This document shows positions 1 through 39,548 of a stretch of 39,548 nucleotides of DNA, in pieces (within the stretch, counting starts at the first letter, position 1; the number at the start of each line of letters is the position of its first letter). The stretch lies in IMG/VR virus record IMGVR_UViG_2519899835_000008. One strand, written 5' to 3'. This stretch comes from a virus (lineage: Duplodnaviria; Heunggongvirae; Uroviricota; Caudoviricetes). Under the pieces are notes generated by a model. That model ran no database searches and was not told the origin of the DNA. It saw nothing but the letters and a program-made list of their open reading frames with translations. The position numbers were made by a program, and so were the translations under genes.

Positions 1-8240: not shown

Positions 8241-9313
8241 GTGATTTCTCCTACCGTCAGCAGCTCACTGTCTCCCGCCTGAACTGACGTCAGCGGACTG
8301 CGCACTTCAAAATCCTCCAGATTTTTCACCCCTGCCACCGCCCGCCAGAAAGACGACGGCAGAACCAGACCGCCGGGCCGGGATTCGTTATACAACAGGT
8401 CGGTCAGCGCCTGTTTTACGGCCGCCTGATTCTCCGGTGTTTTCGGGATGATCCTGATGCTGAAGGGCACCGGCTTATTGGTCAGTTTAAACACGGTCAC
8501 CGTCGGCCCCAGAGGCTGTCCGACAGGCTGGCCGGTCGCCGGATCATCATGACTGCGGATATAATCCGCCACCCGCTGAACATCACCGTCACCGGGGAAA
8601 ATGTCCGGGTTATTATCCTGAACAAACGTTACCCCCACGCTGCCCGCCTGCGGCCATTCCGGGCGGCACCATGCCCGCGTCACGCCCGGCACTTCACGCG
8701 CCCAGCGTTCAAAATCATACTGCGTGCCGCCGGACGGTGGATTCTGCACCCGGAAAACCAGACGGGAAAGCAGCTCCGGCACGGTTTCCACATCCGCACC
8801 ACCGGTGATCCCCGTTCCGGTCACCGTGGCCGTCTGGTTGATCCCCGCCTGCGGTGTGATAAATGTCAGTTTTGTCCCTGCCGGGGCATTCCCCGCACGA
8901 CCGGCACTTTCGGCTTCCACACTGACATTCAGCGTACCGGCCTTACCGGTCAGGGAGGTGGTGATACGGTAAACCACACCATCACTTCGCTGGAGAAGCA
9001 CACCTTCCTTGATCCCCGCATCCGTGGTCAGCATCAGCTGAACCGGCCCGTCCCCCCGAGAGGCAGGCTTACGCATGACGCCCCAGAATGCACAGTGTTT
9101 CAGCAGTTCGGCTTCATCGGCTTCGGTCGGGATGATCTGACGCGCAATCCAGGCCAGATGCTCATGCTCCTGAGCAGATAACCCTGCCTGAGCGTAAGCA
9201 ATGGCATTCAGGGTGGTTTCATTCACACCCGGCTGCGAGCCGGGCAGGCGCTGGCTGATATCCTGCTGTGTCTGCGTGATTAACTGTGCCAGCGGTAAAG
9301 GCTGATAAGGCAT
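8231..9313 (-). CDS. Baseplate J-like protein (Mu gp47-like)
   Basis: 360-aa ORF in syntenic position; size and position match baseplate J family. Confidence 0.6.
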   Translation of the reverse strand: MPYQPLPLAQLITQTQQDISQRLPGSQPGVNETTLNAIAYAQAGLSAQEHEHLAWIARQIIPTEADEAELLKHCAFWGVMRKPASRGDGPVQLMLTTDAGIKEGVLLQRSDGVVYRITTSLTGKAGTLNVSVEAESAGRAGNAPAGTKLTFITPQAGINQTATVTGTGITGGADVETVPELLSRLVFRVQNPPSGGTQYDFERWAREVPGVTRAWCRPEWPQAGSVGVTFVQDNNPDIFPGDGDVQRVADYIRSHDDPATGQPVGQPLGPTVTVFKLTNKPVPFSIRIIPKTPENQAAVKQALTDLLYNESRPGGLVLPSSFWRAVAGVKNLEDFEVRSPLTSVQAGDSELLTVGEITWL

Positions 9314-9750
9314 TACTCCCCCTTAAGATCAGCATAAAAAATCATGGGCCTCACTGAACCATCAGGCAGGGTTATGCGCACCGAAAGCGCCAGCCGCGCG
9401 TGTCCCACACGTTCTGCATGACAGACCACGGATGACGCCACGCCATCCTGACTGAGCCAGCCCAGCGCCTCATCCGCGTAAGCACGGGCACGGCTTATCA
9501 CCGAGGCCAGCGTTTTTTCCCGGCGGAGAAGCCACAGACGGGAGCCAATGGGACGCGGGCGAAAACTGTCTCCCCACCATCCCCGGCGGTCACGCGTACC
9601 GTCAGGGATTTCATCCGATGCCAGCGCCCGGCGGTCAGTAAACAGCGAAATCAGAACGGCCGTCAGCAGACTGTCATCCGTCAGCAGGTCGGCACCGTTC
9701 AGTTGCAGCGAACCGCACCCCTGATCCCATACAATTGCAATATCAGCCAT
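9313..9750 (-). CDS. Baseplate protein, Mu gp46-like (start at internal Met of ORF 9313..9894)
   Basis: ATG at 9750 overlaps the stop of the upstream gene (ATGGCTGA); syntenic position. Confidence 0.55.
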   Translation of the reverse strand: MADIAIVWDQGCGSLQLNGADLLTDDSLLTAVLISLFTDRRALASDEIPDGTRDRRGWWGDSFRPRPIGSRLWLLRREKTLASVISRARAYADEALGWLSQDGVASSVVCHAERVGHARLALSVRITLPDGSVRPMIFYADLKGE

Positions 9751-10357
9751 TCTCCGGCGCTCCTGTCTTACTGCCTTTGCCGTTATCCTGATGCACATGG
9801 CCGGAATAGGTGATCCCGGCAATAACGGCATCAGACATCGTGAACAGCCCGTCTGATTTACCTGTACCATCAAGCACGAAATTACCCTTAACATGCAGGT
9901 TTTTATCCACCGTCACATTGCCCGTAAAGGTGGCCTCCGGCGTATCCACCCGCATCCCCTCATCGGCGTAAATCTCCAGCATTTTGCATGTCACAATAAT
10001 GCGACCATCCTTTGTTAACCGTATCCGGTGCCCCTCATGGTGATACACCCCCGTATCTCCGGCTGTGAGTCCGGTCGGGCGGCTGCGCCGGTCTTCCACC
10101 ACAAGCACCACAGTCTGATCCCGCTGTCCGCCCAGACAGGCAAAAAAGGTTTCCGCACCCGGCAGGGGAACGCTGATCTGCCCGTACTGCTGGGGACGCT
10201 CCACATCATCAAAGGTTTCGCCGTCCATGCCGGTGAGCTGCACATTCTGCATTTTCAGTTCGTCATGTGTGCCGGTCAGAACGCCCCGGCCAAACAACAG
10301 GCGAATACCGCGCGTTACCGGGGCAATCAGGCGGCTGAACACTTCATCATTCATCAA
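9743..10357 (-). CDS. Baseplate assembly/spike protein V-like (Mu gp45-like)
   Basis: 204-aa ORF in syntenic position between hub and wedge genes. Confidence 0.55.
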   Translation of the reverse strand: MMNDEVFSRLIAPVTRGIRLLFGRGVLTGTHDELKMQNVQLTGMDGETFDDVERPQQYGQISVPLPGAETFFACLGGQRDQTVVLVVEDRRSRPTGLTAGDTGVYHHEGHRIRLTKDGRIIVTCKMLEIYADEGMRVDTPEATFTGNVTVDKNLHVKGNFVLDGTGKSDGLFTMSDAVIAGITYSGHVHQDNGKGSKTGAPENG

Positions 10358-11471
10358 AGCTGATCCCCTGTTTTTTCATCTGCTGGCGAATAAAGGCATC
10401 AACATCGTCACCGGAACCACCCCGGCCCTTACTGTCCGGCTCTGCCGGAACGATAAAGCCGTCACGCGGTGCCAGTACCAGCCGGGTGACTTCCCCGTTA
10501 TGTTCATCAAGTAAAAACTCCACCTGACAGACCAGCAGTTCAGTCTGTTCTATACCGAAACGCAGGGCTGAAACACCGGTCAGCAGATTGACATCCCATA
10601 ACCGGCCATCATCCCGGAACCAGCCACGCACGGTGGCAGAAAACCGTTCTGAACGGGCAATCGCACGGCGCATTTCACGCAGGGCACGCTGCCGTGCACC
10701 GGTGGTGTCTGTCTGTTGATCGGCGAGGATGATTTTCGGCCGGTAGCGGCCGATCTGCTCATCACTGATGACGCCCACAGGTGCTGCCAGACGGGCGGCG
10801 GATTCGCTGTCTCCCCGTTTGCCACCACCGCGCCCGTGTCCCCGGACACGGTATTCGCTGTATCGTCCTCGCCAGTCCGTGTTGTAATCGGCATCAAGCA
10901 GGTTATCTCCCAGCACCAGTCTGTCCGTCTGCTGGCTTCCTGCCTGGGTGAACACCAGATCGCCGTCAGCATTACTGGTCACCAGCACCCCGCGATGCCG
11001 GGCAGCACGGGTCAGCGCATCCGCCACGGTTTCTGAGTTTTCCAGCGTAAAAGAGCTGAAGGGGCGTGCAGCCGTGTCGTCGTTAACCTGCCAGCGCACG
11101 GCTATCCCGAAGGGCGCACATAAATCTGCGGCAATCTGTGCCAGCGTCCGGTTGCGCCACTGGCTGCCGGGATGGATGGCGGCACAGTCCACCAGGTCGC
11201 CGGTTTTATCCCGACCGCTGATGCTGATCTGATGACGGGTTGCACTGATCCGCTGACTGACCTGATCCAGCCAGCCACTGATGACCGTCTGCCCGTTAAT
11301 TCTGAGCGTCAGGGACTGACCGGTTCGCAGGGCTGAGGGGATGCGCTCACCGGGCAGCATCAGCCCCAGTTCAAACGACCCGGCCAGATGCTCCAGCGAG
11401 CGACGGACGCTGACCGTCAGCCAGCCGGAAAAAATCTCACCGCCCAGATACAGTTCAACCCTGCTGCTCAC
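10347..11471 (-). CDS. Tail/baseplate hub protein (Mu P/gp44-like, P2 gpD-like)
   Basis: 374-aa ORF in syntenic position; short overlaps with neighbours typical of a tail operon. Confidence 0.55.
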   Translation of the reverse strand: MSSRVELYLGGEIFSGWLTVSVRRSLEHLAGSFELGLMLPGERIPSALRTGQSLTLRINGQTVISGWLDQVSQRISATRHQISISGRDKTGDLVDCAAIHPGSQWRNRTLAQIAADLCAPFGIAVRWQVNDDTAARPFSSFTLENSETVADALTRAARHRGVLVTSNADGDLVFTQAGSQQTDRLVLGDNLLDADYNTDWRGRYSEYRVRGHGRGGGKRGDSESAARLAAPVGVISDEQIGRYRPKIILADQQTDTTGARQRALREMRRAIARSERFSATVRGWFRDDGRLWDVNLLTGVSALRFGIEQTELLVCQVEFLLDEHNGEVTRLVLAPRDGFIVPAEPDSKGRGGSGDDVDAFIRQQMKKQGISFDE

Positions 11472-12825
11472 TAATCACCTCCACTGAATGGCCTCCGGGA
11501 ATGAACAGCGGATCAACAATACCGTTACGGCGCACAAAACGTTGCCAGCCGGTACTGTTCCCGGTGGCACGGTACAGGGTCACCAGTGCAGGCTCGGTGG
11601 TACGTACAGTCACTACTGTTGCACCGGGTAGCTGAACTCCCCGTGTATTCAGATCCTCTGTCAGTGCCAGTCTGGCATCACGAAGCGTCAGCGCCGTGGC
11701 GGTATACCCCTGCCCGGACAGTGTCATCACCTGCCGTTCGAGCGCTTCGCTTAAGTCACGGTTAATGCGCTGAAGATCAACTGAACTTTCCAGCCAGACA
11801 GGCCAGGTACGGTGGGCTGCGTCACTGTCCGGCAGGGTTTCCTGACTGAGAACCTGATCCAGCAGTTTTCCCACGGTCTGTGCCTGGGCCACCACGGCAG
11901 CACTCTGCATTACCGCCCGTATCAGACGAATATTCTTTTGTGCTGCCGGTGTCAGACCGATGAGAGTCTGCGGATTATCCTGCTCATCCAGCACGTAACG
12001 CAGGGAAGATAATGTCCTGTACAGTTGCGGCATTCCCTGAGAGACGGCGGATGTCGTCCGACCGATACTGCCTCCGGGCCGGGTATTCAGGCCTCCTGAA
12101 GACAGTGACGGCAGCGATGGCAGGGTGATCAGGGCACTGAAAAGCCCCGCAAAAGATGAGGCCATGCGGGAAGGTGCTGTCAGTAATGCCGTGGCATTCC
12201 CTTTCAGCGCCGTGAACGTGGCAGTAAAGGCACTGATATCCTGTACAATCCCCATGCCGGAAACGGCATTTTCCAGGGCGGACACCTTATCGCTGATGGT
12301 TTCGGTCATTGCCTGGACATCGTGCATTCCGTCAGAAATCACCGTCCAGCCCGCTTCCAGGGTTTCAAAAACCTTCCCGAGCGCGGTGGTACTCTTCTGC
12401 TCCAGAATGGCGGCCGTGTCCTGTGTGACAGCAGGTGCGGTATCATCACTTACCGGCGTGACATTAATGGTGAACTCAACCACGCCCTGTTCAGCAGCGT
12501 TATAACGACTTTCAAAGCTGTTTATCAGCACATTTAACGTGCCGTAATCCGGGTGAAGCAGCTCCCCGGCACCGGGAGCACGAAGGGCATCACGCAGACG
12601 ATTTCGCTGTGTCTGAACATCATCCCCCATCACAAGTACACTGAACGTAAATTCAGCCAGTTTAGGTCCCAGATCGTCTGCACCACCGGTTTCCCGTAAC
12701 GGATACTCCCGACGGACAATGTTTCGCCCGCCACGTTCGCGCTGCTCACGCCAGACGAGGAACGGCACACCACGGAACGCACCACGACCGTCACCAGAGG
12801 CCATAATTCCCTCCGTTCCAGACAT
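11455..12825 (-). CDS. DNA circulation protein N-like (Mu gp43-like)
   Basis: 456-aa ORF directly downstream of the tape measure gene; start may be the Met at about 12804. Confidence 0.55.
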   Translation of the reverse strand: MSGTEGIMASGDGRGAFRGVPFLVWREQRERGGRNIVRREYPLRETGGADDLGPKLAEFTFSVLVMGDDVQTQRNRLRDALRAPGAGELLHPDYGTLNVLINSFESRYNAAEQGVVEFTINVTPVSDDTAPAVTQDTAAILEQKSTTALGKVFETLEAGWTVISDGMHDVQAMTETISDKVSALENAVSGMGIVQDISAFTATFTALKGNATALLTAPSRMASSFAGLFSALITLPSLPSLSSGGLNTRPGGSIGRTTSAVSQGMPQLYRTLSSLRYVLDEQDNPQTLIGLTPAAQKNIRLIRAVMQSAAVVAQAQTVGKLLDQVLSQETLPDSDAAHRTWPVWLESSVDLQRINRDLSEALERQVMTLSGQGYTATALTLRDARLALTEDLNTRGVQLPGATVVTVRTTEPALVTLYRATGNSTGWQRFVRRNGIVDPLFIPGGHSVEVISEQQG

Positions 12826-14866
12826 TCACATCCAGTCCGTGACCGGACGTGTCATCAATATCAATACTGCGAGCCTGCCACCCTTCCGGGGCAACCAGCT
12901 CCACACGGGCAGAGGCTTTTTGTACCGCCTGTCCACTGCTTTCATCATCACTGCCCCGTAATTTCTGCCAGGCTTCAGTCAGCCATCCCCCCAGATAGTT
13001 ACCGAGATAGCTGCCCACCGTAGAACCAATGGCAATCCCCACAGGTCCGGCTGCCGCCCCCAGCGCACCACCGGCAATACTGCCTGCAAGAGAGCCGACC
13101 GCTTCTCCCTTGTCTGTGGCACTGGCGCTGCCATCCAGCAGAACCGGGGCTGCCATCGCGCCAGCCCACAGGGCACCTCCACCCAGCCGGCCGGCCAGTC
13201 CACCGGCACTGCGGAAAAAGCCGGAGAAACGCCCCAGCCCCATGCGGCTACCGACAGACGAAAGTAACCCACCGGCGCGCCCCATCATGCGCCCCCAGAA
13301 CCCTGCCCCACCAGAAGAGGGAGACGGTGGCACTGGGGACGGTGGCAGGGGGGGCGTGACCGGTCTTCCGCGCCCCGGTCCGCGTTTCCTGCGGCCCCGC
13401 CCCTGACGTCCGCCTGAGGATGTATCGGTCGCGCCGGTGCCGGACAGTCCTCCTGTGGGCCAGTTTGTTACAAGTACTGGCTGAACGGCTGCCGGATTTA
13501 CCCCGGTAAGAAAGTTTATAAAACGTTGCCCTCGTCCCTGAGATGTGCCTGGTGGTGTTCCGGCCGGAGGAGAGCGCCGGAAAGGTGAGGTCAGGAAGGC
13601 CGCCGCTGATAATCCGTATCCCAGCAATGCAGCACCCGGACGTATAATCCCCGTTCCGACAGCTCGCGCCATTTTCAGGGCACGGGTGGCGAGATACATG
13701 TACAGCAGGTATTTCGCGGCGGTCTGTGCCCCCTGACCAATGCGATCCAGCGCATCACCATAGCCCGCATCCCGCAGAGCCTGAAGCGTGTCGCGTACCT
13801 TTCTGATCGCCTGATAAAACCCTGTCACTGCATCACGGGCATACTCAAAGCCCTGGTTCATGGCTGATGCCGTGCTTTCCGCCAGGGAATGGTAACTGCC
13901 ATCAGATTTGGCACTGTCAACCCATGAAAGAAATCCCCTGAGATTACCCTTCAGTTTTTCAAATGGCCCACTGTCCATCACATCCCGGGCAAACTGGTCC
14001 CAGACGTCACCCATCATGGCCGTCAGGCCACTCCAGGAATTCATTGCGTCCTTTTGTGCTCCCCTGGCCTGTTCCGCCAGCGTCTGAAATAACAGGCGAA
14101 TACTGTCCGGCCCAAGCAGCCCTTTTTCACCAAGTTTTCTGACCACTTTCTGGTCCACACCCAGACGATCAGCCAGCACGCGGTAGGCATTAATGCCGTA
14201 GGTGGCAAGAATATTTGCATCCGCCGCCTGAATACTGCCTCTTGCATACATCTGTTTCAGTTGCAGGGATGCCCCCTGTGCATCGGACAGTGACCAGCCG
14301 CCCACGGCACCCTGATCCTGAAGCATGGTGACAAAATTTCGGGCCTCCCTGTCACTCATACCAAAGCCCAGACTGGACGTATATTCCTGCATGACGCCAG
14401 CCAGCCCCCAGGTGGTTTCCTTCGCATTCTGTATTGCCCACCTGCGGACATCATCAGTTTTCGCCCGATCCCCTTTGTAAAGGGAGTTCAGGCGAATCAT
14501 ATAGGTTTCCATCTCCGCTGCCGGGCGAATAAATCCCCGGTTAAAGCCATATACAGCAGCACCACCGGCCAGCATTCCGTAAAGATTGCTGATCCGCCCG
14601 ATGGTGCCGGTAATACTGCCCTGAAGACGGTCAAAATCAGAAGTGACATGGCGGATACTGCCCCGCACCCCGGCCAGCGTGCGCTGCATCCTGCTTCCGA
14701 GTACATCTGTTTCCTGCCCGGCACGGCGGGCAGCATTTCCCAGGCCACCCAGCCCCGCCTGGCCGGAGCGTGAGAATGCCCCCAGCTCCTGTGACCACTG
14801 GCGGGATTTGGCTGAGATATTGCCGAGCAAATCAACTATCAGAGATGCTCTGAGATTTCGGGCCAT
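12791..14866 (-). CDS. Tail tape measure protein
   Basis: 691-aa ORF between tail chaperone and baseplate genes; Gly/Ala-rich hydrophobic C-terminal region and Pro/Gly/Arg-rich low-complexity stretch. Confidence 0.75.
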   Translation of the reverse strand: MARNLRASLIVDLLGNISAKSRQWSQELGAFSRSGQAGLGGLGNAARRAGQETDVLGSRMQRTLAGVRGSIRHVTSDFDRLQGSITGTIGRISNLYGMLAGGAAVYGFNRGFIRPAAEMETYMIRLNSLYKGDRAKTDDVRRWAIQNAKETTWGLAGVMQEYTSSLGFGMSDREARNFVTMLQDQGAVGGWSLSDAQGASLQLKQMYARGSIQAADANILATYGINAYRVLADRLGVDQKVVRKLGEKGLLGPDSIRLLFQTLAEQARGAQKDAMNSWSGLTAMMGDVWDQFARDVMDSGPFEKLKGNLRGFLSWVDSAKSDGSYHSLAESTASAMNQGFEYARDAVTGFYQAIRKVRDTLQALRDAGYGDALDRIGQGAQTAAKYLLYMYLATRALKMARAVGTGIIRPGAALLGYGLSAAAFLTSPFRRSPPAGTPPGTSQGRGQRFINFLTGVNPAAVQPVLVTNWPTGGLSGTGATDTSSGGRQGRGRRKRGPGRGRPVTPPLPPSPVPPSPSSGGAGFWGRMMGRAGGLLSSVGSRMGLGRFSGFFRSAGGLAGRLGGGALWAGAMAAPVLLDGSASATDKGEAVGSLAGSIAGGALGAAAGPVGIAIGSTVGSYLGNYLGGWLTEAWQKLRGSDDESSGQAVQKASARVELVAPEGWQARSIDIDDTSGHGLDVNVWNGGNYGLW

Positions 14867-14992
14867 ACTTACTGCTTCGTTCTGATGATTTTTTCTGTCT
14901 GTCGGCAGTGCCGGTAAAGTTGCGACAGGGGGAGGTTAAGCGCCCATTCCGGACCGCTTTTTGTCACCATCCCTAGGATAATTGCCGCTTCT

Positions 14993-15487
14993 TCAATCTG
15001 ATCCCGACACTGCGCCTGATCGCCCCCGGTCAGCTGCCAGCTTTCCGGCAAGCGCGGTATCCAGCAGGCTGACCGCTGCCATCAGGCGGGAGAGATCGCG
15101 CTCGCTTAACTGTCCAATCTGACGGGGTGACAACGGACCTTCAATGTCTCCCACTGCGGCAATCTGACGGCGCAGCAGTGCAACACCGCGTAACGACGGA
15201 GACGCTATCAGCATCGGGCCATTGTTTGTCTCCACCACGCGCTCGGCTTCTGCTTCTGCGTCAATACTGTCTTTCGCTGTCAGTTCCCGGAACGTGACAC
15301 GATATTCACGGGTCTCACCAAACGGCAGACCATCAAGCAGATCCACATATCCCTTTGCCAGTTGCTCTGTCAGCCCGGCAGTGCGTGGATCAGCCCCCTC
15401 AAGTGCTTCCCGGATTGCCTCCATCACGGCTGCCTCGGAAACTGCCGTTTTTTTCTTACGTGTGGTCATTTTATTTTTCCTGATCAC
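14993..15487 (-). CDS. Tail assembly chaperone (Mu gp41-like)
   Basis: 164-aa acidic ORF between tail tube and tape measure genes; overlapped at its 3' end by a +1-frame ORF (14869-15051). Confidence 0.55.
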   Translation of the reverse strand: MIRKNKMTTRKKKTAVSEAAVMEAIREALEGADPRTAGLTEQLAKGYVDLLDGLPFGETREYRVTFRELTAKDSIDAEAEAERVVETNNGPMLIASPSLRGVALLRRQIAAVGDIEGPLSPRQIGQLSERDLSRLMAAVSLLDTALAGKLAADRGRSGAVSGSD

Positions 15488-15849
15488 TGAACACGGGTAC
15501 TGGAGGCGCTGGCGAACTTCACGGAGATCTCCCCGCCACCGTCAAGCGAGGCCGGTTCACTGCTCCAGGCCTTCGTCATCATGTGGACTTCACCGGTATC
15601 GGCCACGAACTCAATCGTGACCGCAGTCCAGGTGTTGATTTCATCGGCAGCCGGTGAACCTTCTCCGCCAGCCGGAAATTTACAGTCCAGCGTCGCCTCA
15701 CGGGGTTTCTCGCGATAGCCGTAGACTTTCGCGCCTTTCACCACTTCACGCTCAAAGCCGGACGGGGAGAACGTGGCTCCCTCAAGGGTGGCGTACTCCT
15801 GTCCGTTCACACGGATGGTGGCCGTGCCCTGATACTGTTTTCCGCTCAT
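15484..15849 (-). CDS. Tail tube protein (Mu M/gp40-like)
   Basis: 121-aa ORF immediately downstream of the sheath gene; size matches Mu tube protein. Confidence 0.7.
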   Translation of the reverse strand: MSGKQYQGTATIRVNGQEYATLEGATFSPSGFEREVVKGAKVYGYREKPREATLDCKFPAGGEGSPAADEINTWTAVTIEFVADTGEVHMMTKAWSSEPASLDGGGEISVKFASASSTRVQ

Positions 15850-15857
15850 GCCTTACC

Positions 15858-17360
15858 TCACAAAATGAAACGGATCTGCGCGGCCATGAAGCGGAACTGG
15901 TTAACCAGATCCGGTGTACACATCACATCCAGACGGTTACGGTCTTTTGTGTTGCGCTCCACGAGCAGATTCTTTTTAAAGGTGTCCAGATTTTCGACCA
16001 GTCCCAGATCCACCCATTCTTCCCCCAGTGCAATCAGCTGGAGCGTCATAATCTCCGGCGTCACGATATTCTGACCGGGCCGGACGGGAGTACCGTTATC
16101 GGCCAGTTTGTGGCGCGGGAAACGCTGCGTGATAAAGGTGCGCAGAGAATAACGCAGATATGACAGGGTGTAGATGGTTTCCACATCCAGATAGCTGGGA
16201 TCGCTTTCGCCGTATGCATTCTGACGGTACATCGTCACCTGACGTTCAATCTGCACCACATCAGCGGCCGCGACGGTCACCGTGGACATGCCGGTATAAA
16301 GCAGGCTGTTTCGTTCTTCCCGCGTCAGACGAGCCGGTGCTTCAGGTGCCATACGGGCAGGCAGCGCCAGTGTCTGTAATGGTCGGGCCGGATCCGTTGA
16401 CAGGGAGGGCGCACAGACCGCACAAATGGAGGCCGCCCAGACATAATCCGGCTCTGGTGCTTTAGGAATAGAAGTGCAGGTAAACAGGAAGTCATTACGG
16501 GATTCACCAAAACTGGTTGCCGTACCGAAGGTGCCGGTATGCGCCATCCAGACCATACCGTCCGACATTTTTACCGGTCCCCAGCGTTTCAGCAGTTCAT
16601 CCGCCAGAATTTTGAGATTTGCCGCATCCTTATAGGGCATGACGATGTAGTTGTACTGACGATTCCCCATCCCTGAGACGCTACGGGTGATATCGGGGTT
16701 TGTTGCCTTCTGTGTTGGCGCGACGAGCTCCAGCGTAAGACCGGCCGGTGTAGTTTCACCGTCATAATAGTTCACCCGTAAATCATGAGCTGAGCATTCA
16801 CCGATAAAGCGGGCGTTAACCCCCATGCTGCCTTTAAGTCCTTCAGCATTATCACCACTGACTTCAGCTGCGATAGCAGTGAATGGCGCATCAGTGTCAG
16901 CGTTAATGACCTTAACCAGCTCTTCCACAAGCTCTTTACCTTTTTTCCCCTTACTGACGGGCAGGAGGTAACGGCGACCGCCGATGTAAACACTTAATAC
17001 CCCGTCTGCCAATGCTGTTCCAATGATATTCATCACGCATGCCCTGGACTGACCTGTTCCAGCCCCCTGTGCAATGGCATATAACTCTGTGTCAGGGTTA
17101 ATGGCGATAAATTCCTCTACCATCAGTGCAATCATGGAACCTCGCCCCCAGAGTTCTCTTGCTTGTGAAGCTCGGGTAATACGTACTGGTACATCAAGCT
17201 GACCGCGCCCCTGAATGGTAGTGTCTTTCATTGCAGCCTGACCAAACAACAGTACCGCCTGACGCTGTGGTGGAGTGCCGGTCACGGCCATTGAATTATT
17301 GATTTCAATCTGTACCAGCGGAATGCGATTGTTATCGCCGATATAATCAAAGTTAATCAT
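15858..17360 (-). CDS. Contractile tail sheath protein (Mu L/gp39-like)
   Basis: 500-aa ORF; size and position upstream of tube gene match myovirus sheath. Confidence 0.75.
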   Translation of the reverse strand: MINFDYIGDNNRIPLVQIEINNSMAVTGTPPQRQAVLLFGQAAMKDTTIQGRGQLDVPVRITRASQARELWGRGSMIALMVEEFIAINPDTELYAIAQGAGTGQSRACVMNIIGTALADGVLSVYIGGRRYLLPVSKGKKGKELVEELVKVINADTDAPFTAIAAEVSGDNAEGLKGSMGVNARFIGECSAHDLRVNYYDGETTPAGLTLELVAPTQKATNPDITRSVSGMGNRQYNYIVMPYKDAANLKILADELLKRWGPVKMSDGMVWMAHTGTFGTATSFGESRNDFLFTCTSIPKAPEPDYVWAASICAVCAPSLSTDPARPLQTLALPARMAPEAPARLTREERNSLLYTGMSTVTVAAADVVQIERQVTMYRQNAYGESDPSYLDVETIYTLSYLRYSLRTFITQRFPRHKLADNGTPVRPGQNIVTPEIMTLQLIALGEEWVDLGLVENLDTFKKNLLVERNTKDRNRLDVMCTPDLVNQFRFMAAQIRFIL

Positions 17361-17638
17361 CAGGACGTCCCCTTATCTGATGCTGCGGTTTTTTCAGCCA
17401 CCGCCGCAGTTTTTTCTGCTACCGCTCCCGCTGGTTTTGCAGCCTCGCCGGTATTAGCAGTTGTGGCAGCCGGGGCAGGCTCCGCCGTTTTATCCACCAC
17501 AATGACGTCGCCATCATTAAGACGGCGGCACCAGAACGGGGTGAAGGGTTTCTCTTCACCGTCCTGTGAGAGCGGAGTCATCGTGTCGGGATCGCGAATC
17601 AGGCATCCCGGCGCAGGTTTAATAAAAATGGTTGTCAT
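17360..17638 (-). CDS. Hypothetical virion protein, Mu gp38-like
   Basis: 92-aa ORF with Ala/Thr/Lys-rich C-terminus; syntenic position before sheath gene. Confidence 0.5.
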   Translation of the reverse strand: MTTIFIKPAPGCLIRDPDTMTPLSQDGEEKPFTPFWCRRLNDGDVIVVDKTAEPAPAATTANTGEAAKPAGAVAEKTAAVAEKTAASDKGTS

Positions 17639-17641
17639 CTG

Positions 17642-18205
17642 TTATTCCTCTGACGGTCCGGCGTTTTCACCGGCGGCAGTTGCACCAGGCAGACGGATGT
17701 GTGCCTTAAACTCCGGCGTGCCTTCCGGTTCGGTAAAGGTTTCGTAATGGCGCAGGAAATCATCCAGCGAGCTGATATCCGTCAGCGGGTCGATCATTTC
17801 CTCGCATGAGAAATACAGGGCGTACATCACGGCACCGCTGCCTGCCTGCGTTTCGGTGTAACCGTTGACCGCCTTTTCAAAGTAAAGCGGTGAGGTTTTT
17901 TCTGCTCTGAAGCCGTCCAGCACGGTAATCAGGCGGGCCACAATCTGATAAAGCCCGGGACGGCTGACCTCACGGCCATTGAGCATGTCGCCGATGACGT
18001 AGAACACCCAGTGACTGACCAGACGCCCACGGGTACGCCCTTCACCGGCACCCAGCCAGGCAACATAGATAGCCGGGGCGTTAATCAGCATGGTGCGCAG
18101 TACGCTGTCGCTCCAGTCGCCGGGATGTGTGTCAACAGACACCAGTTCATTCCCGAAATACTCACGGATACGGGCGATGTACGCCTGCTCGGTTTCCGTA
18201 ATCAT
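17642..18205 (-). CDS. Virion morphogenesis protein, Mu gp37-like
   Basis: 187-aa ORF in syntenic position. Confidence 0.55.
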   Translation of the reverse strand: MITETEQAYIARIREYFGNELVSVDTHPGDWSDSVLRTMLINAPAIYVAWLGAGEGRTRGRLVSHWVFYVIGDMLNGREVSRPGLYQIVARLITVLDGFRAEKTSPLYFEKAVNGYTETQAGSGAVMYALYFSCEEMIDPLTDISSLDDFLRHYETFTEPEGTPEFKAHIRLPGATAAGENAGPSEE

Positions 18206-18621
18206 ATAAAGCCCTTCTGGTTGCGCCCGAACACCGCCGCATCAGACTGCACCTGCGGTAAATCCCCGGATTCAGGGGCCGCACCGTCTGTATCCACGCC
18301 GACCGGCACGTTACCGTTCATGACATCTTTCAGCCAGGCCAGCGCCTCACGGTAACGGTCACGCGCCTGATCGGATGCCCGCTGATCGCACAGGTAATAA
18401 AAGGCAATCGTGCAGCAATGCTGAACAAGGACCGCCGGAACCACCGCCAGCGGCAGCGTGTAACGGGAAGACAGATAGCTGTCGATAAGGGCAGACGCGT
18501 CCGTCAGTGCCCGGTTCAGCTTGCGCGTGTCCGGTTCATCCGAACGGGGCACGGCCAGTAATGGCCTGAGCAAATCCTCGCGGTAACGTGCCCGCATATC
18601 GGTTTCGGTGGCGTAATTCAT
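18202..18621 (-). CDS. Head-tail joining protein, Mu gp36-like
   Basis: 139-aa ORF; stop/start overlap with neighbours. Confidence 0.55.
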   Translation of the reverse strand: MNYATETDMRARYREDLLRPLLAVPRSDEPDTRKLNRALTDASALIDSYLSSRYTLPLAVVPAVLVQHCCTIAFYYLCDQRASDQARDRYREALAWLKDVMNGNVPVGVDTDGAAPESGDLPQVQSDAAVFGRNQKGFI

Positions 18622-18977
18622 GCGCGCGCCTTTTTCGCCTGTCTGGCGTTATTGCCGGTCTTTTTCCGGGGAGCATCCTGTACGGTTTCGGCTTCGGCTA
18701 AATCTGCACCGGTCTCTGCATGAACCACACCCGCCACGGCTCCCGCATCATCACCAGGCGTCTGTAGTATTCGTACAGTGAGGCATGGCTCCGCTTCCAG
18801 TCGGGCAAGCTGCTCCGGGGTGACGTCAACCTGCTGGCGTCCCCGCATGAACAGGAACCCCGCACGACGAAAATGCGTACGACTGCAACGCACTTCTGCC
18901 AGTACCGTGACAGGACTGTCACCACTGACCTGAAGGCCTGAATCATCTGTTGCTGCCACAGTGTGATGTTCATTCAT
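18618..18977 (-). CDS. Hypothetical head-associated protein (Mu gp35 position)
   Basis: 119-aa ORF directly downstream of the major capsid gene; basic Lys/Arg-rich C-terminal tail. Confidence 0.45.
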   Translation of the reverse strand: MNEHHTVAATDDSGLQVSGDSPVTVLAEVRCSRTHFRRAGFLFMRGRQQVDVTPEQLARLEAEPCLTVRILQTPGDDAGAVAGVVHAETGADLAEAETVQDAPRKKTGNNARQAKKARA

Positions 18978-19020
18978 ATTTGCCCTCCGCAGGGGCCGGG
19001 CCGTAAGCCCGGCTCACCGT

Positions 19021-19968
19021 TTACAGATAATCCGCGACAACCAGCTCCAGCTTGCCCTTCATCTCGTTAGAGACTGTGGCGTTACCGTCTGCGAACAGCT
19101 CGCGCTCCAGCAGCTGCACCGCCTGTTTTTCCAGCGAGGTGGGGACAACAATATGGGTGGGTTTGATGCCGAGTTTGCGGCCACCGTCAGCCTTAAAGTC
19201 ACGCATGGCTGACCAGCCGTGCCACAGCGCATCCAGCGTCAGCGGTGACTGCATCATGTAGGCCATCTGCCAGAAGCCGTAGCCCACATTGCGACGGGCG
19301 GAAGCACCGAACACAAACTCGTTATCAGTAAACGCACGGCCTTCATCGACTTTTGTCTGGGCAACCAGTTCGGCCTTGCGGCGATCCTGATAAATCAGCG
19401 GTTTTACCGCGCGGGAGCAGTCAAGCAGATACCAGGCCGGGCCGCTGTAATCCACCTGTGCACCGACAGAGCCGGTTTTTGCCACAAACATATTGCTGAC
19501 CATCTGTGCATCACCGGAGCCATCCACTTTGGGGTAAACAGGGTGTTCGGTATCAAAGAAGTTCTGGCCGTCATAGCAGGCCGCATTCAGACCATCACGC
19601 AGTGCAGCAAAGACCAGTTCATCCGGTTGTGCCGCCGCAGCGCGCCCCATCTCCTGGAACAACGGGGAGTAGATGCCAAGATTGTCGTCTTCAAAGTCAT
19701 CGCGGCTAATGGCAACGGTGCCTTCAAAGGTTTTGTTCACGATGGCGTAGCCATAGGCTTTCATCTTCTCGATGACGCGGGAGCCGATCCACTCACGGAA
19801 CTGCGGGAACTGCCCCAGCCAGCCGTAGGTGTTGGATTTCGACGTGGACGGTACGGTCATCGCAATTTTCTGGTACTGAGACGGAGCCATGGACATCCCG
19901 GCCTGAAAATCAGAACGGTAGCCCGTCATCAGGGCGGTGATCATCGCCGGTGTGATCGGGGTAGGCAT
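19021..19968 (-). CDS. Major capsid protein (Mu T-like)
   Basis: 315-aa ORF downstream of protease/scaffold gene; size matches Mu major head subunit. Confidence 0.75.
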   Translation of the reverse strand: MPTPITPAMITALMTGYRSDFQAGMSMAPSQYQKIAMTVPSTSKSNTYGWLGQFPQFREWIGSRVIEKMKAYGYAIVNKTFEGTVAISRDDFEDDNLGIYSPLFQEMGRAAAAQPDELVFAALRDGLNAACYDGQNFFDTEHPVYPKVDGSGDAQMVSNMFVAKTGSVGAQVDYSGPAWYLLDCSRAVKPLIYQDRRKAELVAQTKVDEGRAFTDNEFVFGASARRNVGYGFWQMAYMMQSPLTLDALWHGWSAMRDFKADGGRKLGIKPTHIVVPTSLEKQAVQLLERELFADGNATVSNEMKGKLELVVADYL

Positions 19969-21092
19969 TATTGCATTTCCTCTTTCATTTTCAGGAACTC
20001 GGCTTCGGTTTTACCCAGCAGATGGGCGGCGGCGATATCTTCAGCCGACAGCGCAGCGGTGGCGGTCTTTTTATCCGGCACGGTTACGGTGTCGGTCTGA
20101 AGAGTGGTCAGAGCCGCAACCGGCTGGCGGGCGTCAAGCTGTGCAGAAAGTGCCGCAACACCAATCTGTTGTCCGAGTCCTTCCATGTATCCGCGTTCGC
20201 TTTTGAAAATGCGTCCTTCGGACTCGGCCTTATCCAGCAACTGCTCCAGCGTGGTGCTGCCGTGTTGTGCCGACAACGCGACATATTCGGTACGCAGGGC
20301 GTTATACGTCTCAACGGGCACGTATTTCGTCAGATCAATAGTGCCGCCAGTTGGTGTGCCTTTTGCGGTTTCCAGCTCTGCCGACAGGCTGGCAACCTGC
20401 GTTTTCAGGGTGTCGTGCGCATCCGCACGGGTTTTGATCCCGGTAAGGGCAGACAGCGCCGCCGTGCCCAGTTCCGGTGTAAATTCGTCACCGTCGGCCA
20501 CGGTCAGACCGAGCGCCGTCAGCAACTGGCGTAATTGCTCATTCATGGAGGTGTCCTTTAAAGGAGGGTTTAAGGCGTTATAAAGGTCATCCGCCGACAG
20601 TGCGGCGACAGGATTCATGCCAGTCAGACCGGGGTCACCGGTAATAGCCAGCATCCGAAGCTCAACAGGTTCACCGGTGATTTCGTCATAACCAATCACC
20701 GGGGAAAACCAGGGAAATTCGTTATTGCGCAGGTGTTCAATGGCCGGAGGGTTCCAGTCCGGACGCACTTCAAAACCCCGCTCTTCACTGAAGCGGAAGT
20801 TTTCCGGTGAGGCCATGACAAAACCGGCAGCCGGTGCCGGATGCCCCTTAATCAGGGTCTGGTGGTTGTAGTCAATTTTTACCGGCTGATTGAGCGCCAC
20901 AACCCGGGATACCATGCGCTCAACGGCCGCATGGTTAATCAGCCAGCCTTCCGCCGGTTTTTCCGGGCGACCGTCACGGGCCTTTACCCGACCGGCTGGC
21001 ATGATCTGACACCAGTCACCGTCCCCGTCTGCGGACAGGCTGATGGCATTCAGAATGGCATAAGCAAGTTTGGGCGTGTTTTTCGTCTTCAT
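19968..21092 (-). CDS. Head maturation protease/scaffold protein (Mu I-like)
   Basis: 374-aa ORF with Ala/Leu-rich coiled-coil-like C-terminal half; precedes the major capsid gene. Confidence 0.7.
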   Translation of the reverse strand: MKTKNTPKLAYAILNAISLSADGDGDWCQIMPAGRVKARDGRPEKPAEGWLINHAAVERMVSRVVALNQPVKIDYNHQTLIKGHPAPAAGFVMASPENFRFSEERGFEVRPDWNPPAIEHLRNNEFPWFSPVIGYDEITGEPVELRMLAITGDPGLTGMNPVAALSADDLYNALNPPLKDTSMNEQLRQLLTALGLTVADGDEFTPELGTAALSALTGIKTRADAHDTLKTQVASLSAELETAKGTPTGGTIDLTKYVPVETYNALRTEYVALSAQHGSTTLEQLLDKAESEGRIFKSERGYMEGLGQQIGVAALSAQLDARQPVAALTTLQTDTVTVPDKKTATAALSAEDIAAAHLLGKTEAEFLKMKEEMQ

Positions 21093-21269
21093 TCCGGCAG
21101 CATAAGCCGGTGTTTTTCGGGGCCGGTTTTGCGGGACTTCAGAAAGTGCTGACAGGGGAAAAATGAGAAAGGCGCTTCACGCAGATTTTAAAGCCCGTTA
21201 AATACAGGTTAGAAAATCACGACACGCGCCTGAAGAGGGTAAGGCAATGCGTTTGTATACCTTAAACCA

Positions 21270-21743
21270 TTACGGCGTTTCTGTGGCCTTTTTAAAGCGT
21301 TTTCTGATTTCGTCCATGATCTCCTGTTCTGCCACCTGATCAAAGCCCATATACGGACGTGCGCCAATGGCCGCCGGTCCCGGTGGCATACCAGGCAGGC
21401 CACCCCACTGATGAATGGCCGCATAAGGTTCATTTGATCCAATCAGCGCCCAGGTATCGCCATAATCCGTGGTCAGGCGGCGGGCCAGATCGCCGTTCAG
21501 TGTCAGGATTTTGCCGGGCGTGTATCCCTTACGGGTACGCCACTTGCGGTAAGGATCTGACCAGTCATGCCAGCGTTCGCCGTCCGGCTCTTTTTCCTGT
21601 TCAAACGCCATTTCTGACGATGACAGAAGACTCTCCGCCACACTGCGGGCCAGGTCTTTTCCGCCGCCCACAAACTGAAGCCGGGCAAACACCCGCTGGA
21701 GACGCGTAACGTCAACAACGACAGCGGCATCAATGGATGACAT
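21270..21743 (-). CDS. Virion morphogenesis protein (Mu G-like)
   Basis: 157-aa ORF between F-like and I-like genes, matching Mu G size. Confidence 0.6.
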   Translation of the reverse strand: MSSIDAAVVVDVTRLQRVFARLQFVGGGKDLARSVAESLLSSSEMAFEQEKEPDGERWHDWSDPYRKWRTRKGYTPGKILTLNGDLARRLTTDYGDTWALIGSNEPYAAIHQWGGLPGMPPGPAAIGARPYMGFDQVAEQEIMDEIRKRFKKATETP

Positions 21744-21864
21744 ATTGCCTCCGCATAAAGGATGAATATAAAATAAACAGGCGGTCAGTGTACGCTTAAC
21801 TGGTAAAGTCGGTGCCTGCCTCCGGGTGGATCATGTATGCGGGTTCGACCCCCGCCACTGACCG

Positions 21865-23196
21865 TTAATCAATTTGTCCTTCCAGCACCTCAAGCATTCC
21901 GCCCCGGATATCCGATTTCAGCTTATCCATATTGATAACCCGGTAAGCATTCACAATCACATCCAGTTTGTCGGGCTGACGTTTCAGACTGTACGGTGCA
22001 TTAACGGCAATCTGCACACTGCCATCCTGATTTTCCACGATATACATCAGATTGTTGTGCCGTTTGTCCCACAGTACCGCTTTTGGCCTTGCCAGCATTG
22101 CCGGTAAGCGCCCGAAGTCCTCCGGCGTCAGAGCGATGCCGTCATTCTGATGTTTCACACTGTCCGCATGGAGCACATTTTTACCGCTCATCGCCAGCAG
22201 GCGGGCCGGTGGCGTTCCCGTCCGGCTTTCCACTGCCTGCGCAATGCTTTCAGTCATAAAGCCCAGCGTGCGGATATCGTTACCACCTCGCCGGGTCTGC
22301 ATGATGTTTTTTGCCCAGATGCGGAACGCCAGCTGCCGCTCCGGGCTGTTGTTCATCTCCTGAACCACCATTTCCCGTAACGCCGGGCTTTTCACCTCGA
22401 TCAGTTTGCGGATCAGCGCCTGGTCTGTGCCGAACGCTGCCGAGCCGGGGTTATATGACCAGCCCACATCCGGTGTCATGGTTCTGGTGCCATCTGAATA
22501 TGTGGTCACCGGCATTTCTCTGACTTCTCCGGTCTGTTTATCCACGCCAGCCTCAACATTGCGGGTGGAGAGATGATCCTCACCGGATGAAACGGATAAC
22601 CCCATTGCATCCAGACGGGCCTGAGACAATGGCCGCACACGGCAGCGGCAGTTCCAGCCATTGGGCGGGTAGTGTGTTTTCCAGAACGGATCGTCATAGC
22701 GGAATACCAGACCGTTAAGGGCGGAATGCGACGGGCGGGTACGGCTGTCCATGACCGCCACATACTGCCAGAACGGATGCGTGTCCGTGTTGTTCATCAT
22801 CTGCGTGTAACGCCCGGCATTGTAAGCCACACGGGTGTTCACGTTGTAAATCAGCGCCAGACGACGGGGACTGCCCAGCTGCACTTCTTCCGCGTTACCG
22901 TCGCTGTCCACCACAATCTGCTTTCCCCACCATCCCAGCTTTTGCAGGCGTGGCGTCAGCGTGCGGATAAATTCTTTCTGTGAAATCCCCTCATCAATGG
23001 CCCGCTGCACTTCGGCCTGTAATGTGGTCACCACATCCAGCCGTGCCGTTTTTGCTGCCGTGAATGAGCGGGCATGAACATCCGCGGCTGTTTCGAACCA
23101 GTTCCAGCTGATATGCGCCCCTTTGGCGCGGAAGTATGCCACCGTCTCTTTTGAGGGAAGCGTGGCGGCATAACCTAAATCAATCTCCTGAGCCAT
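21865..23196 (-). CDS. Head morphogenesis / minor capsid protein (Mu F-like)
   Basis: 443-aa ORF immediately downstream of and overlapping the portal gene end. Confidence 0.7.
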   Translation of the reverse strand: MAQEIDLGYAATLPSKETVAYFRAKGAHISWNWFETAADVHARSFTAAKTARLDVVTTLQAEVQRAIDEGISQKEFIRTLTPRLQKLGWWGKQIVVDSDGNAEEVQLGSPRRLALIYNVNTRVAYNAGRYTQMMNNTDTHPFWQYVAVMDSRTRPSHSALNGLVFRYDDPFWKTHYPPNGWNCRCRVRPLSQARLDAMGLSVSSGEDHLSTRNVEAGVDKQTGEVREMPVTTYSDGTRTMTPDVGWSYNPGSAAFGTDQALIRKLIEVKSPALREMVVQEMNNSPERQLAFRIWAKNIMQTRRGGNDIRTLGFMTESIAQAVESRTGTPPARLLAMSGKNVLHADSVKHQNDGIALTPEDFGRLPAMLARPKAVLWDKRHNNLMYIVENQDGSVQIAVNAPYSLKRQPDKLDVIVNAYRVINMDKLKSDIRGGMLEVLEGQID

Positions 23197-24769
23197 CCAG
23201 CATCCCCTTCATTTCCGCAGCAAACATGGCATCACTGAGCAGCGTCATCAGGCGGGAATCATCCATTTCACGATAAAGGGCAGGCAGGTCTGCCAGCGCA
23301 TCCGCCAGCCCCCGCGTTCTGATGGCATCAATGACCGGCTCCAGTACCGGGTCGATGGCCTCCTGTAAGCGGCGGGCAGGCACCGCGTCCCCCATATCAT
23401 CCAGTTCATCACGCGGCGTGCTTTTCGCTTCCGGCAGTCTGGCTGACAGCGCCGTCTGCTCTGTTTTTTCCTGTTTTTCCGGTGGTGTTTCCCTGTCGGT
23501 CTGAGCCGGTTCATTGCCACTCTGACGGACACGGAATATGGCTTCACCGGGCGTGGGCTGCGGAATACCGGTCTGCTCACGTATCCAGGGATCAGAAATA
23601 TCCATCCCCGTACTGAGCTGCATCACCGCACTGGTGATTTTGGTGATATCACCTGGTTCTTTTGTCTGGAAGCAGATACGTGGCAGACGGCGGATATCAA
23701 TAGTGTGCGTGGTGTTCAGGGCGTACAGCGGATACACCAGATCGCGGTTCAGGGTTGCAGCCAGCTGTCGTAAATCAGAATCCCTGATTTCCCGGCGCAC
23801 CTCGTTATGTACCTCACCCAGTGAGCGCGCGCCTTTGTCTCCGGCTTCCGTGGTCAGCGTGCCGCCGAGTATTGCTTTGGAGATGGAACGCTCCCCCCAC
23901 GAAATCATGGTTTCAAACGGATCGGCCTGACCGTTCGCTGCCGCCTGAAACTCCAGCGACATCCCGGCCGGGATGATCCCGCCTGTACGTCGCCCGATAT
24001 CCATCACCGCCCGCATCAGGGCACTTTTCTGCTCCGGTGTTGCCCCGGACGGGTATTTCCCGACCTTCATCGGCAGGCCGTACACCTCCAGAAATTCCGC
24101 CAGATCGCGCACGGAATAGTTTTTGAAAATGAACGGCCAGATAAGCGTCCGGACAAGCCCGGTTGCACCACCGTAACCGGTGCGTGAACGCGACTGATGC
24201 ACTATCCAGCCAAAGGGCTGAAACGCCACCCCGGAATGGCTGCCGTCACGCAGCCGCAGTTCGCTCAAATCATCCGGGTTAAGGCAGAAATGCCCGCTGT
24301 CACGCCAGCGGATGGCGCGGATGATGTGCATTTTACCGAGCATCCCGTGCTCAATTTCCATGCAGGAATAGCCCTTCAGGATGGCATCCGTGGCGTCAAA
24401 CAGCATGGCATCAAACCAGTCTGCGGAATGCAGATATTCGTCGAGCATTTCCGCGTCCTTTTTCTCATTCGCGCTGGCGTTCGGTGGCGGCTCAATACTC
24501 CATGGCACCCCCTGAATGGCAAGACGTCGCTTGCCCAGCTCCGCAAAAAGGTGGGTGTCCTTTTCTTCAATATCAGCGGCCAGATCGGACTGGGCAATCA
24601 GATCGCCACGTTCAGCCCCGCGAAGGCACTGCGCCGCCCGGTTCGGGGTGATACCCGAAGCCGGATGTTCAATATAACGGCTGGCAATCTGCGGAATATC
24701 CAGCGCGGCACTCTGCATCTCCGGGTCAAAGGAGAAAGGTTTTCCGTCAGTATCAATGATGCGTCCCAC
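23180..24769 (-). CDS. Portal protein (Mu H/gp29-like)
   Basis: 529-aa ORF immediately downstream of terminase large subunit. Confidence 0.75.
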   Translation of the reverse strand: MGRIIDTDGKPFSFDPEMQSAALDIPQIASRYIEHPASGITPNRAAQCLRGAERGDLIAQSDLAADIEEKDTHLFAELGKRRLAIQGVPWSIEPPPNASANEKKDAEMLDEYLHSADWFDAMLFDATDAILKGYSCMEIEHGMLGKMHIIRAIRWRDSGHFCLNPDDLSELRLRDGSHSGVAFQPFGWIVHQSRSRTGYGGATGLVRTLIWPFIFKNYSVRDLAEFLEVYGLPMKVGKYPSGATPEQKSALMRAVMDIGRRTGGIIPAGMSLEFQAAANGQADPFETMISWGERSISKAILGGTLTTEAGDKGARSLGEVHNEVRREIRDSDLRQLAATLNRDLVYPLYALNTTHTIDIRRLPRICFQTKEPGDITKITSAVMQLSTGMDISDPWIREQTGIPQPTPGEAIFRVRQSGNEPAQTDRETPPEKQEKTEQTALSARLPEAKSTPRDELDDMGDAVPARRLQEAIDPVLEPVIDAIRTRGLADALADLPALYREMDDSRLMTLLSDAMFAAEMKGMLDGSGD

Positions 24770-26433
24770 TACCAGCCCCCCCGATCAAATTCATGATATG
24801 CCTCATCGTCATCACGATAACCGCCCTCCATTGCCCGCGACCGCTCCGGTAGCGCCTGACAGGCTGATTCATCCAGGATGAAACCCTCCATGTATGACGC
24901 CCGGTTTGCCATACAGAGTGCCACGGCAAAATCACCATGGCGGCGGGCGTTCGCAGCCGTTGCGTTCTGGTCCTTCGTGCGCCCCTTGTCGATTTGCGGG
25001 ATACCATTCACCACCTTCACATGGCGCAAATCATCAAGCGTGGTCTGATGGCGGGCGACGAGGATATTCTGATCTTCAAACTCGGCTTTCAGTTTTGGCA
25101 TCCACTCGCCGTACCACTTCGGCGACAACATCACGCAGTCGATGATGTCCGGGCCAAAGGCCAGCAGTGCGGCCTCTGCCAGATAGCCGCCGTTACCGGT
25201 GGCGTCGAACGCCGCACCGACCAGCGCCGGAACGCGGGTCAGGATGTACATCATCACCTGTTCCTGCTGGGCATACGGCAGGTTGCGCAGCTCCACGCGA
25301 AACACCTCGCGCTTTGCCAGGAGTTCGGTGATTTCCAGCAGCACAAAGCAGGACAGGTCACCGGTGCGGGCAAAGTCTTCCCCGAAGCTGAAGCGGGAAC
25401 GGGGATTTAATTTCTCTGTAAGCGGTTTTAAATGTTCTTCACACCAGGTTAAAACTTCCGATTCACGCAGCCATGCGGCACGGCTGATGAAGTCGTCCGG
25501 GGCTTCAAACGTCAGAATCGGGATGTCACGAATCATCGCCATTTCAATAAGCGCGTGAGGAATATAGGCACCGCCGGATTTTTTCGGGATACAGCCGTAT
25601 TCCTCGTCGGCATCCTCACGGGTCGGGGCGTTTTTGTAGAGATCATCACGCCATTTCTGCTCGCTTTCCGGTGACCATTCCTGATCGGTGACGTAACAGA
25701 TACGACGGTACAGCCCGTCCGCAATGGCATCATCCAGGGTTATGCGGTGGACGCTGTAATCCTTGCGCCCCTCGCGGGCTTCCTGAATGTACTGATTAAA
25801 CAGATTATCGACGCCGTTATGCGTGGAAATAATGCGCACGCGTGCGCCCCACATGGTAAGCGCCATTGCCGCCTTGAGAAGCTCATCCAGTGACTCGTGG
25901 AACGCGGCTTCATCAATCACCACATCCCCCTGAAGACCGCGCAGGTTTGACGGACGGGAAGACAATGCCTGAATTTTGAATCCACTGTTCGGAAAGCGGA
26001 TCATGTAGGTCAGAATTTCTTCTTTTTTATCCCGATCCCAGAATGTCTGCTCATACACATCAGCATCTGCCAGCTGGTTAAAGGCACGGGAGAACAGCGC
26101 GCAGGCAGAAATATATTCCAGCGCCATCTCCTGTTTTGACCCCACATAAAACACATTACGGCCACCACGACGCTTAGGCTTTGCGGCGGTAATGACGTTA
26201 CGCCCGGCTTCCGCCCAGGTAAGCCCGGTGCGTCGGGATTTCTCCGCGATGCAGACCTGACTTTCATCTGCAAACCAGCGGGCCTGATAATCCAGAAACA
26301 CCGGCATATCACCGGGCAAATCAAGGCTGTCCGGCACATCCACGCCCAGCAGGGCTTTTTCACCGGACAGATCAATTTTGCGGGGAGGTGTCATTTGTAT
26401 CAGTGAAGGAGACTTTTCTTTGGCTTTGTTCAT
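24769..26433 (-). CDS. Terminase large subunit
   Basis: 554-aa ORF upstream of portal; size and position match Mu gp28. Confidence 0.75.
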   Translation of the reverse strand: MNKAKEKSPSLIQMTPPRKIDLSGEKALLGVDVPDSLDLPGDMPVFLDYQARWFADESQVCIAEKSRRTGLTWAEAGRNVITAAKPKRRGGRNVFYVGSKQEMALEYISACALFSRAFNQLADADVYEQTFWDRDKKEEILTYMIRFPNSGFKIQALSSRPSNLRGLQGDVVIDEAAFHESLDELLKAAMALTMWGARVRIISTHNGVDNLFNQYIQEAREGRKDYSVHRITLDDAIADGLYRRICYVTDQEWSPESEQKWRDDLYKNAPTREDADEEYGCIPKKSGGAYIPHALIEMAMIRDIPILTFEAPDDFISRAAWLRESEVLTWCEEHLKPLTEKLNPRSRFSFGEDFARTGDLSCFVLLEITELLAKREVFRVELRNLPYAQQEQVMMYILTRVPALVGAAFDATGNGGYLAEAALLAFGPDIIDCVMLSPKWYGEWMPKLKAEFEDQNILVARHQTTLDDLRHVKVVNGIPQIDKGRTKDQNATAANARRHGDFAVALCMANRASYMEGFILDESACQALPERSRAMEGGYRDDDEAYHEFDRGGW

Positions 26434-26681
26434 CAGGCTTTACCTGTCAGAATGCTTTTGATTCGGAACTCAAGCTCTTCAGTCATCACGTCCACGCCAC
26501 TCAACTCATCAGTGACAGCCCCTGCCAGCAGCGAATGCAGTTGTTCCAGGGATATTTCCCCGGCAATGCTGAGTTCAGTCAACTCACGACACGCTTTTAT
26601 GGTTTCAGGAGGTAACTGTGTTGCAAGACTGAATGCCTTCTGATGAGCACTGCTCATCAGTGAGCGGTTATCTGTTACCAC
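26433..26681 (-). CDS. Hypothetical protein whose C-terminus is paralogous to the terminase small subunit C-terminus
   Basis: GTG start with AGGAGG ribosome-binding site 6 nt upstream; C-terminus AVTDELSGVDVMTEELEFRIKSILTGKA parallels AVTDELRGVDGMSEQIEFRIRQMLLGKA of the upstream gene. Confidence 0.55.
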   Translation of the reverse strand: MVTDNRSLMSSAHQKAFSLATQLPPETIKACRELTELSIAGEISLEQLHSLLAGAVTDELSGVDVMTEELEFRIKSILTGKA

Positions 26682-26691
26682 GATTCACCTC

Positions 26692-27273
26692 CTACGCCTT
26701 ACCAAGCAGCATCTGCCTGATACGGAATTCTATCTGCTCGCTCATGCCATCCACGCCGCGCAACTCGTCGGTGACGGCGTTCGCCATCTCTTCAGCAAAT
26801 GCGGCCCGGATTTCTTTTTCACGCTTAATGCTGCGCTCGGCGGCACTTTCCGCACGCTGTGCCGACAGGAGGATGTCCTTAATAAGGCGCATATCCACAT
26901 CGCTGTCGCTGTTCAGGGATTCGGTGGCGGCACGCAGACGGCGGTACATCAGGGCACGGGACATCTCCAGAATCAGTGCCGTGGTTTCACCGGTCGGCTT
27001 ATCCCCCAGTTCGGCCATCATGGCTTTTGTCTGCTCGCGTAAATCACGCAGATTACGGGCAATCAGCTCATTACGGGAGGCTTCCCGGCTGATGGCCGCC
27101 GGTGAAAGCTGCTGCTCTTCCGGCAGGCCTGCCTCACGGATCAGACGGTTGATTTCCTCGCGGATCTGGACCTGCGTCAGGCGTTTTTCACGCAGCATTT
27201 CCAGCAGCGGCTTACGGATGCTGTCGGGGAGCAAATCCACCTTGCGTACACGGCCACGCGTCGGCTTATCCAT
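26692..27273 (-). CDS. Terminase small subunit (Mu gp27-like)
   Basis: 193-aa ORF with basic N-terminus and helical body, directly upstream of the large subunit. Confidence 0.65.
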   Translation of the reverse strand: MDKPTRGRVRKVDLLPDSIRKPLLEMLREKRLTQVQIREEINRLIREAGLPEEQQLSPAAISREASRNELIARNLRDLREQTKAMMAELGDKPTGETTALILEMSRALMYRRLRAATESLNSDSDVDMRLIKDILLSAQRAESAAERSIKREKEIRAAFAEEMANAVTDELRGVDGMSEQIEFRIRQMLLGKA

Positions 27274-27275
27274 CG

Positions 27276-27566
27276 TTACCCCCTTGCGCGTGGTTTCTTC
27301 ACACCCGGAACAGTGGCACGACCTTCCGCCACATCCTGACCCCGGCCGGTCAGTTCAGCGATGAAATAACCGTTAACAAGCGTGCGCTTACGCACCAGTC
27401 CCTGCTCAGCAAGCCAGGCAATGTGGGTGTGAACGGTGTCGCGGGACACGCGGTGGCCGTAATCATCCAGGCAGTCCTGAAGCACGGATTCGCCCAGTTC
27501 GCCGTTGTAATCCGCCAGCGACCGCAGAATGACAAGACGCTGATCTTCAGTAATGAAATCACTCAT
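27276..27566 (-). CDS. Hypothetical protein, Mu gp26-like
   Basis: 96-aa ORF in syntenic position between lysis and terminase genes. Confidence 0.45.
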   Translation of the reverse strand: MSDFITEDQRLVILRSLADYNGELGESVLQDCLDDYGHRVSRDTVHTHIAWLAEQGLVRKRTLVNGYFIAELTGRGQDVAEGRATVPGVKKPRARG

Positions 27567-27870
27567 TGTGTTTTTTCCTTACAGCCTGCTCCAGCAGCAG
27601 TTCGTTCTGATGAGAGACGGATTTCAGGGTGGCGTTGGTGGCCTTTAGCTCACCGCGCAGGGTGGTGATTTCGATATTGAGTCTGTTCACCTCCTGCTGC
27701 GTGGGCAGGCCGGAAATCCGGCTCTCCACCCGCTCAACCCGATCGGAGAGTTTTTCAAAGGCCTCGCGGGGGACGAAGGTTTTGCGCATCAGCGCCATGA
27801 AGATCCCCCCGGCCGTGGCCGTTGCCGACAGGATCGGCACAACATAATCTTTAACGATGCTGACCCACAT
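27559..27870 (-). CDS. Membrane protein with N-terminal transmembrane helix and coiled coil (Mu gp25-like; possible lysis accessory)
   Basis: 103-aa ORF; hydrophobic segment VVPILSATATAGGIFMALM then heptad-like helical region. Confidence 0.45.
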   Translation of the reverse strand: MWVSIVKDYVVPILSATATAGGIFMALMRKTFVPREAFEKLSDRVERVESRISGLPTQQEVNRLNIEITTLRGELKATNATLKSVSHQNELLLEQAVRKKHNE

Positions 27871-28078
27871 GACCGGCCTCCATGATGTTCTGGCAGTTCA
27901 CACAACGGATGGCATCCGGCACGGCAACCAGACGGGCAGCCGGAATATCACCCCCGCAGTCCGCGCATACACGCCTGCCCGGTGTCTCCGCCACCCGGCG
28001 CTTACGTGTCAGCCGGTCACAAAGGGCGCGTTCTGTTGCCCGCTCCATGACAGCCTGAGCACAATCTGAATCATCCAT
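27851..28078 (-). CDS. TraR/DksA-family C4 zinc-finger protein
   Basis: CADCGGDIPAARL...RCVNCQ four-Cys motif typical of phage TraR/DksA proteins; start taken at Met MDDSDCAQ. Confidence 0.7.
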   Translation of the reverse strand: MDDSDCAQAVMERATERALCDRLTRKRRVAETPGRRVCADCGGDIPAARLVAVPDAIRCVNCQNIMEAGHVGQHR

Positions 28079-28088
28079 ACCTTTTTCC

Positions 28089-28364
28089 TTACTTCGTCTT
28101 TCCTGCCGGAACAGCAGGCGTTCCGGCCATATCAGTAAATTCATGTTGTCGCCGCGCCTCCAGACGACGAATACTGGCCTTGTCCACGTTGCAGTTCTTG
28201 ATCACCGCCAGCAGTTGCAGGTTGTAAGTGACCGATGCCCCAAACGTGAACGGCTCCGGCGCAGGAGGGACCAGGCAGTCAGCCAGCCATTCAGCGGGGA
28301 TCGGAACCGGCTGCACAGGCACGTATTTCACAGACGGCCCGGCGCACCCGCTCAGCCACATCAT
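28089..28364 (-). CDS. Outer-membrane spanin (Rz1-like lipoprotein) nested in the i-spanin gene in another frame
   Basis: Lipobox LSGC in LFLCLMMWLSGCAG followed by Pro-rich sequence; entirely inside or overlapping the i-spanin ORF; exact start uncertain. Confidence 0.5.
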   Translation of the reverse strand: MMWLSGCAGPSVKYVPVQPVPIPAEWLADCLVPPAPEPFTFGASVTYNLQLLAVIKNCNVDKASIRRLEARRQHEFTDMAGTPAVPAGKTK

Positions 28365-28719
28365 CAGGCACAGGAACAGAGGCCGCAGGCACTGTTGCCA
28401 GCGACCGGCGGACAACGCTCTGCTGCTCCTCGCTGTGCTGAATGTTCTGTTGCTTTTCATTCGTGGCCGCCTCACTGATTTGTGAAATGAGGTGCAGGGT
28501 GTGCTGCTGATTTGCCAGCACCTGACGCACCTCATCCCGCTCACGCACAAGTACCTGATTATTGCCCTCAAGACGCTGCGTCTTCTGGTGCATTCCCCAT
28601 ATCGCGGCAACCAGTACGGCGATAATCCCCAGCGCCGCCATGCTCGCCCCGGCAATCAGGGCCGGTAAGGGATTGTTCACCACAGCCACAGTGCCCCCCG
28701 CAGCGCCACAACGGCACAT
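28291..28719 (-). CDS. Inner-membrane spanin (Rz-like)
   Basis: N-terminal transmembrane helix AALGIIAVLVAAIWG followed by charged helical periplasmic domain; directly downstream of endolysin; start uncertain. Confidence 0.55.
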   Translation of the reverse strand: MCRCGAAGGTVAVVNNPLPALIAGASMAALGIIAVLVAAIWGMHQKTQRLEGNNQVLVRERDEVRQVLANQQHTLHLISQISEAATNEKQQNIQHSEEQQSVVRRSLATVPAASVPVPDDVAERVRRAVCEIRACAAGSDPR

Positions 28720-28753
28720 AACAGCGCAATCATGAGCGGTCGACAGAGCTGGT

Positions 28754-29254
28754 TCAGACTTTCGGCAAGTCGTAGCGACATAACCATTCATCCGCCGAAC
28801 GGCGGGCCTCAAGGCCGGGGAGTTTCACCCCCTTTGAATAAATCCAGCGGATATACTGCTTACAGGACGCGGGCATCTGTCCGGCATTGATAAGGCGCAG
28901 AAGCGTGGAGTTGCGGAAGTTCGTTTCACCGGCCCAGAAGATCCACGAAGCCAGCGCCACCGTCTGACCACGGGTAAGTGGCACCTGAACACGCCGGTCA
29001 ATGGCCGCAAAGGCCCATTTCATGTCCTTTTCCAGCAGTTCCAGACATTCTTCATCGGTTTTTGTCATACCCGGTTTCACATCCGGGCCGGTATGGCCGT
29101 GGCAGATGGTGGGGGTGCCGGTGGGGTCGAGATACGTGGTGTTTTCTTTCCCTTCCCAGTAGCCGGTGTAGTGCGTGGCAATAGTGAACGTCCCGGCTCC
29201 GGCCAGAACAAGGGCAATCAGCTTTTTACGCAGTGGCGCGGGGAGTTTTGGCAT
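28754..29254 (-). CDS. SAR endolysin (GH24 lysozyme with N-terminal signal-anchor-release domain)
   Basis: 166-aa ORF; weakly hydrophobic N-terminal segment LIALVLAGAGTFTIATHY; lysozyme-like core GTPTICHGHTG...GMTKTDEECLELLEKDMKW...VPLTRGQ resembling P22/P21 lysozymes. Confidence 0.75.
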   Translation of the reverse strand: MPKLPAPLRKKLIALVLAGAGTFTIATHYTGYWEGKENTTYLDPTGTPTICHGHTGPDVKPGMTKTDEECLELLEKDMKWAFAAIDRRVQVPLTRGQTVALASWIFWAGETNFRNSTLLRLINAGQMPASCKQYIRWIYSKGVKLPGLEARRSADEWLCRYDLPKV

Positions 29255-29325
29255 TGTTACGCTGTCTCATGGTGTTCTCTGAGCCAGCGTAACCGTGGAA
29301 AAAAGGGGGCAGGATTTGCGGAATA
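29255..29325 (-). promoter_or_regulatory. Candidate Mor/C-dependent late promoter and leader of the lysis operon
   Basis: Intergenic between activator gene and endolysin; minus-strand GCCCCC tract and a 9-bp inverted repeat GTTACGCTG / CAGCGTAAC ending at the endolysin start codon. Confidence 0.3.
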
Positions 29326-29748
29326 TCAGAAAAGCCGGGGCTGCGTGCGCTCCTGATGCAGGCGACGCTGGTTGCGGATAACGGAGTAAATCTGCGTCTC
29401 TGACATCTGGTAATGGCGGCGCAGGGTTTCAATTTTTTCACCCTGGCTCCAGCGGGAAAAAATCTCATTATTGCGCAGTTCGGTGAAAAGGGATTCACCG
29501 ACCGGGAGATAATAACCACGCCCGCCCATGTACCCGGCCTGTGCGGCCGCAACCTTACGGGCAAGCATTCCCGCCTGAGCAGATTCAATCCCCTGACGGT
29601 GCAGTTCAGCACTGATCACATCAACCAGGTCACGCAGCGTGCCGGGCCAGTTCTTTTTCAGCTCATCATCAGGAATATCATCCAGACGGTCAATCAGCGC
29701 GTGCAGCTGTTCGCTGTCACCAAACATGCTCATCTGTGTTTCAGCCAT
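29326..29748 (-). CDS. Mor/C-family late transcription activator
   Basis: 140-aa ORF with Mor-like pattern (N-terminal acidic FGD..L, central GGRGYYLPVG, C-terminal helix-turn-helix ...TQIYSVIRNQRR); positioned just upstream of the lysis genes. Confidence 0.7.
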   Translation of the reverse strand: MAETQMSMFGDSEQLHALIDRLDDIPDDELKKNWPGTLRDLVDVISAELHRQGIESAQAGMLARKVAAAQAGYMGGRGYYLPVGESLFTELRNNEIFSRWSQGEKIETLRRHYQMSETQIYSVIRNQRRLHQERTQPRLF

Positions 29749-29818
29749 ACCCGCCTCCGGTCATCATTACACAGGGCAAGTTTAAAATAAAAATCCCGCG
29801 CTGTGGCGGGATTTGGGG

Positions 29819-30328
29819 TTAAAAAGGGGAGGATTCTTCATACAGCCTGCAAACGCGCTCATAACTCATCACTGTACGCGCTGACATCCCCAGCACATCC
29901 AGCATCTTGCGACGGTGCCAGCGTTTGAGACGCTCCAGCACATCCGAGGCCAGTGCGGGGTGTTGCTCCAGCCACTGCCAGTTAGCCACACCTTCGCCAC
30001 CGTTCTGCGCGGCCGTCTGCGACTTCACCCAGCGGTTAAGGGCCGTTTCCCCGCCATCAGCGATAAAGCCCTGCCGGTGCATTACCTTCCAGATGGCGCG
30101 AATTTTGGCGGTCACCGTACCCGGTTTTAAGGCCCGGTTAACCGGTTTCTGACGCACTTTAAAACCGCGTTTTTTGAAAACATCCAGCACGCGGGATAAC
30201 TCATCCGGTGACATATCCCGGCAACTGGATTTGCCGGTGGCTGCCAGCAGAACGAATGTATAGGTTTCATCATCCAGGGCAAGCTCGCGCTTTGCCACAT
30301 GAATGGCGGATATCAGTTTCCCTCTCAT
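29819..30328 (-). CDS. GemA-like (Mu gp16-like) regulatory protein
   Basis: 169-aa ORF with N-terminus IHVAKRELALDDETY...TGKSSCRDMSPDELSRVLDVFKKRGF resembling Mu GemA/gp16 family. Confidence 0.55.
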   Translation of the reverse strand: MRGKLISAIHVAKRELALDDETYTFVLLAATGKSSCRDMSPDELSRVLDVFKKRGFKVRQKPVNRALKPGTVTAKIRAIWKVMHRQGFIADGGETALNRWVKSQTAAQNGGEGVANWQWLEQHPALASDVLERLKRWHRRKMLDVLGMSARTVMSYERVCRLYEESSPF

Positions 30329-30621
30329 GCTGTATCAACACTCCTGCTGATATGATAGATATTATTTTCCCGATCGAGCTGAACCCGATACTCCGGAGGA
30401 ATCACAAAAATATTAAAACCATCAACAGTTTTTATTCTTGAGTAGTATTCCCCCTTATGATATCTGGCAAGTGCATTAATCAGAGAAGCCGCCGCCAGCC
30501 CAATCAGGTATTTTTTATGAAAAATACTGATAACTTTCCGGCACAGCCATCGTGTAATGACGAATGCACCGAAAAACGATGTGATATATAAACACCAGAA
30601 CAACTGCGAACTACTGTCCAT
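30325..30621 (-). CDS. Hypothetical membrane protein (98 aa)
   Basis: Two hydrophobic segments (LFWCLYITSFFGAFVITRWL, LIGLAAASLINALA); overlapping start/stop with neighbours. Confidence 0.45.
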   Translation of the reverse strand: MDSSSQLFWCLYITSFFGAFVITRWLCRKVISIFHKKYLIGLAAASLINALARYHKGEYYSRIKTVDGFNIFVIPPEYRVQLDRENNIYHISRSVDTA

Positions 30622-30808
30622 TATCTTTCTCCTTATTCAGTCTTCTGCGGCATTCGGCACAGTCATCAGGGCTTTCAAATGTATCCGGCTCGCGATTATG
30701 AGCCAGATATAACCACCGCCCACATATACTGATATTTTCACCTGTTTTAAAAAAATGATGCTTCTTAGCCATCAATGGCCGCGCCCATCCAGCGGGTAGA
30801 CTATTCAT
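30611..30808 (-). CDS. Hypothetical small Cys-containing protein (65 aa)
   Basis: ORF with a CxEC motif and basic C-terminus; in an operon-like overlap chain. Confidence 0.4.
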   Translation of the reverse strand: MNSLPAGWARPLMAKKHHFFKTGENISICGRWLYLAHNREPDTFESPDDCAECRRRLNKEKDNGQ

Positions 30809-31175
30809 TAGCTTTATCCTCCATGCTGGACAGAATCATATGTATTAATGTCGGGCGTGGAGATATACGCATTTCATTAAGCGTCTGAAGGGCAGCAACA
30901 GCAGCCATTTTATCGGTGCCTCTGGCAATTTCTGCAAGAGAATGCACAATCCATAACGGACTTAACGCTACGGCTGAATCCAGAATCATGTCATCCATAA
31001 TAATTTCTGGCACATCCCGTTTGTCACATTCTTTATCCATAAAAGAAACGATTTTTTCCGCATCTTCCGGTTTCATACCTCCGGCGATAAGAATTTTACG
31101 ATATTCATAAGACGTTCTTAATTCAATGCTCATATTCATCTCCTGTAACTCTGACAAGGACGTGATTTTTCTCAT
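30801..31175 (-). CDS. Hypothetical protein (124 aa)
   Basis: ORF in overlap chain within the early region; no recognisable motif. Confidence 0.45.
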   Translation of the reverse strand: MRKITSLSELQEMNMSIELRTSYEYRKILIAGGMKPEDAEKIVSFMDKECDKRDVPEIIMDDMILDSAVALSPLWIVHSLAEIARGTDKMAAVAALQTLNEMRISPRPTLIHMILSSMEDKANE

Positions 31176-31357
31176 TTACGCCTCCCGGAAATACGAATGT
31201 ATATACCGATGAGAAAATCCATAATAAACAGGAAGAGCGACATCCTGATAAAGAACCAAATGTCAGGCATAATGGACAGGTTTCCTGTAATCGCAAATAT
31301 AAAACCAGTCCCCCACACTGGAACGATAATTGCGAAAAATACAAGTCTCTTTATCAT
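31172..31357 (-). CDS. Hypothetical small hydrophobic protein (61 aa, two predicted transmembrane segments)
   Basis: Sequence MIKRLVFFAIIVPVWGTGFIFAITGNLSIMPDIWFFIRMSLFLFIMDFLIGIYI is almost entirely hydrophobic; ATGA overlap with upstream gene. Confidence 0.4.
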   Translation of the reverse strand: MIKRLVFFAIIVPVWGTGFIFAITGNLSIMPDIWFFIRMSLFLFIMDFLIGIYIRISGRRK

Positions 31358-31905
31358 GGCGTTAACTCCCGTAATACAGCGTCCTCGGCGGTCCGTCGAC
31401 GGTAATAAACAGCGTGAGCAGAATGTTCAGATATGCCAAACTTTTCGCCAATTTCCCGGAATGACAGACGGCGAGGGTAATCGGAATCCCGTAGTGCACG
31501 TATAAGACGAACATCCTCATCAGATATACGTGTGCCGGGGCGTAACTCACCGCACTTTGTTAATCCGGCACCAATCATTCCTGCGCGGCACCTGACAGAG
31601 TCTTTATTACGTCCGAGATAATCCCCCATTTGCTGGCAGGTCATTGTCCGGGCATTTTTTCGGATAAATTTATCTTCATCAGGTGTAAATCGCGGTCGTT
31701 TATATTTCAGCAACTCCGGGTATGTACTGCGCAATACGCCAGTCCGGTTATATACGGCCCAGACACTTCTTTTTATTCTGGCGGCAATATCCTTAACCGG
31801 GGTGGAGGAATAAAGCGCAATCAGCAGCGCATCTTCTTCAGGTGTCCACGGGCGGACATGAGCAGGTGCACGACCTTTTCGCCCCATGGGTTGTAATTTC
31901 ATCAT
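31354..31905 (-). CDS. Hypothetical DNA-binding protein with three SANT/Myb-like or HTH-like repeats
   Basis: Repeats WTPEEDALLIALY...IAARIKRS, FTPDEDKFIRKNAR...MGDYLGR, ISDEDVRLIRALRD...FREIGEKFGIS. Confidence 0.45.
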   Translation of the reverse strand: MMKLQPMGRKGRAPAHVRPWTPEEDALLIALYSSTPVKDIAARIKRSVWAVYNRTGVLRSTYPELLKYKRPRFTPDEDKFIRKNARTMTCQQMGDYLGRNKDSVRCRAGMIGAGLTKCGELRPGTRISDEDVRLIRALRDSDYPRRLSFREIGEKFGISEHSAHAVYYRRRTAEDAVLRELTP

Positions 31906-31908
31906 GCA

Positions 31909-32424
31909 TCACCCCCTGACTCGCTTTTCAGCAGCATAAAACTCATCAGACAGAATTTCGGTCATTTTCTGATTTGCGGGTTTTACACCGCACTGAAGAT
32001 AAATCACATCGTCAACGCAGAACCACTCCACAGGGCCATACAGGATTGCTGAGAAATCAATGCCCAGCCAGAACAACAGGGCATCGGTTCTGGCATACGT
32101 GACGGGCGAATATTCACGCCACAGACTGTTCAGTTCGTCAGAGGCAGTGCGCAGGGCTTTGGGAATGCGCGATGTGCGCGGCGTGCAGCTCCAGCCATTC
32201 GACGCAGTCGGTTTTCGCCATAAGTCGCGATGAAAAGGATATTTGTCCTCCGTAAAACGCAGTCCCTTAAAACAAAAACCACTGATACTGAATTCAAATA
32301 CCGACCGGCACGCAACATTCAGCACGGCCTCAAGGCGTTTCGCCTCATCCTTAACTTTCTGGCAGTCCTGCTGATATTTTTGCCACGCGGCCAGCGCGGA
32401 AGGGTTTGATGTTTTAAAGAACAT
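31909..32424 (-). CDS. Hypothetical protein (171 aa)
   Basis: ORF in early-region overlap chain; no recognisable motif. Confidence 0.45.
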   Translation of the reverse strand: MFFKTSNPSALAAWQKYQQDCQKVKDEAKRLEAVLNVACRSVFEFSISGFCFKGLRFTEDKYPFHRDLWRKPTASNGWSCTPRTSRIPKALRTASDELNSLWREYSPVTYARTDALLFWLGIDFSAILYGPVEWFCVDDVIYLQCGVKPANQKMTEILSDEFYAAEKRVRG

Positions 32425-32957
32425 TACGCCACCTCCGCAGATATCCCGGCAGGCGCGGCCGTCCGGTCAACAATCAGGTAACGCAGAACGCGCGAGGTGA
32501 TATTCCAGCCGCTTAAACCGCAGATAATGACACCCAGGCGTATGTCGATATACGCCATCACAAACCGGGGCACGCCTTCTTTCATGGCCTGCTCATCAAC
32601 TTCAGCCACCACATAAACGGTTTCACAGGTCAGAACGCCCTGAGCAAATTCCCACGCCATTGACGGAATATCATGCCCCTCAATCCACGGCAGGGATTTT
32701 CTGAAGCTGCACCACTGAACATCATCAGCCGCACCTTCCTGGCTGCATTTGCGACGAACCGGCTGCACCGGGCGGGGACGCGGAATATCATAAAAACCGT
32801 TACATTCCGTCAGCACCCCGGCATCGACCGCATCACGCAGAAAATAAACCATCGAGGATGGCGGCATATTCATTTTTTCAGCCAGAATGCCGCAGGTCAG
32901 ACGCCCGTAAATACTCAGCCAGTTTTTAACCCCTTCAAGCACTTTTGCATCAATCAT
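32424..32957 (-). CDS. Hypothetical protein (177 aa)
   Basis: ORF in early-region overlap chain; no recognisable motif. Confidence 0.45.
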   Translation of the reverse strand: MIDAKVLEGVKNWLSIYGRLTCGILAEKMNMPPSSMVYFLRDAVDAGVLTECNGFYDIPRPRPVQPVRRKCSQEGAADDVQWCSFRKSLPWIEGHDIPSMAWEFAQGVLTCETVYVVAEVDEQAMKEGVPRFVMAYIDIRLGVIICGLSGWNITSRVLRYLIVDRTAAPAGISAEVA

Positions 32958-32960
32958 GAA

Positions 32961-33503
32961 TTATTCCTCCGTCAGCGCCACATATTCAGAATGTTTAATC
33001 TCCTGGCATTCTTCAGGAATACCCCCTTTTATTTCCCTGCCATAAGCGCCTACTTTAAACACCACGCACAGGGCATCACGGGAGAGCGACGGGGTCCACC
33101 AGGAGTCCATGTTAAACATGGAGGGGATTCTCATTACCCCCAGCTTTTCACAGAGCCAGACAAGGAAATCAGGACGCTTTCTTAACTCGCGTTCAGCGGC
33201 TTCAATCATTGCGGCAATCGCCGGTCCTTCAGGGCATGACTCATCAGGTCTGGCAATAAAGCACGGTCCGTCCCCGATAAAAGCCACATCATCGCGCTTA
33301 CGCCAGCCCGCAGGCAGAGCACCAGAAAAATAAAACTCACTGATTACGTCCATGGCAAACGGCTTTAAGCGCAATCCGGCAGCGCCTGTATTTTTCAGTA
33401 ATGCCCGAAGAATACTGTTGCGTAGCGGTAAAACAGTCTGTTGATATTTGGTGAAATATTTATTTGTCTGCACACGGTCTAATTTGAAATAAAAATATGC
33501 CAT
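32961..33503 (-). CDS. Hypothetical protein (180 aa)
   Basis: ORF downstream of gam in early operon; no recognisable motif. Confidence 0.45.
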   Translation of the reverse strand: MAYFYFKLDRVQTNKYFTKYQQTVLPLRNSILRALLKNTGAAGLRLKPFAMDVISEFYFSGALPAGWRKRDDVAFIGDGPCFIARPDESCPEGPAIAAMIEAAERELRKRPDFLVWLCEKLGVMRIPSMFNMDSWWTPSLSRDALCVVFKVGAYGREIKGGIPEECQEIKHSEYVALTEE

Positions 33504-33600
33504 ATATCCTGTTCCTTATTTTCAGTTTACAGGCGCAGGCAGTCCCCTGACGCGAGCGCCATACTTAAAACGATGTGATATTTAAAGATTTAATGCGGTG

Positions 33601-34131
33601 TTATTTATTCAGTCCGGCGTCCTGTTCAAAAGGCTCGACATAAAAACTTTCAGCGCCTTTATTCACCTTAATACCGGCAATGCCTTTCACTGCATCCGGC
33701 TCCGCCAGGACCGCTTCCTTGTTCACTTCCTCTTTCGTGCGGATGAATCGCTCAAGCCCCATACGGCGCAGCATTTCAATCACACCTTCCACATCACGGC
33801 TGACGCTGCATGATGGATTTCCCAGCCGCCATGACACTGTTCCGGTGGTCAGATTGGCTGTTTTGGTTTTGCCGCCGTTCGTCAGCTCATCGCGGTTGGT
33901 TTTGCACCAGTCCTGAATCCCCTTAAAAAGCACTTTGATTTCTTTTTTAAGGTTTTCAATCTGCGGCGTATAACGGGCGGTGATTTCTGCCACTTCATCA
34001 TTCATCGCCGTTTCCAGCCGCAGCGCCTCTCGCTGAATATCGCCCAGGGTACGGATATCGCGGCTGACTTCTTCGCGGGTCTGCGGTGCGGCCTCGGCTA
34101 CAGCCTTTAATTTTGTAACGCGTTTTGCCAT
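33601..34131 (-). CDS. gam: Host-nuclease inhibitor Gam (Mu Gam, Ku-like DNA end-binding protein)
   Basis: 176-aa ORF with motifs LRLETAMND..AEIT, WCKTNRDELTNGGKTKTANLTTGTVSWR, GLERFIRTKEEVNKEA, EPFEQDAG closely paralleling Mu Gam. Confidence 0.85.
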   Translation of the reverse strand: MAKRVTKLKAVAEAAPQTREEVSRDIRTLGDIQREALRLETAMNDEVAEITARYTPQIENLKKEIKVLFKGIQDWCKTNRDELTNGGKTKTANLTTGTVSWRLGNPSCSVSRDVEGVIEMLRRMGLERFIRTKEEVNKEAVLAEPDAVKGIAGIKVNKGAESFYVEPFEQDAGLNK

Positions 34132-34142
34132 TTTGTTTTTCC

Positions 34143-34436
34143 TTATTGCAATGTATCTGGTGCGTTCTGCAAGGAGCGGCGCTCAATGCTGCTTTTCACC
34201 CCCAGAGCCTGCATGGAACCCTGAAGTTCATCTGTCAGAAACTGAATAATTGTGGGGCTGTGATATTTAAGAATTTGCGCATAAACATCACATGGGCCTG
34301 TCGGTCTGTTCTCCGTATCACGTTCGATTTTTACAGTGGCAGTAACCCCCTCCGTGATTTCCTGACTATCATTACCGGCTGGCTTTACTTCATGCATTAC
34401 GTGGTTAAATTCAAAAATAACGCGTACTTTGCTCAT
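34143..34436 (-). CDS. Hypothetical small protein, paralogue 1 (MSKVRVIFEF...)
   Basis: Start taken at internal Met of ORF 34143..34463; N-terminus parallels the adjacent upstream gene. Confidence 0.45.
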   Translation of the reverse strand: MSKVRVIFEFNHVMHEVKPAGNDSQEITEGVTATVKIERDTENRPTGPCDVYAQILKYHSPTIIQFLTDELQGSMQALGVKSSIERRSLQNAPDTLQ

Positions 34437-34713
34437 GGAATTCCCCCTGCTGATTAAATTCATTACCGTTAATAACCCCGGAAGCCATGCCCCTGTCTTT
34501 CATGAATGCACTGGCTTTCATTGCCACAAGCTCTGCGAAGTTTCTGCTTTCCGCGAGCATAACCACCCCAAAAATCATGGCGGGTCCATCACCTTTCTGC
34601 TTTATCCCGGTTGAACGTATGTCCAGACTTACCCCCATGCGCACTGTTCCATCAGCGTTTTTATGGATAACGTGCTCCTTATATTCGAAAATAATGTGTA
34701 CGACTTTACTCAT
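34411..34713 (-). CDS. Hypothetical small protein, paralogue 2 (MSKVVHIIFEY...)
   Basis: 100-aa ORF; N-terminal 12 residues parallel the next gene; ATGA overlap with upstream gene. Confidence 0.5.
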   Translation of the reverse strand: MSKVVHIIFEYKEHVIHKNADGTVRMGVSLDIRSTGIKQKGDGPAMIFGVVMLAESRNFAELVAMKASAFMKDRGMASGVINGNEFNQQGEFHEQSTRYF

Positions 34714-34991
34714 CCTCTGGTCCTCGTTCTGTTTGGATAACTGACCCGGCGTCTGACCTCACGGCAGAACCGAATCATGGCATTAAAGGCTTCTTCCTCC
34801 GTCACCGCTTCCGGTATCCCCGGAACCAGTAACTGCTCCTGTTCATCACGTCCATGACGCGCCATAACCTCAATCACATGCCGTACCGTGGCAGGCTTTC
34901 CGGCAACTATCGGCAATGCACCTTCCGGCAGGACGTAACCAAACTCAATAAGACCGCTCGACCACGCCCACGCAATCAGATTTCGTTTCAT
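34710..34991 (-). CDS. Hypothetical protein (93 aa)
   Basis: ORF in early operon overlap chain. Confidence 0.45.
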   Translation of the reverse strand: MKRNLIAWAWSSGLIEFGYVLPEGALPIVAGKPATVRHVIEVMARHGRDEQEQLLVPGIPEAVTEEEAFNAMIRFCREVRRRVSYPNRTRTRG

Positions 34992-34992
34992 C

Positions 34993-35247
34993 TCACACCT
35001 CCCAGTAAACCGTGCAGCCGCTGATGCGGGTGGCCTTCACACGGCGGCGCAGGCCGTTGGTCTGTATGGTGATTTCAATTTCACCGGTTCCCTGCACGTT
35101 GCCTACCGGCGGCGTGGTTTTCAGTGCAAAACGTTGCGGATAGCGCTTACTGCGTTCCAGTACCGCACCGGCAAGTTCGGTCAGACGGCGCGCGCTGTTC
35201 AGGGAGTCGAATAAATTCATTTTGTTACCGCAGGATTGCATATTCAT
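34993..35247 (-). CDS. Hypothetical protein (84 aa)
   Basis: ORF in early operon downstream of the transposition ATPase. Confidence 0.4.
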   Translation of the reverse strand: MNMQSCGNKMNLFDSLNSARRLTELAGAVLERSKRYPQRFALKTTPPVGNVQGTGEIEITIQTNGLRRRVKATRISGCTVYWEV

Positions 35248-35259
35248 ATAACACCTCGT

Positions 35260-35487
35260 TTAGCTGATTCGTTTTGCACCGATAAAACGACAAATATTGC
35301 TGTAAGCTTCTTTCGCACCTTCACGATCAAGTCCTGCCGATATTGCCATTCTGGTGCGATCATTAAATTCAAAAAGTAAATCGCCACATTCTTCACTGTC
35401 AGACACGGAGACTGCTTTGACGTTATCGAAATTCACCAGGTGAAAGCGTCCGTAAATATCAGGAATATTAAATGCAATCATAATCAC
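35260..35487 (-). CDS. Hypothetical protein (75 aa; Mu kil position)
   Basis: ORF immediately downstream of, and overlapping, the B-like ATPase gene. Confidence 0.4.
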   Translation of the reverse strand: MIMIAFNIPDIYGRFHLVNFDNVKAVSVSDSEECGDLLFEFNDRTRMAISAGLDREGAKEAYSNICRFIGAKRIS

Positions 35488-36416
35488 ACCTGTGAGAGTA
35501 ATTCAGGGTTGGTATAAACCTCTTTAAAGGCCGCATTAATATGTTTTTCTGTCAGCGCCGCGCCTTCACCACTGGCGGTGATCCATGCCTGGTTAAGCGT
35601 ATGTGTCAGAACACGTAATGCTCCCGGTTTTTCAGCGATAGCCTGCATGACAGCCAGCTCGGCCTCACCACTGATACCCCACGCCCTGGCAATAGCCAGC
35701 ACATCCGCCTTTTTGGCCTTGCGAAGTTGTTTTGTACGGGCAAGACGGCTGAACAGGCGCGATAAATCATCAACGGCGCGGCGCCCCCCCTTAAACAGTC
35801 CGCGCGGGTTACCAATAAGCACCATCCCGATCCCCGTGGCGTCCTGGATTGCACGCAGTTGTTCCAGACCGTCAATACCAAGATGATCCGCCTCATCAAC
35901 AATCACCAGTCCACGCGTTCCCATCAGGCGACGGCGGATGGCGCGGGATAATGCCCCTTTGTTCGCGCGGGTGTAATCAATTCCCAGCTCCTCGGCCAGC
36001 TCCAGCAGACACTCCGTGACGCTGGAATGCGCGGGAGACAGGGTTATCATCCAGGTGTTCGGTTGCTCCTGACAGTAATTACGGGCCGTGGCCGTTTTAC
36101 CCACACCCGGTACGCCCACAATGACGTTAATACAGCCCATCAGGCGAACCGCCTGAAACAGCGCGCGCAGCTCCTGGACTGTCTGCGTTTCCACAAACTG
36201 CGGCGGTTCCGGCAGTGCGCTTTGTTTATTCCAGTTCTCATACCAGGAACGCAGGGAAGCAGCCACAGCGACGTTATCGCCTTTATATTTCCCCTTGCGG
36301 AAAGCCGATAATGTACCGTCGGAAATTCCCGCCTCTCTGGCGATGGCATACTGCGTCAGTACGCCGCCATCAATAAGTTCATCAATGGTCTTGATTACAT
36401 CGTTAATATCGGTCAT
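35484..36416 (-). CDS. Transposition target-DNA activator, AAA+ ATPase (MuB-like)
   Basis: 310-aa ORF with Walker A GVPGVGKT, Walker B-like LVIVDEADH and N-terminal helix-turn-helix; directly downstream of the transposase. Confidence 0.85.
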   Translation of the reverse strand: MTDINDVIKTIDELIDGGVLTQYAIAREAGISDGTLSAFRKGKYKGDNVAVAASLRSWYENWNKQSALPEPPQFVETQTVQELRALFQAVRLMGCINVIVGVPGVGKTATARNYCQEQPNTWMITLSPAHSSVTECLLELAEELGIDYTRANKGALSRAIRRRLMGTRGLVIVDEADHLGIDGLEQLRAIQDATGIGMVLIGNPRGLFKGGRRAVDDLSRLFSRLARTKQLRKAKKADVLAIARAWGISGEAELAVMQAIAEKPGALRVLTHTLNQAWITASGEGAALTEKHINAAFKEVYTNPELLSQV

Positions 36417-36487
36417 ATTATTAACCTCTCATTTGATACCTTGTTTAATCAAATAACCTGAGTCGCCGCTCGGGTTATTTTTTTATT

Positions 36488-38578
36488 TCAGGCCAGTGGA
36501 TCACTTTCTTTTAATTTTGCTTCGAGCAGTTGCAATCCCCGCTGGAAATTACGCTCGTATTCTTCATCAGGTTCATCGTCAGCGACCGGTTGCTGAACGG
36601 TCACCGTATTACCCACAGGGCGGTATATGTTTTCCAGCCATGGCTCCTGCGGCTTGTGCTCCAGCACGTTGACAACCTCATCCTCGGCATCACGGATTTT
36701 TTCCTCTGCGCGTTTACGCATACCTTTAAGGCGCTGTTGCTGTTTGTAGTATTCCGCGCTGACCGGGAAGGCTTCGCGTTTATTGCCGTCCCATACCGCC
36801 TCGCAAATCACGCTGCCATCCGGGCGACGAACGGTAATTCGTTCGGCATCATGAATGTCATAGCTGATAAGCACCTTGCGGCCATGCTCATCACGCAGCT
36901 CGGGCGCGTAGTAAATATTGTTCAGCCAGCGTATTTCACAGCGTCTTACAGGGCGCTCCACCATCGGCCGGAACATGTCCCGCAATTCCACATCGGACAG
37001 CCATTCAATTTCCGTATCCTCTTCTGCCAGGCGTTTTTTTCTGAACTCCGCCGGGCTGTAATGCTTGCCGTTCGGCTTCACCGGTAATTCATCGTGCGGC
37101 CGGTTGTTGTACCACTCAACACCGTCACGAATGGCATCAATCAGTTCAGACCAGGACGGTAAATCACGCATCGCTGACTGCTGCCGGGCGTTCAGCCGTT
37201 TGCCCTGTTGCAGGGCAGTAAATGCCGAGCGTAAATCGCGGTTGGTTTTACGTAACGTCTCGCGATCTGCACCTTTCCCGAAATAGGTGCGGTATCTGCG
37301 GGCTATGCGCATCGGTAATGTGCGGTTAAGCCGTTCGATAATGCCCCGTCCCTGCGGGTTACCGGCAATTCCGGTCGGGTGATTAATCCCCAGTCGCGGC
37401 AGTATCCCCACAATCTCTTTATCCAGGATGTCGGCCGTTTCCCCGGAGCCGTTATCCGAGTAATACAGAAACGGTTTGCCGTGATGGCGAATACCGTGCT
37501 GTATGGCGCCGGCTACGGCGAAAACATTTTCAGCCAGGTCAAGGCTCCAGCCCACCACAAAGCGCGTGCCACCGTCGATAACAAAGGTCACTTCCGGTGC
37601 AAATGGCCGCCCGTGAACCGGGTGCCTGCATTTCAGCTTCATGCCGTGACCGTCACCAATCCAGACATAATTAACCGGCATTTTTGACCAGTCGCGGCGC
37701 GTGAATCCCTCAAGCTGGCGGTATTCACTGCCGGTCACCCGGCCTTTTTGTTTCACCACTTCCGGCAATTTTTTCATTGCGCGGCGAATAGTGTCATAAG
37801 AGGGCATGATATCGAGCATATAAGGCTCATCAGCGTGCCGGTGCTGCCATTCGGCGACAAAATCCTCGTAAGCCTCGGTCATTGGTCGGCCGTTTGACTG
37901 GCGATACTGCGCCAGAAATTCGGGCAGCCAGTTAATATCTTCGGCTTTTATTTCCTGGCGTTTACCCGGTGCCAGTAAAAGCAGGCGTTCAGCGGCGTTC
38001 TGTGCCTTGTTAAAGGCCGCAATCCAGCGTTTCAGCGTGATTTCACTCAACGCGCGGCGGTTTCCCTTTTTGGCGTTCGCTGTCTCAACCATTGCCACAA
38101 TGCGCTCGTCCAGTTGTGAGCGTGACAGACGGTCAACAATAAACCGGATAGCTTTAGCGCAGCTGAAACCGGGTTGTTGCGCGAATTTCAGCACCTCGCT
38201 GACAATCGCGATTCGTGCATCAGCCACCTGGCGCTGGTTTTCAGTCAGGGCATTGAGGCGTTCGACCATCAGTTGTGGTGAACCGCGATATGCCTCCACC
38301 GCATCAACCACGTCAGGTGAGCGTCTGGCCTTTGTCACCACCGGAGCCGGTGATTCGTCGGCTTTTTGCGTCATCAGTTGCAGGGCGTAGCGTTCACGCA
38401 ATGCCTGCTGCGTCACTTCAGGTAAACAGTCGATGCTGTATTCAGTTGCTTTAGAGCCTGAGCGACGACGGGAACAACAGCTTTTCCCTTGTGCGTAACG
38501 TTGTAATGCCTGGCGAATACCTTTTGTTGTAGCAGGCATTCCGGGCGCGCCAATCAGTTCTTTTGCAATGACATACAT
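36488..38578 (-). CDS. DDE transposase (MuA-like)
   Basis: 696-aa ORF following ner; DDE core region WIGDGHGMK...FVIDGGTRFVVGWSL resembling the Mu transposase catalytic domain. Confidence 0.85.
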   Translation of the reverse strand: MYVIAKELIGAPGMPATTKGIRQALQRYAQGKSCCSRRRSGSKATEYSIDCLPEVTQQALRERYALQLMTQKADESPAPVVTKARRSPDVVDAVEAYRGSPQLMVERLNALTENQRQVADARIAIVSEVLKFAQQPGFSCAKAIRFIVDRLSRSQLDERIVAMVETANAKKGNRRALSEITLKRWIAAFNKAQNAAERLLLLAPGKRQEIKAEDINWLPEFLAQYRQSNGRPMTEAYEDFVAEWQHRHADEPYMLDIMPSYDTIRRAMKKLPEVVKQKGRVTGSEYRQLEGFTRRDWSKMPVNYVWIGDGHGMKLKCRHPVHGRPFAPEVTFVIDGGTRFVVGWSLDLAENVFAVAGAIQHGIRHHGKPFLYYSDNGSGETADILDKEIVGILPRLGINHPTGIAGNPQGRGIIERLNRTLPMRIARRYRTYFGKGADRETLRKTNRDLRSAFTALQQGKRLNARQQSAMRDLPSWSELIDAIRDGVEWYNNRPHDELPVKPNGKHYSPAEFRKKRLAEEDTEIEWLSDVELRDMFRPMVERPVRRCEIRWLNNIYYAPELRDEHGRKVLISYDIHDAERITVRRPDGSVICEAVWDGNKREAFPVSAEYYKQQQRLKGMRKRAEEKIRDAEDEVVNVLEHKPQEPWLENIYRPVGNTVTVQQPVADDEPDEEYERNFQRGLQLLEAKLKESDPLA

Positions 38579-38579
38579 A

Positions 38580-38828
38580 TCATGACGCCTTTCTCATATA
38601 GCTCTTAACCTGGTATCTACTGGGCCAGATTTCTTCAGGCGATACCCCAAGAGCATCAGCAATTATTTGCTGATACGGGCGGCAAGGAGTACGTAATACG
38701 CTTTTCAGCGAGTCCCTGCTGTAACCAGCCTTTAAAGATAAAGAGCGCAGTGATAAGCCAGCCATGTGTAGGCGCGCCTTGATGATTTCTGGCGGCCAAT
38801 CGTGATCTGAAACTTCTCTTCTACTCAT
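38580..38828 (-). CDS. ner: Ner-like DNA-binding regulator
   Basis: 82-aa ORF with LSLRSLSLKAGYSRDSLKSVL...QQIIADALGVSPEEIWPSRY matching the Mu Ner pattern; AGAGGAAG ribosome-binding site. Confidence 0.85.
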   Translation of the reverse strand: MSRREVSDHDWPPEIIKARLHMAGLSLRSLSLKAGYSRDSLKSVLRTPCRPYQQIIADALGVSPEEIWPSRYQVKSYMRKAS

Positions 38829-39017
38829 ACTTCCTCTATCCTAAAAAGTTACCCGCGCGGATATTCGTACGGATATCTGTACGGGTAAATAATGCATCAC
38901 TAAAAATACCAAATCAAGGTATTTTTGGTATTTTCCTTGTTTTTTCTTTTATCCTTATTTTTCAATTGGATACACAGAAAGAAACCTTTCATTAGAAAAG
39001 CACCAAGAGGTATCTTT
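38829..39017. promoter_or_regulatory. Divergent early promoter / operator region between ner and repressor
   Basis: Near-palindrome CGTACGGATATCTGTACG (38866-38883) flanked by TTACCCG / CGGGTAA; 11-bp inverted repeat AAAATACCAAA / TTTGGTATTTT (38903-38934); AT-rich. Confidence 0.55.
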
Positions 39018-39548
39018 ATGTCGCAGGGAAAAGAACCTGTTATTGAACGTATTGGGATGCTTACAAAACGCTATCCTTCAAGAAGTGCAGCTGCCAGAGC
39101 GTGGGGAATTAATATCAACACATTAAACAGCTATTTCAAGGGAGGGCAAACACAACCAGCCCCAAGAGAAAGCATTCTTATACGAATTTCTAAAAGTGAA
39201 GGTGTTAGTCTTGAGTGGCTTAAAGAGGGCAAGGGAGAATCACCAAAAGACATTGGTATTTCTGGTGATTTTGGTTGTTCTGGTGATAAGGGAGATCAGC
39301 TTACACAGATGCTTTCATTCCTCACGAAAGACGAACGAGAACAACTAACCAATCTCCTTGCTCGCAAAGGTGTAGAGACTGTTCTGACACTACTGGATAA
39401 AGAAAACCAGGATTTATTACAACTAGAGGGCAGGAAGCGCCTGGCTGCTTTGATGATTGTGGATATGCCTGACGATAGTGTCAGAGAGATTTTGGAAAAA
39501 ACCGAGACAAGTAGGCAATCAAATCCGGTAGAATCTAAAGCGGGTTAG
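39018..39548 (+). CDS. Mu c-type lysogeny repressor
   Basis: Divergent from ner; start at ATG 39018 with AAGAGG ribosome-binding site; N-terminal DNA-binding-like region; ORF ends exactly at window end with TAG. Confidence 0.7.
   Translation: MSQGKEPVIERIGMLTKRYPSRSAAARAWGININTLNSYFKGGQTQPAPRESILIRISKSEGVSLEWLKEGKGESPKDIGISGDFGCSGDKGDQLTQMLSFLTKDEREQLTNLLARKGVETVLTLLDKENQDLLQLEGRKRLAALMIVDMPDDSVREILEKTETSRQSNPVESKAG

What the first reader, a model, noticed from the sequence alone, without database searches (positions are those of the whole stretch)
14869..15487. Possible programmed frameshift extension of the tail assembly chaperone
The chaperone-position gene is overlapped for ~59 nt by a +1-frame ORF that runs 120 nt further and ends exactly at the tape measure start. 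This resembles the conserved chaperone frameshift of tailed phages, although the direction (+1 or -2 rather than -1) is atypical and I could not identify a canonical slippery heptamer.
Basis: inference. Interest (0 to 1): 0.35.

Follow-up and report, generated by a model that had tools for sequence, protein, structure and literature searches.

The report
Mu-type -2 frameshift in tail chaperone
This Mu-like E. coli prophage carries the same ribosome "slip back two bases" signal (GG GGG CGA) that phage Mu uses to make a longer version of its tail assembly chaperone, so the finding is real but is an already known mechanism that genome annotation missed here.

Summary
On the minus strand a Mu gp41-family tail assembly chaperone (15469..14993) is overlapped by a +1/-2-frame open stretch (15081..14872, stop 14871..14869). 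That stretch ends 2 nt before the tape measure ATG (14866).

It is C GGG GGC GA, read CGG GGG CGA in the zero frame at 15028..15020. This is the same 9 nt, in the same register, as the experimentally verified -2 site of phage Mu.

Homology to Mu in the new frame starts at this site (52% identity, E=1e-11). Of 123 loci found by chaperone homology alone, 118 have xxG GGG CGA in this register followed by a 46-52-codon extension. The other five are truncated, degraded or fused by a one-G loss.

Across 28 diverged lineages only about five codons around the motif are open in both frames. No downstream RNA structure or conserved flank was found.

The predicted fusion product is about 200 aa and was not tested here. 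RefSeq leaves the 126-nt gap unannotated.

Verdict: a new, unannotated member of a known kind; low interest.

The parts
15484..15849 (-). Tail tube protein gene (121 aa), immediately upstream of the chaperone
   Evidence: PF10618 Tail_tube, E=8e-31. RefSeq calls it 'phage tail tube protein'.
14993..15469 (-). Short (zero-frame) tail assembly chaperone, 158 aa, Mu gp41 homologue. An alternative GTG start at 15487 would give 164 aa.
   Evidence: PF23746 Gp41_Mu E=7e-32 and PF10109 Phage_TAC_7 E=1e-5. phrog_508 'tail assembly chaperone' E=1e-46. 49% identity to Mu gp41. RefSeq CDS WP_000213225.1 uses the ATG.
15020..15028 (-). Shift site, 5'-C GGG GGC GA-3', read as CGG (15028-15026), GGG (15025-15023), CGA (15022-15020) in the zero frame
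   Evidence: Read directly from the sequence. Identical 9-mer and register in Mu. xxG GGG CGA is present in the same register in 118 of 123 homology-found loci.
14869..15024 (-). Extension in the -2 (+1) frame: GGC 15024-15022, GAT 15021-15019 ... AAG CAG 14877-14872, stop TAA 14871-14869. About 50 aa are added after the slip.
   Evidence: tblastn to Mu 23955-24098: 52% identity, E=1e-11, starting at the shift site. phrog_12783 E=1e-36 over its full length. The frame is open in all 118 loci, and the extension is 46-52 aa in 28 lineages.
14872..15081 (-). Whole stretch open in the +1/-2 frame (70 codons). The part upstream of 15024 is probably not translated in this frame.
   Evidence: In relatives the +1 frame carries stops up to 4 codons before the site.
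12791..14866 (-). Tape measure protein gene (691 aa). Its ATG lies 2 nt after the extension's stop.
   Evidence: PF20155 TMP_3, E=2e-18. RefSeq calls it 'tape measure protein'.

Best explanation
This is the Mu-type programmed -2 ribosomal frameshift of the tail assembly chaperone gene, the Mu counterpart of lambda G/GT.

Most ribosomes read the gp41-like gene to its TGA at 14995..14993 and make the 158-aa chaperone. A minority slip back two nucleotides on CGG GGG CGA (15028..15020), with tRNA-Gly on GGG in the P site and tRNA-Arg(ICG) on the rare CGA codon in the A site. After the slip they occupy GGG and GGC. Reading continues with GAT and 49 further codons to TAA 14871..14869. The product is a fusion of about 200 aa: residues 1-150 of the chaperone plus a 50-aa C-terminal domain.

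By analogy with lambda gpG/gpGT, both forms would coat the tape measure protein through the shared N-terminal part. The rarer extended form would recruit the tube protein. Neither would end up in the virion.

Shown here: the anatomy, the homology of both parts to Mu, the identity of the slip site, and its conservation in register. Taken from the literature: that Mu shifts by -2 at this site, and the reported efficiencies. Inferred only: that this prophage does the same, the exact junction residue, and the roles of the two forms.
For: 1. Position. The feature lies between the tube gene and the TMP gene in a complete Mu-like prophage with MuA, MuB, Mu portal, MuF, protease I and gpT.

2. Upstream gene. 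It matches PF23746 Gp41_Mu at E=7e-32.

3. Slip site. CGGGGGCGA is identical to Mu in sequence and zero-frame register (window GAC CGG GGG CGA TCA; Mu GAA CGG GGG CGA GTG). Mu CDS Mu_56 is annotated 'verified -2 translational frameshift in PMID 15469818'. PMC3458567 describes 'tandem -2 slippage on GG GGG CGA' with A-site tRNA-Arg 3'GCI5'. PMC5009743 lists Mu among the -2 cases. PMC3498833 gives an efficiency of about 2.2%, and a 2025 preprint measured 14% in a cell-free system.

4. Extension. It matches Mu's extension only from residue 18 of the open frame, which is TGGD at the site (52% identity, E=1e-11). It also matches phrog_12783 end to end (E=1e-36).

5. Conservation across relatives found by chaperone homology, not by the motif:
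- 118 of 123 loci carry xxG GGG CGA in this register with at least 30 open codons in the new frame.
- The five exceptions are two cut contigs, two degraded copies, and one locus with a single G fewer that fuses the two parts directly.

6. Pattern across 28 lineages (<80% identical around the site):
- The extension is 46-52 aa, while the zero-frame tail after CGA varies from 0 to 9 aa.
- Only codons -3 to +1 around the motif are stop-free in both frames in all lineages.
- 13 of 28, including Mu, have no ATG/GTG/TTG in the new frame before the site.

7. Nucleotide-level selection:
- The G before GGG is invariant even where the codon's amino acid changes (CGG, AGG, AAG, TCG, GAG, GGG).
- Invariant Arg, Gly and Pro residues elsewhere in the same genes use 3-6 synonymous codons and the invariant Gln both of its two, whereas the site uses only GGG and CGA.
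- CGA makes up 6.3% of Arg codons in this window.
- Flanking nucleotides carry at most 1.4 bits of information.
Against: There is no experimental evidence for this prophage. No fusion peptide has been seen, and the efficiency is unknown.

The motif alone is not rarer than chance in the window (2 copies against 2.2 expected). A second copy sits in the same register inside the sheath gene.

No stimulatory RNA structure was found downstream (z=+0.57 in the window, -0.76 in Mu). No conserved upstream element was found either, so nothing beyond the 9-mer marks the site.

Part of the nucleotide invariance could come from dual coding (RGR in one frame, GGD/E in the other) rather than from slippage. 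The 28-lineage counts were anchored on GGGGCGA, so its invariance within that set is partly by construction.

Relatives with only four G (AAG/TCG/GAG GGG CGA) cannot fully re-pair the P-site tRNA after a -2 slip. This leaves a +1 slip possible in those lineages.
Confidence: 0.86

Rival explanations
1. The frame change is a +1 slip, not -2. Peptidyl-tRNA-Gly moves from GGG to GGC while the A site waits on the slow CGA codon. The extension is the same, but the fusion is one residue shorter (…DRG-DQAQ…).
For: CGA is a rare codon here (6.3% of Arg codons). Relatives with four G (AAG/TCG/GAG GGG CGA) lack perfect -2 re-pairing. Sequences with one G fewer encode exactly this +1-type fusion as a plain ORF (L091, L125, P0099-P0101).
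Against: For the identical 9-mer in Mu, the shift is recorded as a verified -2. The base two positions upstream of the GGG codon's end (N3 = G) is invariant across amino-acid changes. That base matters for a -2 slip but is irrelevant to a +1 slip.
Confidence: 0.07
2. The small ORF is a separate gene started at TTG 15051 (60 aa), as gp41.5 is annotated in phage D108, with no recoding.
For: A TTG start exists in the window. D108 records list '41.5' as its own protein. phrog_12783 is built from such stand-alone annotations.
Against: There is no Shine-Dalgarno sequence before the TTG (one search lists the upstream 15 nt). In 13 of 28 lineages, including Mu, no start codon exists in that frame before the shift site, and the first one can be as late as codon 28 of about 50. 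Homology in this frame begins at the motif, not at the TTG. The Mu product is a verified fusion.
Confidence: 0.04
3. RNA polymerase slippage on the G5 run makes a fraction of mRNAs with one G fewer or two more, and these encode the fusion directly.
For: A homopolymer lies at the site. Assemblies with one G fewer exist.
Against: Known transcriptional slippage sites, by general knowledge of the field, use longer A or T runs. Four-G variants keep the arrangement. At least one of the shorter-run assemblies has other single-base gaps typical of sequencing error (3 gaps and 0 mismatches in 1201 nt). The conserved CGA after the run has no role in this model.
Confidence: 0.02
4. The open frame is a chance one in a non-coding spacer, and only the short chaperone is made.
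For: The octamer frequency is at chance in this window. RefSeq annotates nothing in the gap.
Against: The frame is open and 46-52 codons long in all 118 loci. Its amino-acid sequence is conserved down to 33% chaperone identity, while the other two frames are full of stops.
Confidence: 0.01

Closest known systems
Phage Mu gp41 / gp41-41.5 fusion (GenBank AF083977: Mu_41 and Mu_56), the -2 programmed frameshift of Xu, Hendrix & Duda 2004 (PMID 15469818)
   Same: Same gene position (tube, chaperone, TMP). Same protein family for the chaperone (PF23746; 49% identity) and for the extension (52% identity). The identical 9-nt site CGG GGG CGA lies in the same register. The extension is the same length (50 aa after the slip) and stops just before the TMP start.
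   Different: About half of the residues differ and there is no detectable nucleotide similarity to Mu. The window's chaperone has a longer N-terminus (158 against 144 aa). Its zero-frame tail after the site is 8 aa against 6, and its +1 frame happens to be open 19 codons upstream against 4. There are no experimental data for this prophage, and its extension is not annotated.
Lambda gpG/gpGT and P2 gpE/gpE+E' tail assembly chaperone frameshifts
   Same: Same logic and position: two products share an N-terminus, the gene lies between the major tail or tube gene and the TMP gene, and the longer form is made by low-level recoding (PMC5009743). There is a weak family link to P2 E (PF10109, E=1e-5).
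   Different: Those are -1 slips on X XXY YYZ heptamers. Here the -1 frame is closed and the slip is -2 on a G run plus CGA. The extension has no detectable similarity to any Pfam family, including the P2 E' family.
Mu-like prophages and phages with an unannotated extension (SfMu, D108, Yersinia vB_YpM phages, Vibrio martha 12B12, Shewanella MuM16-2, Pasteurella Pmp9, Alteromonadaceae B23)
   Same: All have GGGGGCGA in register and a 107-144-nt gap before the TMP gene that is filled by the +1/-2 frame.
   Different: These are host-range and sequence variants. Some lineages have four G instead of five, or a stop directly after CGA.

Membership tests
Mu-type -2 frameshifted tail assembly chaperone (gp41 / gp41-41.5) | The gene lies between the tail tube gene and the tape measure gene of a contractile-tailed Mu-like phage | tested here: met
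   Order is sheath, tube, chaperone, TMP. The window has a Mu-like genome content.
Mu-type -2 frameshifted tail assembly chaperone (gp41 / gp41-41.5) | The upstream ORF belongs to the Mu gp41 family | tested here: met
   PF23746: E=7e-32, 110 bits against a cut-off of 27, with the full profile covered. tblastn to Mu gives 49% identity, E=2e-26.
Mu-type -2 frameshifted tail assembly chaperone (gp41 / gp41-41.5) | [quoted passage not shown] | tested here: met
   CGG GGG CGA at 15028..15020, 8 codons before the stop. Mu has the same register. The site is as described in PMC3458567.
Mu-type -2 frameshifted tail assembly chaperone (gp41 / gp41-41.5) | The -2/+1 frame is open from the site to just before the TMP start and encodes a homologue of Mu's extension | tested here: met
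   51 codons run from GGC to TAA, and the stop lies 2 nt before the TMP ATG. 52% identity to Mu, E=1e-11. phrog_12783 E=1e-36.
Mu-type -2 frameshifted tail assembly chaperone (gp41 / gp41-41.5) | A fusion protein is actually produced, with a junction showing a -2 slip | not testable with these tools
   This needs expression and mass spectrometry. It is known only for Mu.
Mu-type -2 frameshifted tail assembly chaperone (gp41 / gp41-41.5) | Both forms are required for tail assembly and are absent from virions | not testable with these tools
   Inferred from lambda G/GT (PMC5009743). The Mu cryo-EM study could not resolve gp41 (PMC11915804).
Canonical -1 G/GT-type frameshift (lambda, P2) | An X XXY YYZ heptamer, with the extension in the -1 frame | tested here: not met
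   There is no heptamer in the overlap. The -1 frame stops 20 nt past the chaperone stop.
Canonical -1 G/GT-type frameshift (lambda, P2) | A stimulatory downstream RNA structure (present in some members) | tested here: not met
   The 90 nt after the site fold no better than shuffles, in the window (z=+0.57) and in Mu (z=-0.76).

The most novel reading that the evidence does not exclude
The comparative set may show what the only known natural bacterial -2 signal really needs. The invariant core is G GGG CGA, not the full G5 run.

Three lineages carry AAG, TCG or GAG before GGG CGA, so the P-site tRNA-Gly cannot fully re-pair after a -2 slip. One lineage has a stop codon directly after CGA.

This would mean either of two things. 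The A-site tRNA-Arg(ICG) moving from CGA to GGC could be the driver of the -2 slip. Alternatively, some Mu-like phages may have switched to a +1 slip at the same place.

For the window itself the reading stays the ordinary Mu one.
Probability: 0.25. Interest if true: 0.4.

Novelty: new member of a known kind. Interest (0 to 1): 0.15.

Why it matters
The value is mainly in annotation. The extended chaperone is missing from the RefSeq annotation of the copy inspected; the prophage is present in 230 of 5426 complete E. coli genomes. It is also missing from several deposited Mu-like phage genomes. PHROGs lists the extension as a family of unknown function.

Biologically it adds nothing new to the Mu paradigm. 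It does show that the -2 signal is conserved from Escherichia to Vibrio, Shewanella, Pasteurella and Marinobacter. It also gives a set of natural site variants that could be used to dissect the -2 mechanism.

Tried and rejected
- A first scan of genome contigs with the single protein found no relatives. An alignment-based scan then worked.
- Nucleotide search against phage records found only two Stx-phage records carrying an inserted Mu-like phage, and not Mu itself. Protein-level search was needed.
- Downstream stem-loop or pseudoknot: nothing beyond shuffled controls.
- Conserved flanking nucleotides, or a Shine-Dalgarno-like stimulator: none, at most 1.4 bits outside the motif.
- Pfam gave no hit for the extension even at E up to 10. 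NCBIfam gave no hit for the fusion. PDB sequence search gave nothing meaningful (best E=0.25).
- An AlphaFold2 model of a natural fusion (P0001, with a 4-sequence alignment) was poor: mean pLDDT 57. The extension came out helical at pLDDT about 70-80. I did not run fold searches on it.
- The Xu et al. 2004 paper itself is not in the held library. The Mu mechanism is therefore cited second-hand.
- I considered P0001 (an E. coli protein with an RGD junction) as natural proof of translation across the junction. I rejected it because its contig differs from the window by three single-base gaps and no mismatches in 1201 nt, which looks like homopolymer sequencing error.

Full report
**What is there**

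The window is a complete Mu-like transposable prophage. It encodes MuA, MuB, a Mu portal, MuF, protease I, major head gpT and a DNA circularisation protein. The tail genes are on the minus strand:
- sheath, 17360..15858
- tube, 15849..15484
- a 158-aa protein, 15469..14993
- tape measure protein (TMP), 14866..12791

The 158-aa protein matches Pfam Gp41_Mu (PF23746, E=7e-32), more weakly Phage_TAC_7, and phrog_508 'tail assembly chaperone'.

A stretch in the +1 (= -2) frame is open from 15081 to 14872 and stops at TAA 14871..14869. That stop is 2 nt before the TMP ATG.

The only corrections are that the frame is open 30 nt further upstream, and that it ends 2 nt before the TMP start rather than at it. 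The -1 frame closes 20 nt after the chaperone stop.

**The slip site**

Inside the overlap the minus strand reads GCT GAC CGG GGG CGA TCA. CGG GGG CGA lies at 15028..15020.

Phage Mu, fetched through a protein-level search, reads CAA GAA CGG GGG CGA GTG at the equivalent place. It has the same 9 nt in the same zero-frame register.

The current Mu GenBank record carries a two-piece CDS, Mu_56. It is labelled 'verified -2 translational frameshift in PMID 15469818; tail assembly chaperone frameshift product'.

The literature agrees:
- Lin et al. 2012 (PMC3458567) describe 'tandem -2 slippage on a GG GGG CGA'. The A-site tRNA-Arg (3'GCI5') pairs better in the -2 frame than in the -1 frame.
- Atkins et al. 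2016 (PMC5009743) list Mu among the -2 cases.
- Firth et al. 2012 (PMC3498833) quote an efficiency of about 2.2%.
- A 2025 preprint measured 14% for the Mu site in a cell-free system.

The original paper is not in the held library.

**The extension is homologous to Mu's, starting at the site**

tblastn of the 70-codon open frame against phage records matches Mu, SfMu, D108 and Yersinia Mu-like phages at 50-52% identity (E about 1e-11). The match covers residues 18-65 only. Residue 18 is the T of TGGD, the reading of ACC GGG GGC GAT across the motif.

The 50 residues after the site match phrog_12783 end to end (E=1e-36). That family has 'unknown function' and is evidently built from stand-alone annotations such as D108 gp41.5.

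**Conservation in relatives**

I collected relatives by homology to the chaperone only. The sources were 8 phage records, 80 IMG/VR loci and 34 bacterial genome loci. These make 122 loci, or 123 sequences counting the window itself.

The other five are:
- two contigs cut short (L081, L121)
- two degraded copies in one Klebsiella genome (L105, L122)
- Erwinia tracheiphila L091, where the run has one G fewer and the chaperone and extension form one plain ORF

After collapsing to 28 lineages (<80% identity around the site; chaperone identity to the window down to 33%):
- The codon before GGG is CGG in 23 lineages, and AGG, AAG, TCG, GAG and GGG once each. Its third base is always G although the amino acid varies.
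- The extension is 46-52 aa, while the zero-frame tail after CGA varies from 0 to 9 aa.
- Stops occur in the new frame up to 4 codons before the site, and in the zero frame from 2 codons after it. Only about five codons around the motif are open in both frames in every lineage.
- In 13 of 28 lineages, Mu included, the new frame has no ATG/GTG/TTG before the site.

Invariant Arg, Gly and Pro residues elsewhere in the same genes use three to six synonymous codons across these lineages, and the invariant Gln uses both of its two. The site uses only GGG and CGA. CGA accounts for 6.3% of Arg codons in the window.

Outside the 9-mer no nucleotide column exceeds 1.4 bits.

Two caveats apply. The 28-lineage set was anchored on GGGGCGA, so its invariance there is partly by construction. 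Dual coding (RGR and GGD/E) also constrains these bases. The invariant third base of a variable codon is the observation least affected by either caveat.

**No other signal**

The 90 nt after the site fold no better than shuffled sequence, in the window (z=+0.57) or in Mu (z=-0.76).

The octamer by itself is at chance frequency in the window (2 found, 2.2 expected).

**Mechanism proposed**

With GGG in the P site and the rare CGA in the A site, the tRNAs slip back two bases to GGG and GGC. Reading resumes at GAT (15021..15019) and runs to TAA 14871..14869.

The product has 150 + 50 = 200 aa counted from ATG 15469. The junction would be ...AADRGR-DQAQCR if both tRNAs slip. It would be ...AADRGG-DQAQCR if only the P-site tRNA slips before the A site fills.

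The roles of the two forms are inferred from lambda G/GT (PMC5009743). The shared part binds the tape measure protein, and the extension recruits the tube protein. These roles were not tested here.

An AlphaFold2 model of a naturally fused relative was of low confidence (mean pLDDT 57). It showed the extension as helices at pLDDT about 70-80, and I drew nothing further from it.

**Rivals**

- A +1 slip at the same place gives the same frame and cannot be excluded by sequence. It is disfavoured by the Mu experiments and by the invariant G two bases upstream.
- A separate start at TTG 15051 is disfavoured. There is no ribosome-binding site, there are no start codons in many relatives, and homology starts at the motif.
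- Transcriptional slippage on five G is unlikely.
- A chance ORF is excluded by conservation.

**Status and novelty**

The same DNA (95-100% identity) occurs in 196 complete E. coli genome records. Including the more distant copies, it is found in 230 of 5426 genomes.

RefSeq annotates only 'phage tail assembly protein' and leaves the 126-nt gap before the TMP gene empty. Several deposited Mu-like phage genomes do the same.

The finding is therefore correct, and it is an unannotated new member of a well-known kind. It is not a new mechanism.

Noticed in passing
window 17142-17150 (- strand), inside the sheath gene: A second GGGGGCGA lies in the same codon register as the shift site (TGG GGG CGA = W G R in ...ELWGRGS...). 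A -2 slip there would meet TGA after three codons (GAG GTT CCA TGA) and give a truncated sheath fragment. The octamer count is at chance level, and I did not check whether this copy is conserved or avoided in relatives.
   Followed up: partly
L017-L020; L028, L031, L090, L092; L068, L084, L101, L103 (about 1530-1650 in each locus): Natural four-G variants of the shift site. AAG GGG CGA occurs in the window's closest non-E. coli relatives (80% identical chaperone). TCG GGG CGA occurs in Sodalis and Pantoea. GAG GGG CGA TAG occurs in Xenorhabdus, with the stop directly after CGA. The P-site tRNA cannot fully re-pair after a -2 slip in these.
   Followed up: partly
L091:1547 (Erwinia tracheiphila), L125:1007 (Logan ERR1010218), P0099-P0101, P0001/L124:920: Sequences with CGGGGCGA (one G fewer) in which the chaperone and extension are one continuous ORF (junction RGE or RGD). 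L124 differs from the window by three single-base gaps and no mismatches in 1201 nt, so it is probably a homopolymer sequencing error. The status of the others is unknown.
   Followed up: partly
window 14872-14992 and the equivalent gaps in L004-L008, L123: The 107-126-nt gap between the chaperone and TMP genes is left unannotated in RefSeq E. coli genomes and in several GenBank Mu-like phage records. PHROGs lists the extension as phrog_12783, 'unknown function'.
   Followed up: yes
window 3043-5097 (- strand): A 684-aa protein in the tail-fibre region has a SASA carbohydrate (sialate O-acetyl) esterase domain (E=1.5e-13) and a C-terminal DUF6645 (E=4e-67). It may be a receptor-modifying tail fibre or spike.
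   Followed up: no
window 24769-26433 (- strand) and 26633-27364 (+ strand): A 554-aa protein sits in the position of the large terminase, and a 243-aa plus-strand protein sits in an otherwise minus-strand genome. Neither gave a Pfam hit at E<=0.001.
   Followed up: no

What the first reader, a model, noticed from the sequence alone, without database searches (positions are those of the whole stretch)
21784..21863. tRNA-like structure in the G-F intergenic gap
A perfect 7-bp acceptor-type helix (GTCAGTG at 21784-21790 pairing with CACTGAC at 21856-21862) encloses a canonical T-arm (stem GCGGG/CCCGC with loop TTCGACC at 21839-21855) followed by a discriminator-like C, about 80 nt in total. I could not fold a convincing anticodon arm, so this may be a tRNA-like element rather than a functional tRNA. 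Mu has no RNA gene here.
Basis: seen in the sequence. Interest (0 to 1): 0.5.

Follow-up and report, generated by a model that had tools for sequence, protein, structure and literature searches.

The report
Anticodon-less tRNA mimic beside phage RNase
The finding is a real small gene for a tRNA-shaped RNA with no anticodon, found in Mu-like phages only where the neighbouring head protein F keeps the active-site histidines of a predicted RNase domain, so it is probably that enzyme's RNA partner, most likely its inhibitor.

Summary
Window 21782-21864 (+) folds as a tRNA body. It has an acceptor helix (7 bp, extendable to 9), a D arm and a canonical T arm. The anticodon arm is replaced by a 5-bp hairpin capped by a UCCG tetraloop. 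ARAGORN rejects it. Rfam tRNA scores 31 bits, against a threshold of 29, only by skipping the anticodon arm. RefSeq labels it "tRNA-OTHER".

It is a conserved gene. 34 distinct relatives give 95.6% pairing, with compensatory changes in 15 of 18 pairs. A -10 promoter box lies 4-11 nt upstream in 33 of the 34, and some lineages have an intrinsic terminator.

It lies antisense to the late operon, directly after gene F. F's C-terminal MuF-C domain is a predicted colicin-D/RelE-fold RNase. All 46 loci whose MuF-C keeps the LxHADSxKH motif carry the RNA. All 15 histidine-less loci (4 lineages, including D108/Mu-type) lack it. Among near-identical E. coli prophages, divergence is confined to this RNA plus MuF-C. 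A small satellite-like island carries 2-3 orphan copies.

Best reading (about 0.5): an uncleavable tRNA-mimic immunity RNA for the F RNase. No expression or biochemical data exist.

The parts
21745..21750 (+). -35-like hexamer TTGCCT of the tRNA-like gene's promoter. It overlaps the complement of the ribosome-binding site and start region of G.
   Evidence: Consensus scan found one sigma-70-like site, TTGCCT-18-TAAAAT. TTGCCT/TTGCCC is conserved in the E. coli variants, but it is also constrained by G's translation start.
21769..21774 (+). -10 hexamer TAAAAT, 7 nt upstream of the first base of the terminal helix.
   Evidence: TAAAAT is invariant in all E. coli and Citrobacter variants while the spacer varies. 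A -10 box (TAAAAT, TATACT or TATAAT) lies 4-11 nt before the helix in 33 of 34 distinct relatives; the remaining one, L070 (an Edwardsiella-type element), has only a weaker TTAACT 13 nt upstream. The same arrangement is seen in the distant loci L102, L105, L108 and L109.
21782..21864 (+). The whole tRNA-like RNA (83 nt): a 9-bp terminal helix enclosing a D arm, a substitute middle hairpin and a T arm. No CCA is encoded.
   Evidence: The family covariance model R1 scores 92.6 bits, E=1e-22, and this is its only significant hit in the window. Rfam tRNA scores 31 bits on 21784-21863. RefSeq annotates the identical interval as tRNA-OTHER.
21782..21790 (+). 5' strand of the acceptor-type helix (positions -2 to 7). 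It pairs with 21856-21864.
   Evidence: Sequence. All 9 pairs show compensatory changes across 34 relatives, with 93.7% of cells paired.
21794..21809 (+). D arm, GCUU-AACUGGUA-AAGU, with G18 and G19.
   Evidence: Matched by the Rfam tRNA model. Three of the 4 stem pairs covary, for example GCUU/AAGU, GGAU/AUUC and GCAU/AUGC.
21810..21832 (+). The arm that replaces the anticodon arm. Its core is CUGCC (21816-21820), UCCG tetraloop (21821-21824), GGUGG (21825-21829).
   Evidence: Minimum-free-energy fold. This arm is hypervariable in length and sequence: tetraloops UCCG, UUCG, UCAA or GUAC, loops of 10-14 nt, and nearly absent in L092.
21839..21855 (+). T arm, GCGGG-UUCGACC-CCCGC.
   Evidence: 100% of cells are paired and 3 of 5 pairs have compensatory changes.
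21856..21864 (+). 3' strand of the terminal helix. C21863 is the 'discriminator' and is paired with G21783. It abuts F's stop codon (complement of 21865-21867).
   Evidence: The -1:73 pair is G:C, G.U or U:A. The -2:74 pair is C:G, A:U or U.G.
21865..23196 (-). Gene F (443 aa), a Mu F-type head morphogenesis / minor head protein.
   Evidence: Pfam Phage_Mu_F 5e-30 and MuF_C 7e-7. 58.6% identical to D108 gp30.
21910..22158 (-). MuF-C domain of F (aa 347-429), a predicted BECR-fold (colicin D/E5, RelE-like) endoRNase. It is the proposed protein partner of the RNA.
22150..22173 (-). Codons for LHADSVKH (F aa 342-349), the candidate active-site Lys-His and an upstream His.
   Evidence: The His of 'KH' is nearly invariant in 35 MuF-C relatives. 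The motif is present in every locus that has the RNA and is deleted or mutated in every locus that lacks it.
21745..22135 (.). Hypervariable module: promoter spacer, tRNA-like gene and the MuF-C-coding end of F.
   Evidence: In 60-nt windows, identity to three related E. coli prophages falls to 50-82% only here. The flanks are mostly 92-100%, with a smaller dip to 88% in the G-I gap. At the protein level G is 95-100% identical and F residues 1-360 are 85-100% (mostly at least 93%), while the last ~80 residues of F are 60-70%.
21270..21743 (-). Gene G (157 aa, virion morphogenesis), the downstream neighbour in the late operon.
   Evidence: Pfam Phage_tail_S 3e-34.

Best explanation
Window 21782-21864 (+) is an independently transcribed small-RNA gene. 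Its product folds like the upper body of a tRNA: acceptor/T-arm stack, D arm and elbow. It has a stable short hairpin where the anticodon stem-loop should be, so it cannot decode.

The RNA is the dedicated partner of the C-terminal MuF-C domain of the adjacent head protein F. MuF-C is a predicted metal-independent endoRNase of the colicin D/E5-RelE (BECR) fold.

The most likely mechanism is that the RNA is a tRNA-shaped pseudo-substrate. It keeps the features the RNase uses to dock on a tRNA but lacks a cleavable anticodon loop. It therefore binds and blocks the enzyme, acting as an RNA 'immunity' or antitoxin factor. It would be made from its own sigma-70 promoter whether or not the late operon is on. 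That would protect the lysogen and the producing cell from F, which is made in bulk late in infection and probably carried in the virion, and from F delivered by related superinfecting phages.

The steps differ in how well they are supported:
- Shown here: the structure, its conservation and covariation, the promoter and terminator signals, and the strict co-occurrence with the His motif.
- Inferred: RNase activity, binding, inhibition and expression.
For: 1. The RNA gene is real.
- On 34 distinct relatives, 95.6% of helix cells are paired, against at most 50% for slid controls. 15 of 18 pairs show compensatory changes, and 0 of 500 shuffles reach the observed values.
- G.U pairs outnumber A.C pairs 42 to 8, which fixes the sense strand as the window's + strand.
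- A -10 box lies 4-11 nt upstream of the helix in 33 of 34 distinct relatives, in otherwise unconserved spacers.
- One lineage has an intrinsic terminator immediately after the element.

2. It is not a decoder.
- ARAGORN is negative throughout.
- Rfam tRNA matches only by skipping the anticodon arm.
- The middle arm is a tetraloop hairpin, variable in every lineage and nearly absent in L092.

3. It is coupled to MuF-C.
- F carries PF18819, classed as a PBECR RNase. Mu's own copy is called inactive and its orthologues are predicted to be active (PMC5512222).
- 43 of 44 viral-contig loci found through the MuF-C domain, down to 35% identity, have the element on the opposite strand directly after the F stop codon.
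- The one exception, L091, has the motif mutated: LMDASSPTS, against LMHADSQKH in its close relative L085, which does have the RNA. In L091, F overlaps G.
- 3 of 3 His-positive metagenome loci have the element. 10 of 10 Mu/D108-type His-less loci lack it.
- D108, MP42, Ember and CF127b, all His-less, lack it.
- More distant MuF-C proteins of the 'RH' subgroup (GPKAxRH in place of LxHADSxKH), including stand-alone ones, are also followed on the opposite strand by a cloverleaf RNA with a -10 box.

4. There is a conflict-type signature.
- Among prophages that are mostly 92-100% identical in the flanks, divergence is confined to the RNA plus MuF-C.
- No ORF longer than 32 aa lies in the gap that could encode a protein immunity factor.
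- A satellite-like island that has no F gene carries 2-3 tandem orphan copies. These resemble the three E. coli phage classes.

Against: - There are no expression data. No transcript has been shown, and literature searches found no report of this RNA.
- In this subgroup the position where other PBECR families have Ser/Thr is Asn (..NAYRV), so catalytic competence is uncertain.
- Co-occurrence fits a substrate or cofactor role as well as an inhibitor role.
- The middle hairpin varies even between phages with nearly the same F tail (L011 versus L018). It can be nearly absent (L092). So it is probably not a specificity determinant.
- The local hypervariability could reflect recombination and physical linkage rather than co-evolution.
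- The 15 His-less loci come from only about four lineages.
Confidence: 0.5

Rival explanations
1. The RNA is a dedicated partner of MuF-C but not an inhibitor. It could be the enzyme's intended substrate, processed to a functional product. It could be a cofactor or scaffold needed for F to fold or enter the prohead. It could be a cargo co-packaged with F and delivered to the next host.
For: The same strict co-occurrence with the His motif, the adjacency and the co-variation are all expected under this reading. Iyer et al. suggest an RNA-binding role even for inactive MuF-C. The gene's position, embedded among head-assembly genes, fits an assembly role.
Against: A cofactor needed for head assembly should not be dispensable in Mu/D108, MP42 or L091, which still assemble heads with a His-less MuF-C. 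A separate constitutive-type promoter on the opposite strand is more typical of immunity genes than of assembly cofactors. Orphan arrays in an island with no F gene are easier to explain as neutralisers.
Confidence: 0.25
2. The RNA acts independently of F. It could be a general tRNA decoy that soaks up a host or rival tRNA-targeting defence nuclease or tRNA-binding factor. Alternatively it could be a chargeable tRNA-like donor for a non-ribosomal reaction.
For: The elbow and acceptor features recognised by many tRNA-binding proteins are conserved. In most enterobacterial copies G-1:C73 resembles the tRNA-His identity pair. The gene has moron-like autonomy, with its own promoter. It is also carried by a satellite-like island.
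Against: This does not explain why the gene disappears exactly when the MuF-C histidines are lost, in at least two clearly independent cases: Mu/D108 and L091 versus L085. It also does not explain why stand-alone MuF-C genes carry the RNA too. The -1:73 pair is not conserved as G:C across the family: G:C 14, A:U 11, G.U 3, other 6. So no single amino-acid identity is maintained.
Confidence: 0.1
3. The element works in cis at the DNA or late-mRNA level. It could be a processing or stability structure between F and G, an attenuator, an antisense regulator of F, or a recombination hot spot.
For: It sits in the F-G junction of a polycistronic operon. Its complement would also fold. Local mosaicism is compatible with a recombination hot spot.
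Against: G.U versus A.C counts of 42 to 8 favour the strand opposite to the mRNA. A -10 box is conserved in nearly all lineages and, in one lineage, a terminator lies on that same strand, so the transcript need not extend antisense into F. Orphan copies in the satellite-like island lie outside any F-G context.
Confidence: 0.05
4. It is a decaying tRNA pseudogene or a chance resemblance with no function.
For: ARAGORN is negative. The Rfam score is only just above threshold, and only in a small search. The single-sequence fold z-score is -1.8.
Against: The element is conserved with compensatory substitutions from E. coli to high-GC hosts, while the MuF-C protein drops to 35% identity. Promoter signals are conserved. 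BLAST finds no related host tRNA in 5,426 E. coli genomes.
Confidence: 0.02

Closest known systems
Canonical bacterial and phage tRNA (Rfam RF00005)
   Same: A 7-bp acceptor helix stacked on a 5-bp T stem with a UUCGA-type T loop. A D arm with G18 and G19, plus U8 and A14. The overall cloverleaf order is the same.
   Different: There is no anticodon stem-loop; a variable hairpin, often a UNCG tetraloop, stands in its place. There is an extra nucleotide after position 9. The discriminator is usually base-paired, giving an 8-9 bp helix. No CCA is encoded. ARAGORN rejects it.
Type III toxin-antitoxin systems (ToxIN and relatives; own knowledge, and PMC8860590 abstract seen)
   Same: The proposed logic is the same: a structured non-coding RNA directly neutralises an endoRNase toxin. 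Tandem RNA repeats occur in the satellite-like island.
   Different: The toxin fold differs: BECR/MuF-C rather than ToxN. In the phage the RNA is a single tRNA-shaped unit encoded downstream, on the opposite strand, with its own promoter. It is not an upstream repeat array in the same operon. The toxin is a domain of a virion protein. Inhibition is not demonstrated.
MuF polymorphic toxins with a downstream immunity ORF (Jamet et al. 2017, PMC5576092)
   Same: A conserved N-terminal MuF head-protein domain and a variable C-terminal effector domain. A small, co-varying gene lies immediately downstream.
   Different: The downstream gene here encodes an RNA, not a protein; there is no ORF longer than 32 aa. 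The C-terminal domain is the widespread MuF-C/PBECR module rather than an appended exotic toxin.
Colicin D / E5 tRNases and CdiA-CT BECR toxins with protein immunity
   Same: The partner protein belongs, by Pfam and the literature, to the same BECR fold class. It has a Lys-His in the N-terminal helix. From general knowledge, immunity genes of pore-forming colicins are likewise transcribed from the opposite strand by a constitutive promoter.
   Different: All known BECR toxins are neutralised by proteins. An RNA (substrate-mimic) inhibitor would be new for this fold.
tRNA-like modules of other non-coding RNAs (bacterial Y RNA YrlA, the tmRNA tRNA-like domain, viral tRNA-like structures; own knowledge)
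   Same: They reuse the acceptor/T/D 'top half' of a tRNA without a decoding function.
   Different: No Rfam family other than tRNA matched. In YrlA the ends lie in the Ro-binding stem rather than in the acceptor helix. None of these is linked to a phage head-protein RNase.
Phage-encoded RNA mimics used in conflicts (pseudo-ToxI of phage phiTE, RNA anti-CRISPRs; own knowledge)
   Same: A mobile element encodes an RNA that imitates a cellular or defence RNA in order to titrate a nuclease.
   Different: In those cases the nuclease belongs to the host. Here the coupled nuclease is the phage's own virion protein.

Membership tests
tRNA (RF00005) | Acceptor stem, D arm and T arm with conserved tertiary-interaction nucleotides | tested here: met
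   The Rfam alignment covers model positions 1-71 with the acceptor, D and T arms matched. These arms covary.
tRNA (RF00005) | Anticodon stem with a 7-nt loop presenting an anticodon | tested here: not met
   18 model positions are skipped and replaced by 24 nt. The region folds as a 5-bp stem with a 4-nt UCCG loop. ARAGORN finds no tRNA in the window or in the 29 related loci scanned.
tRNA (RF00005) | Score at or above the curated gathering threshold | tested here: inconclusive
   31.0 bits against 29 in the 401-nt search. Not reported in the whole-window gathering search.
tRNA (RF00005) | 3' CCA, aminoacylation and use on the ribosome | not testable with these tools
   No CCA is encoded; the sequence after C21863 is GTTAAT.
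Type III toxin-antitoxin | Toxin is a ToxN/AbiQ-type endoRNase | tested here: not met
   The partner is Pfam MuF_C (PBECR, BECR fold).
Type III toxin-antitoxin | Antitoxin is a tandem-repeat RNA encoded upstream of the toxin in the same transcription unit | tested here: not met
   There is a single copy, downstream of F, on the opposite strand, with its own promoter. Tandem copies occur only in the satellite-like island.
Type III toxin-antitoxin | RNA binds and inhibits the protein toxin | not testable with these tools
   Inferred only from co-occurrence.
MuF polymorphic toxin-immunity module | N-terminal Phage_Mu_F domain with a variable C-terminal effector domain | tested here: met
   PF04233 plus PF18819. 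Only the C-terminal ~80 aa diverge between near-identical phages.
MuF polymorphic toxin-immunity module | Small immunity protein gene immediately downstream | tested here: not met
   The largest ORFs touching the gap are 20-32 aa. The conserved feature there is the RNA.
PBECR / BECR endoRNase (the protein partner) | [quoted passage not shown] | tested here: met
   MuF_C E=3.8e-8 on the isolated domain. H35 of the domain is nearly invariant in 35 relatives. The motif LHADSVKH is present.
PBECR / BECR endoRNase (the protein partner) | BECR fold | tested here: inconclusive
PBECR / BECR endoRNase (the protein partner) | RNase activity | not testable with these tools
   Predicted only (PMC5512222).

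The most novel reading that the evidence does not exclude
Mu-like phages, and some stand-alone MuF-C genes, carry a two-gene conflict module in which a BECR-fold RNase is neutralised by a dedicated anticodon-less tRNA mimic rather than by a protein. The RNA would be an uncleavable pseudo-substrate, possibly loaded with F into the virion in the way colicins travel with their immunity proteins. Satellite-like islands would then stockpile arrays of orphan 'immunity tRNAs' to disarm several helper or competitor phages at once. This would be the first RNA immunity factor for a polymorphic-toxin-type RNase. It would also assign a function to MuF-C.
Probability: 0.4. Interest if true: 0.88.

Novelty: new variant of a known kind. 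Interest (0 to 1): 0.78.

Why it matters
The C-terminal domain of Mu F-type head proteins was predicted in 2017 to be an RNase, with no known target or role. The RNA in this gap has been visible only as an unexplained "tRNA-OTHER" line in automatic annotation.

This work shows that the two are an obligate pair, lost together and diverging together. That turns both into a testable system:
- one small RNA and one ~100-residue domain that can be co-expressed;
- natural inactive controls (Mu, L091);
- natural specificity variants.

If the RNA is an inhibitor, it would be a new way to control a colicin-like RNase, by substrate mimicry with RNA. It would also be a new class of phage "immunity" gene that gene finders miss. 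And it would explain why a satellite-like island carries arrays of pseudo-tRNAs.

There is a practical consequence for annotation. Such tRNA-OTHER or spurious "tRNA-Tyr" calls should not be counted as phage tRNAs.

Tried and rejected
1. A true tRNA with an unusual anticodon arm. I tried registers for a 5-bp stem with a 7-nt loop by hand, and none pairs. ARAGORN was negative in every locus. PGAP's "tRNA-Tyr" for one satellite copy rests on GUA inside a 4-6 nt loop, and ARAGORN does not reproduce it.

2. Histidine identity (G-1:C73). This is attractive for the enterobacterial copies. It was rejected as a family feature because the -1:73 pair is G:C in only 14 of 34 sequences, A:U in 11, and unpaired in one lineage.

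3. Derivation from a host tRNA. BLAST of the gap against 5,426 E. coli genomes finds only members of this family.

4. Another curated RNA family. An Rfam E-value search of the region gave only tRNA plus two noise hits.

5. An antisense regulator of F or G. The promoter fires away from G. One lineage terminates directly after the element.

6. The middle hairpin as the specificity determinant. This is weakened by L011 versus L018, which have the same F tail but different hairpins, and by L092, which has almost no hairpin.

7. Searches that led nowhere:
- The genome contigs pattern scan gave only 3 loci.
- A single RH-subgroup protein found no viral relatives.
- Foldseek against PDB and a profile search against PDB sequences gave nothing.
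- Nine literature searches found no description of this RNA. A "MuF/tRNA-like" co-mention in PMC11662646 was a false lead: the author name Muffly.

Full report
**1. Checking the observation**

- GTCAGTG at 21784-21790 pairs with CACTGAC at 21856-21862.
- The T arm GCGGG-TTCGACC-CCCGC is at 21839-21855.
- C is at 21863.

The flanking genes are on the minus strand. A Phage_tail_S / G-type gene is at 21270-21743. A Phage_Mu_F / F-type gene is at 21865-23196. The Mu I protease and the portal lie on either side of these. So the element lies in the F-G gap, but on the strand opposite to the late operon.

- The helix continues for two more pairs (21782:21864 and 21783:21863).
- There is a good D arm at 21794-21809.
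- The region where an anticodon arm should be folds as CUGCC-UCCG-GGUGG, a 5-bp stem closed by a UNCG-type tetraloop.

**2. Is it a tRNA?**

- ARAGORN finds no tRNA in the window.
- Rfam's tRNA model matches 21784-21863 at 31.0 bits (threshold 29, E=1.1e-4) in a 401-nt search. It does so only by aligning the acceptor, D and T arms and skipping 18 model positions of the anticodon arm.
- The whole-window search at gathering thresholds reported nothing.
- RefSeq's pipeline labels the identical interval "tRNA-OTHER" in many complete E. coli genomes. The gap sequence occurs in 173 of 5,426 genomes.

**3. Relatives and conservation**

*Collecting relatives.* I collected relatives in four ways: DNA pattern scans, BLAST, a covariance model built here, and searches seeded with the neighbouring protein.
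- Sixteen variants from Enterobacterales show compensatory changes in 9 of 18 pairs. They come from E. coli prophage types, Citrobacter braakii and Edwardsiella anguillarum.
- A wider set of 34 distinct sequences comes from viral contigs with GC content of 0.46 to 0.72.

*Covariation in the wider set*.
- 95.6% of helix cells are paired, against 38-50% when the 3' partners are slid.
- 15 of 18 pairs have compensatory changes, and no shuffle out of 500 reaches the observed values.
- All nine pairs of the terminal helix covary, as do three of four D-stem pairs and three of five T-stem pairs.
- The D-loop GG and the T-loop UUCRA are kept, so the tRNA elbow is probably preserved.

*Sense strand.* G.U pairs outnumber A.C pairs 42 to 8. 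This identifies the window's + strand as the RNA sense strand.

*The middle arm.* It is the opposite of conserved. It is a hairpin of changing length and sequence:
- tetraloops UCCG, UUCG, UCAA and GUAC;
- loops of 10-14 nt in some E. coli types;
- almost nothing in L092.

**4. Signals of an independent gene**

In the window a sigma-70-like site, TTGCCT-18-TAAAAT, ends 7 nt before the helix. TAAAAT is invariant among the E. coli and Citrobacter variants, although the spacer differs. In 33 of the 34 distinct relatives a -10 hexamer (TAAAAT, TATACT or TATAAT) lies 4-11 nt before the helix, in otherwise unrelated sequence. The exception, L070, has only a weaker TTAACT 13 nt upstream. The primary transcript would therefore start at or just before the helix.

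In one lineage (L074-L083) the element is followed at once by an intrinsic terminator on the same strand, AAGCCCCG-TTATT-CGGGGCTT plus a T-rich tail. In a Methylomonas contig the terminal helix is followed by a U run.

No terminator is evident in the window itself, where the 3' end abuts F's stop codon. I have no expression data, and I found no paper describing this RNA.

**5. The neighbour**

F's C-terminal ~85 residues match Pfam MuF_C. Iyer et al. 2017 (PMC5512222) make three relevant points:
- They assign this domain to the PBECR clade. [quoted passage not shown]
- They state that phage Mu's own copy is inactive, while orthologues should be active RNases.
- They leave the targets open.

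In the window's F the corresponding segment reads LHADSVKH. The His of "KH" is nearly invariant in 35 diverse MuF-C sequences.

An AlphaFold2 model of the domain has pLDDT 80 and pTM 0.76. The structure-comparison support is only modest:
- Foldseek and a sequence-profile search of the PDB gave nothing.

**6. The coupling**

This is the main result.

*Loci with the His motif.*
- Searching viral contigs with the MuF-C domain returned 62 loci.
- I tested 44 of them, down to 35% MuF-C identity. In 43, the covariance model finds the tRNA-like element on the opposite strand immediately after F's stop codon, at 28-94 bits.
- A metagenome scan added three further His-positive loci, all with the RNA.

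*Loci without the His motif.*
- The one exception among the 44, L091, is about 80% identical in this domain to L085, which has the RNA. Its motif reads LMDASSPTS instead of LMHADSQKH, and its F stop overlaps G's start.
- D108 (Mu type) has a 7-residue deletion that removes both histidines. Its F overlaps G.
- Pseudomonas phages MP42, Ember and CF127b have degenerate, His-less MuF-C domains. F and G abut, and the model gives no hit.
- The metagenome scan also returned ten Mu/D108-type His-less loci, all without the RNA.

*Tally.* 46 of 46 His-positive loci carry the RNA. 0 of 15 His-negative loci do. The negatives come from about four lineages, including at least two clearly independent losses.

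*More distant relatives.* MuF-C proteins of a second subgroup (GPKAxRH...SAYR) include stand-alone proteins outside Mu-like phages. They too are followed on the opposite strand by a cloverleaf RNA with a -10 box. Some are tRNA-like and some have different loops. One locus has two tandem copies.

**7. Conflict-like signature**

I compared the window with three related E. coli prophages.
- Nucleotide identity is mostly 92-100% on both sides, apart from a smaller dip to 88% in the G-I gap.
- It drops to 50-82% only between about 21745 and 22135. That stretch is the promoter spacer, the RNA gene and the MuF-C-coding end of F.

At the protein level:
- G is 95-100% identical.
- F residues 1-360 are 85-100% identical, mostly at least 93%.
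- The last ~80 residues of F are 60-70% identical, and the final ~22 are almost unrelated.

Hairpin type tracks the type of F's extreme tail. Because the two are within 100 bp of each other, linkage alone could explain that.

The gap has no ORF longer than 32 aa.

An ~8.4-kb island carries integrase, an HTH regulator, Ash, Icd-like proteins, RepA helicase, SSB, PerC and Mor, followed by GTGAAA repeats. It is found at two different chromosomal sites and ends with 2-3 tandem tRNA-like copies but has no F gene. Its three copies are closest to three different E. coli phage classes: 90.5%, 82.6% and 86.3% identity.

**8. Interpretation**

*Shown here:*
- a conserved, structured, anticodon-less tRNA mimic gene with its own promoter;
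- its obligate association with a MuF-C domain that retains the candidate catalytic histidines.

*Inferred:*
- that MuF-C is an active RNase (from the literature and the motif);
- that the RNA binds it.

*Most likely mechanism (about 0.5).* The RNA is a pseudo-substrate inhibitor. It is a tRNA body that keeps the docking surface but lacks a cleavable anticodon loop. It would play the role that immunity proteins play for colicin D/E5 and CDI tRNases, and that RNA antitoxins play in type III systems. Four observations fit this:
- the joint loss of the RNA and the histidines;
- the opposite-strand autonomous promoter, as with immunity genes of pore-forming colicins (general knowledge);
- the absence of a protein immunity gene where MuF toxins usually have one (Jamet et al. 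2017);
- the local hypervariability and the orphan arrays in the satellite-like island.

*Main rival (about 0.25).* The RNA is MuF-C's substrate, cofactor or co-packaged cargo rather than its inhibitor. The co-occurrence data cannot separate these two readings.

*Poorly supported rivals.* An F-independent decoy, a cis-acting element, and a pseudogene are each poorly supported. The reasons are given under the rival explanations.

**9. Comparison with known families, and novelty**

- It is not a member of the tRNA family in the functional sense, because the anticodon arm test fails.
- It is not a type III toxin-antitoxin system: the toxin fold and the gene layout both differ.
- It is not a standard MuF toxin-immunity pair: there is no immunity ORF.
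- It works most like those last two systems.

Automatic annotation already flags the element as tRNA-OTHER. I found no description of the family, of its link to MuF-C, or of any RNA inhibitor of a BECR-fold RNase. I therefore rate it a new variant of a known kind. It is of high interest because it makes the unexplained MuF-C/PBECR domain directly testable.

Noticed in passing
L028 16646-24640 (NZ_CP075652.1, inserted in mdtP); L031 1327-9216 (NZ_AP042676.1, next to tRNA-Ile): An ~8.4-kb satellite-like island. Its genes are integrase, an HTH regulator, Ash, two Icd-like proteins, DUF4222, RepA helicase, SSB, PerC and a Mor-family activator. It ends in 2-3 tandem tRNA-like copies with U-run leaders and A73. 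It sits at two different chromosomal sites and has no capsid or packaging genes.
   Followed up: partly
L031 about 8860-8960 (between mor and the tRNA-like array): A run of GTGAAA-containing direct repeats (GTGAAAGAAGGTGAAAGAAGGTGATTTTTGTGAAATT...GTGAAATCAGGTGAAAT). It looks like replication-origin iterons or activator-binding sites.
   Followed up: no
L001 2997-3078; L031 9134-9215: RefSeq calls the last satellite copy 'tRNA-Tyr'. ARAGORN does not. The 'anticodon' GUA sits in a 4-6 nt loop of a perfect 6-bp hairpin, so this is probably a mis-annotation that inflates phage and island tRNA counts.
   Followed up: partly
E. coli genomes, rows H13-H31: Copies that are 99.2% identical to the window's gap (one mismatch in 121 nt) carry no tRNA-OTHER annotation, while the 100% and 96.7% copies do. 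A single substitution appears to toggle the annotation pipeline's call.
   Followed up: no
L102 1346-1525: Three CRISPR-DR9 repeats (49-52 bits) lie inside a metagenome contig that otherwise carries Mu-like F/G/I genes. They overlap a called 'Mu-like_Pro_N' ORF. This could be a chimeric assembly or a CRISPR array adjacent to Mu-like DNA. L109 (a Methylomonas MAG) has cas2 about 500 bp downstream of the G gene that follows its MuF-C gene.
   Followed up: no
L099 2001-2746 (also L100, L101): A stand-alone 156-aa MuF-C protein lies in a non-phage context, near YbjN and a proline-biosynthesis gene. It is followed on the opposite strand by two tandem cloverleaf RNAs. Their first and third loops carry complementary CGGA/UCCG tetrads, which may form an alternative 'elbow'.
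   Followed up: partly
window 21093-21269 (G-I intergenic gap): A 177-nt non-coding gap between G and the I protease gene. Identity to related prophages dips to 88% here. From general knowledge, phage Mu's strong gyrase site lies between G and I. I did not examine this.
   Followed up: no
window 21865-21933 (last ~22 codons of F): The extreme C-terminal tail of F, after ..NAYRV, is almost unrelated between otherwise near-identical phages: NMDKLKSDIRGG, KKEALLDDLRGG, NKFDIEKAIEGG or SRNTLIDAVQGG. It always ends in ..LE(L/V)LEG... Tail type tracks the RNA's hairpin type.
   Followed up: partly

Follow-up and report, generated by a model that had tools for sequence, protein, structure and literature searches.

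Organization of the junction between the terminase genes

The window analysed here, the whole 39,548-nt stretch of the tailed-phage record IMGVR_UViG_2519899835_000008, carries a small additional gene between the two terminase subunit genes. This raises the question of what the gene is and why its end resembles that of the small-subunit gene next to it. The original prediction was that it could be a partial duplication or a modulator or competitor of terminase assembly. The gene, orf82, has 82 codons (26433..26681, minus strand, GTG start) and lies between gp27 and the TerL gene (Table 1). gp27 was assigned as the small subunit by its matches to the Pfam family PF11985, Phage_Mu_Gp27 (E 3.1e-33, 116 bits), and to phrog_426, 'terminase small subunit' (E 8.6e-55).

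Table 1. Coordinates of the features at the gp27/orf82/TerL junction in the window
Feature	Position	Strand	Basis
gp27, Mu-type small terminase subunit, 193 aa	26692..27273	-	PF11985, phrog_426
gp27 C-terminal tail, residues 163-193 and TAG, repeat copy 1	26692..26787	-	BLASTP, tblastn
orf82 ribosome-binding site	26682..26692	-	GGAGGTG 26686-26692 and spacer AATC 26682-26685; read from sequence
orf82 core, residues 1-55, orfX module	26517..26681	-	phrog_30922, hhalign, AF2
orf82 tail, residues 56-82 and TGA, repeat copy 2	26433..26516	-	BLASTP, hhalign, nucleotide identity
TerL, large terminase subunit, 554 aa	24769..26433	-	phrog_2 'terminase large subunit', E 5.5e-43
Hypervariable TerL codons 1-16, right-hand edge of variable cassette	26386..26433	-	Alignment of four E. 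coli layouts

The strong ribosome-binding site that had been predicted for this gene is there: by direct reading of the sequence GGAGG lies 6 nt before the GTG, and the GGAGGTG that contains it overlaps the gp27 stop codon TAG (26692-26694). The gap between gp27 and orf82 is 10 nt, and at its other end orf82 overlaps TerL, the TGA of the one and the ATG of the other sharing one A at 26433 (TGATG). The only sequence resembling a ribosome-binding site ahead of the TerL ATG is a weak AGG. The GC content of orf82 is 49% and its GC3 is 48%, compared to 55-59% and 62-69%, respectively, in its neighbours. No promoter-like site was found for orf82, none of the three terminator-like matches was at its ends or above shuffle expectation, and no known RNA element was found in the gp27/orf82/TerL region. 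Most likely orf82 lacks both a promoter and a terminator and is transcribed with the late packaging operon.

The end of orf82 is a gp27 tail

BLASTP aligned residues 52-82 of orf82 with residues 163-193 of gp27 without a gap, with 20/31 residues identical and 26/31 positive (E 1e-12), the match beginning a little before the tail as defined in Table 1, at residue 52 (26528). At the DNA level the repeat is 73.8% identical over 61 nt (E 2e-7), and in the whole window the tail is present in two copies only. The phrog_30922 profile, which orf82 matches over its full length (E 7.6e-57), also matches gp27 residues 162-193 (E 6e-8), and when the orf82 and gp27 families were compared by hhalign, only residues 56-82 aligned, with residues 169-195 (E 8.5e-4). 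The likeness of the two tails far exceeds chance, and the claim that the two C-termini are paralogous is borne out by both protein and DNA.

The gp27 tail has a motif, AG[LM][ST]x6I[KR]xxILG[IK]A, that is kept across distant gp27 proteins. The orf82 tail carries this motif in recognisable form, but in every allele a G is changed to V and the L of 'ILG' to T, both at positions that were called invariant from 25 aligned gp27 tails. Most hydrophobic positions of the terminal helix are kept. The orf82 tail is 75-77% identical in nucleotide sequence to the gp27 tail of layout A (see below), the layout of relatives without the ORF, but only 60-68% identical to that of the resident gp27. Judged by these identities, it derives from another gp27 allele that is related to the allele of the orfX-less prophages. 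A search of the 5,426 E. coli genomes turned up no donor allele more similar than about 77%.

The core of orf82 belongs to a separate family, orfX

Residues 1-55 of orf82 are of a different origin. Residues 4-51 aligned by hhalign with a family of 65-aa proteins from Salmonella and Citrobacter (E 1.8e-5), and the two proteins orf67 and orf69 match phrog_30922 across the core alone. Such tail-less orfX proteins, 65-69 aa long, fill the same slot between gp27 and TerL in Salmonella, Citrobacter and other Escherichia-type Mu-like prophages (loci L009, L015, L045-47 and L050). In the window and in loci L004-L009, L015, L045-L048, L050 and L053-L057 orfX lies directly 3' of gp27 and before TerL and has its own GAGG-type ribosome-binding site. 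The core is only about 25-30% identical between E. coli and Salmonella/Citrobacter, and its length is fixed.

By-eye likenesses (EK.I...E and A.AV.E) made it conceivable that the whole of orfX is an old duplicate of the gp27 C-terminus, and this candidate was rejected because profile-profile comparison of the 65-aa family with gp27 gave no similarity (E 0.13). orf82 itself had no Pfam match at E <= 0.1 and did not reach phrog_426; the profile alignment, which leaves out the N-terminal region of gp27 with its K..LP..IR and helix-turn-helix-like helices as well as the long central helices, indicates that it is not a PF11985/DUF3486 small terminase. A HMMER search of 1.84 billion representatives for homologues of the core returned only the orf82 family itself and orf67. 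Sequence searches with the core in Pfam, NCBIfam and PDB gave nothing meaningful, and a Foldseek search of viral structures with the low-confidence orf82 model found nothing.

The AF2 model of orf82 has three predicted helices in the core (residues 5-21, 25-39 and 45-59), predicted disorder at 60-66 and a predicted helix at 68-79, and in the gp27 model a short terminal helix (179-189) comes after a break at 172-178. Both models are of low confidence (pLDDT 65 for orf82 and 54 for gp27). orfX is a family of small, probably three-helix proteins. The orf82 family is already catalogued, as phrog_30922 and in RefSeq as 'hypothetical protein' (WP_073527718.1 and WP_000179787.1 among others), with no function given. 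In the resources consulted, these catalogues do not record its chimeric make-up or its link to the gp27 tail. Two database entries, P0008 and P0009, are shortened to 49 aa.

Occurrence of orf82 and layouts of the junction

Of 5,426 complete E. coli genomes, 25 carry an intact orf82, annotated as a CDS in every one of them, and it is intact in other assemblies as well. Thus, with an intact frame in relatives and a significant similarity of the tails, that part of the original prediction stands. On the other hand, about 184 E. coli genomes that bear the sister prophage lack orf82, as do Mu and most distant relatives, and because of these absences it is dispensable. Relatives that are 94% identical lack exactly 259 nt, and 18 of 24 distant gp27 loci have no gap before TerL, the stop of gp27 and the start of TerL overlapping or directly adjoining. 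A scan of IMG/VR gave further copies of the same prophage type and nothing else.

The gp27/TerL junction has at least seven layouts and is a mosaic recombination hot spot. In layout C a ribosome-binding site and a 9-codon mini-ORF, which overlaps the TerL ATG and ends just past it, are left and the rest is gone. In layouts D and E orfX is separated from TerL by 120-400 nt, and the 65-aa orfX of Salmonella adjoins the TerL start in a coupled arrangement without a gp27 tail. The flanks of locus L005, which has layout B, the tailed arrangement, resemble those of L002, which has layout A, so that the type of cassette is incongruent with its flanks. An independent case is seen in Vibrio, where a 13-nt direct repeat of the gp27 end lies on either side of an unrelated 58-aa ORF; an unrelated 68-aa ORF also occurs in this slot in Vibrio. 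Alignment of four E. coli layouts showed that the variable cassette consists of the TerS tail and the TerL N-terminus. Residues 1-177 of gp27 are identical in all E. coli layouts (dN = 0, dS up to 0.25), and the TerL N-termini vary in sequence and length among layouts and are conserved from '..PRKIDL' on. The TerL N-terminus of layout B resembles that of layout A and not that of layout D.

The layout-A tail looks like the front of copy 1 joined to the back of copy 2, which made it attractive to regard layout A as a recent deletion from layout B by recombination between the tail copies. This was rejected because no B allele is more than about 77% identical to layout A in the tail and TerL start, and no intermediates were found. 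The order of events may be that a D-like and an A-like parent were fused or that layout B is ancestral with later loss.

Evidence for translation and selection

Nine distinct orf82 alleles, which have diverged by up to about 11-12% in nucleotide sequence, all retain an intact frame and the ribosome-binding site, with either ATG or GTG as start codon. Every relative of layout B or D keeps the ribosome-binding context GGAGGTGAAT, and Salmonella and Citrobacter have a related GAGGTGG site. The indels of both indel variants, P0002 and P0003, are in frame; two singleton metagenome variants, P0010 and P0011, are frameshifted. For the whole ORF omega is 0.58 (p = 0.014), compared to 0 for gp27 and 0.08 for TerL, and purifying constraint on the orf82 protein is therefore weak. 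Omega is lowest in the tail (about 0.41, p = 0.03); in core residues 16-55 it is 0.68, and for the core alone it is not significantly below 1. Between Citrobacter and Salmonella the omega of orfX is 0.33 (p = 0.02). Judged from the sequence comparisons, orf82 is probably translated.

Origin and role of orf82

By its make-up orf82 is a chimeric accessory gene at a recombination hot spot of an E. coli Mu-like prophage. The explanation that we favour for it, with some reservation, is that it is dispensable and coupled to TerL and that its tail is mainly a by-product of its origin. Since the tail is nearer to the layout-A allele than to the resident one and the core is not derived from gp27, the gene would have arisen by recombinational fusion and not by duplication in place. 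A single recombination event would have joined the 3' part of an orfX gene in frame to the last 30 or so codons of a second gp27 allele, and the crossover may have taken place at a short LAxAV/MAxAV similarity. Along with the tail come the native overlap of gp27 stop and TerL start and an allele-matched TerL N-terminus. orf82 would be translated from its own GGAGG site, and because it ends at TGATG on the TerL start, its termination would pass ribosomes to TerL, so that TerL translation would be coupled to orf82 and not to gp27. The predicted product is small and helical, and a flexible linker would carry its terminal helix of the TerS type. The tail would then be mainly a leftover of the junction that preserves the context of the TerL start, and any affinity of it for TerL would be at most weak and non-essential. 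What speaks against a mere by-product is that constraint within the ORF is strongest in the tail, which also keeps most of the hydrophobic helix positions, so that a role at the protein level is possible. Moreover, because the 65-aa orfX of Salmonella and layouts D and E manage without a gp27 tail in cis, TerL does not appear to need one, and preservation of the junction is not by itself a compelling reason for keeping the tail.

If orf82 had instead arisen in place, the 3' end of the resident gp27, alone or together with the TerL 5' end, having been duplicated in tandem and having later diverged, one operon would be expected to hold two direct copies of the tail, and it does, 259 nt apart. 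In addition, residues 8-46 of orf82 resemble the TerL N-terminus, with a weak score that was reached by 4 of 2000 shuffles in a post hoc comparison. However, the resident gp27 is not the allele that the tail copy resembles most, residues 1-55 come from an independent family, the DNA likeness of the orf82 and TerL 5' ends is no better than chance (43 of 500 shuffles), and, from the coordinates, the reading frames do not fit a simple 259-nt duplication. A recent tandem duplication was rejected because of the tail allele, the unrelated core and the chance-level DNA likeness to the TerL 5' end, and even with later divergence duplication in place is very unlikely. Thus, of the partial duplication that had been suggested, the derivation of the tail from gp27 stands but its derivation from the resident copy does not, nor does it account for the core. 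It is highly improbable that orf82 is an untranslated recombination scar whose frame is open by chance. The core omega, the two frameshifted singletons and the atypical GC3 would suit a scar, but nine distinct intact alleles with both observed indels in frame, a strong and conserved ribosome-binding site with ATG or GTG starts, fixed-length homologous ORFs in Salmonella and Citrobacter and the significant overall omega argue against it. Another possibility is that orf82 is only a leader ORF, the translation of which, ending on the TerL start, sets TerL expression while the peptide is interchangeable filler. This would explain why the frame, the ribosome-binding site and the stop/start overlap are strictly conserved although the protein is weakly constrained, why unrelated ORFs fill the slot in Vibrio and why layout C keeps just a ribosome-binding site and a mini-ORF, and the weak AGG before the TerL ATG is in keeping with it. 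But the conservation of the orfX core as far as Salmonella and Citrobacter, with its fixed length and an omega of 0.33, is beyond the needs of a spacer, and orfX persists in layouts D and E at a distance from TerL where a leader role is impossible. We consider it distinctly unlikely that orf82 is nothing but a leader.

The remaining alternative is the modulator of the original prediction, in which orf82 would dock on TerL by means of the captured TerS tail, either as a competitor that tunes or delays formation of the holoenzyme or as an adaptor between gp27 and TerL. The analogy comes from other phages: the TerL-binding domain is formed by the last 30-40 aa of lambda gpNu1 and by the last 22 aa of P22 gp3, and in lambda the TerS tail and the TerL N-terminus are the two parts in contact (PMC9026076). 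The variable cassette at the junction spans exactly these two parts, and the layout-B tail allele beside TerL matches the allele type of the TerL N-terminus. The gp27 tail motif, being conserved in distant Mu-like prophages, is functionally important in gp27; the tail also has the lowest omega in orf82 and is predicted to form a linker and an amphipathic helix, as in gp27. Against this, the tail of PaP3 TerS shows that such tails need not bind TerL (PMC7672466), two positions that are invariant in gp27 are changed in all orf82 alleles, and constraint is much weaker than in gp27 or TerL. Most relatives either lack the ORF or have a tail-less orfX, and since orfX occurs without the tail, the tail would not be needed for orfX activity. 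On this evidence a modulator is an unlikely, though not far-fetched, reading. A more specific and quite unlikely form of it is that the cassette is a subunit-recognition module of Mu-type terminases and orf82 a 'tail-only' TerS mimic, a three-helix protein that would dock on TerL of the matching allele type and tune, delay or re-specify holoenzyme assembly, or serve as an adaptor for a gp27 with a tail of another allele type.

Comparison with known systems

Short ORFs of 34-100 codons have been described in 'regions of genomic plasticity' of Mu-like phages (Cazares et al. 2014; PMC4378225). Like the moron-like indels of that study, orf82 is present or absent between conserved adjacent genes of close relatives and has an atypical base composition. 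Unlike those Pseudomonas regions, which are mainly in the left arm, it lies between the terminase subunit genes, and unlike the indels it is fused to a piece of a neighbouring core gene. It fits a classical moron in its presence or absence and its base composition but not in lacking its own promoter and terminator. As in lambda gpNu1 and P22 gp3, the segment repeated in orf82 is the extreme C-terminus of TerS, a predicted linker and short helix conserved in the family. gp27 (PF11985), however, has no detectable sequence relation to these proteins and no solved structure, the segment in orf82 sits on a core that is not TerS, and binding of TerL by the gp27 tail is putative.

Small proteins that redirect or block terminase include Ppi of the SaPIs and satellite-encoded TerS. 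Likewise, the PICI protein Rpp binds phage TerS (PMC9026076). As a modulator orf82 would be placed in this class, but Rpp and Ppi are satellite products directed against the helper phage and have been studied by experiment, whereas orf82 is encoded by the phage itself within its own late packaging operon. No similarity of orf82 to terminase-hijacking proteins was found in the Pfam, NCBIfam and PDB searches.

With the fusion that we favour, orf82 would illustrate cleanly how new small genes are built by phage mosaicism: at a plasticity hot spot, an accessory ORF would have captured the functional end of the neighbouring core gene in frame and kept the translational junction to the next gene. 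The analysis also defines a previously unnamed family, orfX, found repeatedly in the gp27-TerL slot of enterobacterial Mu-like prophages, and it shows that TerS tail and TerL N-terminus are exchanged as a cassette, the remainder of gp27 being frozen. Should the tail bind TerL, orf82 would act as a naturally occurring competitor peptide, and as a tail-only mimic it would represent a new type of terminase regulator built into the phage, through which the Mu TerS-TerL interface could be mapped. The natural series of layouts, with no ORF, a tail-less orfX, a tailed orfX or a 9-codon leader, makes the contact between TerS and TerL of the Mu type directly testable.

Gene order and translation signals

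A complete Mu-like prophage lies on the minus strand of the window, and the original prediction of an ORF with a strong ribosome-binding site between the terminase genes is borne out. This ORF, orf82, lies between gp27, the small terminase gene, and the gene for the large terminase, TerL. The GGAGG of its ribosome-binding site is six nucleotides from the GTG start, and its TGA shares one base with the ATG of TerL. No promoter or terminator of its own was found when these were looked for, unlike a classical moron, which has both, and the orf82 region had no match in Rfam. The GC3 of orf82 is 48% compared to 62-69% in the neighboring genes. On the opposite strand one ORF covers the whole of gp27 and others, 63-75 codons long, lie across orf82; these antisense ORFs probably arise from the GC-rich codon usage of the coding strand.

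Coordinates of features in the window and in compared sequences
Sequence	Feature	Position	Strand	Remarks
Window	gp27	26692-27273	-	Pfam PF11985, E 3.1e-33; phrog_426 'terminase small subunit', E 8.6e-55
Window	gp27 body	26746-27273	-	
Window	Ribosome-binding site of orf82	26686-26692	-	GGAGGTG; overlaps gp27 stop codon
Window	orf82	26433-26681	-	82 codons; GTG start
Window	TerL	24769-26433	-	phrog_2, E 5.5e-43
Window	Mosaic hot spot	26386-26745		
Window	ORF antisense to gp27	26633-27364	+	243 codons
L015, Citrobacter braakii prophage	orfX-65	3590-3787		65 aa
L050, Salmonella enterica GCA_020707715.1	ORF between orf69 and TerL	3429-3647	reverse	72 aa
L044, Vibrio sp. 10N.261.46.E11	gp27/TerL junction	3550-3742		13-nt direct repeat at 3550 and 3726
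L044	ORF in the junction	3564-3740		58 aa
L038, L039, Vibrio paucivorans and Enterovibrio nigricans	ORF in gp27/TerL slot	3582-3788		68 aa
Phage Mu, NC_000929.1	gp28	12899-14554		'putative portal protein'

Chimeric make-up of orf82

The paralogy of the two C-termini, which had been claimed from the sequence alone, is well supported. An ungapped alignment pairs residues 52-82 of orf82 with gp27 residues 163-193, 20 of 31 being identical and 26 similar (E 1e-12), the DNA of the two tails is 73.8% identical across 61 nt (E 2e-7), and the PHROG profile of the orf82 family matches gp27 residues 162-193 (E 6e-8). The window has only these two copies of the tail. Profile-profile comparison confirmed the similarity to gp27 for residues 56-82 of orf82 only. 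An alignment of 25 gp27 tails has the conserved motif AG[LM][ST]x6I[KR]xxILG[IK]A, in which the invariant G is replaced by V and the invariant L by T in all orf82 alleles.

The rest of orf82 has other relatives. An exhaustive HMMER search returned its own family and a 67-aa protein (orf67) that has the N-terminal part in common and is missing the gp27-like tail. The orf67 gene occupies the same slot between gp27 and TerL; after it come 120 nt and then a TerL whose N-terminus differs. A 65-aa ORF (orfX-65) is in this slot in a Citrobacter braakii prophage, its stop overlapping the TerL ATG, a profile search found about 15 proteins in Salmonella, each 65 aa long and likewise encoded between gp27 and TerL, and in a further Salmonella lineage the protein has 69 aa (orf69) and its gene is followed by a reverse-strand ORF. 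By hhalign, residues 4-51 of orf82 match the 65-aa family (E 1.8e-5), and profile comparison of this family with gp27 showed nothing in common (E 0.13). Membership tests place orf82 outside the gp27 family; it belongs to phrog_30922, a family without assigned function, which orf67 and orf69 match in its core only. Because the core matches these tail-less proteins of 65-69 aa and the gp27 match is confined to residues 56-82, orf82 is, on sequence grounds, a chimera of an independent small-protein module, orfX (residues 1-55), and a gp27 tail that is found only on the E. coli 82-aa form. Of the proposed partial duplication, a derivation from gp27 thus holds for residues 56-82 but not for residues 1-55.

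The reverse-strand ORF next to orf69 lies within the late packaging operon, had no match in PHROG, and looks like a moron in opposite orientation. Two tail-less orfX proteins, P0019 and orf69, weakly match phrog_220, 'minor head protein and DNA pilot' (E about 1e-3 and 6e-3, in positions 916-974 out of 1338); these matches could be chance or could reflect an orfX module inside larger head proteins.

Distribution and constraint

Among 5,426 complete E. coli genomes, 230 gave a match to a 501-nt probe across orf82, and the whole region is present in only 25 of these (92.8-100% identity), with the CDS annotated in every one. A 145-nt probe for the tail and TerL start found the same 25 genomes at ≥90% identity and 184 at about 76-78%, with no match in between in E. 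coli genomes. In these 184 E. coli genomes and two Stx-phage records with an inserted Mu-like phage, gp27 runs directly into TerL (TGATG); these ORF-less relatives lack exactly the 259 nt of the orf82 unit, the remaining DNA being 94% identical. Phage Mu has 7 nt between gp27 and gp28. Of 24 distant gp27 loci in other genera, 18 have a gp27 stop that overlaps the TerL start or lies immediately next to it. Since orf82 is present in 25 genomes and absent from 184, from Mu and from most distant loci, it is accessory and confined to a minority lineage. Within that lineage it is intact: there are nine different DNA alleles with divergence up to about 11-12%, and every one retains the reading frame, the ribosome-binding site and either ATG or GTG as start codon. 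Two indel variants in protein databases are both in frame, and the two frameshifted variants are metagenome singletons.

Constraint on orf82 is weak. Omega was 0 for gp27 of prophages with orf82 (dS up to 0.25) and about 0.08 for TerL, compared to a tree-based 0.58 (p 0.014) for whole orf82. Within orf82 it was 0.41 for the tail (p 0.03) and not significant for core residues 16-55 (0.68) and hypervariable residues 2-15 (0.61); for orfX-65, Citrobacter versus Salmonella, it was 0.33 (p 0.02). AF2 predicts helices at 5-21, 25-39, 45-59 and 68-79 of orf82 with disorder at 60-66 (pLDDT 65), and long helices in gp27 with a break at 172-178 and a terminal helix at 179-189 (pLDDT 54). These low-confidence models agree in suggesting that the common segment is a linker and a short terminal helix. 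Fold and PDB searches with the AF2 models and sequences found nothing.

Origin of the tail

At least seven layouts of the gp27/TerL junction occur in the window and in L001-L009, L015 and L045-L051, with flanks 94-99% identical: a TGATG overlap (layout A), orf82 (B), a 9-codon mini-ORF (C), orf67 with the 120-nt spacer (D), orf69 with the reverse-strand ORF (E), a 25-nt spacer, and orfX-65 with an ATGA overlap. E. coli CI5 (NZ_CP011018.1) has two Mu-like prophages that differ in layout, C at 4.294 Mb and A-like at 4.854 Mb (near 4854333). In a four-way alignment a variable cassette, reaching from gp27 codon ~178 to TerL codon ~17, lies between conserved flanks. No E. coli gp27 protein differs from the others in residues 1-177, all variation falling in the last ~15; the gp27 body has dN = 0 in every E. 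coli layout examined, with synonymous divergence up to dS 0.25. Layout A has the gp27 tail ...LESRIKGILLGKA, and layouts B, C and D have ...IEFRIRQMLLGKA followed by TAG-GGAGGTG.

Nucleotide identity of the orf82 tail is 75-77% with the layout-A gp27 tail, against 60-68% with the tail of the resident gp27 and 61-69% with those from Salmonella and Citrobacter, and the first 16 TerL codons after orf82 are A-like and not D-like. This would be explained most simply if an orfX-bearing genome, on the left, had recombined once with a genome, on the right, whose gp27-TerL junction was layout-A-like, putting orfX in frame with the last ~30 codons of a second gp27. The opposite direction of events is conceivable, as the layout-A tail resembles the front of copy 1 joined to the back of copy 2, which deletion between the repeats would give; with no known B allele closer to it than about 77% identity, such a deletion would not be recent. 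The layout-B prophage of E. coli strain 48 differs from the layout-A prophage of E2865 by 0.6% of nucleotides in the gp27 body and 1.4% in TerL, and from other B prophages by 3-5%. Because cassette type is incongruent with the flanks, cassettes are exchanged between backbones by homologous recombination.

In Vibrio sp. 10N.261.46.E11 a 13-nt sequence from the end of gp27, TTGGGGATTGCAT, stands as a direct repeat on both sides of an unrelated hydrophobic ORF between gp27 and TerL, so that this ORF ends ...LGIA* on the TerL ATG exactly as gp27 does. This junction is an independent, smaller-scale parallel of a duplicated gp27 end. A different unrelated ORF is in the slot in Vibrio paucivorans and Enterovibrio nigricans, its start overlapping the gp27 stop (ATAATG).

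Possible role of orf82

The nearest described category for orf82 is that of the short accessory ORFs known from plasticity regions of Mu-like phage genomes (PMC4378225); it resembles them in presence/absence and base composition but is unusual in being fused to the end of an adjacent core gene. orf82 is a real and explained feature. We think it probable that it is a chimeric, dispensable accessory gene, likely translated, with a largely passive tail. It would be part of the late-operon transcript, with translation starting at its own strong site, and termination at TGATG would couple TerL translation to it; the tail may be present mainly because recombination retained the native gp27-stop/TerL-start junction. 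In layout C nothing is kept except the ribosome-binding site and the mini-ORF, which terminates on the TerL ATG, as would be expected if translation upstream of TerL is important. Three points speak against a role purely in cis: orfX persists uncoupled from TerL in layouts D and E, its core is conserved across genera, and within orf82 constraint is strongest on the tail. That orf82 is purely a leader ORF is quite improbable. By analogy with lambda and P22, in which the last 22-40 TerS residues bind TerL (PMC9026076), orf82 might instead be a true TerL-binding modulator, as was originally suggested; we regard this as unlikely. TerL binding by the TerS tail is not universal, as in PaP3 (PMC7672466). 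orf82 offers a cheap experimental way into the TerS-TerL interface of Mu-type terminases.

TerL of the window has no match in Pfam or NCBIfam and is a 'hypothetical protein' in RefSeq E. coli genomes, and the Mu RefSeq record gives gp28 a portal name, yet the portal is gp29; this labelling of Mu-type TerL is an annotation gap or error. A predicted gp26::gp27 fusion of 291 aa (P0032, a Logan contig) is found in one assembly and is probably a sequencing indel; in the window 2 nt separate gp26 and gp27.

Follow-up and report, generated by a model that had tools for sequence, protein, structure and literature searches.

The closest described counterpart of the locus reported here is the lysis cassette of phage Mu, which comprises the SAR (signal-anchor-release) endolysin gp22, the i-spanin gp23, the o-spanin gp23.1, gp24, and the releasin gp25 (Chamblee et al. 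2022, PMC9239132; GenBank AF083977, in which the gp25 gene carries the annotation "releasin"). Mu has no holin, and its SAR endolysin is freed by gp25, a DUF2730 protein (PMC9239132). Both Mu gp22 and phage 21 R (R21) are experimentally proven SAR endolysins (PMC9239132). gp22 depends on the releasin through its adjacent basic pair K6 K7, and a glycine-rich run in the same protein, GGGVGG, has been suggested to hinder spontaneous release (PMC9239132). Mu gp25 speeds the release of foreign SAR endolysins too, and DUF2730 proteins are also found in Mu-like phages whose endolysins have no SAR domain (PMC9239132). A releasin is recognised in that work by a gene located at most five genes downstream of the endolysin, together with a partner SAR endolysin that carries adjacent basic residues in its tail (PMC9239132). 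With regard to the spanins, the overlapped architecture is defined as one in which the o-spanin starts within the i-spanin gene, in another frame, and ends beyond its stop (PMC6139136).

Here, we describe a lysis locus in a 39,548-nucleotide stretch of viral DNA (Caudoviricetes; IMG/VR record IMGVR_UViG_2519899835_000008), referred to as the window. The o-spanin stop and the endolysin start exactly delimit the region 28089-29254, and all of its features are located on the minus strand (Table 1).

Table 1. Features of the lysis locus and its flanks, with positions given in the window.
Feature	Position	Strand	Evidence and remarks
Late transcription activator, Mu C-like (Mor family)	29326..29748	-	Pfam Mor 4.9e-31; directly upstream of endolysin, as in Mu
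C-to-endolysin intergenic region, putative C-dependent late promoter (Plys equivalent)	29255..29325	-	
SAR-type endolysin (predicted), GH24 muramidase, homologue of Mu gp22 and phage 21 R	28754..29254	-	166 aa; PF00959 Phage_lysozyme 1.2e-35; phrog_7 endolysin 8e-51
Endolysin cytoplasmic tail (predicted), MPKLPAPLRKK	29222..29254	-	basic R9 K10 K11 adjoin membrane segment
SAR segment (predicted), endolysin residues 12-33, LIALVLAGAGTFTIATHYTGYW	29156..29221	-	22 uncharged residues, no Cys
36-codon ORF S36, putative hydrophobic peptide MVMSLRLAESLNQLCRPLMIALLCAVVALRGALWLW	28677..28787	-	between endolysin and i-spanin; unannotated, conserved
i-spanin, homologue of Mu gp23	28291..28689	-	phrog_214 "Rz-like spanin" 1.5e-31; N-terminal membrane helix, hydropathy 2.47
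o-spanin, LysC/Rz1-like outer-membrane lipoprotein subunit	28089..28460	-	PF23793 LysC 1.7e-17; phrog_3001 1.8e-41; +1 frame relative to i-spanin
Lipobox L-S-G-C (Cys39)	28344..28355	-	Cys39 codon 28344-28346
Dual-coding overlap, i-spanin 3' end and o-spanin 5' end	28291..28460	-	170 nt
gp24-position gene, TraR/DksA-type C4 zinc-finger protein	27851..28078	-	PF01258 8e-12; TIGR02419 2.4e-19; position as Mu gp24
DUF2730 membrane-tethered protein, homologue of Mu gp25 releasin	27559..27870	-	PF10805 1.2e-22

Gene order and genomic context

The region very probably represents the lysis cassette in the late operon of an E. coli prophage of the Mu-like transposable type, with genes orthologous one-to-one to Mu 22, 23, 23.1, 24, and 25. 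The cassette is surrounded by Mu hallmarks, among them GemA, Mor/C, Gp27, and a transposase. The order of genes, consisting of the C activator, endolysin, i-spanin, o-spanin, zinc-finger gp24, DUF2730 protein, gp26, and small terminase, is that of Mu. Pairwise identities to the Mu proteins amount to 39% for the endolysin (E=3e-33), 25% for the i-spanin (E=1e-6), 42% for the o-spanin (gp23.1, E=2e-16), 33% for gp25 (E=1e-18), 63% for gp26, and 57% for gp27. Family matches across the cassette comprise PF00959, PF23793, PF10805, phrog_214, phrog_3001, and phrog_736. The activator encoded upstream of the endolysin is closer to Mu C (39.7% identity) than to Mu Mor (27%). The intergenic region that separates the two genes resembles the annotated late promoter region of Mu in patches, among them AATCCCGCA and a T-run, and no sigma-70 consensus promoter was found within it.

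The arrangement of the cassette is kept in relatives down to 44% endolysin identity. The same cassette is present in 231 of 5426 complete E. coli genomes (~4%), O157:H7 strains among them. When one genome per species was scanned for the endolysin, a single locus was recovered, in Citrobacter braakii; the diversity of relatives was therefore drawn from viral contigs. Outside the cassette, a simple inversion of the tail-fibre segment was rejected as the cause of 416 differences from strain NCCP15648, as this segment is a divergent allele, 77-83% identical.

Spanin genes

Judged by their sequences, the two genes downstream of the endolysin constitute a two-component spanin pair with overlapped architecture. 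The AlphaFold2 model of the i-spanin (pLDDT 85) consists of a helix (residues 8-98), a Pro-rich linker, and a second helix (residues 109-126), and the protein has no Pfam match. Its start at 28689 is preceded by GGGGGG, and the Citrobacter clade has an ATG at the aligned position. An ATG at 28719 is an alternative start, and PGAP picks either of the two across genomes. A start further upstream was rejected, as the extension of the frame lacks conservation and shows a codon-position pattern opposite to that of coding sequence. RefSeq lists the i-spanin as "hypothetical protein" or "endopeptidase".

The o-spanin starts 229 nt after the i-spanin start, and its ATG at 28460 is kept across clades together with a GAGG/AAGG ribosome site. 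The predicted mature part of the protein comprises 85 amino acids, 11 of which are prolines (13%), with a non-Asp residue, Ala, at position +2. The lipobox cysteine is invariant in relatives, and the lipobox variants (LSGC, LTGC, LIGC, LTAC, and LVAC) all belong to the allowed set. The RefSeq start of the o-spanin ("lysC") is set five codons after the lipid-modified cysteine and thus leaves out both the signal peptide and the lipobox.

The first-pass annotation of this DNA had described a gene with an N-terminal transmembrane helix downstream of the endolysin and, out of frame within it, a lipobox-bearing ORF (LSGC), and had assigned both to a nested Rz/Rz1 architecture. The membrane helix, the lipobox cysteine, and the family matches of the two proteins (Table 1) bear out both descriptions and the identity of the genes as spanins. 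The nested architecture has to be revised: the two genes share only 170 nt, and the remaining 202 nt of the o-spanin gene, up to its stop at 28089, lie beyond the i-spanin stop at 28291. Since an embedded o-spanin lies wholly inside the i-spanin gene, the pair is of the overlapped type seen in P2 and Mu and not of the embedded type seen in lambda Rz/Rz1.

Endolysin

The endolysin contains the catalytic triad E34-X8-D43-X5-T49, and its start position is kept in relatives, as ATG or GTG. The weakly hydrophobic character of its N-terminus, and the SAR type proposed earlier on that basis, agree with our results. Half of residues 12-33 (50%) are Gly, Ala, Ser, or Thr, including 3 Gly. The best 19-residue Kyte-Doolittle mean of this segment is 1.39, below that of the neighbouring membrane helices in the i-spanin (2.47) and in the gp25 homologue (1.80). 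Residues 5-161 align with phage 21 R (PDB 3HDE residues 2-162, E=1.4e-25), N-terminal segment included, and the identity of 39% to Mu gp22 extends across residues 1-155. In these alignments, the SAR segment is matched to the SAR domains of R21 and Mu gp22. The tail motif that precedes it is found as RKK or RKR in relatives down to 55% identity. Compared with the Citrobacter clade, the SAR segment is 82% and the catalytic domain 83% identical. The assignment of the endolysin to the SAR type is therefore supported by homology along its length, and release from the membrane is predicted. P1 Lyz is activated through a disulfide switch. As the SAR segment holds no Cys, activation of the present enzyme would proceed by refolding and not by such a switch.

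Holin question and the releasin homologue

Within the late region, no annotated or family-recognisable holin was found, and no ORF of the region matched the holin families of Pfam or PHROGs. A search of the late region for a further convincing membrane protein likewise returned none. The only remaining hydrophobic ORFs are the 36-codon ORF (S36) and a 61-aa ORF in the early region (31172-31357). The first-pass annotation had also noted that no obvious holin lies adjacent, and the searches confirm this. It had gone on to ask which membrane protein triggers lysis, a question that overlooks the DUF2730 membrane protein encoded two genes downstream and that is not an open one for a Mu-type phage with a releasin homologue in the matching position.

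The PF10805 match of the DUF2730 protein covers residues 6-97 on profile positions 3-101 of 102, and its similarity to Mu gp25 is also recovered against the phage collection (E=5e-10). Hydrophobic residues 9-28 are followed by R29 K30, and the AlphaFold2 model displays helices at residues 2-28, 35-53, and 58-102. This predicted layout, like that of the i-spanin model, agrees with what is expected of the respective protein family. From the positive-inside rule alone, an N-out/C-in topology with a helical cytoplasmic domain is predicted. The gene is the fourth after the endolysin, on the same strand, and the partner endolysin carries R9 K10 K11. Across relatives, SAR endolysin and DUF2730 gene co-occur down to 44% endolysin identity. 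As a full-length homologue of Mu gp25 occupies the same relative position, the lysis trigger already has a likely candidate: the role of the holin is most likely filled by this protein.

Unannotated 36-codon reading frame

In relatives with endolysin identities down to 55%, S36 stays open and ends at the same stop position. It is also open in contigs L080 and L081 (48%), where its stop lies 56 nt, not 77 nt, past the endolysin stop. The hydrophobic core is retained despite many substitutions; of the alternative frames, one contains stops and the other is not conserved. The peptide has a single hydrophobic stretch, broken by Arg, and both ends of the ORF are constrained by overlapping features. 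Among close relatives, variable columns are distributed 9/6/15 over the three codon positions. In the diverse set, neither the excess at position 3 (P=0.27) nor that of position 3 over position 2 (P=0.09) reaches significance. The pN/pS of 0.3-1.3 covers 17 codons only, is noisy, and is similar in another frame. As a called gene, S36 was recovered neither by exact-sequence look-up nor by a HMMER scan of 1.84 billion representatives, and comparison with Pfam and PHROGs returned nothing significant. A degenerate DNA motif search for relatives matched 31 contigs, 30 of which belong to this phage family; in the remaining one (L138), the motif occurs by chance within a head gene.

Two other explanations for this stretch were rejected. 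A conserved RNA structure in the endolysin/i-spanin spacer finds little in a consensus energy of -5 kcal/mol and a covariation term of -0.1, and a -1 frameshift that would fuse the endolysin to the S36 frame finds no slippery heptamer. Such a fusion occurs in one contig only (L028), where an A-run is longer by one A, probably through a sequencing error.

S36, which is absent from Mu, could be an additional player in the cassette. A more specific proposal would make it a fifth lysis-cassette gene in this branch of Mu-like prophages (E. coli Sp18-like, Citrobacter, and relatives), encoding a putative single-pass timer or modulator of SAR endolysin release (holin-, antiholin-, or anti-releasin-like). 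We regard this proposal as speculative and unlikely. If it were true, "holin-less" transposable phages would control lysis in more ways than the Mu paradigm suggests, and S36, if a real gene, would extend the known components of lysis cassettes by a small membrane peptide.

Proposed course of lysis and alternatives

We postulate that lysis would begin when the C-like activator turns on the putative late promoter upstream of the endolysin. As suggested by homology to R21 and Mu gp22, the endolysin would be exported via Sec and remain inactive, tethered to the inner membrane by its weakly hydrophobic SAR segment, while the basic tail R9-K10-K11 would keep its N-terminus on the cytoplasmic side. 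The DUF2730 protein would accumulate and promote escape of the SAR segment from the bilayer with no holin involved, a step shown for Mu gp25. The freed endolysin would refold and then degrade the cell wall. Finally, the i-spanin and the lipoprotein o-spanin may form a periplasm-spanning complex and then disrupt the outer membrane, as shown for their Mu and lambda homologues.

The step assigned to the DUF2730 protein has one alternative in spontaneous escape of the SAR endolysin, with the amount of enzyme alone timing lysis. The DUF2730 protein would then serve, for example, in morphogenesis or DNA packaging, a role proposed on the grounds that its gene adjoins the terminase genes. Low-rate spontaneous release is a property of SAR endolysins in other phages. 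The SAR segment here, with its 3 Gly, is without the run suggested to make Mu gp22 helper-dependent (PMC9239132), so that the endolysin might release unaided. Other Mu-like phages moreover pair DUF2730 genes with non-SAR endolysins (PMC9239132), so the family could serve a different or wider function. Nevertheless, R9 K10 K11 match the feature of Mu gp22 behind releasin dependence, in which Arg substitutes for Lys, and the pairing of SAR endolysin and DUF2730 gene is kept down to 44% endolysin identity. Mu gp25 also accelerates the release of foreign SAR endolysins. We consider spontaneous escape improbable and retain the releasin homologue as the likely agent of release.

Release by depolarisation, as in phage 21, would call for an unrecognised holin or pinholin, either S36 or the 61-aa two-helix ORF. 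R21-type SAR endolysins are normally paired with pinholins (PMC9239132, PMC6139136), and both ORFs have features that suit the role. S36, an ORF absent from Mu, keeps its position and hydrophobicity in relatives whose endolysins are as little as 48% identical; the 61-aa ORF, which contains two strongly hydrophobic segments (hydropathy 2.38), resembles class II holins in size and topology. However, neither ORF matches a holin family in Pfam or PHROGs. S36 would have to act through one Arg-interrupted hydrophobic stretch, and its coding statistics are not significant, while the 61-aa ORF belongs to the early operon, upstream of gemA, and not to the late transcript. The analogous candidates in Mu, gp19 and gp20, proved to be non-holins (PMC9239132). 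With a releasin homologue existing in the cassette, a hidden holin appears quite improbable.

Least plausible of all, and given very little weight here, is an ordinary cleaved Sec signal peptide that would yield a soluble, untethered periplasmic enzyme: the N-terminus does read as an n-region, an h-region, and a small-residue pattern with formally acceptable -3/-1 sites (A18-G-A20|G21 or T24-I-A26|T27), but its hydrophobic core before A20 comprises only 6-7 residues, the segment aligns with the uncleaved SAR domains of R21 and Mu gp22 and is conserved like the catalytic domain (82% versus 83%), and an active muramidase secreted constitutively would kill the host once made.

The Mu lysis system, to which the cassette is orthologous, was published in 2022, and the present copy is itself uncharacterised. 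A Mu-like cassette with a likely releasin in place of a holin is largely ordinary, and the finding adds little as stated. Its combination of an R21-like SAR segment without a Gly-rich run and a type I DUF2730 protein nevertheless offers a natural test of the releasin model, the point at issue being whether releasin dependence stems from the basic tail alone, as Mu mutants suggest.

Comparison with known lysis systems

Like lambda Rz/Rz1, the spanin pair consists of an inner-membrane subunit with an N-terminal helix and a Pro-rich outer-membrane lipoprotein in the +1 frame. Rz1 is located wholly within Rz, whereas 54% of the o-spanin gene described here lies outside the i-spanin gene; on architecture, the lambda analogy drawn in the first-pass annotation therefore fails. 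P2 LysB/LysC form an overlapped two-component spanin as well, and the present o-spanin belongs to the LysC family PF23793, although the i-spanin differs from its P2 counterpart in having no Pfam match. Further, P2 has a cytoplasmic endolysin, K, and its cassette includes LysA and the holin Y.

The comparison group of the endolysin is formed by phage 21 R (PDB 3HDE/3HDF; pinholin S21-68) and E. coli RrrD (4ZPU). R21 is the best match among solved structures (1.4e-25) and shares the E-X8-D-X5-T triad. In phage 21, a pinholin gene adjoins R, whereas the present cassette has none that is recognisable and carries a DUF2730 gene instead.

Compared to Mu, the lysis proteins are just 25-42% identical, and several details differ. 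The SAR segment has 3 Gly in place of the GGGVGG run, the cytoplasmic tail is composed of 11 residues instead of 9, and the gp24 counterpart is a clear member of the TraR/DksA family. Endolysin and i-spanin are separated by a 64-nt spacer that holds part of S36, whereas the Mu genes overlap by 17 nt. Equivalents of Mu gp18, gp19, and gp20 were sought and none was found; the activator and the endolysin have no such genes between them. In both phages, the cassette has the same strand and order, following the C activator and preceding gp26 and the terminase genes, with five homologous proteins. Basic residues adjoin the SAR segment in both, and neither has a recognisable holin. The o-spanin extends 202 nt past the i-spanin stop in Mu as it does here, and its mature form comprises 85 amino acids in the two phages alike.

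Genomic setting of the lysis cassette

A Mu-like transposable prophage makes up almost the whole window and is read along the minus strand. Its low-coordinate end adjoins a truncated fimD/papC-type usher gene, annotated without its C-terminus, which suggests that the gene was broken by prophage integration. Several E. coli chromosomes match the cassette region (27500-29800) at 100% identity. Of 5426 complete E. coli genomes, 231 carry the cassette at 90-100% identity, O157:H7 strains among them, and it also occurs in two Stx-phage records as 'inserted Mu-like phage'. The genes are ordered as C-like activator, endolysin, i-spanin, o-spanin, zinc-finger gp24, DUF2730 protein, gp26 (winged helix) and small terminase, and the exact ends of the interval 28089-29254 are the lipobox ORF stop and the endolysin start.

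Features of the lysis cassette and of other loci in the prophage
Feature	Coordinates	Strand	Description
Endolysin	28754-29254	-	166 aa, GH24 lysozyme; PF00959 1.2e-35, phrog_7 8e-51
Small ORF	28677-28787	-	36 codons, MVMSLRLAESLNQLCRPLMIALLCAVVALRGALWLW; unannotated, hydrophobic, across 64-nt spacer
i-spanin	stop 28291	-	phrog_214 'Rz-like spanin' 1.5e-31; 25% identity to Mu gp23
o-spanin	28089-28460	-	123 aa, +1 frame; Pfam LysC 1.7e-17, phrog_3001 1.8e-41
DUF2730 protein	27559-27870	-	PF10805 1.2e-22, nearly full profile; 33% identity to Mu gp25
Mu hallmarks	window		Mu transposase, B-like ATPase, Gam, GemA, Mor/C-family activator, Gp27
Mu-like structural and accessory genes	window		portal, protease, major head protein, tail, baseplate, invertase, com/mom-type
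Truncated usher	1-555		fimD/papC-type fimbrial gene
Lambdoid/Stx-type genes	2426-5097	-	684-aa sialate O-acetylesterase-like (SASA + DUF6645, NanS-p-like), DUF1378 protein, DUF826 protein
Invertase	5183-5755		recombinase
Tail-fibre segment	5852-7132		tail fibre and fibre assembly
'tRNA-OTHER'	21784-21863		annotated in RefSeq record of near-identical strain
Inter-terminase ORF	26433-26681	-	82 aa
Mor/C-family gene	29326-29748 (in region 29326-30328)	-	single gene, directly after gemA
Hairpin	29791-29814	-	terminator-like, with T-run
Early-region block	30325-31357	-	small ORFs of unknown function
Membrane ORF	31172-31357		61 aa, two strong membrane helices

Endolysin

The endolysin carries a canonical catalytic triad (E34-X8-D43-X5-T49). 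Its N-terminus, MPKLPAPLRKK, is followed by 22 uncharged residues (LIALVLAGAGTFTIATHYTGYW), 50% of them Gly, Ala, Ser or Thr. The best 19-residue hydropathy of this segment is 1.39, under the 1.6 usually taken as threshold; the i-spanin helix (2.47) and that of the DUF2730 protein (1.80) are far more hydrophobic, and Mu gp22 scores 1.09. Among solved structures, phage 21 R (3HDE, E=1.4e-25) and RrrD (4ZPU) match best, and the alignment begins at residue 5, thus covering the N-terminal segment; over residues 1-155, identity to Mu gp22 is 39%. Experiments have established both R21 and Mu gp22 as signal-anchor-release (SAR) endolysins (PMC9239132). Composition, hydropathy and homology support the weakly hydrophobic, SAR-type N-terminus proposed in the first-pass annotation. 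By simple sequence rules, the N-terminus may alternatively be cleaved by signal peptidase.

Two types of SAR regulation have been studied structurally, R21 refolding and the P1 Lyz disulfide. As the N-terminal segment contains no Cys, regulation of a SAR endolysin at this locus would, by analogy, be of the R21 refolding type rather than the P1 Lyz type.

Spanins

The gene downstream encodes an N-terminal membrane helix, as first annotated. Its AlphaFold2 model (single-sequence, pLDDT 85) consists of a helix at residues 8-98, comprising the membrane helix and a long periplasmic helix, a Pro-rich linker and a second helix at 109-126, a predicted layout that is the usual one for i-spanins. Two candidate starts are present, ATG 28719 and GTG 28689. 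We prefer GTG 28689, because it aligns with the ATG of the Citrobacter clade, is preceded by a GGGGGG ribosome-binding-like run, and has upstream of it a substitution pattern opposite to that expected from coding in the i-spanin frame. RefSeq/PGAP uses both starts in different genomes, and calls the product 'hypothetical protein' or 'endopeptidase'.

The out-of-frame lipobox ORF reported earlier is likewise borne out. The o-spanin matches LysC at 63.5 bits (cut-off 27), is 42% identical to Mu gp23.1, and has the lipobox L-S-G-C with Cys39 and Ala at +2. The mature protein comprises 85 aa with 11 prolines, a length identical in Mu. Among relatives the Cys is invariant and lipobox changes stay inside the permitted set; these features are far beyond chance. 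ATG 28460 and the GAGG/AAGG site nine bases upstream are kept in E. coli and Citrobacter-type relatives, in which the internal TTG 28415 is not conserved. RefSeq/PGAP begins the gene ('lysC') at GTG 28331 (28089-28331), five codons past the lipid-modified Cys39, so that signal peptide and lipobox are lost from the annotation. Some Citrobacter-type relatives (contigs L030, L031, L035; ~4140-4460) have an extra Ala/Thr-rich ORF of ~100 aa between o-spanin and zinc-finger gene, which is absent from the window.

The genes of the first-pass annotation are real and its interpretation stands in part, but the o-spanin is not nested in the i-spanin: it shares 170 nt with it and continues 202 nt past its stop. 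Under the classification of Kongari et al. 2018 (PMC6139136), this architecture is overlapped rather than embedded. In that survey, overlapped pairs, typified by P2 LysB/LysC, were the commonest class (228 of 528 systems), distinct from the embedded lambda Rz/Rz1 (PMC6139136), whose defining feature the pair lacks. In the curated Mu record, i-spanin (10979-11365) and o-spanin (11226-11567) also overlap, with an identical 202-nt extension.

Release of the endolysin

A hydropathy scan of every annotated gene and all ORFs of at least 30 codons between 25.5 and 32.5 kb gave no credible late-region membrane protein beyond the endolysin, the two spanins and the DUF2730 protein, in agreement with the earlier remark that no obvious holin is immediately adjacent. 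The question that this remark raised, which membrane protein triggers lysis, is already answered in the literature on Mu. There, no membrane protein acts as holin, gp22 by itself is non-lytic, and its release requires the DUF2730 'releasin' gp25 (Chamblee et al., PMC9239132). Dependence is conferred by the neighbouring basic pair K6 and K7, where Arg can replace Lys, and the authors suggest that the Gly-rich run of gp22 possibly hinders spontaneous release (PMC9239132). Mu gp25 also helps foreign SAR endolysins, and in other Mu-like phages DUF2730 proteins are also found beside non-SAR endolysins (PMC9239132).

The DUF2730 protein of the window has hydrophobic residues 9-28 followed by Arg-Lys, giving a predicted N-out/C-in topology, and its model shows a membrane helix and two cytoplasmic helices. 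In the endolysin, R9-K10-K11 directly precede the SAR segment, a motif that relatives retain as RKK or RKR down to 55% identity; the segment has three glycines, in contrast to the Gly-rich run of gp22. SAR endolysin, overlapped spanins and DUF2730 gene co-occur down to 44% endolysin identity. By analogy with Mu, the endolysin would rather likely be releasin-dependent.

We propose that late transcription would be C-dependent; no sigma-70 consensus promoter was found upstream of the endolysin, and this region bears some resemblance to the late promoter annotated in Mu. The endolysin would be exported by Sec and tethered, the DUF2730 protein would assist its release, and the spanin complex would disrupt the outer membrane.

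A small ORF between endolysin and i-spanin

The one element of potential further interest is a small hydrophobic ORF whose start lies 34 nt upstream of the endolysin stop and whose end reaches 13 nt past the i-spanin start. In 23 distinct close relatives the ORF is open, with unchanged start and stop positions, as it is also at 68%, 55% and 48% endolysin identity (contigs L078, L079 and L080/L081, respectively), where in L080/L081 its stop lies 56 nt, not 77 nt, past the endolysin stop. Its hydrophobic core survives many substitutions (hydropathy 1.9-2.6 across all ten sequences in the comparison), while the other frames show stops in one and no conservation in the second. A degenerate DNA motif matched 31 IMG/VR contigs, 30 of the same phage family. 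No conserved RNA structure that would explain the conservation was found. The ORF is absent from Mu, its close relative L116, and L082/L083, and was predicted by no gene caller and matched no Pfam or PHROGs family. Its ends are constrained, the conserved endolysin C-terminus EWLC yielding 'MVMS' and the i-spanin ribosome site and start underlying 'LRGxLW'; the codon-position excess in the diverse set is not significant (P=0.09-0.27), and pN/pS is noisy with only 17 free codons. We regard a real gene as a roughly even bet, and a lysis regulator as a much longer shot.

In contig L028 (IMGVR_UViG_2526164665_000023, endolysin 3001-3579), an extra A in an AAA run by the endolysin stop creates a 192-aa fusion in which the endolysin continues in frame into the hydrophobic C-terminal portion of the ORF. 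This is probably a homopolymer sequencing error; if real, the fusion would anchor the endolysin at its C-terminus.

Other loci

The ORF between small terminase (gp27 homologue) and large terminase has no Mu gene in its place; its final 31 residues share 65% identity with the gp27 C-terminus, which suggests that part of the small-terminase tail was duplicated. The three lambdoid/Stx-type genes, of kinds typical for the late regions of such prophages, are located at the accessory end between invertase and com/mom and look like acquired cargo. Inverted copies of CGGTTTACGGGAAACGGT flank the tail-fibre segment beside the invertase. Compared with the near-identical strain NCCP15648, this segment is a divergent, partly rearranged allele (77-83% identity), whereas the remainder of the 39.5 kb has two base differences only. 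ARAGORN found no tRNA in the whole window, the 'tRNA-OTHER' position included. The Mor/C-family gene resembles Mu C (40%) more than Mor (27%), with the hairpin between it and gemA; the window lacks counterparts of Mu mor and gp18-20. The early-region block has ~45-47% G+C, against 55-60% in the late region. A 98-aa ORF within it matches solely an unknown-function PHROG, and the membrane ORF has no Pfam, PHROG or NCBIfam match.

Comparison with known lysis systems

Homology, synteny, composition and predicted topology form the basis at this locus; elsewhere, homologues have been shown to behave as SAR endolysins (R21 and Mu gp22), to have a spanin phenotype (Mu gp23.1) and to depend on a releasin. 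A Mu-type holin-less lysis cassette with DUF2730-assisted release is likely the overall explanation, within which it is almost certain that the cassette is orthologous to that of Mu. The gene order exactly matches that of Mu, and the endolysin and i-spanin genes, which overlap by 17 nt in Mu, are here separated by a 64-nt gap. Judged by sequence, the endolysin belongs to the R21/Mu gp22 SAR muramidase family, the o-spanin to the LysC family, and the gp25 homologue to the type I DUF2730 releasin family. As every defining feature that can be read from sequence was found, we class the cassette with the known Mu-type lysis systems, as an uncharacterised member.

What the first reader, a model, noticed from the sequence alone, without database searches (positions are those of the whole stretch)
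29255..29325. Leader hairpin ending at the endolysin start codon
A 9-bp perfect inverted repeat (GTTACGCTG ... CAGCGTAAC, 20-nt spacer) ends 2 nt before the endolysin ATG, in a region lacking a clear Shine-Dalgarno sequence. This could be a translational control structure or part of the activator-dependent late promoter.
Basis: seen in the sequence. Interest (0 to 1): 0.3.

Follow-up and report, generated by a model that had tools for sequence, protein, structure and literature searches.

The report
Promoter-embedded hairpin masking endolysin start
In this Mu-like prophage the spacer before the endolysin gene can fold into a strong RNA hairpin that hides the gene's start, but the predicted late promoter lies inside the hairpin, so probably only RNA reading in from the upstream activator gene is silenced, as phage T4 does to avoid lysing its host too early.

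Summary
The inverted repeat is real: GTTACGCTG (29256-29264) and CAGCGTAAC (29285-29293), with a 20-nt spacer. All genes here are on the minus strand. The repeat fills most of the 71-nt spacer between a Mor/C-family activator gene (29326-29748) and a SAR endolysin gene (28754-29254).

As RNA it folds at -18.9 kcal/mol (z -4.3) and ends 1 nt before the ATG. It is probably not a leader hairpin of the late lysis mRNA. Its 5' arm contains the -10 hexamer TACGCT of a Mu Plys-type promoter. That promoter is recognised by an activator box, an exact 24-nt spacer and TAnnnT. The layout occurs three times in the window, in Mu Plys, PI and PP, and in every relative examined. The predicted start (29280/29279) falls in the loop, so late mRNA lacks the 5' arm and is unstructured.

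No terminator separates the activator gene from lys, so read-through RNA would carry the whole hairpin. Predicted opening cost of the start region is 14.3 kcal/mol in read-through RNA against 3.1 in late RNA.

Twelve other Mu-like lineages, Mu included, show the same promoter-core/start-site complementarity with different sequences (Fisher p 2e-7 to 3e-4). This is a T4 gene e-type translational mask. No experiment supports it yet.

The parts
29326..29748 (-). Mor/C-family late-gene activator gene (140 aa); source of the read-through RNA
   Evidence: PF08765 Mor, E 5e-31. 40% identity to Mu C and 27% to Mu Mor. It is the only Mor-family gene found in the window.
29316..29336 (-). Predicted activator box GGCTTTTCTGATATTCCGCAA, ending 24 nt before the -10; it overlaps the stop codon of the activator gene
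   Evidence: CCGCAA-N23-25-TANNCT occurs 3 times in the window, all on the - strand and intergenic; 0.23 expected, 0 of 100 shuffles reach 3. The 24-nt spacing is identical in 13 representative relatives and in 4 further lineages, and in Mu Plys, PI and PP.
29292..29315 (-). 24-nt promoter spacer with a variable C/T tract (CCCCCTTTTTT)
   Evidence: It is the most variable part of the spacer in this lineage. Mu Plys has a 6-T run at the same place (PMC4461284 figure legend).
29286..29291 (-). Predicted -10 hexamer TACGCT of the Plys-type late promoter, inside the 5' arm of the repeat
   Evidence: It aligns with Mu TAGACT: TACGCTGGCTCAGAGAA against TAGACTGCCATCAGAGAA.
29279..29280 (-). Predicted late transcription start (A29280 or G29279), in the hairpin loop
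   Evidence: In Mu Plys, PI and PP the start is about the 7th nt after the hexamer. This comes from the oligo design in PMC4461284 Table 1, which is based on S1 mapping. Inferred here by homology, not mapped.
29285..29293 (-). 5' arm of the hairpin (GUUACGCUG); absent from the predicted late mRNA
29256..29264 (-). 3' arm of the hairpin (CAGCGUAAC), ending 1 nt before the lys AUG
29265..29284 (-). Spacer between the arms. It holds an inner 4-bp stem (29280-29283 / 29266-29269), a 10-nt loop, and an out-of-frame AUG (29270-29268) that opens a 14-codon ORF ending at 29226
   Evidence: Folds; ORF list. Positions 29284 and 29272 vary among relatives; the stems do not.
28754..29254 (-). SAR-type endolysin gene whose start region is masked
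   Evidence: PF00959, E 1e-35. The N-terminal MPKLP.LRKK start is conserved in relatives. Annotated as lysozyme in E. coli genomes.
29791..29814 (-). Terminator-like palindrome plus T-run between gemA and the activator gene. It is the only terminator-like site in 28700-30400; none lies between the activator gene and lys

Best explanation
The repeat is a promoter-embedded translational mask of the T4 gene e type.

The spacer between the activator gene and lys holds a Mu Plys-type promoter that depends on a C-like activator: box at 29336-29316, 24-nt spacer, -10 TACGCT at 29291-29286, start near 29280. The -10 lies inside the 5' arm of the repeat.

RNA made earlier, which carries the activator gene and runs into lys because no terminator intervenes, contains both arms. 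It folds into a hairpin of about -19 kcal/mol that ends 1 nt before the AUG of a gene with no Shine-Dalgarno. The SAR endolysin, which the Sec system exports without a holin, is therefore not translated prematurely.

Once the activator has accumulated, transcription starts inside the loop. The late mRNA lacks the 5' arm, its start region is open, and lys is translated.

Shown here: the repeat, its predicted stability, its conservation, the promoter signature and spacing, the absence of a terminator motif, and the recurrence of the architecture in other lineages. Inferred: the transcription start, the existence of read-through RNA, and the translational block.
For: Structure
- The hairpin folds at -18.9 kcal/mol, z -4.3.
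- RNA from the predicted start folds at only -2.9, z -0.9.
- Opening the start region costs 14.3 kcal/mol in read-through RNA and 3.1 in late RNA. With the upstream part shuffled it costs 5.6 +/- 1.8, and 0 of 100 shuffles reach the observed value.

Promoter
- The box-N24-TAnnCT signature occurs 3 times in the window. It lies upstream of lys, of the Mu I-protein homologue and of a tail-fibre-like gene.
- The 24-nt spacing is identical in all relatives and in Mu Plys, PI and PP, whose starts are about the 7th nt after the hexamer.

Read-through
- No terminator-like site lies between the activator gene and lys.
- Mu and several relatives do have one there.
- This lineage, which has no terminator-like hairpin there, has one of the strongest masks (local duplex -20.2 and -19.4 kcal/mol); only L007 (-22.1) is stronger close to the promoter.

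Recurrence with different sequences
- Mu: CUGCCAUCA/UGAUGGCGG over the start codon, -13.9 kcal/mol.
- L009: CUCUCGGC/GCCGGAGAG.
- L007: a 19-bp hairpin with the -10 in its loop.
- L061, L052, L314, L316, L318 and L340 also show it.
- Fisher combination over 12 lineages, excluding the window's own: p 2e-7 with a shuffle null and 3e-4 with natural upstream 19-mers as null.
- G-U/A-U exchanges occur in stems, for example GAGUGAC against GAGUAAC, and one G-C to U-A double change separates the window type from the L046-L051 type.

Precedent
- T4 genes e, soc, 49 and I-TevI (PMC3014915).
Against: - No transcription start, transcript or translation data exist for this prophage. The start is inferred from Mu.
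- Within the window's own lineage the stems never vary. There is no covariation there, and both arms are also constrained as -10 hexamer and start region.
- Support in individual lineages is often weak: p 0.05-0.5 for the L046-L051, L054/L057 and L007 core tests. In five representatives the best partner of the start region lies further upstream.
- Lineages are not fully independent.
- Mu PI shows the same complementarity, although the transcripts upstream of it are themselves late. So 'preventing premature expression' cannot be the whole rationale.
- In this window three other genes have upstream complementarity nearly as strong (-18 to -19 kcal/mol).
Confidence: 0.6

Rival explanations
1. Leader hairpin of the late lysis mRNA. 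The late transcript starts upstream of the repeat. The hairpin then regulates translation or stability of the late lys mRNA itself, perhaps opened by a factor or by ribosomes on the loop ORF.
For: The hairpin is strong and abuts the AUG. lys has no Shine-Dalgarno. The loop holds an AUG with a weak purine run upstream. The start is not mapped for this phage.
Against: The only promoter signature in the spacer puts the -10 inside the 5' arm. The sigma-70 consensus scan found nothing further upstream in the spacer. The mapped Mu starts lie about 7 nt after the homologous hexamer. A constitutively masked start with no Shine-Dalgarno would leave the late mRNA almost untranslatable. The loop ORF is absent from other lineages.
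Confidence: 0.1
2. DNA-level element. The palindrome is an operator for a phage or host protein, or a cruciform-prone site, that represses or tunes the late promoter by covering its -10 and start.
For: Perfect 9-bp arms overlap the -10 and the initially transcribed region. They are invariant in this lineage.
Against: The half-site is not enriched and does not recur in regulatory regions: 13 near-matches against 7.2 expected, and one other exact copy at 405-413. The arm centres are 29 bp apart. In other lineages the arms differ in sequence, register and position (5' arm from -30 to +3, 3' arm from -16 to +11). They tolerate G-U pairs and bulges, which fits RNA pairing rather than a protein site.
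Confidence: 0.1
3. 3'-end or processing element of the activator mRNA. The hairpin stabilises the upstream activator message against 3' exonucleases, or is an RNase cleavage site, and its effect on lys is secondary.
For: It lies 33 nt after the activator stop codon. No terminator hairpin is present in this lineage to protect that 3' end.
Against: There is no U-run, so it cannot itself create a 3' end. In lineages that do have a terminator after the activator gene, the promoter-core/start-site complementarity is still present. The 3' arm is consistently placed at the lys start site, which this role does not require.
Confidence: 0.1
4. No function. The -10 region and the start region are complementary by chance and are conserved only for their separate roles.
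For: 9-bp repeats are common in this window. Stem invariance is confounded with promoter and start-site constraint. Other genes show complementarity nearly as strong.
Against: z -4.3 for the fold. p 0.001 for core against start-site pairing. Recurrence in 12 other lineages with unrelated arm sequences, p 2e-7 to 3e-4.
Confidence: 0.1

Closest known systems
Phage T4 gene e (lysozyme) start-site hairpin with internal late promoters; also T4 soc, 49 and I-TevI (McPheeters et al. 1986, as reviewed in PMC3014915)
   Same: The target is a lysozyme gene. Long transcripts from upstream form a helix that sequesters the start region. [quoted passage not shown] The rationale is avoidance of premature lysis.
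   Different: This is an unrelated phage, a Mu-like transposable prophage. The promoter is sigma-70 with a Mor/C-family activator, not the T4 gp55 TATAAATA type. The masked gene has no Shine-Dalgarno, so the helix abuts the AUG rather than covering an SD. Nothing has been tested experimentally here.
Phage Mu Plys, the C-dependent late promoter upstream of lys (Margolin et al. 1989; Chiang and Howe 1993; cited through PMC2582627 and PMC4461284)
   Same: Same gene order (activator gene, promoter, SAR endolysin). A -10 of type TAnnnT without a -35. An activator box ending exactly 24 nt before the -10. A T-run in the spacer. A similar start region, TCAGAGAA. Mu also has a 9-bp pairing between its promoter core and the lys start codon. 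I found no mention of this in the Mu papers read.
   Different: The box sequence differs: ..TTCCGCAA here, ..CACCATAA in Mu. There is no terminator between the activator gene and the promoter. A single Mor/C-family gene replaces the Mor then C cascade. The hairpin is stronger: -18.9 against -13.9 kcal/mol.
Intrinsic (Rho-independent) terminator
   Same: A G+C-containing stem-loop in an intergenic spacer just after a gene.
   Different: There is no U-run after the stem (AAUGCCAAAACUCC) and the loop is 20 nt. The terminator scan did not call it.

Membership tests
T4 gene e-type start-site mask with internal late promoter | A stable RNA helix sequesters the Shine-Dalgarno and/or start codon of the gene in long transcripts | tested here: met
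   Prediction only. Hairpin -18.9 kcal/mol, z -4.3, 3' arm ending 1 nt before the AUG. Opening energy 14.3 against 5.6 +/- 1.8 for shuffled upstream sequence.
T4 gene e-type start-site mask with internal late promoter | A late promoter lies within the DNA that encodes the 5' strand, so late transcripts lack that strand | tested here: met
   By sequence and homology, not by mapping. The -10 TACGCT (29291-29286) is inside the 5' arm. The signature occurs 3 times in the window. The 24-nt spacing is shared with mapped Mu promoters and all relatives. The predicted late RNA is unstructured.
T4 gene e-type start-site mask with internal late promoter | Earlier transcripts from upstream extend into the gene | tested here: inconclusive
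   No terminator-like site lies between the activator gene and lys, so read-through is expected. No transcript data are available.
T4 gene e-type start-site mask with internal late promoter | Translation is reduced on long transcripts relative to late transcripts | not testable with these tools
   Needs translational fusions or toeprinting.
Mu-type C/Mor-dependent late promoter (Plys) | A Mor/C-family activator is encoded by the phage | tested here: met
   PF08765, E 5e-31; 40% identity to Mu C.
Mu-type C/Mor-dependent late promoter (Plys) | A recognisable -10 hexamer without a -35 hexamer | tested here: met
   TACGCT keeps T-12, A-11 and T-7. The sigma-70 scan, which needs both hexamers, finds no promoter in the spacer.
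Mu-type C/Mor-dependent late promoter (Plys) | An activator site of about 16-19 bp overlapping the -35 region at a fixed distance from the -10 (centred near -43.5 in Mu) | tested here: met
   A conserved box ends exactly 24 nt before the -10, as in Mu Plys, PI and PP and in all lineages examined. The box sequence differs from Mu's, and its dyad symmetry is weak (TTTTCTGA / TTCCGCAAA).
Mu-type C/Mor-dependent late promoter (Plys) | The same signature lies upstream of several late operons | tested here: met
   Three copies: lys, the I-protein homologue and a tail-fibre-like gene; 0.23 expected by chance.
Mu-type C/Mor-dependent late promoter (Plys) | Transcription depends on the activator protein | not testable with these tools
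   Needs a promoter fusion with and without the activator.
Intrinsic terminator | A G+C-rich stem with a short loop followed by a U-run | tested here: not met
   Not called by the scan. The stem is followed by AAUGCCAAAACUCC.
Any curated Rfam family | A match at or above the family's gathering score | tested here: not met
   There is no match at the site even at E <= 1. All six weak matches lie elsewhere and fall far below their gathering scores.

The most novel reading that the evidence does not exclude
Complementarity between the core of the C-dependent late promoter (-16 to +3) and the start region of the first downstream gene may be a conserved design rule of Mu-like transposable phages. 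It would include Mu itself at both Plys and PI. Under this rule, lys (and I) can be translated only from transcripts that start at their own activator-dependent promoter. Any RNA that reads in from early or middle operons, or from host genes flanking the randomly inserted prophage, would be translationally silent. In single-activator relatives such as this one, which have no terminator after the activator gene, the hairpin would be the only barrier against premature or leaky synthesis of a holin-independent SAR endolysin.
Probability: 0.4. Interest if true: 0.55.

Novelty: new member of a known kind. Interest (0 to 1): 0.4.

Why it matters
If correct, lysis timing in this widespread family of E. 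coli and Shigella Mu-like prophages has a second lock besides activator-dependent transcription. The family is present in 231 of 5426 complete E. coli genomes, including the O157 Sp18 type. Under this lock the endolysin message would be translatable only when it starts at its own late promoter.

This matters because SAR endolysins are exported without a holin, so leaky synthesis is dangerous for the host cell. It also matters because a randomly inserted transposable prophage is exposed to transcription from outside.

It would also add an overlooked post-transcriptional layer to phage Mu, where both Plys and PI show the same pairing. It would be a case of convergence with phage T4 using a different promoter class.

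Practically, it warns that constructs expressing these lys genes from upstream promoters may be silent unless the 5' arm is removed.

Tried and rejected
- Searching the half-site GTTACGCTG elsewhere in the window as a possible protein-binding motif: not enriched.
- Rfam scan of 28900-29900 at E <= 1: nothing at the site.
- Intrinsic terminator reading: no U-run, not called.
- Genome-collection search with the activator protein found nothing. With an alignment it found only two Pasteurellaceae loci that have no lys next to the activator gene.
- A degenerate DNA pattern for the promoter plus lys start, run against metagenomes, returned 120 loci. Only 3 were real, and all were the window's own lineage. 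The same pattern against viral contigs gave no new lineage.
- Within-lineage covariation: impossible, because the stems are invariant.
- A formal covariance model was not built, because the helices of different lineages are not in register.
- The outer extension of the helix (UUUU/AAAA and CA/UG over the AUG) is not conserved in the 87%-identical relatives, so it was dropped from the model.
- I asked whether the palindrome upstream of the activator gene (29791-29814) is a binding site for the same activator. The half-site orientation differs from the late boxes, so this is left open.
- The original S1-mapping paper (Margolin et al. 1989) is not held. Mu start sites were taken indirectly from the oligo design in PMC4461284.

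Full report
**Context**

The window is a Mu-like transposable prophage whose genes lie on the minus strand. Recognisable genes are:
- transposase, 36488-38578
- Gam, 33601-34131
- GemA, 29819-30328
- a Mor/C-family activator, 29326-29748
- a lysozyme, 28754-29254
- spanin and TraR-like genes
- gp27, 26692-27273
- the I-protein homologue, 19968-21092
- a Gin-like invertase, 5183-5755
- Mom, 683-1420

A 301-bp stretch around the site (29150-29450) is identical to E. coli FORC_069. Relatives occur in 231 of 5426 complete E. coli genomes, mostly an 87%-identical type found in many O157 and other STEC strains. The finding's coordinates, 29255-29325, are exactly the 71-nt spacer between the activator gene and lys.

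**The observation**

The 9-bp perfect inverted repeat with a 20-nt spacer is present as described.

On the coding strand the RNA reads:

5'-GUUACGCUG-G-CUCA-GAGAACACCA-UGAG-A-CAGCGUAAC-A-AUG

The core fold is -18.9 kcal/mol, z -4.3, with 0 of 200 dinucleotide shuffles as stable. No Shine-Dalgarno precedes the AUG.

Repeats of this size are not rare in the window. The case therefore rests on position, stability and conservation:
- The lys start region has the strongest upstream complementarity of 46 genes in the window.
- Among 13 unique versions of this lineage, 0 of 26 stem positions vary against 13 of 45 other spacer positions (p 0.0013).
- This conservation is confounded, because the arms also serve as -10 hexamer and start region.

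**What else is in the spacer**

Three intergenic regions of the window share one layout: a box ending in CCGCAA, then 23-24 nt, then TAnnCT. They lie upstream of lys, upstream of the Mu I-protein homologue, and upstream of a tail-fibre-like gene. All three are on the coding strand. The chance expectation is 0.23 and 0 of 100 shuffles reach three.

In Mu, late promoters lack a -35. They have a -10 hexamer and a C-protein site overlapping the -35 region (PMC2582627). The Plys, PI and PP oligonucleotides of PMC4461284 all show ..CATAA, exactly 24 nt, then TAGACT, CAAACT or TATCCT. They place the mapped start at about the 7th nt after the hexamer.

The same exact 24-nt spacing holds in all 13 representative junctions that I collected from relatives whose activators are 40-100% identical. 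It holds in three of the four further lineages (L314, L316, L318); L340 fits only if its box is read as ending in ..GAA rather than ..CATAA, which is 27 nt from the hexamer. The window and Mu also align directly around the start: TACGCTGGCTCAGAGAA against TAGACTGCCATCAGAGAA.

I therefore assign:
- TACGCT (29291-29286) as the -10 of a Plys-type promoter
- A29280 or G29279 as the start

The hexamer lies inside the 5' arm, and the start lies in the loop.

**Consequence**

RNA starting at 29280 lacks the 5' arm and is essentially unstructured (-2.9 kcal/mol, z -0.9).

RNA arriving from upstream contains both arms. The energy needed to open the start region (-14 to +6) is:
- 14.3 kcal/mol in read-through RNA
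- 3.1 kcal/mol in the predicted late RNA
- 5.6 +/- 1.8 kcal/mol when the upstream part is shuffled

No terminator-like site lies between the activator gene and lys. Mu and several relatives have one there.

The core 5' arm begins 33 nt after the activator stop codon. By my reasoning a terminating ribosome would not melt it.

The activator is the only Mor-family gene in the window. Whatever transcribes it early would therefore also transcribe lys.

**Comparative test**

I collected junctions from E. coli genomes, public assemblies and IMG/VR.

The window's own lineage and its 87% relatives keep the stems unchanged. More distant lineages have different sequences but the same arrangement. A segment overlapping the -10 and start, or lying just upstream of it in L007, pairs with the lys start region:

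| Lineage | 5' segment / 3' segment | Note |
|---|---|---|
| L009 | CUCUCGGC / GCCGGAGAG | covers the Shine-Dalgarno |
| L046-L051 | GUUACUC / GAGUGAC or GAGUAAC | G-U to A-U exchange; one G-C to U-A double change relative to the window |
| L043, L045 | GGUACAGG / CCUGUGCC | covers the GUG start |
| L007 | 19-bp hairpin | -10 in the loop; -24.1 kcal/mol, z -3.9 |
| L052, L054, L061 | various | |
| L314 | UAUCC-U-GUUCG / CGAACGGAUA | |
| L316 | UUCUGUCGUU / AACGGACAGAA | |
| L318 | UUAUC..AGUCGA / UCGACU..GAUAA | |
| L340 | UCGGUUUA / UAAACCGA | includes the A of the AUG |
| Mu | CUGCCAUCA / UGAUGGCGG | covers the start codon; -13.9 kcal/mol, z -2.4; late RNA unstructured |

I scored the duplex between promoter core (-16 to +3) and start region (-14 to +8) against shuffled cores. 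This gives p 0.001 for the window. The Fisher combination over 12 lineages, excluding the window's and taking the worst member of each, gives:
- p 2e-7 with the shuffle null
- p 3e-4 with natural upstream 19-mers as null

Caveats:
- Lineages are related.
- Several individual p values are weak.
- In five representatives a GC-rich terminator segment further upstream pairs even better.

**Mechanism and rivals**

The best-supported reading is a T4 gene e-type mask. In T4, longer early transcripts that extend into e form an inhibitory structure over the start region. Late promoters lie in the DNA for the 5' strand, so late transcripts are translated (PMC3014915).

I give this reading 0.6. The rivals each get about 0.1:
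- a true leader hairpin of the late mRNA
- a DNA operator
- a stabiliser of the activator mRNA
- chance

The variable register, bulges and G-U pairs across lineages favour RNA pairing over a protein site.

One observation complicates the 'premature lysis' rationale. Mu PI has the same feature (CTGCTCA/TGAGCAG, -14.7 kcal/mol, z -4.6; p 0.0015), although the transcripts upstream of it are late. The rule may be broader: translation only from transcripts that start at the gene's own promoter.

**Novelty**

The kind of mechanism is known from T4.

I found no description of it for Mu or Mu-like phages in the papers searched or read. That library is incomplete, and the original mapping paper was not available.

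I rate this a new member of a known kind, of moderate interest. All functional steps remain untested.

Noticed in passing
window 21099-21134 (-) and 5133-5167 (-): Two more copies of the predicted late-promoter signature (CCGCAA-N23/24-TAnnCT). One is upstream of the Mu I-protein homologue (19968-21092), as for Mu PI. The other is upstream of a SASA/DUF6645 tail-fibre-like gene (3043-5097) that lies just after the Gin-like invertase gene. No copy was found for a PP or Pmom equivalent.
   Followed up: partly
window 21092-21104 (-): The predicted PI -10 (TATGCT, 21104-21099) ends only 6 nt before the ATG of the I-protein homologue. The late transcript would therefore be leaderless or nearly so, unless the true start codon lies downstream. 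A 5-bp CCGGC/GCCGG stem brackets the hexamer.
   Followed up: partly
L087 2018-2068 (Mu 18017-18067, PI region): Mu PI has a perfect 7-bp repeat, CTGCTCA/TGAGCAG, joining the transcription start to the region just upstream of the gene I Shine-Dalgarno. The fold is -14.7 kcal/mol, z -4.6; duplex test p 0.0015. This is the same architecture as at lys, but at a promoter whose upstream transcripts are already late.
   Followed up: partly
window 29749-29818 (-): Between gemA and the activator gene lies a 9-bp palindrome (AAATCCCGC..GCGGGATTT) with a T-run, followed by CCTGTGTAATGAT. This resembles Mu's early terminator overlapping the middle promoter Pm. This phage has no separate mor gene, so how the single activator is first expressed (terminator read-through, or autoactivation) is unexplained.
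   Followed up: partly
window 29226-29270 (-): An out-of-frame AUG (29270-29268) in the hairpin loop opens a 14-codon ORF (MRQRNNAKTPRATA). It overlaps the lys start and would lie about 10 nt from the predicted late 5' end. It is conserved in this lineage only because the sequence is invariant, and it is absent from other lineages. It could compete with or couple to lys initiation.
   Followed up: no
window 29295-29310 (-): The C/T tract in the promoter spacer (CCCCCTTTTTT) is the most variable stretch among close relatives. Variants include CCCCTTTTTTC, CCCACTTTTTC and CCGCCTTTCCTT. It may be a slippage-prone run that could tune promoter strength. Mu Plys has a 6-T run at the same place.
   Followed up: no
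window 1803-1874, 2994-3028, 38902-38934: Other perfect inverted repeats of 9-12 bp lie in non-coding stretches near the Mom end and near the left (repressor/operator) end of the prophage. The cluster at 38902-38934 lies between the transposase operon and a divergent + strand ORF, and may belong to the early operator region.
   Followed up: no
L008 and L011 (relatives from public assemblies): In two relatives the called activator product is longer (170-173 aa) and runs into or overlaps the lys start, apparently through frameshifts or assembly errors at the end of the activator gene. The spacer sequence itself is the O157 type, with the repeat intact.
   Followed up: no

What the first reader, a model, noticed from the sequence alone, without database searches (positions are those of the whole stretch)
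30325..33503. Early-region block of eight uncharacterised genes (candidate host-takeover or anti-defence locus)
Between the GemA-like gene and gam lie eight tightly packed, mostly overlapping ORFs (61-183 aa) with no features I can assign: two small membrane proteins, a Cys-motif protein, a repeat helix-turn-helix protein and four without motifs. This semi-essential early region is the most variable part of Mu-like genomes and is expressed immediately after induction.
Basis: inference. Interest (0 to 1): 0.65.

Follow-up and report, generated by a model that had tools for sequence, protein, structure and literature searches.

The report
Mu-like prophage accessory early gene block
The eight genes are real, but they are the ordinary, still uncharacterised "semi-essential early" stretch of an E. 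coli Mu-like prophage: a conserved four-gene core followed by four swappable low-GC cargo genes, with nothing so far that ties any of them to anti-defence.

Summary
Eight minus-strand ORFs (30325-33503) lie between gam and gemA of an E. coli Mu-like prophage. Each has a Shine-Dalgarno-like site, stays intact in related prophages, and shows pN/pS of about 0.05-0.65 wherever synonymous differences allow an estimate.

They fall into two layers.
- **Conserved core (o1-o4):** o2 is Mu gp11 (68% identity, Pfam Gp11_C). o3 is Mu gp12 (55%). o4 is a three-repeat Myb-like HTH protein of the Mu gp9/E8 family. o1 is a divergent DUF5420 protein that Mu lacks but SfMu and other Mu-like phages carry.
- **Cargo (o5-o8):** 39-45% GC against 53.5% for the window, with recombination breakpoints at gene borders. 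It comprises a 2-TM peptide, a Mu-like-specific 110-aa protein, a small H-C-C-C protein found in many unrelated phages, and an N-terminally anchored protein.

One modest new point: o1 (DUF5420) and o3 (gp12) appear to share a fold with no solved relative.

No ORF matches a defence model, a host-takeover PHROG, a solved structure or a paper. The anti-defence reading is therefore untested. The region is a known kind, and these exact sequences already sit in hundreds of genomes as "hypothetical protein".

The parts
32961..33503 (-). o1, 180 aa: divergent DUF5420-family protein (phrog_2260). A presence/absence cassette next to gam, absent from Mu itself.
32424..32957 (-). o2, 177 aa: orthologue of Mu gp11. 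Probable N-terminal winged helix (residues ~1-57) plus the Gp11_C domain (90-167).
   Evidence: 68% identity to Mu gp11, E 2.7e-81. Pfam PF25754 at 135 bits against a cut-off of 27. phrog_1949. The stretch SSM(V/I)YFLRDAVDAGVLT, invariant apart from that one V/I position, aligns weakly to a MarR wHTH (E 0.77, not significant).
31909..32424 (-). o3, 171 aa: orthologue of Mu gp12 (Pfam PF26885). The predicted fold resembles that of o1.
   Evidence: 55% identity to Mu gp12, E 9.7e-68. All 46 homologues carry precomputed PF26885. AF2 pLDDT 74.7. BFVD hit list shares 8 targets with o1. hhalign of the o1 family against the o3 family gives E 0.0018 over 159 columns.
31354..31905 (-). o4, 183 aa: basic protein (37 K+R) with three Myb/SANT-like HTH repeats. 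Same PHROG as Mu gp9 (E8), which has two repeats.
   Evidence: phrog_323 E 2.5e-53. Mu gp9 hits phrog_323 at E 1.3e-28. Allelic o4 variants match Mu gp9 at 31-33% over 101 aa. Pfam Myb scores 23.6 bits, just under the 24.4 cut-off, and HTH models hit at residues 125-164. Repeat alignment.
31172..31357 (-). o5, 61 aa: two-transmembrane-segment peptide, the occupant of a cassette-swap slot.
   Evidence: Kyte-Doolittle 19-residue peaks of 2.38 and 2.02. No PHROG. pN/pS 0.28-0.38 in three comparisons, frameshifted in one O157 strain. Window 31147-31347 is replaced by one or two unrelated genes (phrog_6925 with or without phrog_6158) in five other prophages. GC 38.7%.
   Evidence: The PHROG match starts at residue 15 of the 124-aa form. 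RefSeq aa. 34% identical to SfMu gp14; found in only 7 phage records, all Mu-like. Absent in L006, L007 and L008. GC 40.5%.
30611..30808 (-). o7, 65 aa: small protein with an invariant H-C-C-C (probable zinc-binding) motif. A promiscuous early-operon gene of many unrelated phages.
   Evidence: H18, C29, C50 and C53 are invariant against Klebsiella and Pseudomonas homologues. tblastn finds 271 phage records, 229 of them Pseudomonas phages, largely Pbunavirus-type such as 14-1. Homologues sit directly upstream of GemA in a different Salmonella Mu-like prophage and in a Cro/Q early operon in Citrobacter. pN/pS 0.05-0.19. No Pfam family and no name.
30325..30621 (-). o8, 98 aa: protein with a conserved N-terminal hydrophobic anchor; overlaps the gemA start by 4 nt.
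   Evidence: phrog_17269. Found only in E. coli Mu-like prophages. A 51%-identical 103-aa allele keeps the segment WCLYITSFFGAFVITRWLC. Replaced by a reverse-strand DUF2513 gene or a Mu gp14-like gene in other prophages. GC 40.1%.
33601..34131 (-). gam (upstream flank)
   Evidence: Pfam Phage_Mu_Gam 142 bits. 57% identical to Mu Gam.
29819..30328 (-). gemA (downstream flank, last gene before the terminator-like site)
   Evidence: Pfam GemA 104 bits. 47% identical to Mu GemA.
29791..29814 (-). Terminator-like hairpin (9-bp stem, T tail) 5 nt after the gemA stop: the likely end of the early transcript.
   Evidence: scan_promoters_terminators. Morons are inserted at this point in L006 and L007.

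Best explanation
The block is the distal half of the semi-essential early (SEE) operon of an E. coli Mu-like prophage. It is probably transcribed from the early promoter together with ner-A-B-...-gam and gemA, and ends at a hairpin just after gemA.

It has two layers. Layer 1 (o1-o4) is a conserved accessory module of enterobacterial Mu-like phages. It consists of a DUF5420-like protein, the gp11 winged-helix/Gp11_C protein, gp12 (which seems to share the DUF5420 fold), and a basic triple Myb-like HTH protein of the gp9/E8 family. I infer that these are nucleic-acid- or nucleoprotein-directed helper and regulatory factors. Like their neighbours Gam and GemA, they would tune phage DNA transactions and host DNA metabolism early after induction, and would be dispensable for plaque formation.

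Layer 2 (o5-o8) is low-GC cargo exchanged between phages at gene borders. It comprises two small membrane proteins, a Mu-like-specific helical protein and a widely travelling small zinc-motif protein, most plausibly host-interaction factors.

Shown: gene reality, orthology, the conserved-versus-cargo split, mosaic breakpoints and operon-like layout. Inferred: co-transcription, DNA binding and every biochemical role.
For: Position and layout: c/ner/A/B/gam upstream and gemA/Mor-family/lysozyme downstream, all on the minus strand. Promoter- and terminator-like sites inside the block are no more frequent than in shuffles, and there is a strong terminator-like site after gemA.

Orthology: o2 to Mu gp11 at 68%, o3 to Mu gp12 at 55%. 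o4 and Mu gp9 both fall in phrog_323.

Synteny: the order DUF5420-gp11-gp12 is kept downstream of Gam, or of DUF3164 in its place, in the five Mu-like viral contigs examined (L037, L045, L046, L049, L051). One of them has two tandem DUF5420 genes.

Selection: pN/pS below 1 in every comparison where synonymous differences allow an estimate.

Cargo layer: GC 38.7-44.9% against 53.5% for the window. Breakpoints fall at 31146/31348, 30624, 30304/30889 and 32965/33486. Other prophages carry alternative genes in the same slots.

DNA-binding cues: Myb/HTH Pfam hits and 37 K+R in o4, and a conserved wHTH-like segment in o2.

[quoted passage not shown] Gam and GemA of a Mu-like Pseudomonas phage both act at the interface with host DNA repair and Gabija (PMC12407980).
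Confidence: 0.55

Rival explanations
1. Anti-defence locus: one or more of the eight proteins, most plausibly the swappable o1 or o5-o8, directly inhibits a host immune system (restriction-modification, Gabija, RecBCD-linked systems and the like).
For: Early expression position, cassette-like turnover at gene borders and foreign GC. o7 occurs in the early gene blocks of many unrelated phages, which is typical of accessory counter-defence genes. The neighbours Gam and GemA interact with host repair and Gabija in a related phage (PMC12407980).
Against: There is no similarity to any characterised protein: no PHROG of the 'host takeover' category, nothing in PADLOC or NCBIfam, no PDB sequence or fold match, and no literature. 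No anti-defence HMM library was available. The argument is positional only, and it does not apply to the conserved o2-o4.
Confidence: 0.25
2. Core replication helpers: o1-o3, with or without o4, are the molecular basis of a classical SEE phenotype such as arm (amplified replication of Mu). They would act directly on transposition or replication complexes rather than on the host.
For: The strict DUF5420-gp11-gp12 synteny lies just after the transposition genes and Gam or DUF3164 in divergent Mu-like phages. gp11 and gp12 are present in Mu itself. The SEE region is reported to contain arm and other functions not yet assigned to genes (PMC4553209).
Against: Mu lacks o1, and two E. coli prophages lack it as well. 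A distant DUF5420 relative occurs in a non-transposable phage. I could not retrieve the mapping of arm to these ORFs; it is recalled from memory, not tested.
Confidence: 0.15
3. Lysogen-benefit morons: the small membrane proteins o5 and o8 are superinfection-exclusion or fitness factors expressed from the prophage.
For: They are small membrane proteins with foreign GC in a swap slot. Other prophages carry true reverse-strand morons nearby, such as DUF2513 and genes inserted after gemA.
Against: o5 and o8 lie on the early-operon strand. They overlap, or sit within tens of bases of, their neighbours, and promoter-like sites are no more frequent than chance. They should therefore be repressed in a lysogen. 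o5 is frameshifted in one strain.
Confidence: 0.05

Closest known systems
Semi-essential early (SEE) region of bacteriophage Mu (genes gp11-gp15/Mu_54 between gam and gemA; AF083977)
   Same: Same position, strand and packing between gam and gemA. o2 and o3 are orthologues of Mu gp11 (68%) and gp12 (55%). o4 belongs to the Mu gp9/E8 family. All are annotated as hypothetical.
   Different: Mu has no o1. It carries gp13, gp14 and Mu_54 where this prophage has o4-o8, and it keeps its gp9-family gene upstream of gam with two repeats rather than three. Mu has an intergenic semi-early promoter before gemA, whereas here o8 overlaps gemA.
Shigella phage SfMu and Yersinia Mu-like phages (vB_YpM_3/5/6/23, Tongde)
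   Same: They carry a DUF5420-type gene right after gam (37-40% identical to o1), then gp11-like and gp12-like genes, and an o6 homologue (34-36%).
   Different: They keep Mu-type gp13 and gp14 instead of o5, o7 and o8, and their gp9-family gene lies upstream of gam.
Pfam DUF5420 (PF17457) and the Mu gp12 family (PF26885)
   Same: The o1 profile retrieves proteins of which 19 of 25 aligned members hit DUF5420. o3 homologues carry PF26885. Both are phage proteins of about 170-200 aa of unknown function.
   Different: o1 itself does not reach the DUF5420 model at E<=0.1. The o1/o3 link rests on shared BFVD hits, the same secondary-structure order and hhalign E 0.0018. That is suggestive, not proof of homology.
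Small early proteins of Pseudomonas Pbunavirus phages (e.g. phage 14-1 ORF85) and a Klebsiella phage vB_Ko_K70PH128C1 ORF
   Same: They are homologues of o7 (44-66% identity) with the same invariant H-C-C-C positions, and they sit in blocks of small early genes.
   Different: The host phages are unrelated and not transposable. None has been characterised.

Membership tests
Mu-type semi-essential early (SEE) region | Lies between the transposition genes (A, B) and the Mor/C activator of a transposable Mu-like phage, flanked by gam and gemA | tested here: met
   The ORF map and Pfam place Gam and GemA on either side. A, B, ner and a Mor-family gene are annotated in an identical prophage.
Mu-type semi-essential early (SEE) region | Tightly packed small genes on the early-operon strand with no internal terminator | tested here: met
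   Overlaps and gaps run from -11 to +38 nt. Terminator-like sites are not above the shuffle expectation inside the block, and a strong one follows gemA.
Mu-type semi-essential early (SEE) region | Dispensable for lytic growth; early transcription after induction | not testable with these tools
   This needs deletion mutants and RNA-seq. There is only indirect support: o1, o5, o6, o7 and o8 are each missing from some otherwise similar prophages.
Mu gp11 family (Pfam Gp11_C, PF25754) - o2 | Score above the Pfam gathering cut-off, and full-length similarity to Mu gp11 | tested here: met
   135.4 bits against 27; 68% identity over 177 aa.
Mu gp12 family (PF26885) - o3 | Full-length similarity to Mu gp12 and membership of PF26885 | tested here: met
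   55% identity over 168 aa. All 46 homologues, including proteins 94-98% identical to o3, carry precomputed PF26885. The model itself is not in the local Pfam copy.
DUF5420 (PF17457) - o1 | Direct match to the Pfam model above its cut-off | tested here: not met
   No hit at E<=0.1 for o1. The 38%-identical Salmonella homologue reaches only 15 bits against a cut-off of 26.
DUF5420 (PF17457) - o1 | Transitive homology through a family profile | tested here: met
   The o1-family profile finds 26 representatives. 19 of 25 aligned members hit DUF5420, best E 9.3e-28. They share the C-terminal EIKxSEFxALTEE motif.
SANT/Myb-like HTH proteins (PF00249) and phrog_323 'D5-like transcriptional regulator' - o4 | Match to the domain model; repeated HTH units | tested here: inconclusive
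   Pfam Myb scores 23.6 bits, just under the 24.4 cut-off. Several HTH models hit below their cut-offs. phrog_323 matches at E 2.5e-53. Three repeats align with the two of Mu gp9. DNA binding was not tested.
Known defence or anti-defence proteins | Similarity to any characterised defence, anti-defence or host-takeover protein | tested here: not met

The most novel reading that the evidence does not exclude
DUF5420 (o1) and gp12 (o3) are ancient paralogues with a new fold. Together with the gp11 winged-helix protein they would form a conserved three-protein module that works beside Gam or DUF3164 on DNA ends or transposition intermediates. It could, for example, protect or hide phage DNA from host repair-linked immunity such as RecBCD or Gabija. 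That would make it a new family of phage host-DNA-metabolism modulators.
Probability: 0.15. Interest if true: 0.6.

Novelty: new member of a known kind. Interest (0 to 1): 0.3.

Why it matters
The SEE region of Mu-like phages has been known for decades as a stretch of small, dispensable early genes. Apart from kil, gam and gemA/mor, almost none has a function assigned at the gene level. This window adds another mosaic version of that region, not a new kind of element.

Two things are useful. First, there is now a clear map of which genes are conserved (o2-o4, usually with o1) and which are swap-in cargo (o5-o8, and o1 as an indel). That tells an experimenter which genes to test for phage-intrinsic roles and which for host or defence interactions. 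Second, DUF5420 and Mu gp12 appear to share a fold with no solved relative. They sit in fixed order around gp11 next to Gam, which makes the trio a defined target for structure and interaction work.

Tried and rejected
- **Family libraries.** NCBIfam and PADLOC scans of all eight proteins found nothing.
- **Solved structures by sequence.** Searches with o1-o4 alone and with family profiles for o1, o2 and o3 found nothing significant. The best hit was a MarR wHTH at E 0.77 for o2.
- **o1/o3 paralogy by sequence.** BLASTP gave E 0.64 and a shallow hhalign gave E 0.49, neither significant. A deeper profile reached only E 0.0018 with probability 15%. I therefore treat paralogy as suggested mainly by the overlapping fold-search hits, not as proven.
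- **Direct BLAST of o4-o8 against Mu early proteins.** No matches. The o4-gp9 link appeared only through an allelic variant and the shared PHROG.
- **RNA elements.** The Rfam scan of 29000-35000 gave only one sub-threshold chance hit.
- **Literature.** Searches for DUF5420, PF26885, PF25754 and Mu-Gp12 returned no papers. One search, for 'arm', was swamped by irrelevant papers, so I could not check where arm maps.
- **Rejected readings.** 'All eight are conserved Mu core genes' fails because only o2 and o3 have direct Mu orthologues. 'The whole block is hypervariable' fails because o2-o4 are conserved.


Full report
**What the window is.** The window carries a complete Mu-like prophage on the minus strand. 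Reading from high to low coordinates it has:
- a repressor-side ORF (38925+), ner, transposase A and ATPase B;
- five small ORFs, then gam (33601-34131);
- the eight ORFs of the finding, then gemA (29819-30328);
- a Mor/C-family activator and a lysozyme.

The 3.2-kb block is 100% identical to a prophage in E. coli FORC_069 and six other complete E. coli records. It matches 233 of 5,426 complete E. coli genomes, mostly at 90-95% identity. In the phage collection it matches only two Stx-phage records that carry an inserted Mu-like phage.

**Check of the observation.** The eight ORFs exist at the stated coordinates, all on the minus strand. They are joined by 1-11 nt overlaps or 3-nt gaps. RefSeq annotates the same eight CDSs, with one difference: o6 starts at the second ATG (31133, 110 aa), which leaves a 38-nt gap after o5. 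That start agrees with the PHROG match, which begins at residue 15, and with the homologues.
- Every start has a GGAG/AGGA-type site upstream.
- Across five to eight diverged prophages the ORFs stay intact. The exceptions are one frameshifted o5 and one o3 with a 1-nt indel.
- pN/pS is about 0.05-0.65 wherever synonymous differences exist. o8 is informative in only one comparison, at 0.65.

These are real genes, not chance ORFs.

**Identity of each gene.**
- **o2** is the orthologue of Mu gp11: 68% identity, and Pfam Gp11_C scores 135 bits. Its N-terminal ~57 residues look like a winged helix. The segment SSM(V/I)YFLRDAVDAGVLT, invariant but for that one position, aligns to a MarR protein, though not significantly.
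- **o3** is the orthologue of Mu gp12: 55% identity, and its homologues carry precomputed PF26885.
- **o4** is a basic protein with three Myb/SANT-like HTH repeats. It falls in phrog_323 together with Mu gp9 (E8), which has two repeats and lies upstream of gam in Mu. Allelic o4 variants match Mu gp9 directly at 31-33%.
- **o1** has no counterpart in Mu. It is 37-40% identical to the gene that follows gam in SfMu and in Yersinia Mu-like phages, which RefSeq annotates as DUF5420 in SfMu. o1 itself misses the DUF5420 model. However, an exhaustive profile search of 1.84 billion representatives finds 26 relatives, and 19 of 25 aligned members hit DUF5420. It is a small, rare family with a conserved C-terminal EIKxSEFxALTEE motif.
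- **o5** is a 61-aa peptide with two strongly hydrophobic segments and no PHROG.
- **o6** (phrog_1988) occurs only in Mu-like phages, for example SfMu gp14 at 34%.
- **o7** has invariant H18, C29, C50 and C53. It is widespread: 271 phage records, 229 of them Pseudomonas phages of the Pbunavirus type, plus Klebsiella and Pantoea phages. A homologue sits directly upstream of GemA in a different Salmonella Mu-like prophage, and another sits in a Cro/Q early operon in Citrobacter.
- **o8** (phrog_17269) is confined to E. coli Mu-like prophages. A 51%-identical allele keeps its N-terminal hydrophobic segment.

None of the eight matches NCBIfam, PADLOC, a PHROG with a host-takeover label, or any solved structure by sequence. 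All eight exact sequences are already public, on hundreds of contigs. They are named 'hypothetical protein', except o4 and one UniRef label 'putative prophage DNA binding protein' for o2.

**Structure of o1 and o3.**
- AlphaFold2 gave a confident o1 model (pLDDT 87.9, pTM 0.79) and a moderate o3 model (pLDDT 74.7).
- Their secondary-structure order is nearly the same: beta, two helices, beta hairpin(s), two helices, three strands, C-terminal helix.
- Against BFVD, both models hit uncharacterised phage proteins of 174-196 aa, and eight targets are shared between the two top lists. For example, A0A2I7QJM5 scores E 1.8e-7 for o1 and 2.8e-3 for o3, and A0A7G8Z7V2 scores 8.8e-3 and 1.4e-9.
- Profile-profile comparison improved from E 0.49 to E 0.0018 over 159 collinear columns when the o1 family was deepened.

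I read this as good but not conclusive evidence that DUF5420 and Mu gp12 share a fold and probably an ancestor. It is the only modestly new point to come out of this work.

**Conserved core versus cargo.** In five other E. coli prophages and in five more distant Mu-like viral contigs, the order DUF5420-gp11-gp12 is kept just downstream of Gam, or of a DUF3164 protein in Gam's place. One contig has two tandem DUF5420 genes, and o4 often follows. Pairwise DNA alignment shows sharp breakpoints at gene borders:
- o1 (32966-33485) is cleanly absent from two prophages.
- The o5 cassette (31147-31347) is replaced by one or two unrelated genes (phrog_6925 with or without phrog_6158) in all five.
- o6 and o7 are absent from two.
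- o7 and o8 are replaced by a reverse-strand DUF2513 gene in one.

Composition agrees with this split. o5-o8 are 38.7-44.9% GC and o1 is 48.1%, against 50-54% for o2-o4, 55.7% for gemA and 53.5% for the window. So the block is not uniformly 'the most variable part'. It is a conserved module followed by a cassette-exchange zone.

**Operon context.** Promoter- and terminator-like sites inside the block are no more frequent than in shuffled sequence. A 9-bp-stem hairpin with a T tail lies 5 nt after the gemA stop. No Rfam family is present. The layout fits one early polycistronic transcript that ends after gemA. This is an inference from layout, with no expression data behind it.

**Comparison with what is known.** The literature describes the SEE region of Mu-like phages as a long, poorly conserved stretch of small proteins with uncharacterised functions. 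[quoted passage not shown] In a Pseudomonas Mu-like phage, Gam and GemA both license Gabija restriction, which links these flanking genes to host DNA-repair antagonism (PMC12407980). I found no paper that mentions DUF5420, the gp11 or gp12 Pfam families, or these proteins.

**Verdict.** The genes are uncharacterised early accessory genes and half of them are true cargo, but there is no specific evidence for anti-defence or host takeover. The best-supported reading (about 0.55) is an ordinary SEE accessory operon. Its conserved part would be a DNA- or nucleoprotein-directed module (o1-o4), and the rest exchangeable host-interaction cargo (o5-o8). Rivals are an anti-defence role for some cargo genes (about 0.25), replication-helper 'arm'-type functions for o1-o3 (about 0.15), and lysogen-benefit morons (about 0.05). 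The feature is a new member of a known kind, and interest is low to moderate.

Noticed in passing
window 29326-29748 (-), with 29791-29814: The prophage has a single Mor/C-family activator. It is closer to Mu C (40%, E 2.3e-33) than to Mu Mor (27%). It sits after the terminator-like hairpin that follows gemA and directly before the lysozyme, so the Mu two-step Mor-then-C cascade may be collapsed into one step here.
   Followed up: partly
window 1-576 (+); L002 16477-17179: The left end of the window encodes the N-terminal part of a PapC-type fimbrial usher (PapC_N, E 2e-50). In FORC_069 the other prophage flank is a truncated usher pseudogene, so the prophage has inserted into, and disrupted, a fimbrial usher gene.
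   Followed up: partly
window 3043-5097 (-): A 684-aa protein with a SASA (sialate O-acetylesterase-type carbohydrate esterase) domain and DUF6645 lies between mom (683-1420) and the Gin-type invertase (5183-5755). This is an unusual cargo or tail-fibre-associated gene for a Mu-like phage.
   Followed up: no
window 34143-35487 (-): Five further small ORFs (75-106 aa) lie between B and gam. Only one (34993-35247) shows weak similarity to Mu Kil (33%, E 1e-4). The others have no Mu counterpart, and this stretch also varies between E. coli prophages.
   Followed up: partly
L006 1456-1797, L007 1647-2304, L005 2026-2436, L008 2530-2769: In related E. coli prophages, unrelated genes, most of them on the reverse strand (DUF2513, and 78-, 79-, 113- and 140-aa proteins of unknown function), are inserted either at the terminator after gemA or just upstream of gemA. 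These are moron-type insertion hot spots that might hold prophage-encoded defence genes.
   Followed up: partly
L045 3274-3912, L049 3260-3904, L051 3273-3911: In some Mu-like viral contigs a DUF3164 protein (E 2e-75 where scanned, in L045 and L049) occupies the Gam position immediately upstream of the DUF5420-gp11-gp12 module. This suggests that DUF3164 is a functional substitute for Gam.
   Followed up: partly
L053 3983-4585: A distant DUF5420 protein (PF17457, E 1.6e-6) occurs in a non-Mu phage contig, downstream of a large DUF5906-domain gene (possibly primase/helicase type) and upstream of a small terminase. The family is therefore not restricted to transposable phages.
   Followed up: partly

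Follow-up and report, generated by a model that had tools for sequence, protein, structure and literature searches.

Tandem arrays of paralogous small accessory or anti-defence genes are a general feature of phage early regions. Among the small early proteins of Mu-type phages, a phenotype has been described for Gnarl2 (orf63, corresponding to Mu E6/Mup07; NP_050611.1), an 87-aa protein encoded at positions 4784..5047 of Mu (Silas et al., Nat Commun 2025, PMC12373910). Expression of Gnarl2 in wild E. coli shifts the O-antigen bands downward, and its presence raises T5 infection 10^5- to 10^6-fold in ECOR1 and ECOR22 (PMC12373910). Here, we describe two adjacent small genes in the early region of a Mu-like prophage, which the original prediction had read as tandem paralogues next to gam, with near-identical N termini that then diverge, produced by a local duplication.

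The window, i.e., the whole stretch of 39,548 nucleotides that was analyzed, corresponds to a nearly complete Mu-like prophage. Its early operon lies on the minus strand and is ordered as A, B, a 75-aa gene, a kil-like gene, a 93-aa gene, the two genes under study, hereafter w100 and w97, and gam (Table 1), with homologues of Mu gp11 and GemA beyond gam. The 571-nt segment harboring both w100 and w97 (34143-34713), when used as a query, was 100% identical to the chromosome of E. coli FORC_069. The two genes are adjacent, on the same strand and in the same operon, and overlap by 26 nt; upstream, the ATG of w100 overlaps the stop codon of the 93-aa gene (ATGA), and downstream, 11 nt separate the end of w97 from the start of gam. 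The first end of the window consists of a fragment of a host fimbrial usher gene with the PapC N-terminal domain (1-576, plus strand; E 2e-50), and the prophage mom gene (683-1420, minus strand; PF25680) comes next. The usher gene was apparently truncated by insertion of the Mu-like prophage. In the tail-fibre region, a 684-aa protein (3043-5097, minus strand) carries a SASA/SGNH-type carbohydrate esterase domain and DUF6645, which suggests a receptor-binding protein that acts on acetylated surface polysaccharide, unlike the classical Mu S/U fibres.

Table 1. Coordinates of the early-operon genes and of sequence elements within the w100-w97 pair
Feature	Position	Strand	Remarks
MuA-type transposase	36488-38578	minus	
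MuB-type ATPase	35484-36416	minus	
75-aa gene	35300-35480	minus	PHROG 3375
Kil-like gene	34993-35247	minus	
93-aa gene	34710-34991	minus	PHROG 1518; adjoins w100 upstream
w100, upstream paralogue, 100 aa	34411-34713	minus	PHROG 4107
w100 N-terminal conserved segment (MSKVVHIIFEYKEHVIHK)	34660-34713	minus	predicted strand beta-1
w100 codon 91	34441-34443	minus	GAA in window, TAA in most relatives
w97, downstream paralogue, 97 aa	34143-34436	minus	PHROG 2230
w97 Shine-Dalgarno AGGGGG	34443-34448	minus	6 nt upstream of ATG, within w100 3' end
w97 N-terminal conserved segment (MSKVRVIFEFNHVMHEV)	34386-34436	minus	predicted beta-1; top-conserved family block (KVxVIFxFE)
w97 body, swapped allelic cassette	34160-34400	minus	identity drop versus other E. 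coli Mu-like prophages
gam (Mu Gam family)	33601-34131	minus	PF07352, E 1.6e-41; directly downstream of w97

The product of w100 starts with MSKVVHIIFEYKEHVIH... and its conserved N-terminal segment is MSKVVHIIFEYKEHVIHK. For w97, the mechanically listed ORF spans 34143-34463; nevertheless, the ATG at 34436 (MSKVRVIFEFNHVMHEV..., 97 aa) was taken as the real start, since it is preceded by the AGGGGG Shine-Dalgarno sequence and the same start is used in RefSeq, where both w100 and w97 are annotated with starts identical to ours. The w100 protein has 100 aa in the window and 90 aa in most relatives, and the loss of the stop at codon 91 (Table 1) accounts for the 10 additional residues and for the overlap with w97. 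One relative (P0001) shares this 100-aa allele with the overlap of the w97 start, and the codon-91 substitution sits just 3' of the G-run of the w97 Shine-Dalgarno sequence.

The conservation of the pair, its RefSeq annotation, the matches to PHROG families and the dN/dS values together indicate that w100 and w97 are both genuine genes. Of 5426 complete E. coli genomes, 226 (~4%) carry both genes as a pair, O157:H7 and O111 strains among them. The w100 protein matched PHROG 4107 over its full length (E 1e-58), and residues 3 to 97 of w97 matched positions 1 to 88 of the 89 in the PHROG 2230 profile (E 4e-37); w100 gave no match to the PHROG 2230 profile at E values up to 10. Across 32 loci, dN/dS was 0.30 for w100 and 0.34 for w97 versus 0.08 for kil, 0.09 for gam and 0.12 for the 93-aa gene, values which point to purifying but relaxed selection on both members of the pair. 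Sequence searches of Pfam, NCBIfam and the PDB with w100 and w97 gave no match, nor was any match obtained at the level of fold, and no literature was found on either protein by accession or PHROG identifier.

Next, the similarity of the N termini was evaluated. In the window proteins, these share 10 identities over 16 aligned positions, with two one-residue gaps, and the first 54 nt of the genes share 39 of 48 positions with two in-frame 3-nt gaps. Because BLASTP of w100 against w97 yielded no alignment, it was replaced by Smith-Waterman comparisons calibrated with shuffled sequences and by profile comparisons. The Smith-Waterman score of w100 against w97 was 54, versus 23.9±4.1 for shuffles, with none of 5000 reaching it (z ~7.3), and the N-terminal match is therefore well beyond chance. 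A chance or convergent resemblance between unrelated small proteins, sharing a hydrophobic beta-strand and a common MSK start, would fit the frequency of the translation-favoured MSK N terminus as well as the BLASTP result; nevertheless, we consider it very improbable in view of the shuffle test, of a DNA match whose gaps are in frame and of profile E values of ~1e-5 to 1e-6. Moreover, the match tightens when family consensuses replace the window proteins, as seen with MSKVVRIIFEY for w100 and MSKIVRVIFEF for the E. coli w97-type protein P0089, or MSK(I)VRVIFEF on the w97 side.

Overall identity between w100 and w97 is ~20%, and profile comparisons were used to follow the similarity further along the proteins. 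Alignment of the two families with hhalign gave E 4.9e-5 over 79 columns, and E 5.4e-5 over 81 columns after distant w97 relatives were added; against a w97 family of 78 to 80 sequences, the w100 family matched with probabilities of 85-89% and E 6e-6 to 2.7e-6 over 63 to 76 colinear columns. This last comparison places a GP motif and a C-terminal glycine of the two families at matching positions. Throughout these w100-w97 comparisons the hhalign probabilities were moderate (67-89%), and much of the score came from the first ~18 residues. Searching 1.84 billion representative sequences with the w97-family profile retrieved four distant true relatives and no w100-type protein. Four further hits (P0045, P0047, P0048 and P0052) were rejected as spurious; these are long, repetitive, apparently eukaryotic proteins (830-1030 aa), whose E values of 1e-12 to 1e-5 with the w97 profile arose from numerous short repeated stretches.

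The concentration of the pairwise score within residues 1 to 18 raises an alternative, in which only the first ~50 nt were copied between otherwise unrelated genes, e.g., through illegitimate recombination or gene conversion at a module boundary, so that the proteins would have just a leader strand in common. Such a chimera would agree with the separation of w100 and w97 into two PHROG families, and with the use of the conserved 5' segment of w97 as a recombination boundary for cassette exchange (see below). Nevertheless, when the first 17 to 18 residues were removed, the hhalign alignment was still colinear, to residue ~80 (P 0.002), with a score of 20.3 versus 10.1±2.1 and a maximum of 14.9 among 60 column-permuted controls (z ~4.7). 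In addition, both proteins have the GP motif and the C-terminal glycine at corresponding positions, and their lengths and predicted secondary structures agree. A partial homology of this kind is thus quite unlikely, and a recent copying of the segment is opposed by third-codon positions, which already differ. Outside the pair itself, the w100 body matched the Salmonella-type protein P0050 with a score of 43 versus 22.8±4.1 for shuffles (p 0.0003). We conclude, with moderate support from the sequence comparisons, that w100 and w97 are homologous and colinear over ~80 residues, with weak similarity beyond the N terminus; the pairwise alignment proposed as a check of the pair thus extends well past the N termini, and the similarity is not one of a few residues matching by chance.

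In the alignment of 78 family sequences, the top-conserved block is the first strand, KVQVIFTFE, followed by the pattern GP..YA.ILK...P.II.FL. Given that conservation in the family peaks at beta-1 and that synonymous positions within the shared N-terminal segment already differ between w100 and w97, the N-terminal identity is explained by a structural constraint on beta-1 (KVxVIFEF) and not by a recent duplication or gene conversion. Therefore, the near-identity of the N termini followed by divergence, as originally described, is real as a match, while the recent duplication that it might suggest is at odds with the ~20% overall identity.

Structure prediction, also proposed as a check, was in line with a common origin. 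The AF2 model of w97 (pLDDT 82.5) contains a beta-hairpin formed by residues 4-21 and 24-39, followed by helices at 48-58 and 60-77. The model of w100 has strands at residues 2-18 and 24-40 and a helix at 58-73, at low confidence (pLDDT 57.7), and a fold search with it was dropped because this value was too low. The order of predicted elements is the same in both models, a long beta-hairpin and then helices, suggesting one fold for w100 and w97.

To place the pair among its relatives, the ORFs were classified at 96 loci. Within the E. coli lineage, w97 lies directly downstream of the w100-type gene at every locus that has one. In contrast to this two-gene state, a single w97-like gene (97-98 aa, MSNKAQVIFTFE...) was found in distant Mu-like prophages from Salmonella assemblies, Citrobacter braakii and several IMG/VR contigs (L004-L008 and L091-L096), where it sits between a homologue of the 93-aa gene and either gam or a DUF3164 gene. 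In several of these loci (L004, L008 and L091-L096), a 212-aa DUF3164 protein follows the w97-like gene in the place of Gam, and L006 keeps Gam; the DUF3164 gene may be a functional replacement of gam in the same slot. As the outgroups have one copy and E. coli-lineage prophages have two, the polarity speaks for a duplication with w100 as the extra copy. Taken together, the shuffle-calibrated Smith-Waterman match, the colinear hhalign alignments, the predicted topology and the single-copy outgroups bear out the description of w100 and w97 as paralogous small genes near gam.

As for the duplication itself, no junction or DNA repeat beyond the coding similarity was found; the similarity stops after the first ~54 nt, and the upstream leaders and 3' ends of w100 and w97 are unrelated. 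The divergence of the sequences indicates that the duplication is old and the copies strongly diverged, and a missing junction is expected from an event of such age. Hence, a duplication is supported by the adjacent paralogues and the single-copy outgroups, and the second copy may have arisen in place or by import. In the second case, recombination with another Mu-like phage, whose resident allele at this slot was w100, would have introduced the gene and left a tandem pair of xenologues. Several observations could be read this way: the region is strongly mosaic, with the w97 body, the 75-aa gene and the 93-aa gene swapping or coming and going among near-identical prophages; the w100 body is closer to Salmonella-type members than its neighbour w97 is; and one locus has w97 alone behind the leader type that precedes w100 elsewhere. 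Nevertheless, a w100-type gene as the sole copy was found in none of 41 viral contigs and 232 E. coli records and in none of the protein searches, and every relative of w100 is an E. coli protein accompanied by w97. We therefore regard an import of w100 as unlikely, though less so than a chimera, and retain duplication of a single slot gene as the preferred reading.

The exceptional locus mentioned above is L053 (IMGVR_UViG_2654587996_000001). Its w97 (positions 2402-2794) is 99% identical to the window and directly follows a diverged form of the leader; the locus has neither the 93-aa gene nor w100. Its single copy is either ancestral-like or the outcome of an old deletion. A recent deletion through the repeated 5' ends was rejected, since the leader itself has diverged and a fresh deletion from a window-type arrangement does not account for it.

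The two copies also differ in how they vary among prophages. Alleles of w100 are fairly uniform, with 87-93% aa identity, and those of w97 fall into two very different classes with ~61% aa identity. Compared with L013 and L030, the w97 body showed 43-86% nucleotide identity per 30-nt window, mostly 43-73%, versus mostly 90-100% in the genes immediately flanking w97, and dS in the w97 body was 0.75-0.9 versus 0.03-0.25 in gam. As the identity drop and the high dS are confined to the body (~34160-34400), it is a cassette that is swapped between prophages by recombination; one breakpoint lies in the conserved 5' segment and the other at the start of gam. A correspondence between w97 allele and O-serotype was considered and found unsupported, since O157 and O111 strains share one allele class. 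The 75-aa gene forms a second mosaic patch, with 56-90% identity to L013 inside the gene and a dN/dS of 0.22, next to a kil-like gene that is 100% identical to L013. The 93-aa gene belongs to a family labelled 'host nuclease inhibitor' in PHROGs and has no Pfam match; it is kept beside the w97 family even in the Salmonella and Citrobacter prophages, and is lost in several E. coli loci (L014, L015), where ~75 nt of its 3' end remain.

To relate the pair to Mu, the Mup07 slot was analyzed. By tblastn, the Mu variants PhiR68_1 and Mu_3F6 were found to carry in this slot, which lies between Mup06 and Mup08, an 89-aa gene (MAKVIFEFTW...GPHDLLANIVLTMAPEIIKK...). The PhiR68_1 product matched w97 with a Smith-Waterman z of 12.8, and the w97 family by hhalign with a probability of 97.4% and E 1e-11, which by sequence makes it a clear member of the w97 family. 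In turn, Mup07 (87 aa, MAKVIIEIK...) matched the PhiR68_1 allele with a Smith-Waterman z of 4.2 (p 0.002), and the Mu gp7 family matched the PhiR68_1 type by hhalign with a probability of 65% and E 5.9e-5 over 65 columns; without the N terminus, the score of this link was 18.4 versus 9.3±1.7 for permuted controls. Mup07 also matched PHROG 2230 over its full length (E 0.009). Direct profile comparisons of the Mu gp7 family were not significant with either the w97 family (E 0.07-0.23) or the w100 family (E 0.21); those with narrow alignments failed, and the link emerged only through the PhiR68_1 allele, i.e., one intermediate type represented by two sequences. Since the direct comparisons were not significant, the link is probable and not established, and Mup07/Gnarl2 is probably a remote homologue of the w97/w100 family. 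By the w100-w97 comparisons, PHROG 2230 and PHROG 4107 form one superfamily, to which PHROG 10252 (Mu gp7) probably also belongs.

Overall, we consider it probable that w100 and w97 are an old, diverged pair of paralogues that fills the Mup07/E6 slot, with a putative host-directed role. In this scenario, duplication of the single slot gene in the E. coli lineage would have given rise to two proteins of roughly 10 kDa, in each of which C-terminal helices are predicted to pack against a long beta-hairpin at the N terminus, in a family that would occupy the Mup07/E6 slot of Mu-type phages. After the duplication, the copies diverged in charge, w100 being basic (pI 9.2 for the 90-aa form) and w97 acidic (pI 5.5), and in their evolutionary mode, one remaining uniform and the other being swapped. 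By analogy with Gnarl2, the likeliest mode of action is that w97 and w100 would each work alone and non-enzymatically, and would bind a protein of the host soon after induction or infection. The target could possibly lie in LPS or O-antigen biosynthesis, and two copies might cover different targets or target variants. This function of w97 and w100 is a weak inference.

A bolder reading would see the pair as a 'Gnarl-like' two-member module, in which w100 and w97 would bind different host proteins, or variants, of a cell-envelope or O-antigen pathway or form a heterodimer through their beta-1 strands. The tail-fibre carbohydrate-esterase domain of this prophage would fit a life style built around O-antigen, and if the reading were true, the cell surface could be altered in many E. 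coli serotypes by a Mu-like prophage that encodes no enzyme for it. We hold this to be a long shot. A diverged tandem duplicate in a mosaic accessory region of a phage is in itself common and unsurprising. What is new here is the link between PHROG 2230 and PHROG 4107 and, probably, the one to Mu E6/Gnarl2, which are modestly useful; they join two PHROG families, and probably a third, into one superfamily of small early proteins that belong to Mu-like phages of enterobacteria, and tentatively tie this family to its only member with a phenotype, the O-antigen-altering Mu E6/Gnarl2. If the Gnarl2 link holds, w100 and w97 are cheap candidates for tracing enzyme-free seroconversion and the diversification of its specificity.

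Compared with anti-defence arrays, w100 and w97 differ in that their selection is relaxed purifying (dN/dS ~0.3), not demonstrably positive. As in tandem accessory arrays, they are adjacent, co-oriented and translationally coupled, evolve faster than their core neighbours and undergo cassette-like exchange. PHROGs keeps 2230 and 4107 as separate families without function, whereas they are joined here. Gnarl2 resembles both proteins in its small size (~90 aa), in the lack of enzyme-like features and in its early-operon position between kil and gam; its N terminus, MAKVIIEI, resembles MSKVRVIFEF, and a helical motif (hydrophobic-A-x-x-VL...xII...E...K..G) is colinear among them. The arrangements differ in that Mu has one copy, with Mup08 and Mup09 between the slot and gam, whereas the prophage of the window has two, and the pair abuts gam.
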